DNA of 29,207 nt from a virus (lineage: Duplodnaviria > Caudoviricetes): the IMG/VR virus record IMGVR_UViG_3300033076_000615, positions 1 through 29,207 of that record. One strand, written 5' to 3'. A model generated the notes under the pieces. It searched no databases, had not been told where the DNA came from, and saw nothing but the letters and a program-made list of their open reading frames with translations. Made by a program: the position numbers and the translations under genes. The number at the start of each line of letters is the position of its first letter. Position 1 is the first letter of the stretch. This document shows, in pieces, positions 1-29,207 of the stretch.

Positions 1-73
1 GATTTTCAAAAGTTGTGGCCGCTAAGATAAGTTGATCCTTCGGCGCAGTCTCAATCGGTTGCCATTCGCTCAT
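1..73 (-). CDS. DUF551-like phage protein, 5' part only (truncated by window edge)
   Basis: Manual translation MSEWQPIETAPKDQLILAATTFEN; WQPIETAPKD is a common phage DUF551-type N-terminus; ATGA overlap with the upstream gene. Confidence 0.7.
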   Translation of the reverse strand, partial: MSEWQPIETAPKDQLILAATTFEN

Positions 74-291
74 TTCACTTTCTCCGATTTGCTATCACGA
101 GCCGCAAGCATGGCGTCTGCTAGTTCATATGCTTCGCATGCTATTGCTGGCCTAGGCCAATAATCATCATGGCCGTATTTTGAAAAATGGCCCGTAACCA
201 TAGCTTGCATAGCCGCCATCGCCAACTCATCCCGCAGCGTTTTGTAATCCTGAATTGGAGTCGTGGTGTAAGTGTATTGGTTGTTGCTCAT
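70..291 (-). CDS. conserved phage hypothetical protein (LRDxxAxxAMQ...AYxxADAMLxAR family)
   Basis: 73 aa ORF with a recognisable small-phage-protein motif; ATGA overlaps at both ends; paralog at 6282-6512. Confidence 0.8.
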   Translation of the reverse strand: MSNNQYTYTTTPIQDYKTLRDELAMAAMQAMVTGHFSKYGHDDYWPRPAIACEAYELADAMLAARDSKSEKVK

Positions 292-461
292 TTCAATTTC
301 TCCGCCCGCACTTCCCGCGCCTTTGCCTTGTTGCCGCGTTCCTCAAACCAGCGGGCTTGCAGTTCCAGGTCATGGTTCATCGCGTCGCGCCCTTCTTGCG
401 TCGCACGGCGGATTTCCGCCTCACCTCGTGCGCCTTGTGCTGCTGCTTTCTCAATGCTCAT
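288..461 (-). CDS. hypothetical protein, 57 aa
   Basis: Not in the ORF track; MSIEKAAQGARGEAEIRR...EKLK fills the gap exactly, with ATGA overlaps to both neighbours. Confidence 0.7.
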   Translation of the reverse strand: MSIEKAAAQGARGEAEIRRATQEGRDAMNHDLELQARWFEERGNKAKAREVRAEKLK

Positions 462-667
462 TCTGCTGTCTCCAGTTCAATCAATAGGTCAATAAAGTGC
501 CGCGCCTTCTTGAGGTCATCAATTCCGCCCTTGTCCCGCCATCTCGTCAGATACTTGATGGCGTTGCCCTCCAGAAAGCCGATGCCATTGGCATGAATGT
601 ATTGCACCGGCTGAATCTTGAGCTTGCTGTAGTGGTCGCCGCCGACCTGGCTATCTAGTGCGCTCAT
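458..667 (-). CDS. DUF3310 (SaV-like / T7 gp1.7-related) protein
   Basis: QVGGDHY...GFLEGNAIKYLTRWRDKGGIDDLKKARHFI signature. Confidence 0.9.
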   Translation of the reverse strand: MSALDSQVGGDHYSKLKIQPVQYIHANGIGFLEGNAIKYLTRWRDKGGIDDLKKARHFIDLLIELETAE

Positions 668-1152
668 GCGTCTCCTTTTGATGGTTGGCCGATTGCTCGG
701 TAATGGTCTCCGGTCGGGCCGTTCTGCGAAATGACGTGTAGGCGGTCATCGTTCTCCGGCCATTCGGCTGGCCCATTAGCGCCGATGATGTCAATGCGCT
801 CAATGGTGCCGCCGCACTCCGCATCGAACTGCTCGCGGATCTCGGCCTCGGTTGGCCTAGGCACGCCCGCATCGGTCGGGATGCTCGGATCGTTGCGGCC
901 TGTGCGGCGCCCGGCGAAGGCTTGCGGCTCTTGGCAATCGCACGTTGAACAGTGCGGCGCGTTTGCCCAAGTCTTTGGCTGCCGCATTTTTTCCCGCAAC
1001 CTATCCACCTCCGCCCGCAGCGCCGTCTCGCGGTCTAGTGCGTCGCGGAGTTCGGTAGCGATGCAAATGCCAATTCGCTCAATCTCATCGCGAGATTGAC
1101 AAACTTTCCAAACCGTTAGTATGGCCCGCGCTTTTGCTTGATGGTCACTCAT
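664..1152 (-). CDS. hypothetical protein (coiled coil plus CxxCxC)
   Basis: 162 aa ORF coupled to neighbours; HCSTCDC motif. Confidence 0.7.
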   Translation of the reverse strand: MSDHQAKARAILTVWKVCQSRDEIERIGICIATELRDALDRETALRAEVDRLREKMRQPKTWANAPHCSTCDCQEPQAFAGRRTGRNDPSIPTDAGVPRPTEAEIREQFDAECGGTIERIDIIGANGPAEWPENDDRLHVISQNGPTGDHYRAIGQPSKGDA

Positions 1153-2050
1153 GTTGATTCCTTTGTTTGTCCTGTGCGGCTACCGCCAATGGCGATGGCC
1201 AACCAAATGGCAATGGCCAACATTTATGGCATTCGCCTATCCATTCCCCAATGACGTTTTGCAAAATGCCAGATCCGCCGCAGTATTCGCAGTCCCGAAC
1301 GGCGCTCCCATTGTTGGCTTTGCCTGTCAGGCTAGTGACCTCCACACTAGCTACCAGGCGCTCGCGCCCGTAATGCCACCCAAGCCGTAACGCGCTGAGA
1401 TCGTAACGCGCCCAATACTGCTCAGGCAGCGACGCAACGAACGAATCAAACTCGGCATCTTTTGTATAGAGCGGCGCGTCAAAAACAGGATCGCCCTTTA
1501 CTGGCGGCTTTTTCTTCATGCGCTCAAGCTCAGCGTTTTTCTCACGTATGCATTGCGCCTGCGTCTCAATGAATTCCTGCTGCCGGACGCTGCGCTGCTC
1601 AAACACTGTCATACGCTCAATCTCGTCGCGCGCAGCGCGAAGTTGTGCGGCGAGGTCGTCACCGTCATCGGTATCAGGTTCCGGGTCAACGCAGTCGCCG
1701 GATCGGCGGATGAAAGGCTCCACGTATTCGGTTACGTCGGTCACTCGCGTTCCATCAGAGGGAACGCAGAGGTGCAGGGGTGACCCATCGGCAGTTGGCG
1801 CGTTCATTATCAGCGCGTTCCACTGACGGCTGATGGAAGGGTTTTTCAACCGCTCGATCTCATAATGCGCAGCGCGAAGCTGGGCGGCGAGGTCTGGCAG
1901 GGTGGCGATGGCTTCGGCGTCTGCGACACGATCAAGGATTGCAACGTCGTCACCGATCTGAACCGTTTGCGTGCCTTGCAGCCACGGCCCAAGCGTAGCC
2001 TTGTCACAGATCGCCAGCAATTCGACGGTGCGTGTTGGGTTGTAGGTCAT
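1145..2050 (-). CDS. modular Ead/Ea22-like accessory protein with C-terminal CxxC..CxxC
   Basis: 301 aa; KATLGPW N-terminal motif, repeated DLAAQLRAAxxEIER, CEYCGGSG...ECHKC. Confidence 0.7.
   Translation of the reverse strand: MTYNPTRTVELLAICDKATLGPWLQGTQTVQIGDDVAILDRVADAEAIATLPDLAAQLRAAHYEIERLKNPSISRQWNALIMNAPTADGSPLHLCVPSDGTRVTDVTEYVEPFIRRSGDCVDPEPDTDDGDDLAAQLRAARDEIERMTVFEQRSVRQQEFIETQAQCIREKNAELERMKKKPPVKGDPVFDAPLYTKDAEFDSFVASLPEQYWARYDLSALRLGWHYGRERLVASVEVTSLTGKANNGSAVRDCEYCGGSGILQNVIGEWIGECHKCWPLPFGWPSPLAVAAQDKQRNQHE
1614..1894. repeat. 44-bp imperfect direct repeat (1614-1657 and 1851-1894)
   Basis: 37/44 identical by manual alignment; both copies encode DLAAQLRAAxxEIER. Confidence 0.85.
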
Positions 2051-2253
2051 GCGGAATATCCTTTTGGCTCGTAAGTAGTCATGGCGTGCAGCCCCATTGC
2101 ATCAAGTATCAATTCGCCCGGCTCTCTGCGCCCGCCGAGAAAGTCAGAAACATACGATGGGCTTATGCCATGCAGCTTCGCCCACTGCTTTTGCGAGTAG
2201 CCGCGTTCATTTAGGTGCGCGCGCAAGCGCAGCCGAACATGATCAGCGGTCAT
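2047..2253 (-). CDS. XRE/Cro-like HTH transcriptional regulator
   Basis: SQKQWAKLHGISPSYVSDFLGGRREPG is a typical XRE HTH; start placed at ATG 2253 (ATGA overlap, preceded by AAAGG). Confidence 0.8.
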   Translation of the reverse strand: MTADHVRLRLRAHLNERGYSQKQWAKLHGISPSYVSDFLGGRREPGELILDAMGLHAMTTYEPKGYSA

Positions 2254-2711
2254 GCGCCTTTCTCCGGCTTGGGCTTGGCGGCGAGCATGGCGTGCCATTG
2301 CTCTGTGGACCAGGGCAATCCAATGGCGTCGATGGCTTTCCACATTTCAGACGTGGCCTGCTTCGGCACCAACTGCCAACCATCCGGCACCTGCACCGCC
2401 TCGCTCGCAGGCTGGGCGAGTGGGTAAAAGGTGGCGTCATACGCAATCCGGGTCGAAAGCCCCGCACCCTTTTCCATCGCCTTGAGGCGGTCGGTGAGGG
2501 TGGCGACTTGATCGTGCAACTGAATGTTTTCCAATTCAGCAGCCTGACAAGCGTCGGCCTGTATCTGCCAACGACGCTCCCATTCCGCAATCCGCGCATC
2601 CTTCTGCGCGTGTAGGCCGGTCATGTCCTCAAGCATCTGCGCCGCGCGCGAGTCGTATAGGCGCTCGCCATCGGCGGGCAGTAGGGGGCTGTCCCATTCT
2701 GTGGGGGTCAT
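2250..2711 (-). CDS. hypothetical accessory protein (VPDGWQLVPK motif)
   Basis: 153 aa; coiled coil plus common phage VPDGWxLVPxxxTxEM...AMLAA module. Confidence 0.75.
   Translation of the reverse strand: MTPTEWDSPLLPADGERLYDSRAAQMLEDMTGLHAQKDARIAEWERRWQIQADACQAAELENIQLHDQVATLTDRLKAMEKGAGLSTRIAYDATFYPLAQPASEAVQVPDGWQLVPKQATSEMWKAIDAIGLPWSTEQWHAMLAAKPKPEKGA
2381..2412. repeat. 32-bp exact inverted repeat, partner at 11883-11914
   Basis: catccggcacctgcaccgcctcgctcgcaggc is the reverse complement of 11883-11914; both encode PASEAVQVPD. Confidence 0.9.
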
Positions 2712-2878
2712 GGTTTGCCCTTCAGTGAGCCCCTAGTCTGCCCATCGTAGAAGTTCCACGCTGCGTAAGGCAGCAACAACATTCCCCACAAACCGGCTCC
2801 TGCCACCTCGGACAACAAAAAGTAAAAGGTCGCAGTAATTGCCATGTCAAGCAATTGGCGTTTCGTTATGGCGCTCAC
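2708..2878 (-). CDS. small membrane protein, 56 aa
   Basis: Not in the ORF track; GTG start, MSAITKRQLLDMAITATFYFLLSEVAGAGLWGMLLLPYAAW...; overlaps both neighbours by 4 nt. Confidence 0.65.
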   Translation of the reverse strand: MSAITKRQLLDMAITATFYFLLSEVAGAGLWGMLLLPYAAWNFYDGQTRGSLKGKP

Positions 2879-3081
2879 TTTCGGCACTCCTTGCTCGCCT
2901 CAATCCAGGTGCCGCCGTAGCGACTGGCGCACTGGGCGCGCATGTCGTTGGTGTGGACGTAGGCCAGCCACTTGCTGCCGAGATACGCCAGCGCAAGGCA
3001 GGCGGCGAGGACTAGCGCGGCTTCGCGCAGGGTGAAGGTGTTGAGGGCGGGTTTTGCGTGGTCGCGCATGCAGTAGTTCAT
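2875..3081 (-). CDS. small membrane-anchored hypothetical protein
   Basis: 68 aa; hydrophobic segment followed by C...GG.W....C. Confidence 0.7.
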   Translation of the reverse strand: MNYCMRDHAKPALNTFTLREAALVLAACLALAYLGSKWLAYVHTNDMRAQCASRYGGTWIEASKECRK

Positions 3082-3215
3082 TTGATGATCCTTTTATGTT
3101 TTCCGTAACAAACGTGGCACATCAGGCCTATACCTAAAACTCCCCACCAAACATAGCTATATGGAGAATTGTTAAAACGCACCTTTTTGCAGTTTGGGCA
3201 CACTTCTTTTTTCAT
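3078..3215 (-). CDS. small zinc-finger-like protein, 45 aa
   Basis: MKKEVCPNC...MCHVC, two CxxC pairs; start reassigned to ATG 3215. Confidence 0.6.
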   Translation of the reverse strand: MKKEVCPNCKKVRFNNSPYSYVWWGVLGIGLMCHVCYGKHKRIIK

Positions 3216-3217
3216 GC

Positions 3218-3361
3218 TTACGTTCCGTGCCACTGGCCGCCGATGCACACCTGAAGAAAGCCAGCAGTCCAGCCAGCGCCTACCCAAAACTTAATTGAGC
3301 GATATTCGCGGCCATCCTTGCCAATCCAAGAATCCGAGATGCTGGGTTTGCGGTCGTTCAT
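3218..3361 (-). CDS. hypothetical protein, 47 aa, first gene of the left arm
   Basis: Not in the ORF track; MNDRKPSISDSWIGKDGREYRS...; GGAG RBS upstream. Confidence 0.65.
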   Translation of the reverse strand: MNDRKPSISDSWIGKDGREYRSIKFWVGAGWTAGFLQVCIGGQWHGT

Positions 3362-3402
3362 TTTTTCTTGCTCCGTGTTAGTGGTTGTGCGCTACGAGGT
3401 GA

Positions 3403-3431
3403 ATAATGCCTACGCGATGAATCGTGCGCAA
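3403..3431 (-). promoter_or_regulatory. putative leftward sigma70-type early promoter
   Basis: On the - strand: TTGCGC-17 nt-CATTAT, upstream of the left arm. Confidence 0.5.
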
Positions 3432-3474
3432 GTGCGGCCAGCAACTTTCCGACGAACGGCGCAACGCTGGCTTG

Positions 3475-3503
3475 TTGCATTGTTCACCATGGCGCGGTAT
3501 ATT
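3475..3503 (+). promoter_or_regulatory. putative rightward sigma70-type early promoter
   Basis: TTGCAT-17 nt-TATATT; near-copy at 7277-7305. Confidence 0.65.
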
Positions 3504-3538
3504 GTGCGCAGATGTTCAACGCACAAGGAGCGGAGCAG

Positions 3539-3904
3539 ATGGACTATCACGAAACGACACTGCGCGATCATCAGGCGCGCGAAGATGCGGAGATTGCAGA
3601 GGCAGCGCGTCTGAATGAGATTGGCTTGGATCGACTTGAGTCACTGGCGCGCGGCTATCTCCGCAATCCTGCGGACATTGTTGAGGCTGCGCGGGATGCT
3701 GCGGATGAGGATACTTTGCTGGCATCGCTTGCCGGGCTGGCACTTCGCATTGGCGATGCCGACACGCTGCGTAAGTGCCGCCTGAATGTGGCGGGTGCTT
3801 GCGTCTATATGGCGTATTGGAACCTGCCTGCTGATGAGCAGGAGGCCATTACCTGCGAAGAGCGCGATGCGTTAGCGGCGAAGATTTCGGAGGTGATTCC
3901 GTGA
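3539..3904 (+). CDS. hypothetical protein
   Basis: ATG 3539 after AAGGAGCGGAG RBS; first gene of the right arm. Confidence 0.75.
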   Translation: MDYHETTLRDHQAREDAEIAEAARLNEIGLDRLESLARGYLRNPADIVEAARDAADEDTLLASLAGLALRIGDADTLRKCRLNVAGACVYMAYWNLPADEQEAITCEERDALAAKISEVIP

Positions 3905-4293
3905 GCGCGCATACGCCTGAGCCTTGGTTTGCCACGCCATCTCGTCAACTCATGGTTTTTGTAGAGGCGCGCATTGGCGGCGGCCTAATTCAAGAGGTTG
4001 CGACGTGCATGAATTGCAGGGTTGGAGAGCCTGCCGCCAACGCCGCCCGCATCGTGGCCTGCGTCAATGCTTGCACTGGAATGGCTGATCCTGCTACGGA
4101 GATTGATGAAGGAAAGCAGGCTTTGGCCTACGTCCCAGCGCTGACAGAAAGGATGCTTGAGGCAGAGTCACTGCGGCATTCGCTTCTGACGGCGTTAAAG
4201 GGGGTTGTATCTATTCTTGATAACGATGATGAGCAGCCGCACGACAAGCGCATATCACTTGCTCGCGCAGTTATCGCAAAGGCCAGCCAATGA
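3901..4293 (+). CDS. conserved phage hypothetical protein (HTPEPW...ANAARIVACVNAC family)
   Basis: Common phage motif; GTGA overlap. Confidence 0.8.
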   Translation: MSAHTPEPWFATPSRQLMVFVEARIGGGLIQEVATCMNCRVGEPAANAARIVACVNACTGMADPATEIDEGKQALAYVPALTERMLEAESLRHSLLTALKGVVSILDNDDEQPHDKRISLARAVIAKASQ

Positions 4294-4409
4294 CCGACGA
4301 CACTAAGCCACGCGGCAAGGACGATCCTGACGCCTGCGAGCATTACCCTGGCCAAGAGCCTTGCAACAGCGACCCAGGCGAAGAACACACCACAAAGGAG
4401 CATCAATGA
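4290..4409 (+). CDS. small acidic hypothetical peptide, 39 aa
   Basis: MTDDTKPRGKDDPDACEHYPG...; ATGA overlaps at both ends. Confidence 0.5.
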   Translation: MTDDTKPRGKDDPDACEHYPGQEPCNSDPGEEHTTKEHQ

Positions 4410-5059
4410 AACAGAGTGAACAATTGGACAAACTGGCCTCCGCATTCGCTAAGACGCAGGGTGCTATTGAAGGCGCGTTGAAGGACAAGACAAACCCCGC
4501 CTTCCGCAGCAAATACGCAGACCTTGGCGCGTGCTGGGATGCTTGCCGTAACGAGCTTTCGGCCAATGGCCTGAGCATTTTTCAGGGCCTTTCCCCGTCC
4601 GAGAATGGCGTCATTATCACCACGCGCTTGCTGCACTCGTCTGGCCAGTGGCTTGAGGATGAGGGGCTGTTCCTGCCTGCAACCAAGAAGGACGCGCAGG
4701 GCTTTGGCTCTGCCGTTACCTATGCCCGCCGCTATGCGCTGTGCGCCGTCGTTGGCATTGCGCCGGAGGATGATGACGGCAACGCCGCGAGCAAGCACAA
4801 GCCGCAAGCCGCTGCCCCTGCCAACATCACGCCAACGGGTGGCGTGTGGGAGAACGAGAGCGAGGAATCACAAGCCTTTCTGCAAGGCATTGCGAACCAT
4901 GTCATCTCCCTGTTGCACTCTGGCGACGTTGGCGCGGCCTGTGACCGCATCGCTAGCGAGCGACTCGGCCCCGAAGAGATGGCCGCAATCTGGACGCGCT
5001 TTGACAGCAAGCAGCGCAGCGCCATGAAGGCGCATCAAGCCAGCAAGCCCAAGCCGTGA
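4406..5059 (+). CDS. erf: ERF-family single-strand annealing recombinase
   Basis: NPAFRSKYADL, TRLLHSSGQW, QGFGSAVTYARRYAL..GIAPEDDDGN motifs; AAGGAG RBS before ATG 4406. Confidence 0.92.
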   Translation: MKQSEQLDKLASAFAKTQGAIEGALKDKTNPAFRSKYADLGACWDACRNELSANGLSIFQGLSPSENGVIITTRLLHSSGQWLEDEGLFLPATKKDAQGFGSAVTYARRYALCAVVGIAPEDDDGNAASKHKPQAAAPANITPTGGVWENESEESQAFLQGIANHVISLLHSGDVGAACDRIASERLGPEEMAAIWTRFDSKQRSAMKAHQASKPKP

Positions 5060-5433
5060 ACGTCATCGCGACAGAGCGCGACCGCGCCTCACTCATTGCT
5101 TTCATCCAGCGCCTGCCGCTGGGTGATGGCAAGCGATGGGAGTGGGTCATCAAGCCATCCGCCAAGCGACGCACGCTGAACCAGAACGCCTACATCCACA
5201 GCATCTTTAGCTACATCGGCAAGCAAACGCAGACCGACGAAGGCATGGTCAAGGACGCGCTGAAAATGCGATTCCTACAGCCTGTCATCGTTGATCTGTG
5301 GGGCGAGCCGTTAAAGACCCTGCCTAGCACCGCCAAGCTGCCGGTGAATGAGTGCAGTGACTTCACCGAGCAGCTACACGCATGGGCCGCTGAACACGGC
5401 CAAATGTTGCCGCACCCTTCCGACCGCTACTGA
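5056..5433 (+). CDS. ninB: NinB/Orf-like recombination protein
   Basis: KRRTLNQNAYIH...STAKL...SDFTEQLHAWAAEHG motifs; lies between ERF and SSB. Confidence 0.75.
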   Translation: MNVIATERDRASLIAFIQRLPLGDGKRWEWVIKPSAKRRTLNQNAYIHSIFSYIGKQTQTDEGMVKDALKMRFLQPVIVDLWGEPLKTLPSTAKLPVNECSDFTEQLHAWAAEHGQMLPHPSDRY

Positions 5434-5440
5434 GAAAACC

Positions 5441-5908
5441 ATGATCCTGACCACAATGGCCCGTTTGGGCCGCGACGCTGAAATGAAGCACACCTCATCC
5501 GGCACTCCCGTTCTGCAACTGGCGCTCGCCTGCGACTACGGGCGCAAGGGCGACGATGGCCGCAAGCCTACGCAATGGATTGATGCCGCACTGTTTGGCA
5601 AGCGTGCCGAGACGCTGGCGCAATACCTGACCAAAGGCACGATGATGAACGTGGCGCTGCGAGAGCCGCACATTGAGACATATGCCAAGAAGGATGGCAC
5701 CCAGGGCGTCAGCTTGCGCGCAGAGGTCATTGACGTGCTGTGGTTTAGCTCGCCGCGCGCTGATGCTGCGCCCGTTGCGCCTGCACCTTCGCGAGTTGCC
5801 GCCAATAAGCCAGCACGTGCGGCACCTCAGCCAGGCGCTAGCGAGGGTTTCCGCGATGATGACATCCCATTTGCCCCCATTTCCAAGCGCAAGTTGATGG
5901 CCTGCTAA
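5441..5908 (+). CDS. ssb: single-stranded DNA-binding protein
   Basis: RLGRDAE, TQWIDAALFGKRAETLAQYLTKG OB fold, DDDIPF acidic tip (followed by a short extra tail). Confidence 0.93.
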   Translation: MILTTMARLGRDAEMKHTSSGTPVLQLALACDYGRKGDDGRKPTQWIDAALFGKRAETLAQYLTKGTMMNVALREPHIETYAKKDGTQGVSLRAEVIDVLWFSSPRADAAPVAPAPSRVAANKPARAAPQPGASEGFRDDDIPFAPISKRKLMAC

Positions 5909-5916
5909 GGATCCGC

Positions 5917-6285
5917 ATGAGCAAACCAATCTACAAAGAGCAGCTAGCCGCCATACTGGGCCTCAAGCTCAGTGGGCTGCGAGCGCGCATGTTTCGGGGG
6001 GCTGATCTGCCGATTTGGTCTGAGGTCTGGCCGTCCTGCTACTGGCAGCGCGCGGACGTGACAAAGTGGCAGCGCCAGCAAGCCAAACTCCGCCGCGAAT
6101 CCATTGGCATCGCTGATCTGGCGCAGCAGATGGGCCGCACGGTCACTGCCATCCGCAGTGCCATCCAGCGAGAGCGCGGCAGGCCGCTGACGATTCCGGC
6201 TGGGTTCAAGTTGGGCAATGAGTGGCGCTGGCGCAAGGTTGATGTGCAAAGGTTTTTGAGGTCTAAACAGGAGCAGGGAAAATGA
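5917..6285 (+). CDS. tandem AlpA/excisionase-like HTH DNA-binding protein
   Basis: Two repeats of LAxxLG...R....P......W.R.DV..W/F. Confidence 0.65.
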   Translation: MSKPIYKEQLAAILGLKLSGLRARMFRGADLPIWSEVWPSCYWQRADVTKWQRQQAKLRRESIGIADLAQQMGRTVTAIRSAIQRERGRPLTIPAGFKLGNEWRWRKVDVQRFLRSKQEQGK

Positions 6286-6512
6286 GTGAGATTAAAGACG
6301 GCGGGCCTGCGTTTCCGCCTAATGGAGAGTGGAAAGATCATCAAGGCATGAGCTTGCGCGACTACTTCGCGGCGAGGGCGATGCAATCTCTTATTGCCAT
6401 CATGCATGCGAATCACGCCAGCGCGGGCAGCAATGAAGGCATGGCATCTATAGCAGACGGCGCTTACGGAATAGCCGACGCCATGCTGCGCGCACGGGAG
6501 GCCAAGCCATGA
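6282..6512 (+). CDS. conserved phage hypothetical protein (GGPAFP...GMSLRDYFAA family)
   Basis: Recognisable motif; paralog of 70-291. Confidence 0.85.
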   Translation: MSEIKDGGPAFPPNGEWKDHQGMSLRDYFAARAMQSLIAIMHANHASAGSNEGMASIADGAYGIADAMLRAREAKP

Positions 6513-6817
6513 AACTGAAACCCGGCAAATACGTGCAGCGCGATGGCGGCATTGCGACTGTGGCGGCGGTGGATGAGAGACGAGACATTTTTCCTGCAGT
6601 TGGCTGGAACTCTCGGGGCATGCACCGTTCTTGGAATCTTGACGGGAGCTATTACCAGTCACCAACTATTGATGAGAACGACCTCATCCGCGAACACTGC
6701 GAGCCGCGTGAGTTTTGGATTGCCATTCGCAACTCAGACGGCCATGCAGCAGTTATAAGTGACGGCAATGTAAATGATGAATGGTCTGCTATCCGAGTTC
6801 GTGAGGTGATCGAATGA
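6509..6817 (+). CDS. hypothetical protein
   Basis: 102 aa, translationally coupled; GKYVQRDG motif. Confidence 0.75.
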   Translation: MKLKPGKYVQRDGGIATVAAVDERRDIFPAVGWNSRGMHRSWNLDGSYYQSPTIDENDLIREHCEPREFWIAIRNSDGHAAVISDGNVNDEWSAIRVREVIE

Positions 6818-7260
6818 GCCGTCTAATCGAAGACGTCCGCAAGTTCATGGAGTCGGCAGATTGCACCGTTGACCGCCACAATCCGAAACAGGCCAGCCTC
6901 TACCTGGGACTCGTGGCCGAAGAGCTATCTGAGGCTATTGAGGCCATCGGAACAGCGCCCACTGCTGCTCGGATGATCAGCGCATTGGCTGATGCGCTAA
7001 AGCAGCATGACGGTTCGCAGCTTGCCGATATGACGCATGAGCAGCGCACGGGCTTGTTTGACGCTGCGCTTGACATTGCATGGGTTGCTATCGGCCTTGC
7101 TTACAGCATCGGCGCTGATCCGGAATGCGGCGCAATTGAGGTGGCGCGCAGCAACCTGAGCAAGATCGGCGCTAGCGGCAAGATGGAGCGCGATGGCAAC
7201 GGCAAGGTCATCAAGGGCAGGAACTACAGCCCGCCGAACTTGGCCCCGCTGGTCAGCTAA
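6814..7260 (+). CDS. MazG-like / PRA-PH family NTP pyrophosphohydrolase
   Basis: EELSE, DAALDIAWV, EVARSNLSK, RDGNGKVIKGRNYSPPNL motifs. Confidence 0.88.
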   Translation: MSRLIEDVRKFMESADCTVDRHNPKQASLYLGLVAEELSEAIEAIGTAPTAARMISALADALKQHDGSQLADMTHEQRTGLFDAALDIAWVAIGLAYSIGADPECGAIEVARSNLSKIGASGKMERDGNGKVIKGRNYSPPNLAPLVS

Positions 7261-7265
7261 GAATC

Positions 7266-7313
7266 ACCGCGCCACGTTGCGCAATTCATCGGGGCGCGGT
7301 ATATTTTGCGCAG
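7266..7313 (+). promoter_or_regulatory. putative promoter for the IbrAB-like cassette, overlapping an inverted repeat
   Basis: TTGCGC(7277)-17 nt-TATATT(7300); accgcgcc 7266-7273 pairs with ggcgcggt 7293-7300. Confidence 0.6.
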
Positions 7314-7342
7314 GTTCACACATAACAAAGGAGCAGCACAGG

Positions 7343-8641
7343 ATGCGCAAATATCATCCAACGCGTAATGTTTACGAAGCCTCAATTGAGCGGCTTGACT
7401 TTGTCTTTGCCAATTTTGACCGCATCTATCTGTCTTTCAGCGGCGGCAAGGACTCCGGCGTGATGTTGAATCTCACGCTTGATTACATGCGTAAGCGCGG
7501 CATCACAAGGAGGATTGGCGTTCAGATTTTGGACAACGAGGCAAACTATGACCTCTCGCTAGAGTTTATGCACAGCATTCTTGAGAAGAACTTGGACTTG
7601 CTTGACGTTTACTGGTGCTGCCTCCCGATCACGTTGCCATGCACTGTCAGTGCATACGCGATTGAGTGGCAATGCTGGGGCAATCGGGACAAAGAGCGGT
7701 GGATCCGGCCTATGGATAGGCGTCCATACATCGTCAACTTTGAAAATCATCCGTTCCCATTCTTTGAAGAAGACATGAGCTATGACCATTTTTGGGATGG
7801 CTTTGCGGAGTGGTATAGCCAGGGCAAGCCGTGCGCTAACTTGATCGGCATTCGCACGGCAGAAAGCCTCAACCGCTTCCGCGCCATCATGAATGAGCAG
7901 AAGGAGACGATGGGCGGCATGATGTGGACTAAGAAGAACACAGCGCATACCTACAATGTCTATCCGATTTACGACTGGCGCACGGAGGACATTTGGACTG
8001 CTAACGCCAAGTTTGAATGGGAATACAACAAGCTGTATGACATTTTTTACAAAGCTGGCGTGCCCGTTCACAAGATGCGTGTTGCCTCTCCTTTCATGAG
8101 CGAATCTAAGTCAAGCCTCAATTTGTATCGTGTCATTGACGGTCACACCTGGGCAAAGCTGTGTGCGCGTGTGCAAGGGGCAAACTTCATTGCTCACTAC
8201 GGTAAGCAGCTTGGCTACAAGAGCCTGAAATTGCCTCCGAATCACACTTGGAAGTCTTTTACCAAGTTTCTTTTAGCGACTCTGCCAAAAGAGGTGTCGG
8301 ACAATTTTAAGATGCGCTTCATCCAATCATTCCGCTATTGGGGGCGGGTGGGGCGCGGACTCCCCGAAGAGATTATCCAGGAGATGCGCAACTCTGGCGT
8401 GAGGTTCAAGGAGAACGGCAAGACCGCGCACGGCGGGCAGACTCTGACCCGCGTGCGTATGCAGCATTTCCCGGATCATGTTGACTTTCTTTCGTGCCAC
8501 AACAGTATGGTTGCTAGCTGGAAACGTTTTGCCATTACCATTTTGAAGAACGATCACACTTGTAAATATATGGGCCTTGCGCCCACAAAAGAGCAGGCGC
8601 AGCGGCAACGCGCCATCATGGAAAAATACAAAAAACTGTAA
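7343..8641 (+). CDS. ibrA: PAPS-reductase-like PP-loop protein with DUF3440 (IbrA/YbdN-like)
   Basis: LSFSGGKDSG PP-loop, IGIRTAESLNR, YPIYDWRTEDIW, MRVASPF, ARVQGANF, ILKND motifs; AAGGAG RBS before ATG 7343. Confidence 0.9.
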   Translation: MRKYHPTRNVYEASIERLDFVFANFDRIYLSFSGGKDSGVMLNLTLDYMRKRGITRRIGVQILDNEANYDLSLEFMHSILEKNLDLLDVYWCCLPITLPCTVSAYAIEWQCWGNRDKERWIRPMDRRPYIVNFENHPFPFFEEDMSYDHFWDGFAEWYSQGKPCANLIGIRTAESLNRFRAIMNEQKETMGGMMWTKKNTAHTYNVYPIYDWRTEDIWTANAKFEWEYNKLYDIFYKAGVPVHKMRVASPFMSESKSSLNLYRVIDGHTWAKLCARVQGANFIAHYGKQLGYKSLKLPPNHTWKSFTKFLLATLPKEVSDNFKMRFIQSFRYWGRVGRGLPEEIIQEMRNSGVRFKENGKTAHGGQTLTRVRMQHFPDHVDFLSCHNSMVASWKRFAITILKNDHTCKYMGLAPTKEQAQRQRAIMEKYKKL

Positions 8642-8651
8642 GGAGCTTACG

Positions 8652-9578
8652 ATGAAGATTGTAAAAATCAGCGACATTAAAGGCACAGAGCGCGAAGTGC
8701 ATTGCCCGAAAGGCGGTTTTGTATCTAACCGCATTTTGCTTGAGCAGGATGGCATGGGCTACGGAATGACCAAAACGGTCATTCCGCCGAATGGGCCGCA
8801 GCATTGGCACTACAAAAATCATTTGGAATCGTGCTACTGCGTAAGTGGTCGCGGCATTTTGACCAATCTCGCCACTGGCGAGAAACATAACATTGAGCCT
8901 GACACGACTTATGTGCTGGACAAACACGATGACCATACGTTTGAGGCGCTGGAAACCGTCACGCTAATCTGCGCCTTTAACCCGCCGCTTACTGGGCGCG
9001 AAGTGCATCAGGCGGATGGCAGCTATGCCGTCAAGGATTCCGGATTTAAGTCCCCGGTTTACAACGTCAAGCGCGTGCCTATCGGCAAGGTGAAGGCCAA
9101 CGACTACAACCCCAACAGTGTTGCGCCGCCTGAAATGGCGCTTTTGGAAACGTCAATTTGGGAGGACGGCTACACACAGCCAATCGTGACCTTCTACGAC
9201 GGCGCTAACGACACTTACATTGTGGTTGACGGCTTTCACCGCTACAGCACGATCCTAAACAGCGCCAGGATTCGAGAGCGTGAGCAGGGTCACTTGCCGA
9301 TTGTCGTCATTGACAAAGAGATTGGCGACCGCATGGCTTCAACCATTCGCCATAACCGTGCGCGCGGCTCTCACAATATTGAATTGATGAGCAACATCGT
9401 TGCCGAGCTTGTTGAAATGGGCAAGGGCGACCGCTGGATTTGCGAACACATTGGCATGAGCGCCGATGAGCTTTTGCGGCTAAAGCAGATTACCGGCGTC
9501 GCCGCTCTGTTTGCGAATCGTGATTTTTCCAAAAGCTGGGATGCCGAAGCCGGATGGGATGAGCGCGACGATGAATAG
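8652..9578 (+). CDS. fusion of an ectoine synthase (EctC)-like cupin and a ParB/Srx-like IbrB/YbdM domain
   Basis: First ~125 aa: SNRILLEQDGMG, HYKNHLESCYC.SGRG, YVLDKHDDH, FNPPLTGREVH..DGSY (EctC signatures). C-terminal part: ANDYNPNSVAPPEM, GYTQPIV, VVDGFHR, ASTIRHNRARGSH (IbrB). AAGGAG RBS. Confidence 0.9.
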   Translation: MKIVKISDIKGTEREVHCPKGGFVSNRILLEQDGMGYGMTKTVIPPNGPQHWHYKNHLESCYCVSGRGILTNLATGEKHNIEPDTTYVLDKHDDHTFEALETVTLICAFNPPLTGREVHQADGSYAVKDSGFKSPVYNVKRVPIGKVKANDYNPNSVAPPEMALLETSIWEDGYTQPIVTFYDGANDTYIVVDGFHRYSTILNSARIREREQGHLPIVVIDKEIGDRMASTIRHNRARGSHNIELMSNIVAELVEMGKGDRWICEHIGMSADELLRLKQITGVAALFANRDFSKSWDAEAGWDERDDE

Positions 9579-9990
9579 GATTTATCACCCGTGGCACAAA
9601 TGGGAGTGCTACAAAGCAGGTTTCTACTCATCGTCGCCGCCAGCGGGAATGACGGCAGATGATGCCAGGGAGGAATACGCAATATTCCTTTCTGACTTGC
9701 CACGGTTTAAGGATGCAATGCATCGTGTTGTTAGGAGCTGGCCGCACTCTTGCGACCAGTTCCTATCTAACGAACACATCAACCGCATTGCGTGGCTAGG
9801 CCAATCATCCATGTGTATTGAAACCGGAGTTTCAAGCGTTTTCCGAGGTGGGTTCCGCCTGTTAACACCGGGGCAGCAATTGGCCGCTAATGCCGCTGCA
9901 GAATATCATCTTAAAAAATGGTTAAAGGGGAAAGGCGATGAAGCGAGTGGAGAGATACATCAATGCATGGATGCAATGCGGTTATTCTGA
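9571..9990 (+). CDS. conserved hypothetical protein of the IbrAB-like cassette
   Basis: RIYHPWHKWECYKAGFY...NRIAWLGQ; overlaps the upstream stop codon. Confidence 0.8.
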   Translation: MNRIYHPWHKWECYKAGFYSSSPPAGMTADDAREEYAIFLSDLPRFKDAMHRVVRSWPHSCDQFLSNEHINRIAWLGQSSMCIETGVSSVFRGGFRLLTPGQQLAANAAAEYHLKKWLKGKGDEASGEIHQCMDAMRLF

Positions 9991-10189
9991 CGATATTCCT
10001 GATGAGGTTCCCAACGAGCTAATGCAGCTTGGGATAGCTCCATCATACAAAGCAATAGCAATCGCAATACTGAAAAACGATATTTATTTTCATTCACTAG
10101 GATTTCCCGCAACTCCTACGCCTTGGTATTACGCGCTCAAGAGCGTCCAATTCAAAGACGAGAAAAAGCAATACGAACTTTTTTTGTAG
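9938..10189 (+). CDS. stand-alone DUF3440 C-terminal-like protein
   Basis: YINAW..CGYSDDIPDEVP...APSYKAIAIAILKND resembles the C-terminus of 7343-8641 (FPDHV...ASWKRFAITILKND). Confidence 0.75.
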   Translation: MKRVERYINAWMQCGYSDDIPDEVPNELMQLGIAPSYKAIAIAILKNDIYFHSLGFPATPTPWYYALKSVQFKDEKKQYELFL

Positions 10190-10222
10190 AAACCGATTCG
10201 GCAATAAAACAAGGTAGAAAAA

Positions 10223-10468
10223 ATGAAACGTGATCTTGGATTTCGATGCCACAAATGTGATGCCGCGCTGCCTTTACACAATCCAGATTGCTCATGGTCA
10301 CCAGAAAACATGCGAAAAGGCTTAATACAGACTCTTGCCGCTGCATCGCCTGACTGGCTTCAAGAATGGCGAGACGTGATGGTGAAGCAGGGGCGAGACA
10401 CTGAAATGCACAATCTTCTAAACGCCGCACACGCATACAAAACCAATCAAGGAGCTTTGCCGTTATGA
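10223..10468 (+). CDS. hypothetical protein (CxxC..H..C)
   Basis: 81 aa ORF with RBS, coupled to the downstream gene. Confidence 0.7.
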   Translation: MKRDLGFRCHKCDAALPLHNPDCSWSPENMRKGLIQTLAAASPDWLQEWRDVMVKQGRDTEMHNLLNAAHAYKTNQGALPL

Positions 10469-10824
10469 GTGACACGCATGAATTGAAATCATTGCAGGTC
10501 AGGAGGGAAAAGTTGCTCGCTGAATCTAAGCAGTTTGCTCAGGAAATTGAACGCATACGAAAGCAAAAGTCAGGAGTTGACGCCGAGATCAGCATGCTTG
10601 AGCAACGTATTGAATCAATGACTGAGCGGGAGCCGGTTGTTACTGAGCATGCCATGTTGCGGTATGTGGAGCGTGTTATGGGTATTGACCTTAACGGTAT
10701 CAAAAACTCCATTTTGACCGAGCAAAACCGCAAGATGATTGCCTTTGCTGGTAGTTGCAGGATCAAGTCTGGCAACGTCGAGTTTGTGGTCAAAGATCGT
10801 CGCGTTATCAGCGTGGTGGGCTAA
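10465..10824 (+). CDS. coiled-coil hypothetical protein (VTEHAMLRYVERV motif)
   Basis: 119 aa; common phage family motif. Confidence 0.8.
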   Translation: MSDTHELKSLQVRREKLLAESKQFAQEIERIRKQKSGVDAEISMLEQRIESMTEREPVVTEHAMLRYVERVMGIDLNGIKNSILTEQNRKMIAFAGSCRIKSGNVEFVVKDRRVISVVG

Positions 10825-10827
10825 CCC

Positions 10828-11028
10828 ATGAGCGAAAAGACAACCCCTTGTGATGGGCGCAGCCAATACACTCAATATCGCCCACACGCATTGCGGCTTG
10901 CCGAGCGATACGACTTTGGCGCTCGCATCATCAGCCGGATGCTGCTGATTGATTGCAATGTCCAGGTGCCCGTTTACGTGCTGCAAAAGTGGCTGCACCC
11001 TCAGAAGCTGAACGGATTGAAGAAGTGA
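10828..11028 (+). CDS. hypothetical protein
   Basis: 66 aa, fills the operon. Confidence 0.6.
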   Translation: MSEKTTPCDGRSQYTQYRPHALRLAERYDFGARIISRMLLIDCNVQVPVYVLQKWLHPQKLNGLKK

Positions 11029-11315
11029 CCCGCACGCACGTTGCTCGCTATCGCCTATCCGGCCCAATGGCGGGCGTTGTCGTCATCCTCAAGCAGATCA
11101 TGGGCGCGCATCTCTGGCGCATCGTGTTCCACATTGACCTGACCACTGGCGAGCGGGAGACGAACACTGTCAATATTGATGCGCCGATCCCGCTGATGGC
11201 GCTGCAAGGCACCTGTGCGCGCATCATTGACGAGATGTTCAAAGGCCGGGACGTCGTGGCAACATCGGCGGGATGGGATGTTTACTTGGTTAAAACGAAA
11301 GGAGCTAAAGCATGA
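11025..11315 (+). CDS. hypothetical protein
   Basis: GTG start overlapping the upstream TGA; 96 aa. Confidence 0.65.
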   Translation: MTRTHVARYRLSGPMAGVVVILKQIMGAHLWRIVFHIDLTTGERETNTVNIDAPIPLMALQGTCARIIDEMFKGRDVVATSAGWDVYLVKTKGAKA

Positions 11316-11734
11316 GTGAACAAAAAGATATGCGCATCGCTGAACTGGAATCAATGCTGCGAGACAGTCTGACGCGTGAGAAGGAAATGGTAGATCGCGG
11401 AATGAAAAGGTCGCTTGATCACAGCAAGGCCGTTGATGATTTGCTGGCTATGATGGAAAAGAGGGATGCGCGAATTGCGGAACTGACCGCGCAGGTTCAG
11501 GGAAAGGAGTTTTTGGAGAGCCTGAGCGCGACGACTGTTGTCGGGATCGCAGAGCTTGAGGCGCTGCGAAAGGATGCGGAGAGGTATCGGTGGCTGCAAT
11601 CTCTTGATGGAGTCTATGATTGTGATGAGTTAATCCCCGGCGGATATGGGTCTCTCGATGTTTCTTTTTGGCACGGGAAGCCAACGCTTGACGAAGCTAT
11701 AGACGCCGCCATGGCGCAGGAGAAATCCGCATGA
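11312..11734 (+). CDS. Ead/Ea22-like accessory protein (LRKDAERYRWL...LDEAIDAAM)
   Basis: Common phage motif; AAGGAG RBS. Confidence 0.8.
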   Translation: MSEQKDMRIAELESMLRDSLTREKEMVDRGMKRSLDHSKAVDDLLAMMEKRDARIAELTAQVQGKEFLESLSATTVVGIAELEALRKDAERYRWLQSLDGVYDCDELIPGGYGSLDVSFWHGKPTLDEAIDAAMAQEKSA

Positions 11735-12033
11735 CCCTATCCGAAGCCCGCGCTATCTTGAATGCGCATAACGACTGGCGGCGTGGATTGCCGCCATATG
11801 ATGCGCCCTATCCTGTTCCAGAGCCGCATCTGCCGAGCCAAGTTGGGCTTGCCATTGATGTGCTGTTGGCTAATACGGAGCCGCCTGCGAGCGAGGCGGT
11901 GCAGGTGCCGGATGAGATGCAGCCGTATGGCGAGAACGACAGCGACCTTGACGCTTACTCTTACGGCTACGAATTGGGGAAAGTTGAAGGCTGGAACGCC
12001 TGCCGCGCCGTCATGCTCGCCGTCAAGCCATGA
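11731..12033 (+). CDS. hypothetical accessory protein (HNDWRRG; GWNACRAVML)
   Basis: Common phage modules; shares PASEAVQVPD with 2250-2711. Confidence 0.75.
   Translation: MTLSEARAILNAHNDWRRGLPPYDAPYPVPEPHLPSQVGLAIDVLLANTEPPASEAVQVPDEMQPYGENDSDLDAYSYGYELGKVEGWNACRAVMLAVKP
11883..11914. repeat. 32-bp exact inverted repeat, partner at 2381-2412
   Basis: gcctgcgagcgaggcggtgcaggtgccggatg. Confidence 0.9.
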
Positions 12034-12206
12034 AGCAACCACTTCGCACATGGCCCGCAGCGAAGCTCGAATCCGCCGCACAGCGGGCGGCAGATGCGCT
12101 GTCCGCTACTCCGCCAGCATCGCGGCGCAGTGCGGCGCTCAAGGGCTGGATTACGCGGTATAGCTCGCAACGGTTTAGGGTTGCTCAGAGGGGGTTGGAG
12201 ATATGA
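12030..12206 (+). CDS. hypothetical protein, 58 aa
   Basis: Not in the ORF track; MKQPLRTWPAAK...RGLEI; ATGA overlaps at both ends. Confidence 0.6.
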   Translation: MKQPLRTWPAAKLESAAQRAADALSATPPASRRSAALKGWITRYSSQRFRVAQRGLEI

Positions 12207-12628
12207 TCCTCTGCGCGATTGACCCAGGCGTTAACACCGGCTACGCAGAGCTAGCAGTCGGCAAGCTAATCCGCGTCGAAACCATGCAGATTCACGAGGC
12301 CATTTTTCGCATCGAGGATTTGCGCAAGCAATCGCGCATCGTTGTCGTATTTGAGGACGCCCGCCAGCGTAAGTGGTTCGGCAAGGCAGGACGCGAGCAA
12401 CTGCAAGGCGCTGGCAGCATCAAGCGCGATTGCACCGTCTGGCAAGACTACCTGCAAGCCGCTGGCGTGCCATATCTCGCCGTCAAGCCGAAAGCAGGTG
12501 CTACCAAGTGGACAGTGGAATATCTTGCACAGCAGACAGGCTGGACAGCGCGCACGAGCGAACATGCCCGCGACGCTGCTGCGTTGGCATGGCTGCATCG
12601 GCACTATGCGGAGGCGCTTGCAAAGTAG
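12203..12628 (+). CDS. RuvC-like Holliday junction resolvase
   Basis: AIDPGVNTGYA, VVVFED, EHARDAAALA acidic catalytic motifs. Confidence 0.85.
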   Translation: MILCAIDPGVNTGYAELAVGKLIRVETMQIHEAIFRIEDLRKQSRIVVVFEDARQRKWFGKAGREQLQGAGSIKRDCTVWQDYLQAAGVPYLAVKPKAGATKWTVEYLAQQTGWTARTSEHARDAAALAWLHRHYAEALAK

Positions 12629-12650
12629 CGCAAGACGTTGCACTATTCAT

Positions 12651-12684
12651 CTGCCCAGTTAACGCGGGGCAGCTTTGAACTTTT
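12651..12684 (+). terminator. putative intrinsic terminator after the resolvase gene
   Basis: ctgccc/gggcag stem followed by an interrupted T-rich tract. Confidence 0.45.
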
Positions 12685-12705
12685 ACGCCCTTTGCTCGTA
12701 GTAAT
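12675..12705 (+). promoter_or_regulatory. possible promoter for the tmRNA gene
   Basis: TTGAAC then TAGTAAT at 18-19 nt spacing, immediately upstream of the acceptor piece. Confidence 0.35.
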
Positions 12706-12848
12706 CCGCCTATGCATGCAAGCGGTGATTGGAGATTGGCGAAAGCCGGGGCACCAAACACTGTGGTCGTTCGCAGTGAGCTTGTATCGCTGTATGAAGT
12801 AGAGGGGATGCATTCAAGACGCGGGTTCGACTCCCGCCAGCTCCACCA

Positions 12849-12963
12849 AAAGCAGTCTCACTCTTGTTCTCAGCAAGAGGCGGAACAACAGAAAGGAGCA
12901 TTTTGGCCTGAGAACCGAAATTTCTCCGAGTAACCCGAAAGGTGCGCAGAGACTGTTTTTGAT
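12849..12963 (+). ncRNA. structured intervening segment of the tmRNA (multi-branch, complementary loops)
   Basis: 11-bp closing helix 12849-59/12949-59; hairpin ctcttg-ttctcag-caagag; hairpin 12895-12927 with loop cctgagaa; loops complementary over 7 nt; short GAAA-capped hairpin at ~12933-43. Confidence 0.7.
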
Positions 12964-13048
12964 GGGGCTGTCATGGTTTCGATTGAATGAGCAACCGATA
13001 TGGACAGCGGGATAGGTGACGGCCCTAAGCCGCACAAACTTGACACCT

Positions 13049-13081
13049 GCCAATGACAGCGTGTTTGCGCAGGTCGCCTAA
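13049..13081 (+). other. tmRNA proteolysis-tag reading frame (A)ANDSVFAQVA
   Basis: gcc aat gac agc gtg ttt gcg cag gtc gcc taa; AND start and 10-codon length match the proteobacterial tag pattern. Confidence 0.9.
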
Positions 13082-13130
13082 AAAACGGCCCCGCTGAGGT
13101 TTGATCGCCTCATCACCGAATGATCCTTCA

Positions 13131-13153
13131 AAGGCCCCTCACGGGGCTTTTGT
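13131..13153 (+). terminator. intrinsic terminator of the tmRNA gene
   Basis: gcccc-tcac-ggggc followed by ttttgt, with an A-run upstream (possibly bidirectional). Confidence 0.8.
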
Positions 13154-13212
13154 CGTTAAGTTCCCGTCACTATCGGCGGAAACAACCGCTCAAAATCCTA
13201 CCCACTTGCACC

Positions 13213-13245
13213 AAGCTGCGTCATCGATGGCGGGGCTTTTTGTTT
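13213..13245 (+). terminator. second terminator-like hairpin
   Basis: aagc..cgtcat/atggcg..gctt imperfect stem followed by tttttgttt. Confidence 0.5.
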
Positions 13246-13350
13246 CCGATGAACGGTATTGATTGGCATAGCTCATGCGCGCATTATTGCCCGTGCTGGA
13301 TTGGAGCAACACGAGCCCTTAGAACGGTTCCGCCCCTCGCTTAGGTCGCC

Positions 13351-13375
13351 AAACCTTCGCGAGGGTTTTTTGTTT
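13351..13375. terminator. terminator-like hairpin at the end of the convergent late operon
   Basis: aaacctt-cgcg-agggttt followed by tttgttt, ~12 nt from the last late-gene stop codon. Confidence 0.65.
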
Positions 13376-13386
13376 CCGACGCCCAA

Positions 13387-13689
13387 TCAACCCCTGCGCC
13401 GCTCAACGCCCGCAAACAGCGCTTTTGGAGGCCCAAACTTCCAAGCCCTAGAGCTTGCCAGCAGCGAGCAGAACGATGCGCCCATGAAGAACGTGACCGG
13501 GCGAGTCACCTCTCCCCATCCCACAAAGGGCGAGATTGCCATTGCGATGGCCCCTGCGCCGACCATTGACCAGGCCCAGCGCACTTCCCATCTGACCAGC
13601 GATGTGGACAGGTGTATGCGGCAAAAGGCCATGTAGGCCACGCCGAGGCTGAAAGCCTCATAAATGCACAATAGAGTCAGTGCCATCAT
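13387..13689 (-). CDS. membrane protein (holin-like cluster)
   Basis: 100 aa with three hydrophobic segments; ATGA overlap, AAGGAAGGTG RBS. Confidence 0.7.
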   Translation of the reverse strand: MMALTLLCIYEAFSLGVAYMAFCRIHLSTSLVRWEVRWAWSMVGAGAIAMAISPFVGWGEVTRPVTFFMGASFCSLLASSRAWKFGPPKALFAGVERRRG

Positions 13690-14048
13690 TCACCTTCCTT
13701 GCTGATGCGCTTCCGTGCGCTCGTCAATGCTGCATCCTTGAGCTTGAACCAGTCATCGCCAATGATCGCAATGAGAAACGCGAGCGGGGCCGTTAGTTCA
13801 GCCGCCTCAATGCCCACATAACTGGAAATGAAGCGGGAGACAATCCCCGTCATGAATGTAGCAATCGTGACGCAACGGAAAATGAACAGGGCGCTCGTGG
13901 CGCGGCTTTCGCGTCTGGCGCGACTGAGCGCGACCAGGGAGCCAAACAGTGCGGCAATGACGATGCCCGCATACTGGCCTGCAAACGGGGCACTGGCTGC
14001 GATTACAGCAGAGGCGATAGCGGTCGTTTCATCGGTTCGGTCGATCAT
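13686..14048 (-). CDS. putative holin
   Basis: Three to four hydrophobic helices (AALFGSLVALS...), basic C-terminus; start reassigned to ATG 14048. Confidence 0.65.
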   Translation of the reverse strand: MIDRTDETTAIASAVIAASAPFAGQYAGIVIAALFGSLVALSRARRESRATSALFIFRCVTIATFMTGIVSRFISSYVGIEAAELTAPLAFLIAIIGDDWFKLKDAALTSARKRISKEGE

Positions 14049-14379
14049 CTCTGTGCGCCCATAGGTAGGTAATGGCAGATGCCGCAACTACTGCATACGG
14101 CCAATAACCGTATTGCTCAATACAAAGGCCGGACGCGAGCGGAACCTCAATGCCATAGCCCGTCATCCCGCATACAGCCGTCTGCGATTCCTCAAATACT
14201 CCAAGCCAGCACGCCGCCGACATGATCATGCTCTTTGACGATGCGCCGATGATCGCGAACAGCAGCGCACCTTCAATCCCGCGCAAGACGTAGAACACGG
14301 CTTCGGCTTGCGTGGGGGTTGCACAAAGGTAATACCCGTAATGCGTGACCAGCACGATTGCGAGCAGCCAATACTTCAC
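14029..14379 (-). CDS. membrane protein
   Basis: 116 aa with several hydrophobic segments; GTG start coupled to the upstream stop. Confidence 0.7.
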   Translation of the reverse strand: MKYWLLAIVLVTHYGYYLCATPTQAEAVFYVLRGIEGALLFAIIGASSKSMIMSAACWLGVFEESQTAVCGMTGYGIEVPLASGLCIEQYGYWPYAVVAASAITYLWAHRDDRPNR

Positions 14380-14456
14380 TTCTTCTTCTTCACCGGGAAT
14401 CCCGTTTTCAGGGGTTTTGCCGGGGGTTTGCGAGGGCCGGGGCCGCCTTTTGCCAT
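14376..14456 (-). CDS. very small basic Pro/Lys-rich peptide, 26 aa
   Basis: MAKGGPGPRKPPAKPLKTGFPVKKKK; strong AAGGAGA RBS; GTGA overlap with the next gene. Confidence 0.65.
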   Translation of the reverse strand: MAKGGPGPRKPPAKPLKTGFPVKKKK

Positions 14457-14466
14457 GTGATTCTCC

Positions 14467-14625
14467 TTAGCCTTTCTTGATGACGCCAGCGCCGCCAAAC
14501 AACAGCGCGAGCATCTGCGCGATTGGCTGGTAGGGCAACGGGACGATGGGGATCAGTGCAGCGGTAGCGCCTGCGATTGCTGCATGGGTTGAAGGCTCAG
14601 AGAGCCGTGCAAAAAGCCACTTCAT
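14467..14625 (-). CDS. small two-TM holin-like protein
   Basis: MKWLFARLSEPSTHAAIAG..., RLxEPST motif of small phage holins; AAGGAG RBS; directly after the endolysin. Confidence 0.75.
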   Translation of the reverse strand: MKWLFARLSEPSTHAAIAGATAALIPIVPLPYQPIAQMLALLFGGAGVIKKG

Positions 14626-14639
14626 GGTTACTCCTTTGG

Positions 14640-15029
14640 TCACGGTAAAAATGTGCGCTTGCCGGACTTCGGCGGGACGATCTGTAAGTGACACCAAGTG
14701 GCGGTTGCCGTCGGATGCTCAAGCCATAGGCCGACTTTCTCAAGTTCCTTGAGATTTGCCAAGCACCACTTGTCGAGATCCCCTTTGGGGTCTGCAATGT
14801 CGCAAGCCCGGCAGAGCGTGTGATTGCTGGCCTTTGCCGCGCCTTTGGTGGCCGCATTGATCGCAGCAGGACGCCAACCGCTGGAGACTTTGCTAGGACC
14901 CCATTTGGCCGCTTTTAGTAACAGATTGACGCGGCGCACTGTCTCCGCCGCATCTGCGCGCATCGCGTCTGTTAGCTCGCTGCCGTGCGTCTTGTCGCGG
15001 CCCATGAAGTAGTCGGCAATGGTAATCAT
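14640..15029 (-). CDS. peptidase M15 family endolysin
   Basis: SSGWRP..N, SNH..C.A.D and W.H zinc-peptidase motifs. Confidence 0.88.
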   Translation of the reverse strand: MITIADYFMGRDKTHGSELTDAMRADAAETVRRVNLLLKAAKWGPSKVSSGWRPAAINAATKGAAKASNHTLCRACDIADPKGDLDKWCLANLKELEKVGLWLEHPTATATWCHLQIVPPKSGKRTFLP

Positions 15030-15031
15030 GG

Positions 15032-17791
15032 TCAGTTCTTGTTAATCAGCGCGCCAATCACCGCCTGCTTCGGCAGCGGCGGGAATCCGGTAAGCCGCAG
15101 CGTCACGGCGTTTCCAAAGGTTCGAGGCACGAAGATGATGCGCCCCGTCAGCGTATGCACTGCGCCTGCGAACTTATTGGACGCATTGAGTGGCGTTGCC
15201 AAACCATAGTCCTGCCACGCCGCCGTGCGAGTGATGGTGTCAATGACCAAGAAGTTGCCGGTTCCAGCAGGCGCAGCGGTCACCGCCGCCGCGTAAATCT
15301 TGCCATCCGGCCCAATCTTGGACGATATGGTGTATCCCTCGCCGGTGAGCGTGCCAAGTGCCGTCATGTTCAGTCCAAACGTCTCAAACGTTGCCTTACC
15401 GTAAGGACTCACGCTCGTATCGCTGGGGTCAATGACCAACACATTGCGAGCAGAACGTGGCAAAACGTAAATGCGGCCATCCGCGCCAAGTTGCGGGAAT
15501 GACCACTTGATGCCAGTGGAGCCCGCATTGCTGCCCGCATCCAAGTCCACGCCAAAGTTCGTGCGCCACGCCTGGTTGTAAGTCGGGGACAGCGGGTTGG
15601 TGTCAATCACCAGCGAATCAGACGCGCCGCGTGGGCCGCAGTAGATTTTCCCATTCGGGTGCAGAGCCGCGCCGACCCACTTGCTGATCCCAACGAGGTT
15701 CAAGCCAAAGTTGGTCAATTCCAGTTTTTGCGCGTCCGCCGCGAACACGTCCATGATGAGGACTTTCTCAACGTCATACGGGATGGCGTAAATCTTGCCA
15801 TCCATGCCAATAACGCAGGAATGCCACTTTTGCACGAGCAGCGGGTCACCAGTGGGCAGCAATGCACCGCCAGTGCCAGCCGTCAAAGGCACGCCCGTTG
15901 CGCCGGTTTCACGGTCACGCGCGCCGCCGTAATCCGTTTGAATGGCAGTTCCGTAGATCGAGCCGGTCGTGTTGCTCGGGTCGATCTTGAGGATGGTCGT
16001 CGCGTTAGTTCGCGGGAAGGCGTAGATGCAGCCGTCGCCTGCCAGCACGCCGCCCTGATACTTCTGCGGGTCACTGTTGAGGGTCAGCCCCAATGTGCTG
16101 AGTGCCGCCGTCGGGAAATCGCTATCTGGGTCTGTGTCTTTAATGACCAAGAACGATTGCGAGCTGGCAGGGATGCAGTAGTTGTAGCCGTTGGGATGCG
16201 CGACCGAACCGAACCACTTGGTATTGCCGTTCGCACCGCCGTCAATAAAGGCGCGCAGATCGGTATGAAAGGCTTGACCAGCGCCCGCGTTGCCAGCGGG
16301 GTCAACAATCAGAATGTCCTGACCGGCCTGGTTGGAGTCGCAAGGGCATCCGTAAATCAAGCTCTTGTGGAACGTTGCGCCAGACCACTTGTTATTGGTC
16401 GTCAGCGAATTGACGATGGTCGGCGTGCGAACGTCATACACGTTCATGGAAGTGCGCGTTGCCGTGCCGTTGGGGTCTGCGGTGGTATCCAACGGGTCAA
16501 TGACGAGAAAATCAGTCGCATTGCCGGGGATGCAGTAGATTTTCCGGTTCATCATGACGATGGCTCGCCACTTGCTGTTGCCGGTTAGCGTTGCGCCTAG
16601 CGCTGAGCGAACGGCAGTCTGTGCGACGGTATCAATCACCAGCACATCGGTTGCGTTGAATGGACAGGCGTAAATCTTCGTCCCATAGACCGTTGCACGA
16701 ATCCACTTGCTGGAATCAGAGAGCGTCAGACCATAGGTCGGGAGCGTTGCCGTGAGCGCCGAAAAGTTCACAAGCAGCACGGACGTGGCTACGAACGGCA
16801 TCGCGTAAACGCCAGTCCCCACGCACACCATGCCCGTCCATTTCGCCGTGTTGTTGAAGGCCGTGGCAGTCAGCCCAAGCTGCGCTGCGGTGTAGACGTT
16901 TGCCGTGTTGTTGGGCGGATCAATCACCAGCATCGTGGTGGAGTTGTAAGGCGCGCAGAAAATGCGCCCATCTGGCGTCCGCACGCCGCCATCCCACTTT
17001 GCAGCGGCAGAGAGCGCCGCCGTAGCAAGGCCGAAGGTTTCACGGGTCGCCGTCAGCGCAATCGTATCAATCACCAGGATGTCGGTTGCGGTGTAGGGGA
17101 TGCAGTAAATCTTGCCATCCAGGCCCAATACGCCACCGCGCCACTTGTTCGTGCCAGACAAGTCAATGCCAAAGTTGGTCTGATACGCAATGCCGGTGTC
17201 TGGATTGTGAATCAGGACGGTTGTCGCATCGTATGGCACATGGAAATGCAGTCCATTGGCTCGAATGACTCCGCGCCAACGCTCAGTGACGTTGGGCGAA
17301 TGAACAATTGGCTGCTGAAACGAGGTGATCTTGACGGATGCCGCGAAGTTTCCGGACGACGATTCACGTCCTAGCCGCAATGCCTGCACTGTCGCCGACA
17401 GATAGCCAGACACGGCTGCCTGAGCGGCAGTTGCCGCCTGTTCAGTTACCGCATCAATCGCGCCAGCAACTGCTGCGTCAATCGCAATTTGAGACGTGTC
17501 AACTACAAAAGACAAAGCCCCGTTTACGACTTCATACACAATCTCATGCCCGCTGCGAGTTTCATCCACCGTGACAATAATGGTTGCGCCTTCCAGCAAA
17601 TTGGGCAGCGCAGCCACAGCATCTGCTCTGCTCTGAAAAATGCTGAATTCTTTTTCCGCATTGATGTATGTCTTTAGCCGCAGCGCAGTCAGTTTGCGAG
17701 TGCTCTGCGCCTCACTGCTGTAAATCGGGATGGAGTCCCGATCCGTGATCGTTACAATTTCATTCAGTTGGTTAATATCAGGCACGATCAA
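15032..17791 (-). CDS. large tail/receptor-binding protein with 14 beta-propeller-like repeats
   Basis: 919 aa; repeats of KWxGxVxxxDGKIYxxPxxAxxVLVID; occupies the tailspike position before the lysis genes. Confidence 0.75.
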   Translation of the reverse strand: MIVPDINQLNEIVTITDRDSIPIYSSEAQSTRKLTALRLKTYINAEKEFSIFQSRADAVAALPNLLEGATIIVTVDETRSGHEIVYEVVNGALSFVVDTSQIAIDAAVAGAIDAVTEQAATAAQAAVSGYLSATVQALRLGRESSSGNFAASVKITSFQQPIVHSPNVTERWRGVIRANGLHFHVPYDATTVLIHNPDTGIAYQTNFGIDLSGTNKWRGGVLGLDGKIYCIPYTATDILVIDTIALTATRETFGLATAALSAAAKWDGGVRTPDGRIFCAPYNSTTMLVIDPPNNTANVYTAAQLGLTATAFNNTAKWTGMVCVGTGVYAMPFVATSVLLVNFSALTATLPTYGLTLSDSSKWIRATVYGTKIYACPFNATDVLVIDTVAQTAVRSALGATLTGNSKWRAIVMMNRKIYCIPGNATDFLVIDPLDTTADPNGTATRTSMNVYDVRTPTIVNSLTTNNKWSGATFHKSLIYGCPCDSNQAGQDILIVDPAGNAGAGQAFHTDLRAFIDGGANGNTKWFGSVAHPNGYNYCIPASSQSFLVIKDTDPDSDFPTAALSTLGLTLNSDPQKYQGGVLAGDGCIYAFPRTNATTILKIDPSNTTGSIYGTAIQTDYGGARDRETGATGVPLTAGTGGALLPTGDPLLVQKWHSCVIGMDGKIYAIPYDVEKVLIMDVFAADAQKLELTNFGLNLVGISKWVGAALHPNGKIYCGPRGASDSLVIDTNPLSPTYNQAWRTNFGVDLDAGSNAGSTGIKWSFPQLGADGRIYVLPRSARNVLVIDPSDTSVSPYGKATFETFGLNMTALGTLTGEGYTISSKIGPDGKIYAAAVTAAPAGTGNFLVIDTITRTAAWQDYGLATPLNASNKFAGAVHTLTGRIIFVPRTFGNAVTLRLTGFPPLPKQAVIGALINKN

Positions 17792-18273
17792 GTCTCCAAA
17801 AAGCTATCGGGGCCAGCCTGCAACCGATCTTCAGGCTGGAAGTATTGGTTCAAACCACCATTGCGATACGGCTTGTTGCCCGCGCCATACGGCAGGTTGT
17901 TCGGGAACTGCATCGTGGCGAGGTCGCGCTCTGCCACATGACTGATCATGTCGTTGTAGCTCATGCGCGCATTGATCCGCATGTCTTGCGTGATTGTTTT
18001 GCCGTAGCTGGGGGCGAGCAGCATGGCCAGGTTCTGCACAATCGCGGAGCTGTAAATATCAGGCACGCCAGAATCATCATCCGGGTTTGACGTACTGGGG
18101 CTGGATGGCAGCAGATAGCCGATGCGGATGCCTCGACTGTCCCATTGCGCCACCATGCGATCCAGCTTGTTTAGGGCATCTGTGATTTCGGATGCGCTAA
18201 TGTCGAAGACGTAGCCAGCAAGGCCAATGTCCGAAAATGCGGCATTGATGTATTCGCGTTTGGTAGTGGCCAT
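17788..18273 (-). CDS. P22 gp4-like head-to-tail adaptor (packaged DNA stabilization)
   Basis: TKREYINAAFSDIG, ALNKLDRMVAQW, AIVQNLAMLLAPSYG, PYGAGNK motifs. Confidence 0.85.
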   Translation of the reverse strand: MATTKREYINAAFSDIGLAGYVFDISASEITDALNKLDRMVAQWDSRGIRIGYLLPSSPSTSNPDDDSGVPDIYSSAIVQNLAMLLAPSYGKTITQDMRINARMSYNDMISHVAERDLATMQFPNNLPYGAGNKPYRNGGLNQYFQPEDRLQAGPDSFLET

Positions 18274-18298
18274 GATTACTTTCCGTTATGCTCTAAGC

Positions 18299-18481
18299 AT
18301 GACGCATGAATTGCTAAAATACATCTGCCTGCCGCTGCTTTGCATGTTCATTTGGTCAATCTACCTTTCACTGGCCAGATTGCTGTATGAAGGGTGCCGC
18401 CGCGCTTATGCCAAGACCCGCCGCAGCGCCGCGCTGCAATCGGTCAGCAAGCGGCTGCGGAATGGTCACCGTTGGGCGTGA
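18299..18481 (+). CDS. possible small antisense membrane protein, 60 aa
   Basis: MTHELLKYICLPLLCMFIWSIYLSLARLLY, a single TM then a basic tail; starts in the AT-richer gap, overlaps the end of 18368-20434; no clear RBS. Confidence 0.4.
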   Translation: MTHELLKYICLPLLCMFIWSIYLSLARLLYEGCRRAYAKTRRSAALQSVSKRLRNGHRWA

Positions 18482-20434
18482 TGCTGCCGTAGCACCTTGC
18501 ATAGCCGCGCCTACTGCCGCGCGACGAGGCGCACCAGCCGCAAAGTTGGCAATCGGCTCAACGATCAGACCGACTCCCTTGAGCGTTCCGAGCGATTTAA
18601 TGATTTTGCCAAGCCTGTCCGCAGCGTAAGCCGCGCCAGTCAATCCAGTCGGCGGAGGCTGCGCCTGTGGGCCTTGAACGAGCTTTGCCGCCTTGCCGAT
18701 GGTCTCAAGTTGCGCCAACTCATCCGGCTCAAACAACACTTTGGCGCGACCAGTCGCCATGATCTTGGCAAGCTCTTTGTTGTAGGTCGCCAAGTTGAAT
18801 TGCTTTTCGCTGCCGCTGCTGGCTTTCTGATACAGATCGTCCAGCACTTGCCCACGAACCTGCGCCCATGCTGCCGGATCGCGCTTCTGGTAGAAGTTCT
18901 TCAGCGTGCGAAGCTGTCCGTTATCCACGCGGGGGCCAGTGACAAACTTCTGCATAAAGAAGTCCGGAGTCAAGTCGCCATCGCTGACCGCCTTGAGTGC
19001 TGGCACAGACTCAAGCTCTTGAAAACGAGCCGCAGCCGCCTTTTGAGCCGAGCGTAGCGCCGTCAATGCGCGCGCATCGCCTGATGCAACGACGGCATCA
19101 TCCAGCGACTTGTTCAGTTCCGTCTTGAAGATGCCAATGGCTCGTTTTGCAGCGCCATCACCTGCGCGGTCAGCCTTACCAAACGCATCATTGGCGGTTC
19201 GCAAGACTTCCTCAGCGCGTGCAATGGTCACGGGCGGATTGGCGGGGTCTTGGATCTGTTCCATGAAGCGCGCAAGCCCTGGGGGCAGATCAGTCAAAAT
19301 CGCGGCCTGATCCAACTGCGGATAGACGCGGTTCGCAAGATCGCTAGCAGGGATAACCTGATCGCGTCCCGCTGCATTGCGGGCAATGTCGTATAGCTTG
19401 TCAACGCGCGCTTTGAGTTTGTTCGCACGCTGGATAACTGGGGCCTGTGCCACGATGCCCGCAGATTCGCGATCCAGCGCAGCAGGGGCTTTGCCGGTCA
19501 CATCGCGCAAGCCTTTGTTGAGATCCTCGTAAACCTGCTGCCGTTGTGCAGCCAACGCAGCGCCTTCGGGGCCTGCGGCGAGAGACTTTTCGCGCCCAAA
19601 GTCTGCGGGTGATTGCGTCTCTTGTGCCGTTGTGGGTCGCTGGACGCCAGCCTGCTTCAATGTGGCACGGTTTGCTAGCACTTCCGGATTCAGTTCCGTT
19701 GCGCCACGGCCAGCGGCCTGCACTTCGGACAGAATGGTTTGCTTAACGTCGGCATCTAATGCTTGCCAATCCACGCCTTGCTTGCCTACGGCGGCAGATA
19801 CTGCCTGCTCAATCTCTGCAATGGATGGCGGCGACTTCACTTTTGAGGCGAGCGATTGATAGCCGCGAAGCGCGGCGTTACCAATGAGCTTCAAGCCCGC
19901 CATGCCAATAGGCGTTGCGATTGCGCCAGCCAGACCACCAACGCCAATTTGCTGCGCTTTGGCAGTGGCGTAATCTTGGCCTTGCGAGGTGTCTACAGGT
20001 GCGATTGCGCCCTGCGCCGCGCCTTGCAAGCCGCCAGCGATTGCCGCGCGCCCTAGCGTGGTTGGAGCGCCGCCAATTGCAGCTAGTGGGGCTGTTACGA
20101 GCGCGTTGCCAAGCAATCGAGCAATGTCCAGTCCTTCGGTCTGCGAGGACAACCGCTCAGCATTCTGAATGGCATTGGTTGCAGCCGTGTCAACGCCAGC
20201 GGCCACATTGCCAGGGACTGGCAACGCGCGGCCAGCCAATTGCATCATGCCTGCAACACTTTCCTTTGCGCCTGCGCCGAGACGTTCAGCAAAACCCGGA
20301 GGCGCAAGCGCGGATTGTCCACCACCCGCACGGATAGCGGCAACGCGATCCTTCAACGACTGCGAATCCGGAGCCACATCGTCAGGGATGTTCTGGATTG
20401 TGATGCCGTCTTTTGTGGTGATGGAGTAAGGCAT
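18368..20434 (-). CDS. DNA ejection/transfer protein (P22 gp16 position)
   Basis: 688 aa, Ala/Gly-rich and helical; third of the ejection trio. Confidence 0.75.
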   Translation of the reverse strand: MPYSITTKDGITIQNIPDDVAPDSQSLKDRVAAIRAGGGQSALAPPGFAERLGAGAKESVAGMMQLAGRALPVPGNVAAGVDTAATNAIQNAERLSSQTEGLDIARLLGNALVTAPLAAIGGAPTTLGRAAIAGGLQGAAQGAIAPVDTSQGQDYATAKAQQIGVGGLAGAIATPIGMAGLKLIGNAALRGYQSLASKVKSPPSIAEIEQAVSAAVGKQGVDWQALDADVKQTILSEVQAAGRGATELNPEVLANRATLKQAGVQRPTTAQETQSPADFGREKSLAAGPEGAALAAQRQQVYEDLNKGLRDVTGKAPAALDRESAGIVAQAPVIQRANKLKARVDKLYDIARNAAGRDQVIPASDLANRVYPQLDQAAILTDLPPGLARFMEQIQDPANPPVTIARAEEVLRTANDAFGKADRAGDGAAKRAIGIFKTELNKSLDDAVVASGDARALTALRSAQKAAAARFQELESVPALKAVSDGDLTPDFFMQKFVTGPRVDNGQLRTLKNFYQKRDPAAWAQVRGQVLDDLYQKASSGSEKQFNLATYNKELAKIMATGRAKVLFEPDELAQLETIGKAAKLVQGPQAQPPPTGLTGAAYAADRLGKIIKSLGTLKGVGLIVEPIANFAAGAPRRAAVGAAMQGATAASRPTVTIPQPLADRLQRGAAAGLGISAAAPFIQQSGQ

Positions 20435-21693
20435 TAGTAATCCACCGTGATGTTACGCGGGGGCTGACTTGCGGCAGGTGATTGAGGCGCTGCCGCAGAT
20501 GGAAATGGCTTGACGTTTTCCAAAAAAACCTGAGCTGTCTCACTTTTTGGCGATGCCGACTTGAGTAACTTTGTGCTTTTGTCGTATTGCGCTTTTGCCG
20601 CTCTATCAGCAACGCCAAAAATCACTTCCAACTCGCCTTTTGTGAATGAAATGTCGCCACTGCGCGCCTTAAGAAGCAACTTTTGCTCGCCTTCGGTGAT
20701 TTGGCCTTGACCAGTCAACGCCTTTCGTGATTGCAGCGCCATTTCTGACAATCCCTGAATAACCTCGCGTGTTGCTTCAACGGATTTGTCGCCCTTAAAC
20801 CCTAGCGCATCGCCAATTCTTGCAACGGATAGCCGCTGATCTGCCAAAGGCCCAGTAATGGCCTTTTTCAATGCCTCGCGATAACGAGGGATTTCTTCTG
20901 CTTGCCCAGCCGCAGCGTTGGCCGTCTCGTAAAGGTCTGGAACCAATTTCCCAAGCTCTGCGGACGCAGTTTTTTCAAGGTTTGTAATTTCAACCTTGGT
21001 CACAGCCGCAGGTGGCTTTTTTAGCGTTTGCAAGTTAACGAATGTGGCTTGCTGCTGCGGCGTTAAATTGCCAAAGTCAATGGCTTCAAGAATTGACGAA
21101 GGCACGTTTTCACGTCTTTTTGCCGCCACAACATCAGGCTGCAACTGCGCAGATCGGCGCTCTTCACCAGCCTTAGCCAGCGACTCAGTGAGCGACTTGA
21201 ACTTGTCCGGAGCGGCTTGCGACATGCCAAACATCAGGAACGAGGCCGCAGCGTTCGGGTCTTTGTCAATTGCATCCCGCACGCGCTGCAACTTGCTCAC
21301 ATCCTGGCCCGCATTCTTCGCTGCCGTGATCTGCTCATCTGCAACTTGCTTTGCAATGTCCACATTGCCAGACTGCAATGCGCTGAGGACTTCGCCAGCC
21401 TTTGCGAACTCGTTTTCCTGCCGCTGAGTGTCTAACGCCTTAAATGCGGACTGCGCCTGCTCGCCAAACTCAGGGAACTTGACGCCAAGCTCCAAGAATC
21501 GGTTAGGGTCGCGCGTGGCAAAAGCCTCCTGCGCGGCCTGCTGGTATGCGGACTGCCGTTGCATCTGCTGTTGCTGCTGCTGACGCGCCTGCATTACTTG
21601 CTGAATCTGCGCGGCTTGTCCAAAGGACTGCGCAAAGTTCGCCAGCGGATTGGTCTGCGGCAATTGTGCGAGGTAATTAATCGGATCAGGCAT
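20434..21693 (-). CDS. DNA ejection/transfer protein (P22 gp20 position)
   Basis: 419 aa, Gln/Ala-rich; MPDPINY N-terminus; synteny. Confidence 0.75.
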   Translation of the reverse strand: MPDPINYLAQLPQTNPLANFAQSFGQAAQIQQVMQARQQQQQQMQRQSAYQQAAQEAFATRDPNRFLELGVKFPEFGEQAQSAFKALDTQRQENEFAKAGEVLSALQSGNVDIAKQVADEQITAAKNAGQDVSKLQRVRDAIDKDPNAAASFLMFGMSQAAPDKFKSLTESLAKAGEERRSAQLQPDVVAAKRRENVPSSILEAIDFGNLTPQQQATFVNLQTLKKPPAAVTKVEITNLEKTASAELGKLVPDLYETANAAAGQAEEIPRYREALKKAITGPLADQRLSVARIGDALGFKGDKSVEATREVIQGLSEMALQSRKALTGQGQITEGEQKLLLKARSGDISFTKGELEVIFGVADRAAKAQYDKSTKLLKSASPKSETAQVFLENVKPFPSAAAPQSPAASQPPRNITVDY

Positions 21694-21702
21694 GGGGACT
21701 CC

Positions 21703-22368
21703 TTAGAAACCACCAAAGCCAGCGAACAAGCCGCCAAGCCCAACGGCCTGATTGAAGAGCTGTCCCTGCCGCGCGCCCTGCGCGAGCTGTCCGCCAGCAA
21801 GCGCCGCGCCCTGCTGGCCTAATAGCCCTGCAATGTTTGCGGATGCGGCGCTACCCTGCGCGCCTGTCTGCGTTGCCGCATTAAGACCCGTGTTGGTCAA
21901 GCCGCCCAATCGGTTAAACTGCTCACCTACAAACTGATTCAGCAAGCTAGGCCGGAACTGAGCGAGTGCGCCTTGGACGTTCCCGCCTCGCAATCCGCCT
22001 GTGGCCGATGCGTTCTGCAAGATGGCGTTTTCGCCCTGCCTGAATAGGGCCTGAAATGCAGGAGAGCTTTCAAGAGCGGCATATGCCTGCTGCTGCTGGC
22101 CAGTGCCATTTAGCCCGAGCAATGCGCCCTGCTGGCCGAATGCCTGCTGCCCGCCCTGAGCGTATGGCGCTAGCAGGGCCTGGATGGCGTCAAACTGACG
22201 GCGCTGCTCGTTGATGCCAGCCTGTGCGGCCCCAGACTGTGTTTGCGCTGCCTGCTGCGCTGCGTTTGCGGCCTGGTTTGCGCCAGTGACTTCGCCAAAA
22301 AGGTTAGTGACCGGATCAATCAGCAATCCGCCCGCAATCTCTTTGCCTACATCTGCGATGAATCCCAT
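21703..22368 (-). CDS. DNA transfer protein (P22 gp7-like)
   Basis: QGENAILQNASATGGLRGGNVQGALAQF motif. Confidence 0.85.
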   Translation of the reverse strand: MGFIADVGKEIAGGLLIDPVTNLFGEVTGANQAANAAQQAAQTQSGAAQAGINEQRRQFDAIQALLAPYAQGGQQAFGQQGALLGLNGTGQQQQAYAALESSPAFQALFRQGENAILQNASATGGLRGGNVQGALAQFRPSLLNQFVGEQFNRLGGLTNTGLNAATQTGAQGSAASANIAGLLGQQGAALAGGQLAQGARQGQLFNQAVGLGGLFAGFGGF

Positions 22369-22817
22369 GTCTTACTCCAATCGCTTCGGGTCAGTCCGAG
22401 AATGTGAACCCCGATGAGTTTGCCGTCTTTCAGGCATGCATCAGGCTTGTAACCTTCTCGCTTGAATCCGATCTTCTGGCAGTAATTGACTGCCGTAGGA
22501 ATGGAGGACATCACCTGTGCGGTTAAGCGGCTCACGCGCAGGTCAGCAAACATCTGTTCAACGAATAGTAACCCAAGTTTGCGTGCATAGGGTAATGCGG
22601 AGGGCCATAGCAGCGCATGAACGTCGCGCTCAATGCTGGACACTGGCAGCGCCAAGAATCCGCCAACTAAACGGTCGTTCAAGTATGCGCCCCAATAGCG
22701 CGCGTGAGGGCTTTCAACGGGAATCGCAGGGCGCAGATCATGGGCAATGCGCTGCACGCTTTCGGGAGCGTATAGGCTTGCAATGGTCAAGCTGTCTGCG
22801 ATGCGTTCAACGCGCAT
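22347..22817 (-). CDS. P22 gp14-like GNAT-fold protein (DUF2824-like)
   Basis: DVHALL, NYCQKIGFKREG...ILGLTR motifs; directly before gp7. Confidence 0.8.
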   Translation of the reverse strand: MRVERIADSLTIASLYAPESVQRIAHDLRPAIPVESPHARYWGAYLNDRLVGGFLALPVSSIERDVHALLWPSALPYARKLGLLFVEQMFADLRVSRLTAQVMSSIPTAVNYCQKIGFKREGYKPDACLKDGKLIGVHILGLTRSDWSKTWDSSQM

Positions 22818-23449
22818 TAGACGGCCACGGCAGTCACCGCAATCTGGCCGGTGAAGCTGAACGAGCCAGCGGCGGTCAAGTCGAGACTGAAAGTTCTCGC
22901 GTAAGGCGATGCGCCACCAGTGCCGCCAATCACGTCAACTAGGCCAGTGCCTGCATCCGTGCTAGTGGTCAAGAACCCGATTTTGTTGATGATGAACACG
23001 CCGCTGGTGAAGTCCGCGTTCACGAACGTTGCGCCGCCCGTCACCGTCTGATTGGTGCGCGTTGCGGCAGGGCTGATAGCCTTGATGATGGTGTTCGCCG
23101 CAGTGCCGCCCGATGCGCCATTCAAAAACACAGTGGCCGCAGTTACCGCCGTGGCGTTATTGCTGACGCCGATGAACCCAATGGCAGTGCCACCAAGACC
23201 AAACTCGCGGTCTAGGGAGTTATTCAGACCAGTATTGACGTAAGCGTTATGCCTGAAAATAAGCAGACAATCGTCATCGGCTTCAAAGTTTGTCAGCCAT
23301 TCGGGGAGCGAAACATCCCATTCAAAATGCCTTTTTTCTCCTTTGTTAAGCCGCAAAACATCTGCGCCAGTCACGACAACTTTGTCAAGGCGCTCTGCCT
23401 TCACAATAATAATTCCAAGACCTTCGCGACCCATTCCGTCATTTTCCAT
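22817..23449 (-). CDS. putative virion structural protein
   Basis: Thr/Gly-rich beta protein; AGGAGA RBS favours ATG 23449 (alternative 23455) over the track's 23800. Confidence 0.7.
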   Translation of the reverse strand: MENDGMGREGLGIIIVKAERLDKVVVTGADVLRLNKGEKRHFEWDVSLPEWLTNFEADDDCLLIFRHNAYVNTGLNNSLDREFGLGGTAIGFIGVSNNATAVTAATVFLNGASGGTAANTIIKAISPAATRTNQTVTGGATFVNADFTSGVFIINKIGFLTTSTDAGTGLVDVIGGTGGASPYARTFSLDLTAAGSFSFTGQIAVTAVAV

Positions 23450-23459
23450 CGTCATTCTC

Positions 23460-24389
23460 CTAAACCGTAAATATGATTCTACAACGGCCCAATGCACCGG
23501 CCCCGCCAGCCGCCAACGCAGGGCCACCGCGACCGCCACCTCCTGCCTGAGCGCCATCTGAGCCTGTAGATAGAGCGCCATCGCCGCCAAACTCTGCACC
23601 GCCAATGCGGCCTGATCCTGCGGCATTGCTGCCCGCGCCACCGCCGCCTGTCTGCCCTGATCCGCTACCGCCTGCGCGCACCGTGTTGCCGATGCCGCCC
23701 GTGGCAGAGCCAGTGCCAGCCGTTCCAGCGCCGACACCGCCAGCACCGCCCAATGCCCCGCCTTTTGCGAGACAGCCCTGCGCCGCGCTGGTGGGCGCAA
23801 CTACCGTGGTGCTGATCCATGAATCATTACCAACCGTGCCCGCTGCCGTGGCCGCCCCGCCTGCTGCCGTAGCGGCAACGCGAATGGTCAACGTGATGCC
23901 AGCAGCAAGCGATAGCGTGGTGCGCGCGAACTGAGCGCCAGCACCTCCACCACCACTGCCGACCGATCCGCCGCCACCGCCGCCGCCGCCGCCCCATGCA
24001 TCAAGGATGTAAGAGCCTGCGAAGGGTGTGACGAACGTAAACGTTCCCGCCGAGATCCAGCTAGGTTGCAAGCTCGCCACATCCGTCTGACGGGCAGAGT
24101 CAAACAACGTCAGCGGGGCAAGGCGCAGCACATCGGCAGCGTTGCGCGTGTCATTGGGCCGCACTGAAATGGCGGGGATGCGGTAAGCGTCGCCACGGCT
24201 TGCAGACTCCAGCAGCGTAAGGCCAGAGATGCGCAACGTTTCGCCGCGGTTGACGGCTTCCACAAGCCGCAGTTGAGCAATCCGCATCTGCTCACTACGG
24301 CGCAATGACTCGGGGATGATGAAAGTTGGCGCGCCTGATCCGCCACCGCCGCCAGGGTTGTAGTCCGGCGTATAGCGTGATCCGCTCAC
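23460..24389 (-). CDS. glycine-rich domain virion/tail protein
   Basis: WGGGGGGGGG..GGGGAG and GGAGALGRCRI glycine-rich domain pattern. Confidence 0.75.
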   Translation of the reverse strand: MSGSRYTPDYNPGGGGGSGAPTFIIPESLRRSEQMRIAQLRLVEAVNRGETLRISGLTLLESASRGDAYRIPAISVRPNDTRNAADVLRLAPLTLFDSARQTDVASLQPSWISAGTFTFVTPFAGSYILDAWGGGGGGGGGSVGSGGGGAGAQFARTTLSLAAGITLTIRVAATAAGGAATAAGTVGNDSWISTTVVAPTSAAQGCLAKGGALGGAGGVGAGTAGTGSATGGIGNTVRAGGSGSGQTGGGGAGSNAAGSGRIGGAEFGGDGALSTGSDGAQAGGGGRGGPALAAGGAGALGRCRIIFTV

Positions 24390-24916
24390 TGGTTCAGCAC
24401 CACGTAATAGCTATCCGTCCCGGTGAACGTGATCGTAGAGCCGCCGGACGCGCCAACGAGGCCAGACCAGCCGTCGCTAAACCCGTTATTGGCAGGCACA
24501 GGCACGTTGACGCCGAACATGGCGATGGTGCCGCCGCCAGTGGGCGCATGGGCCGATATGCTGACGATACGAGCGCCCGCAGGGACTGACACGGAGCCGC
24601 TGGTGCCAGCGAAAGGCGTGCTAGTGCCTCGATAGGGATTAAGCGCGTTGAGTAGCGATGTGAGCGTGTTTTGCAGCGTGGCAAGCCAGCCGCGCACGCC
24701 ACTGCCGACAGTAGGCGCAACGGGGCCATCTGCGCCGATGCCGCTAGCCGTGGCTAGGGTATTTGCCGATATCTCGTTGAGGAACGTATTGCATGCATCC
24801 TGCCGCGATGCGGTTGCCGCTCCACTTGCCAGCGGGATGCTGGACATGCTGACAGGCAAAACCGATGCACGCAGTTGCTCATTGGTCAACCCGCCTTTTG
24901 CGCTACCTTGGCTCAT
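24386..24916 (-). CDS. putative virion structural protein
   Basis: GLTNEQLRAS..V...PLASGAAT motif; coupled to neighbours. Confidence 0.7.
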   Translation of the reverse strand: MSQGSAKGGLTNEQLRASVLPVSMSSIPLASGAATASRQDACNTFLNEISANTLATASGIGADGPVAPTVGSGVRGWLATLQNTLTSLLNALNPYRGTSTPFAGTSGSVSVPAGARIVSISAHAPTGGGTIAMFGVNVPVPANNGFSDGWSGLVGASGGSTITFTGTDSYYVVLNQ

Positions 24917-25245
24917 GGCGTTTTCTCAGCGCCGAACAAGTTGAACGAAAGCGATGCCGTGCCCGCATAGCAGCGCACTACATCCAACGAGCCTAAAGAG
25001 ATGCCAATGGTGGCCGCAAACGTGTCTGCGCCTGCAATAGGGAAGTCGTAATAGAGATACTGCGGCAAGTTATCAGCAGCGCCTGCGATGGCGACGGAGA
25101 TGCGAAACGTCGTTGGCATCGCAGATTGATTGCACACCATCACGGTTGAGCATGTTGCCTGCTTGCCACTCGGCACCGTGTATATCGGCGTCAGCGTCGT
25201 GGCGGCGGGGAACACTTGCCCTAATACCTTGAGCGCAGTTGTCAT
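24913..25245 (-). CDS. putative virion structural protein
   Basis: KVLGQ..P.ATT....YTVP...VCN...SFNLFG.E, a common phage beta-sandwich family. Confidence 0.75.
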   Translation of the reverse strand: MTTALKVLGQVFPAATTLTPIYTVPSGKQATCSTVMVCNQSAMPTTFRISVAIAGAADNLPQYLYYDFPIAGADTFAATIGISLGSLDVVRCYAGTASLSFNLFGAEKTP

Positions 25246-25487
25246 CAGGCCCCCATGTGCAGGTAAGTGAGCGCCAGTGCTTCATCAGCATTGGCAATGA
25301 TGGCAGCACTATTGGCGTTGATCGCTGCCGTATTGGCCGCAACCTGCGCCATCAATGCCGTAAGGTCAGGGGCCGCGCCCTGTGACCACATCAGCAGGTT
25401 CTCAAACGTGTAGACAAGGTTGTGCGTCGGAAATGCCTTCTGCAATTCCGCACGCGTCACCATCCGGGGCAGGACTGCGCTAGACAT
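25245..25487 (-). CDS. short coiled-coil protein, P22 gp26 (tail needle) position
   Basis: Heptads VAANTAAINANSAAIIAN; immediately after gp10. Confidence 0.6.
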   Translation of the reverse strand: MSSAVLPRMVTRAELQKAFPTHNLVYTFENLLMWSQGAAPDLTALMAQVAANTAAINANSAAIIANADEALALTYLHMGA

Positions 25488-26916
25488 TCAGCGGCTCGAT
25501 CTGCGCTTCTAGGCGCGCGATGGCAAGGTGAGAGGATGAATCTCCCCGAAACTTCTGCACGCGGATATTCCGCATGAATCCGAGACGTCTCCAGCAAAGA
25601 CGCTTTTGCGTCTGGCCCACTGTGCCTACGCTAATCGCTAGCTCAGTGCCAAAGCTCACACCATCATTGGAGTGCGAGGTATAAATCAGGGGCGTATCGA
25701 CTGACAACGCATACCCTGGGAGCGAGACTAGCTCAAGCTCATGAATGATCGCGCCACGGCTGGCGTTGTAAATGATCGGCGTGCTGACCTCCCACGCCAC
25801 ACTAACGCCGTAATGCTTGGTTGTCGTAGGCGCATTGATGCTGAACTGCCCAAGACGCCCCGCAGAGTCAGGGTTTGGATCGCCAAACTGCCATGAACCA
25901 AGAACGCGGACGAAGTTTCGAGCCCGGTATGGCGTCGCTAGTCCGCCAAAGGTCTGGCTACTCAGAATGAACCACACCGGCACCTGTAGCTGTGCACTGG
26001 TGGCAATGTCATAGACCAGCGATTGATCCGGCAAGTGGACGTAGAGGTATTGGCTTTCCTCGTCAATGCGCGCCTCAATCTTGCCATTCAGGATCGTCTG
26101 CGTGCCGTAGGTCGCTAGTATCTTGTCAATGTCTGCCGTGGCGAGCTTGACGCTGCTGCCATTCTTGGCGAGCCATACAGAGATGCCTTCATTGCGCCCG
26201 CCGCCGACAAAGGCGATGCCCTCATCGTAAACGCAGGCATGGAATGCACTGATTGCACCGCGCGTGATCTGCGCGCCTTCCTTCCGCTGGAATGGAAAGC
26301 CAGTGCCGCCCACGTTGTCAAAAACCTCAATCGTGTTCCGATTGACGGCGTAAATCTCGTTACGCAGCTTGAGCAAGCCCACAACGGGATCGGGGTCAAT
26401 TTCAGATGATCCGTATTTAGTGGGATCAACCATCATTGGATCGCCCAACTCCGTCACGACAAGGTTTGCGCCGTCTGTCGTCATGAAGTAGCCGTCTACC
26501 CAAACCATATCCAGCACCGTGCCGAGGTCTGGGTCTGTCACTTGCGTCAGCACTGATCCGTTCCAGTAGAACAGATTTCCATTGCTGGCGATGGCGAGTC
26601 GGTCAAACGAGTAGTCAAACCTCACATCCGTCATGCCGGACATGGGGATGCCAATATCGCCCAACACCGTCACGGTCACACCTGCCACGCTGACGAGTTT
26701 GCTGCCCATCGCGCGGTAATGCACGCCATTCCAAACGATGCCGCCTCGATCAACGCCGGGGCCTGTCGCAAGCGGCAACAGCCCTTCCGCAGGGCGCAGA
26801 TACCCATTGCTGATGCCTTGCGGCTTCGCTACGGGGATGTAGTTGACCGGGAACTTGGTTCGAAAGTCGCCACGGCTGTCAACGTAAATCCCACTGATGA
26901 TGGGAATCTGCGTCAT
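25480..26916 (-). CDS. P22 gp10-like tail hub (packaged DNA stabilization)
   Basis: 478 aa; GYLRPAEG, GVDRG, KYGSSEIDPD, WRRLGFMR motifs. Confidence 0.9.
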   Translation of the reverse strand: MTQIPIISGIYVDSRGDFRTKFPVNYIPVAKPQGISNGYLRPAEGLLPLATGPGVDRGGIVWNGVHYRAMGSKLVSVAGVTVTVLGDIGIPMSGMTDVRFDYSFDRLAIASNGNLFYWNGSVLTQVTDPDLGTVLDMVWVDGYFMTTDGANLVVTELGDPMMVDPTKYGSSEIDPDPVVGLLKLRNEIYAVNRNTIEVFDNVGGTGFPFQRKEGAQITRGAISAFHACVYDEGIAFVGGGRNEGISVWLAKNGSSVKLATADIDKILATYGTQTILNGKIEARIDEESQYLYVHLPDQSLVYDIATSAQLQVPVWFILSSQTFGGLATPYRARNFVRVLGSWQFGDPNPDSAGRLGQFSINAPTTTKHYGVSVAWEVSTPIIYNASRGAIIHELELVSLPGYALSVDTPLIYTSHSNDGVSFGTELAISVGTVGQTQKRLCWRRLGFMRNIRVQKFRGDSSSHLAIARLEAQIEPLNV

Positions 26917-26919
26917 CGG

Positions 26920-27240
26920 TCAGATGCTGCCTTCGCCTGGGATGATGTGCAGGTTTCCGGTGCCTGTGGTCATGATGGCGCTGACCACTACGCTGGCCAC
27001 ATCATTGGGGATGCTCACGCACAGACTGGCGTGCGTGCCAGTGGTAGAACCAAGCGCGCAGTCCGCAGTCGTGGCAGTTGATGCCACCTGTGTGACGCGA
27101 AAGTAAGCGTGATTGGTTGCCAGATTAGTGACGAGCAACTGTTTAGCGCCCAGCACTGGAACGGTGACGCTGGCGCTGGTCGTGCTCATGGCAAGAGTGA
27201 CGCCACGGCCATACGAAGGGAAAAATGGGGCGTCGATCAT
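26920..27240 (-). CDS. putative structural protein
   Basis: 106 aa beta-rich, ends IIPGEG. Confidence 0.7.
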   Translation of the reverse strand: MIDAPFFPSYGRGVTLAMSTTSASVTVPVLGAKQLLVTNLATNHAYFRVTQVASTATTADCALGSTTGTHASLCVSIPNDVASVVVSAIMTTGTGNLHIIPGEGSI

Positions 27241-27545
27241 TGTGCGGCCTCTGCCTTTGCAATCTCTTGCTTCAATCGAGTTTCAGACCAGCGACCATCA
27301 ATCTTGATGCCCAGCTCAGTGGCGCGGTCTGCGAGTGTGTTATCTGTGGATGGCACGTCATCGGCCACGACTGGCGCAGGCTTGCCATTGATGGCTTCGT
27401 CAAACGAGAGCGACCAGCCAGCGGCTTCAAACTTCGCCAACTGTTCGGCATCCTTGACGCCTTCAAAGGCATAGCCCTTGCTGCCAGCAGGGCCAGCATG
27501 AGGGCCGGGAGAGCGATAGACGAGGGTGGGAAATTGGACTTCCAT
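27237..27545 (-). CDS. conserved phage protein with C-terminal HeH-like motif
   Basis: FPTLVYRSPGPH; ATELGIKIDGRWSETRL. Confidence 0.8.
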   Translation of the reverse strand: MEVQFPTLVYRSPGPHAGPAGSKGYAFEGVKDAEQLAKFEAAGWSLSFDEAINGKPAPVVADDVPSTDNTLADRATELGIKIDGRWSETRLKQEIAKAEAAQ

Positions 27546-27553
27546 TGCGGCTC

Positions 27554-28039
27554 CTAAAGGGTGTTTCCTGCATGCATCTGTCGCTTCGCAGTTACATAAG
27601 CGTTATGCGCTGATACAGCATCGTCAAAATAGCCAAGGTATTTTTGCTTGCCGCCAATGTGAATCTTTGCCGAAAAGCCTGAACCGTTTACTGACACGCC
27701 AAGAAGCTTTGTTGAGTTTTGGCGATGCGGCTTGCGTTGGTTTTGCATGTTTTCGCAAAGGGAAACATCGCGCAGATTCTCAAAACGGTTGTTAGTTTTT
27801 GAGCCGTCAATATGGTCAATCACATTTTTTGGTTGCTCGCCAGTAACAAGCATCCAAACAATGCGATGAACCATTTCTAATCGGCCATCAACTCTAACTT
27901 GCAAATAACCGCTGGTGCATTGACAACCCACAACCGCACCAGCGGGGAATCTTCCAAACCTTCCAGCAGCAACCCTCCGAAGAAGGTTGCCAGTTTCTGG
28001 GCAGTAAGAAAAAAGCTCGCTGGCGCGGCTGGGGGTCAT
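27554..28039 (-). CDS. HNH homing endonuclease with AP2 domain
   Basis: VHRIVW, IDHIDGSKTNNRFENLR..S..EN..N, KYLGYFDDAVSAHNAY. Confidence 0.92.
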   Translation of the reverse strand: MTPSRASELFSYCPETGNLLRRVAAGRFGRFPAGAVVGCQCTSGYLQVRVDGRLEMVHRIVWMLVTGEQPKNVIDHIDGSKTNNRFENLRDVSLCENMQNQRKPHRQNSTKLLGVSVNGSGFSAKIHIGGKQKYLGYFDDAVSAHNAYVTAKRQMHAGNTL

Positions 28040-28043
28040 ATCA

Positions 28044-29207
28044 CTAGCTCTGCGAGAAGAGCATGATGCCGGACATTTCCGGCTGCTTGTTCACCACACC
28101 GTAGCGCACGTCCCAACGATACTTCGTGAGCTGCGTGTTGATGTCGAACTGCTTCTGCATCACCAGCTCCAAGCCATTGGCGCTTGTGCCGCGAGTCACC
28201 GCAGCGCCAGCGTCAGACGGAATGGCAAGGCGACCGGGCAGGATTTCCATCGCATCCGACTGCCAGAACGGGTTGACGTTCGCGGCGACAGTGTTCAGGA
28301 ACACGATGCTGGCGGTAGCCGAAGGCGTCACAACAACGTTCTGATACATGCGCTCTGCATCGGTGTTGCCCTGCGCGCTGATGATCGGCGGGCTGATGAC
28401 CATCTGAGTTGCATTGGTCACGCTGATGACGCGGAAAGTCTTGAGCTGACCGGTGCTGGCCTTCGTGATGTGATGCGCGGCATTGACGCCTGCAATGGTG
28501 AACGCATCGCCTGCGGCCACGTTCGTGGTGCTGGAAATGGTGATCGTCTGGAAACGATTGTCCACGTTGCTGCGGCCGCCAGACGGCGTGGCAGTGGTTG
28601 CGACCGGCGTGTAGAAGTTTGCAGCGCCGACCAGCGTGCTAACCGTCAGACCAGCGCCACCAGTGGCAGCGGGCAGTCGGTTGGCGTAGTCCAGCTTGTA
28701 AGTGCCGAAGCCAGCCACGTCACCCAAATACGCACGCTCATACGCGCGGTCACTCTTGGGGTTGCCGAACGAACGGGAGGCAGTGCTGAGGTTGCTTGCC
28801 ATGCCGTTGTAGTCGCGAGTGCTGAGAGCGAGATAGCGGTCAAACATCTGAACGCCCTGCTCGTTCATGATGGCATCGCACTGGGCAACGTCATCAAAGC
28901 CAGTCGCAGCAGAGGTGCGCTTCACAACGAGCGTGCCCTGGTTGGCAGCAAGCGCCATGATTGACAGATTCACGTCAGAGGCGAGCTTCTGAGCGGCGGC
29001 CTGACCGAAACGGCCTTCCTGCAACGAGTCGCGCAGTTCGGTCGCGGTCAGAGCCAACGTTGCATGGCGCTGAGTGTCAATCGAAGCCGGGACGGCGAGC
29101 TGAGTCTTGTCAGTGAAGTTGGCAGTGGCGTTGGAGCCGCTGAACGACTGAGCGATGTAGGGCATCGGACGCCAGATGATGTCGTTGCCGCGCTCCATCT
29201 GAACCTG
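28044..29207 (-). CDS. P22 gp5-like major capsid protein (5' end outside the window)
   Basis: IWRPMPYI, AAAQKLASDVN, RWDVRYGVVNKQPEMSG motifs. Confidence 0.92.
   Translation of the reverse strand, partial: QVQMERGNDIIWRPMPYIAQSFSGSNATANFTDKTQLAVPASIDTQRHATLALTATELRDSLQEGRFGQAAAQKLASDVNLSIMALAANQGTLVVKRTSAATGFDDVAQCDAIMNEQGVQMFDRYLALSTRDYNGMASNLSTASRSFGNPKSDRAYERAYLGDVAGFGTYKLDYANRLPAATGGAGLTVSTLVGAANFYTPVATTATPSGGRSNVDNRFQTITISSTTNVAAGDAFTIAGVNAAHHITKASTGQLKTFRVISVTNATQMVISPPIISAQGNTDAERMYQNVVVTPSATASIVFLNTVAANVNPFWQSDAMEILPGRLAIPSDAGAAVTRGTSANGLELVMQKQFDINTQLTKYRWDVRYGVVNKQPEMSGIMLFSQS

Follow-up and report, generated by a model that had tools for sequence, protein, structure and literature searches.

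An EctC-type cupin fused to an IbrB domain in a phage cassette that may attach an ectoine-like ring to DNA

Why would a phage carry an enzyme of the ectoine synthase (EctC) type, and why in the same polypeptide as a ParB-like domain? The question is raised by a gene in IMG/VR virus record IMGVR_UViG_3300033076_000615 (Duplodnaviria; Caudoviricetes), of which positions 1 to 29,207 were analyzed and are called the window here. A preliminary description of this DNA had proposed that the cupin was recruited for a nucleic-acid or nucleotide modification rather than for osmoprotection. We consider it likely that the gene belongs to a cassette that makes an ectoine-like ring and attaches it to DNA, and not to the salt protection of a host.

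The fusion gene and its phage setting

The source record is a virus contig, 79% complete, and the window encodes P22-type coat, head-closure, and ejection genes as judged by Pfam and PHROGs. The gene in question lies in a rightward early region, after ERF, NinB, SSB, and nucleotide pyrophosphohydrolase genes, where the following features were recognized.

7343-8641, + strand: IbrA/YbdN-type PP-loop enzyme, 432 aa (PAPS_reduct + DUF3440), by Pfam, PHROGs, and homologues
8640-8645, + strand: AAGGAG, ribosome-binding-site-like, overlapping the IbrA stop, 6 nt 5' of the fusion ATG
8652-9578, + strand: fusion of an EctC-type cupin with IbrB, 308 aa, a single ORF
8652-9035, + strand: EctC-family cupin domain (aa 1-128), by Pfam, NCBIfam, and solved EctC structures
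9045-9578, + strand: IbrB/YbdM ParB-Srx domain, then a helix-turn-helix predicted from sequence and an acidic tail; same reading frame as the cupin
9571-9990, + strand: 139-aa all-helical conserved partner, overlapping the fusion stop
9938-10189, + strand: mini-DUF3440, 83 aa, resembling the C-terminal segment of IbrA but without its Cys

Translation bore out the uninterrupted 308-aa reading frame that had been described at 8652-9578, with no internal stop. The ORF of IbrA is listed from 7193, but its homologues begin at the Met at 7343. IbrA, the fusion, the 139-aa gene, and mini-DUF3440 overlap or abut one another, and the GC content of the 7-10 kb region is 50-53% as compared with 55-60% in most flanking windows. 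Directly upstream of IbrA, at 6814-7260 (+ strand), there is the gene for the nucleotide pyrophosphohydrolase (PHROG 671), which is probably outside the cassette because a tblastn search found none in related loci.

The reported absence of ectA and ectB from the window was also corroborated; namely, no such family was found among the window ORFs scanned (30 by Pfam and 42 by PHROGs, with 164 ORFs listed), nor among 83 neighbour proteins scanned from the 249 neighbour clusters of relatives. Among those scanned neighbours of the relatives' cassettes, genes for helicase, primase, recombinase, SSB, and methylase are found nearby.

Elsewhere in the window, all on the minus strand, we noted four further items. 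The tail region encodes a repeat-rich protein of 919 aa (15032-17791) that had no Pfam or PHROG family match and probably serves as a tail spike or in receptor binding. An acetyltransferase-like gene lies in the structural module (22347-22817; PHROG 651, head morphogenesis, and PHROG 1249, acetyltransferase), and an HNH endonuclease gene (27554-28039) directly follows the major capsid gene. Two long ORFs overlap within 22817-24389; one of them (23460-24389) is glycine-rich and tail-fibre-like, and the other (22817-23800) probably has its true start later than listed.

The cupin, the IbrB domain, and the cassette

The cupin belongs to the EctC family and is not merely a generic cupin: residues 1-128 matched Pfam Ectoine_synth with an E-value of 4.3e-44 and 150.3 bits (cut-off 27), while Cupin_2 reached 24 bits, under its cut-off. 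The domain also passed NCBIfam NF009806 for ectoine synthase (149.8; cut-off 128) and matched the solved EctC structures 5bxx (E 1e-26) and 5onm (E 8e-23). When its residues were numbered against P. lautus EctC (PMC6344544), whose iron ligands are given there as Glu57, Tyr84, and His92, the alignment proved the earlier reading correct in that E59, Y87, H95, R27, T42, Y54, and the FNPPLTGREVH lid are kept. The EctC ligand residues Ser23, Arg25, Thr40, Tyr52, and Phe106 and the C-terminal lid are all matched in the phage cupin. Indeed, E59, Y87, H95, S25, R27, T42, Y54, E117, and H119 are invariant in 194/194 distinct phage-type sequences, and F109 is kept in 193 of them.

The same alignment confirmed that Phe23 occupies the position of Trp21, the substrate piston of EctC, and it revealed further substitutions that had escaped the preliminary description (N38 to T40, I50 to W52, V59 to C61, and L94 to F97). 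Asn38 is the residue by which EctC contacts the substrate carboxylate. The marks of the phage clade are therefore F23, T40, K41, W52, C61, and F97. Position 23 is Phe in 176/194 sequences, a gap in 18/194, and Trp in none (0/194), and position 40 is Thr in 184/194 and Asn in 1/194. According to PMC6344544, 437 canonical and 145 orphan EctCs share a conserved Trp21, and the W21A variant of EctC retains 9.7% activity. In a tree of representatives taken from a profile search (the best 150 of 764 hits at E<=0.001), the phage type forms a 49-row clade with a support of 0.81; Trp is present within residues 16-24 in 0/49 rows of this clade versus 61/113 rows outside it. The Asn38 site is variable also in EctCs outside the phage clade, being His in 46/113.

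These features suggest that the phage cupin is likely to resemble EctC in acting on a free small molecule, albeit without one defining EctC residue, and the substituted residues point to a substrate that has likely changed from that of EctC. W52 could compensate for the lost Trp, however, so that the replacement of Trp21 by Phe need not imply a new substrate. EctC itself is reported to cyclise glutamine to ADPC, a reaction that favours glutamine, and to hydrolyse homoectoine and DHMICA (PMC5924519). Outside the phage clade, EctC domains were seen in other fusions (P0121, P0143, P0189, P0199, P0262, P0269, P0177, and P0126), with ATP-grasp, formyltransferase, EctD, arylmalonate decarboxylase-like, and glyoxalase-like partners or as tandem double cupins; this variety suggests that EctC-type enzymes serve several non-ectoine pathways.

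The remainder of the fusion had been assigned to an IbrB/YbdM ParB-Srx domain, and its IbrB/YbdM identity stands: the C-terminal part matched PHROG 2159 with an E-value of 2e-80 and shares 47.6% identity with E. coli YbdM across 164 aa. The Pfam ParB_N score (17.7) is under the cut-off of 26.3. The domain has the motifs NxYNPN, DGFHR, and RHNRARG, followed by the helix-turn-helix predicted from sequence. In profile comparison, it matched solved ParB (E 8e-4), Noc (E 0.012), and, weakly, the free-serine kinase SbnI (E 0.026).

The fusion is not a one-off assembly artefact. When 8000 candidates were scored in a cluster search and the best 120 were listed, 118 of the 119 other listed clusters covered 96-100% of the query at 73-83% identity. 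In a pattern scan of IMG/VR, 251/253 matches were confirmed, and four of 50,697 phage records match over 80% of the length, namely Gaia (two records), Nebkiss, and XCL1123. The fusion is nonetheless an optional and not the essential feature, with split genes being common: distinct ORFs were fused in 59 cases versus 29 unfused ones, the latter including truncated ORFs. As an annotation the EctC-ParB fusion is already known from Gaia gp104; no functional study of the fusion or the cassette was found in the literature searched, where an earlier computational mention is possible.

What is conserved is instead a unit of five parts, common to hundreds of phage sequences: IbrA (PP-loop/DUF3440), EctC, IbrB, the 139-aa helical protein, and mini-DUF3440. 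In the best 80 viral loci obtained with the whole fusion as a query, IbrA was present in 79/80, the 139-aa gene in 80/80, and mini-DUF3440 in 77/80, where every absence falls at a contig end and near-copies are frequent among the loci. When only the cupin served as the query, 23 viral loci were found, 22 with IbrB and 21 with IbrA. No family or fold match was found for the 139-aa protein, which is fused to IbrB or to mini-DUF3440 in some relatives; mini-DUF3440 as a separate gene was seen only in EctC-bearing cassettes. Among 210 distinct IbrA proteins, 105 are linked to EctC, 52 are accompanied by just IbrB and the 139-aa domain, and 53 by IbrB alone. The EctC-linked IbrAs constitute one side of a long branch (49/115 rows; SH-aLRT 100, length 0.88).

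Several individual loci deserve mention. GIY-YIG-type endonuclease genes lie inside the cassette at L151:4510-5262 and L145:6890-7264, and in L151 a DegT aminotransferase and an NAD-dependent epimerase are encoded just upstream of IbrA. At L180:6704-7573, a second and different phage gene of the PAPS-reductase family follows just downstream of the cassette, as in a small cluster of loci. L142:7893-10308 is an EctC-less cassette in which IbrB is fused to the 139-aa domain and followed by IbrA; its contig is titled Thorarchaeota, and a sulfotransferase-like gene is nearby.

IbrA and its co-variation with EctD-like partners

IbrA of the window shares 31% identity with E. coli YbdN across 417 aa and contains SGGKDS, GxRxxESxxR, YPxxDW, and C407 in NDxxCK; SGGKDS, DxE, C93, GxRxxESxxR, and YPxxDW are shared by all IbrA types, and C407 nearly always. 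Its structural model (pLDDT 88) has a fold that matches CysH, CysD, and FAD synthase. These structural relatives adenylate sulfate or phosphate, not carboxylates. The match to DndC is weak (E 8e-7 over ~95 aa). A helix comprising residues 147-159, which bears Y147, F150, and W151 in this window, sits before the GxR strand in the model and was aligned by hhalign, in a low-confidence part, with the KVEP helix of CysH and the MKTE helix of CysD, both of which we take to line the substrate site.

This helix varies with an optional partner of the cassette. In locus L170, an EctD-like dioxygenase gene, found among the 83 neighbour proteins scanned, lies between IbrA and EctC, and the fusion there also bears a probable methyltransferase insert. 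A search with an EctD-like query found four viral loci, all four holding the cassette, as L082 does too. TIGR02408 was the best family for 9/9 EctD-like proteins tested, with 2/9 above the cut-off and that of L170 below it, and WHSDFETWH, the core of the 17-aa EctD signature, is kept in most of these partners. No EctD match was found in the record of this window, the IbrA of which is of the Y/W type.

The EctD-linked IbrAs had D147, K148, and Y151 in 5/5 cases. In EctC-linked IbrAs without EctD, a status that covers 4-8 kb flanks of each locus, we found W151 in 103/103, Y147 in 102/103, and K148 in 0/103, and an EctD HMM run on all ORFs of L001-L315 gave matches only in L170 and L082. We then scanned for the D147-K148/Y151 motif only. 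The 20 matches comprised the five known loci, four cut by contig ends (two being the same contig), one non-IbrA, and ten new informative loci, and an EctD-like gene was present in 10/10 of the last, although three of these genes are partial, one is in two ORFs, and several loci are related to each other. In L363, EctD was recognized by eye from an N-terminal fragment of 49 aa, and L352:4866-5717 is the gene split as two ORFs. The combined count of 15/15 is partly circular because ten of the loci were chosen by the motif.

The EctD-linked IbrAs are scattered, with four changes on one tree (at least three forced) and seven on an IbrA tree made without residues 138-159, where supports are weak (0.6-0.98), and the EctDs are 24-56% identical in most pairs; scatter and divergence together suggest repeated gains. 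No column diagnostic of EctD presence was found in EctC, the 139-aa protein, or mini-DUF3440, and IbrB showed one weak Leu/Met bias. The probable methyltransferase was only seen alongside EctD (L170, L317, and L360). Cassettes with EctD and this probable class I enzyme are L170:3153-5500, L317:4498-6853, and P0016, where it either has a gene of its own or is placed as an insert between EctC and IbrB. EctD is reported to accept homoectoine (PMC6890836).

Since IbrA changes with EctD and EctC does not, IbrA likely acts downstream of EctC on the finished ring. A change that accompanies EctD is to be expected only in an enzyme acting on the hydroxylated product, which suggests the order of EctC, optional EctD and methyltransferase, and then IbrA. 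Beyond the annotation of Gaia, the present analysis adds the EctD link and the co-variation of IbrA.

A possible route to DNA, its rivals, and its relatives

In the reading we prefer, to which we would tentatively assign a probability of about 0.45, EctC turns a small metabolite into a ring that IbrA first adenylates and then, together with IbrB, couples to phage DNA. The cupin would bind iron and form an ectoine-like ring by cyclo-dehydration of a free molecule, as is suggested by the deep, lidded pocket that has been kept. N-gamma-acetyl-diaminobutyrate is probably not the substrate, because Trp21 and Asn38 are replaced and no ectA or ectB accompanies the cassette; candidates would be glutamine, which would give ADPC, and N-acetyl-ornithine, which would give homoectoine. 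The ring might be diversified by optional tailoring, with EctD for hydroxylation and the probable methyltransferase. Helix 147-151 of IbrA would bind the finished ring, to be adenylated as in the CysD and FAD-synthase relatives, and Cys407 may carry the activated ring before its transfer. IbrB, the 139-aa protein, and mini-DUF3440 would then bring this chemistry to DNA during replication, and the ring on phage DNA would be a protective modification.

The proposal that the cupin was recruited for a modification pathway thus holds insofar as it serves an IbrAB pathway rather than osmoprotection, in view of the single IbrA clade, IbrB in 22/23 loci, and the IbrA-EctD co-variation; the nucleic-acid target is a putative one. 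DNA appears to be the likeliest acceptor given the ParB/helix-turn-helix partner, the replication-region setting, the parallel with DndC/DndB, and the precedent of CmoY, a phage AMP-forming ligase reported to acylate a DNA base, with ParBc genes recurring in such loci (PMC12783734). Several points run counter to our reading: the structural relatives of IbrA act on sulfate or phosphate, helix 147-151 might instead be where EctD docks, 105 of the 210 distinct IbrAs occur in IbrAB without EctC, and ybdNM in E. coli is chromosomal and has been tied to citrate regulation (PMC9068703).

Alternatively, a nucleotide, RNA, or protein might receive the ring from IbrA, for host take-over or counter-defence, with IbrB as an NTPase, kinase, or regulator. 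The weak SbnI match, beside those to ParB and Noc, and the annotation of IbrAB as a prophage gene expression co-activator would be consistent with such an acceptor, but IbrB combines a ParB-like domain with a predicted helix-turn-helix, and the scanned neighbours place the cassette amid helicase, primase, recombinase, SSB, and methylase genes. We regard this alternative as unlikely.

Little different in standing, and if anything slightly less probable, is the idea that IbrA and IbrB act upstream in place of EctA and EctB, supplying an acyl-diamine to EctC and EctD, with a free ectoine-like solute or signal as the end product. This would account for the source of the EctC substrate without ectA/ectB, and the EctD-like proteins do retain the small-molecule signature. 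An upstream IbrA would nevertheless have no reason to change upon a gain of EctD two steps later, yet IbrA alone changes, and EctC is absent from most IbrAB loci. The near-invariant Y147 and W151 in the absence of EctD fit a pocket better than a dock for an absent partner.

It is rather improbable that the cupin opens rings or cyclises a group already put on DNA by IbrA. While the hydrolysis of homoectoine and DHMICA and the glutamine-favouring ADPC reaction (PMC5924519) would suit the former and fusion to IbrB would tether the cupin near DNA, the deep pocket has a conserved lid, EctC is unchanged where EctD is present, and the cupin is often a separate gene.

An ordinary ectoine synthase acting as an auxiliary metabolic gene for osmoprotection, with its neighbours irrelevant, is very improbable despite the score above the NCBIfam cut-off and the ligand residues mostly kept, given the clade-wide loss of Trp21, the tie of the cupin to one IbrA clade, and EctA above cut-off in 0/5 cassette-holding MAGs, the last being a weak test with possible misbinning, MAG completeness not given, and no control genome over the cut-off.

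The closest known systems are Mycobacterium phage Gaia (gp103-107), Nebkiss, and Pseudoalteromonas phage XCL1123, which have the same cassette as the window. Gaia gp104, annotated as "ectoine synthase/ParB multidomain protein" after a "PAPS reductase", is 68% identical, a likeness known at the annotation level only, and the Gaia cassette includes an additional gene, unlike that of the window. XCL1123 has the EctC and IbrB domains as two genes instead of the fusion; its mini-DUF3440 gene is present but unannotated (L146:7282-7524). The pair in the window is a member of the IbrA/IbrB family, which in E. coli K-12 YbdN/YbdM (31% and 47.6% identical) likewise comprises adjacent PP-loop/DUF3440 and ParB-like proteins, but YbdN/YbdM lack the cupin and mini-DUF3440 and differ from the IbrA of the window at residues 147-151 and 251-254. 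IbrA/IbrB reportedly have a role in the activation of eib prophage genes, in work attributed to Sandt et al. 2002. As for EctC, including orphan EctC, the phage cupin shares the fold, iron triad, lid, and most ligand residues; it differs in Trp21 (Phe or absent), in Asn38 (mostly Thr), and in W52/C61/F97, and it lacks ectAB and is linked to IbrAB in phages. The EctD signature recurs in the optional partner of the relatives' cassettes.

Among DNA-modifying systems, the hypermodification by CmoA/CmoX/CmoY resembles our proposal in coupling a small molecule to DNA with ParBc nearby, although the DNA coupling is proposed in our case; CmoY is described as asparagine-synthetase-like and acting on a carboxymethyl handle from a methyltransferase homologue (PMC12783734), whereas the IbrA cassette has no handle enzyme of that kind. 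Dnd phosphorothioation shares the pairing of a PP-loop enzyme (DndC) with a member of the ParB superfamily (DndB; PMC10853773), but DndD, DndE, and a desulfurase are absent from the five-part cassette, with ectoine-type enzymes instead. None of the DndD, DndE, and cysteine desulfurase families was found among the 83 neighbour proteins scanned; a host desulfurase could substitute, which leaves sulfur chemistry possible for the cassette.

IbrA/IbrB pairs, annotated as "PAPS reductase + ParB", are carried by E. coli as well as by many phages, and no biochemical function of them was found in the literature searched. The EctC-linked branch offers a handle on IbrAB, namely a defined class of substrate and a switch of three residues from which a tailoring enzyme can be predicted, and Gaia, Nebkiss, and XCL1123 are cultured phages, the DNA of which is open to direct analysis. 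Either way, where viral genes of this cassette are called "ectoine synthase" or "PAPS reductase", they should not be tallied as genes for salt stress or sulfur assimilation. A ring on DNA, if true, would be a new modification chemistry derived from osmolyte enzymes. It is conceivable, though more doubtful than the reading itself, that IbrAB are unrecognised post-replicative DNA-modifying ligases with swappable payloads, of which ectoine-like, hydroxylated, or methylated rings would be those of the EctC branch and helix 147-151 the payload code; if so, this helix could predict the payloads of other IbrAB types including E. coli YbdNM.

Follow-up and report, generated by a model that had tools for sequence, protein, structure and literature searches.

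A candidate passenger RNA with complementary hairpin loops in the spacer of a phage permuted tmRNA gene

Two-piece tmRNAs are already known from phages, e.g., Melnitz (PMC9004378). The permuted genes that encode them (RF01850 and RF04321 in Rfam, and that of Melnitz) have gene order, T-arm, CCA, G3·U pair and tag reading frame in common with the gene described here. Their spacer is not part of the mature RNA, as is also predicted for our gene, and has so far been regarded as discarded. A tRNA-Ala gene and a repetitive element inside such spacers have been published (PMC11915505); five phage names searched in the supplements of that paper gave no match. In the open literature, as far as its accessible text goes and including PMC3978253, we found no account of folded cargo in phage tmRNA spacers; older papers may cover spacer structure.

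Other non-coding folded phage RNAs are on record. T4 RNAC and RNAD are small stable RNAs of unknown function (PMC9697503), and ROOL and GOLLD, often located near tRNA islands, form cages built through kissing loops (PMC12286853). The spacer is proposed here to be a folded RNA of this general kind, with no sequence or Rfam match to any of the four. Kissing loops are likewise predicted for it, but ROOL and GOLLD are far larger, and unlike all four, the spacer RNA would be cut from inside another RNA gene. The kisses of ColE1 RNAI/RNAII and TAR/TAR* are fully Watson–Crick and 6–7 bp long, the same length as the one predicted here, and kisses of this length are as stable as the matching duplexes (PMC4138328). 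Those kisses join two molecules, whereas our loops lie in one RNA and their pairing is predicted.

The permuted tmRNA gene and its cassette

The window, i.e., the whole stretch of 29,207 nucleotides that was analysed, is a 29-kb phage record in which the + strand carries recombination and replication genes and the − strand those for virion and lysis. The permuted tmRNA gene is placed between these two arms. The head protein is of the P22 coat type and its closest cultured phages are Pseudomonas phage PfAn1 and Ralstonia phages (52–57%); in the five head-protein relatives checked, the tmRNA gene was missing or the record was fragmentary. ARAGORN missed the gene. The Rfam scan returned beta_tmRNA (RF01850) at 111.5 bits over 12741–13155 and tmRNA_permuted (RF04321) at 105.7 bits, above the gathering scores of 84 and 47, respectively, which supports the original reading of the segment as the spacer of a permuted tmRNA, here of the beta type. 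The piece with T-arm and CCA lies upstream of the coding piece, the G3·U alanine pair is present, and the tag frame reads ANDSVFAQVA*, closed by a stop. A protein-coding reading of the spacer was rejected: it has no ATG, and its longest alternative-start frame has 15 codons. The elements are as follows, with the evidence in brackets.

12203–12628, + strand: Holliday junction resolvase gene, the constant neighbour on the upstream side of the cassette (PHROG 1770, E 4e-23; protein 100% identical in sibling record L218)
12680–13144, + strand: swappable non-coding cassette with the tmRNA gene (comparison with sibling L218 and run X1)
12788–12848, + strand: tmRNA acceptor piece, with T-arm, 3′ strand of the acceptor stem and an encoded CCA at 12846–12848; its 5′ end may lie further upstream than 12788 (RF04321 and RF01850 alignments)
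12849–12963, + strand: intervening segment (spacer), 115 nt, non-coding, flanked by CCA and by the GGGG with which the coding piece begins
12849–12859, + strand: 5′ arm of the closing helix, directly after CCA (folding)
12861–12879, + strand: hairpin A, 6-bp stem (12861–12866/12874–12879) and 7-nt loop (12867–12873) (folding)
12880–12894, + strand: purine-rich linker, 15 nt (sequence)
12895–12927, + strand: hairpin B, 4 + 7 bp, with an 8-nt loop (12907–12914) (folding)
12933–12943, + strand: short weak hairpin around GAAA, in two registers (folding)
12949–12959, + strand: 3′ arm of the closing helix (folding)
12960–12963, + strand: UGAU tail, RNase P leader positions −4 to −1, pairing with the ACCA end at 3 of 4 positions with a mismatch at A(−2) (folding and RNase P rules)
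12964–13155, + strand: tmRNA coding piece, with the 5′ acceptor strand and G3·U, tag frame at 13049–13081 and final hairpin at 13130–13151 (Rfam alignments, acceptor pairs and frame)

The intact permuted tmRNA sits in a swappable non-coding cassette. In sibling phage record L218, the match to the window ends at 12679 and resumes at 13145, with different non-coding DNA between. In sequencing run X1, which may be the source of the window, the window allele occurs together with a contig in which 12676 is joined to 13156. Contigs of other runs align from ~12756 at ~92% and differ further upstream, where they resemble part of the L218 cassette; in the window itself, several small hairpins lie upstream of the tmRNA (12680–12790). 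No sigma-70-type promoter was found in 12400–13500, so the tmRNA is probably transcribed by read-through from upstream.

In the sibling, the cassette that takes the place of the tmRNA carries an RNA-like element (L218:3573–3680) with a terminal stem, a 6-bp match between first and last loop and no Rfam match. The same element has a locus in phage phi644-2 (L342:497–575), and its first ~20 bases are found in 165 GenBank phage records from many hosts; it may be a widespread uncatalogued phage RNA. Directly upstream of it lies a second long helix-closed element (L218:3470–3572, −50.8 kcal/mol), also without an Rfam match. Elsewhere in the window (7193–9578), a PAPS-reductase-like gene stands beside a ParB-like gene, preceded by a nucleotide pyrophosphohydrolase gene, possibly a DNA-modification module.

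Several further permuted tmRNA genes are unannotated in GenBank phage records. One belongs to Stenotrophomonas phage vB_Sm_QDWS359 (L017:1008–1302), where the tag region resembles that of the window and a hypothetical CDS annotated on the opposite strand overlaps the gene; L346, L350, L352 and L354 hold others. About 400 bases of structured-looking non-coding DNA, without an Rfam match, lie directly upstream of another phage tmRNA (L341:2100–2520, minus strand).

Closing helix, tail and contents of phage spacers

The consensus spacer of permuted tmRNAs in Rfam is far shorter than the 115 nt of the window spacer, which also differs from it in being closed by a helix and in having complementary loops. 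We compared it with a set of 142 distinct spacers of 71–134 nt from pattern scans of viral contigs; the set includes the window spacer, one GenBank phage and one genome contig. One of the viral-contig scans took in 20 of 64 parts, with ~390 matches estimated. Left out were 35 T-arm matches lacking a 5′ piece and one false gene; a few doubtful spacers remain.

The closing helix of the window starts directly after CCA and leaves four bases between its end and the coding piece. With this register, 8 or more of the first 10 bases are paired in 129 of the 142 spacers; shifted registers gave 19, 8, 7 and 4. In the window this register yields 11 bp and the UGAU tail. Extra long spacers from GenBank phages all have the same register (5/5), and one 26-nt spacer scores 7. 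The closing helix had been taken as a sign of extra function; being the norm in phage permuted tmRNAs, it offers no evidence for a second RNA.

The tail reads TGAT in 103 of the spacers, TAAT in 21 and TGGT in 3, with 126 ending in AT, and it pairs with ACCA at 3 of 4 positions, with the mismatch at −2, in 105. RNase P of E. coli favours an A(−2)U(−1) leader, is slowed by pairing of the leader with ACCA and leaves UGGU leaders, fully paired with ACCA, mostly uncut, according to sections 8 of PMC5602109 and 6 of PMC9433436. Taken with the tail counts, these rules suggest that selection has kept the tail as a leader for RNase P, with the cut expected at 12963/12964. The frame is of interest for RNase P in itself, as the best leader dinucleotide is kept one base short of fully inhibitory pairing.

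Direct maturation by RNase III, acting on the 22-bp near-continuous helix, was considered and rejected. The cuts needed are staggered by 4 nt, not by the 2 nt that RNase III leaves, so this enzyme would at most make an upstream cut. Long spacers of this type look mainly viral, since a pattern for 100–130-nt spacers gave only two matches in 185,579 genomes, one of them a true permuted gene with an unrelated interior.

The contents of the frame vary. The 142 interiors make up 94 families, of which 67, including that of the window, have a single member. A crude short-gene filter (ribosome-binding site plus a frame of at least 20 codons) was passed by 38 of the 142 spacers. Among 19 non-coding families with several members, compensatory changes exceed column shuffles in two (0.015 and 0.01); no significant compensatory change was seen in the remaining 17, many of which are more than 90% alike and thus too alike to tell. 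The view of the spacer as a slot carrying cargo is supported, the cargo being short genes, tRNA-like pieces and conserved folded RNAs. The contents are interchangeable, and the frame that encloses them, closing helix plus A-U tail, is conserved. The window spacer belongs to the permuted tmRNA class and to these helix-closed phage spacers.

Some non-coding interiors are common to diverged phages (L190/L283/L340, L281/L321, L001/L330, the L106/L132 group, L108/L112/L193 and L188/L217); compensatory stem changes are seen in the first two groups, and no group among those scanned has an Rfam family of its own at gathering score. Other interiors (L151, L177, L184, L161 and L180) end in a T-arm-like hairpin and by eye resemble degenerate tRNAs. 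One hairpin motif occurs inside the L131 and L137 spacers and also free-standing in a phage non-coding array (L251:1020–1080), hinting that cargo moves in and out of the spacer slot.

The loop–loop match and its look-alike in phage SM1

All helices and hairpins proposed for the window spacer were located at the positions originally given. The closing helix comprises 11 bp including one G·U, with pair probabilities of 0.54–1.0 in the spacer alone and 1.0 in the precursor; stem probabilities are 0.83–0.84 for hairpin A and 0.85–1.0 for hairpin B. The proposed GAAA-capped hairpin is present but weak and ambiguous, with a pentaloop form at ~0.6 and the tetraloop form at ~0.37. Complementarity of the two loops was also confirmed, with a length of 8 bp (12866–12873 with 12908–12915) instead of the 7 bp first reported; the 8-bp match includes one closing base from each stem.

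Folding does not by itself set the spacer apart. The segment as a whole has a z of −2.14, owing to the closing helix; with this helix fixed, 994 of 3000 shuffled interiors fold as stably as the real one, so the hairpins alone are unremarkable. The contention that the spacer holds more structure than processing needs was therefore not upheld for secondary structure. The loop–loop match is the only unusual feature of the window spacer. The complement is rare by chance: at least 8 bp were reached in 0 of 5000 controls, 2 of 3000 shuffles and 2 of 4000 random phage stretches, and at least 7 bp in 2, 14 and 13 of the same controls. A stricter loop–loop descriptor gave one match in 1.18 Mb of other phage loci on both strands. 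A second loop–loop match, at window position 11187, was rejected because it folds as a plain nested helix.

It is likely, as judged from folding energies and geometry, that the two hairpin loops of the spacer pair with each other through 7–8 bp. Loop A is zipped to a triloop in the minimum-energy fold, and freeing both 7-nt loop segments costs 2.6 kcal/mol, against −7.5 kcal/mol for the 7-bp loop–loop duplex including initiation. A rival pairing of the 5′ side of hairpin A with the linker has a probability of ~0.16. When the match is forced as a nested helix, the energy is −29.5 instead of −35.2, i.e., 5.7 kcal/mol worse, so that a kiss is expected if the loop segments pair. By rule-of-thumb lengths, end-to-end stacking of stem A, kiss and stem B would give a length of ~7.6 nm, which the 15-nt linker can bridge with its reach of 9.75 nm; a kiss within one molecule would thus be possible. 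No 6-nt complement of the loop segments occurs elsewhere in 12641–13260, and no link to the tmRNA body is therefore seen.

Within the set of 142 spacers, 8 bp are reached in 2 (0.08 expected) and 6 bp in 7 (1.3 expected). When the window spacer is excluded and random phage stretches serve as reference, 6 bp are found in 5 of 141 against 1.8% and at least 7 bp in 1 of 141 against 0.33%; spacers besides that of the window are not clearly enriched for kisses. Spacers L308 and L007 have a similar two-hairpin layout with a shorter loop match (6 and 4 bp, respectively).

The other spacer with an 8-bp match is that of Pseudomonas phage SM1 (Samunavirus), which has a permuted tmRNA unannotated in GenBank and a spacer of 112 nt. 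Like that of the window, it has a closing helix and two hairpins in the same order, with a loop match of the GUUCNNAG/CUNNGAAC type. The loops share 6 of 8 letters with those of the window, the two differing pairs are both complementary, and the spacing is 44 against 42. The chance of six common letters is 0.4–0.8%, a figure computed after the motif had been noticed. Stems and linkers, on the other hand, are unalignable, loop A of SM1 has 12 nt, and models of the window spacer and of the SM1 spacer fail to detect each other's spacer. Three distinct Samunavirus alleles (98% alike) retain all 36 proposed pairs, three of which vary; none of the variation falls in the loop pairs, and the score is equalled by 334 of 500 shuffles. 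The likeness to SM1 is suggestive and does not amount to homology.

We found no homolog of the window spacer in searches of viral, metagenome, genome, GenBank phage and plasmid sequences or in eight sequencing runs. Its exact start had three matches in viral contigs, all unrelated DNA, the tag-region pattern had a single unrelated match, and the one metagenome scan gave one match, in coding DNA. BLAST of the spacer against GenBank phages returned two chance matches, BLAST of the gene against plasmids recovered the T-arm region only, among the 12 matches listed, and nhmmer and blastn over 341 sequences gave no spacer homolog. Neither did the single-sequence models R1 (45 sources and 93 distinct records) and R2 (49 sources); such models are weak, and their blanks are soft. 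Among the eight runs, only X1 covers the spacer interior, and missing cover elsewhere proves nothing. GTTC...GAAC after the tmRNA end occurs at 30 loci, with the fully complementary GTTCNNAG/CTNNGAAC motif in SM1 only. A 16/17 copy of hairpin A upstream of the L137 tmRNA was rejected, having no partner loop nearby and being at chance level (E 0.84 and 0.19).

Possible fates of the spacer RNA

Our preferred reading, to which we assign a probability of roughly 0.45, is that the interior is a passenger RNA carried in an exchangeable slot and made compact by a kiss that does form, and that this RNA is released on tmRNA maturation and persists. One transcript would fold acceptor stem, ACCA/UGAU pairs and closing helix into one long helix. 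Following RNase P rules, the host enzyme would cut at 12963/12964 and a second cut would free the CCA end at 12848/12849, so that host enzymes would excise the spacer and leave a working two-piece tmRNA. The released 115-nt RNA is predicted to kiss within the molecule through 7–8 bp and to have its ends paired apart from a 4-nt 3′ tail, and these features together would make it resist exonucleases. It might then act in trans, our best guess being that a host nuclease or RNA-binding protein is its target, with the RNA as a stable decoy or ligand; this role is modelled on proposals for small stable phage RNAs.

A tangible, if lesser, possibility is that this is an ordinary spacer: tmRNA maturation would account for selection on closing helix and tail, the interior would be filler that has decayed or is not under selection, and the complementarity of the loops would be accidental. 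The generic closing helix (129/142), an interior energy at shuffle level and an interior that is a singleton, as in 67 of 94 families, all fit this explanation. A 7-bp match is found in 0.3–0.5% of controls, the finding was picked from many windows, and with several hundred phage spacers in the pool (~390 estimated), one chance 8-bp match is not negligible. It accounts less well for an 8-bp match placed exactly in two loops, seen in ~1 in 1500–2000 controls, and for a second spacer with the same motif and spacing where 0.08 would be expected among 142. The kiss could also be real and serve the precursor only, preventing mispairing with the tmRNA pieces or pacing the cut by RNase P, after which the spacer would be degraded. 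RNase P is slowed when the leader pairs with ACCA (PMC5602109 section 8 and PMC9433436 section 6); here 3 of 4 leader–ACCA pairs are backed by 11 further base pairs, so that the shape of the precursor matters, and two alternative folds are within reach. We nevertheless consider this precursor role unlikely, as most spacers are presumably processed without a kiss (2/142 reach 7 bp) and the loops have no 6-nt complement elsewhere in 12641–13260.

Complementary loops are able to pair in trans as well, and the released RNA might form dimers or rings like phi29 pRNA, or cages like those that phage RNAs near tRNA islands build via kissing loops (PMC12286853). Against such oligomers, which we regard as highly improbable, stand a linker long enough for pairing within one molecule, the lack of any Rfam match to the pRNA, ROOL and GOLLD families and a size much below that of cage RNAs. 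More improbable still is a self-cleaving ribozyme or ligand-sensing aptamer controlling tmRNA maturation: a multi-way junction with a loop–loop contact is common to both classes, but normal tRNA-type processing accounts for both ends, the core motifs of hammerhead and purine aptamer are absent and the spacer has no Rfam family match of its own up to E 10.

The originally suggested likeness to purine riboswitches, the VS ribozyme and pRNA found no support beyond the bare presence of a kiss. A purine riboswitch has conserved junction and loop motifs and is placed in the leader of an mRNA, before the expression platform; the spacer lies inside a tmRNA gene, and those motifs and any Rfam match up to E 10 are missing. 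The hammerhead core is CUGANGA, with GAAA after stem II, and CUGANGA occurs on neither strand, with no Rfam match either. The gene of phi29 pRNA belongs to phi29-type phage; the present head protein is of P22 coat type, and pRNA gave no Rfam match. An Rfam match to SNORD53 (E 2.3) is noise. The kiss of the VS ribozyme consists of three Watson–Crick pairs between U-turn loops I and V (PMC4138328), not of 7–8 bp as in the window, and this ribozyme had no Rfam match.

Returning to the passenger RNA, a broader and rather doubtful extension would make phage two-piece tmRNA genes two-RNA genes, the helix-closed spacer acting as a launch cassette for a second stable RNA, set free by host processing. 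The window and SM1 spacers might then be the first two members of an undescribed kissing-loop RNA class of ~110 nt with a common GUUCNNAG/CUNNGAAC contact. Since the look-alike spacer is present in cultured Samunavirus phages, the question is directly testable. If the spacer releases a folded RNA, one phage gene would yield two functional RNAs, and phage spacers would become a clearly bounded inventory of small RNAs with ends known beforehand.
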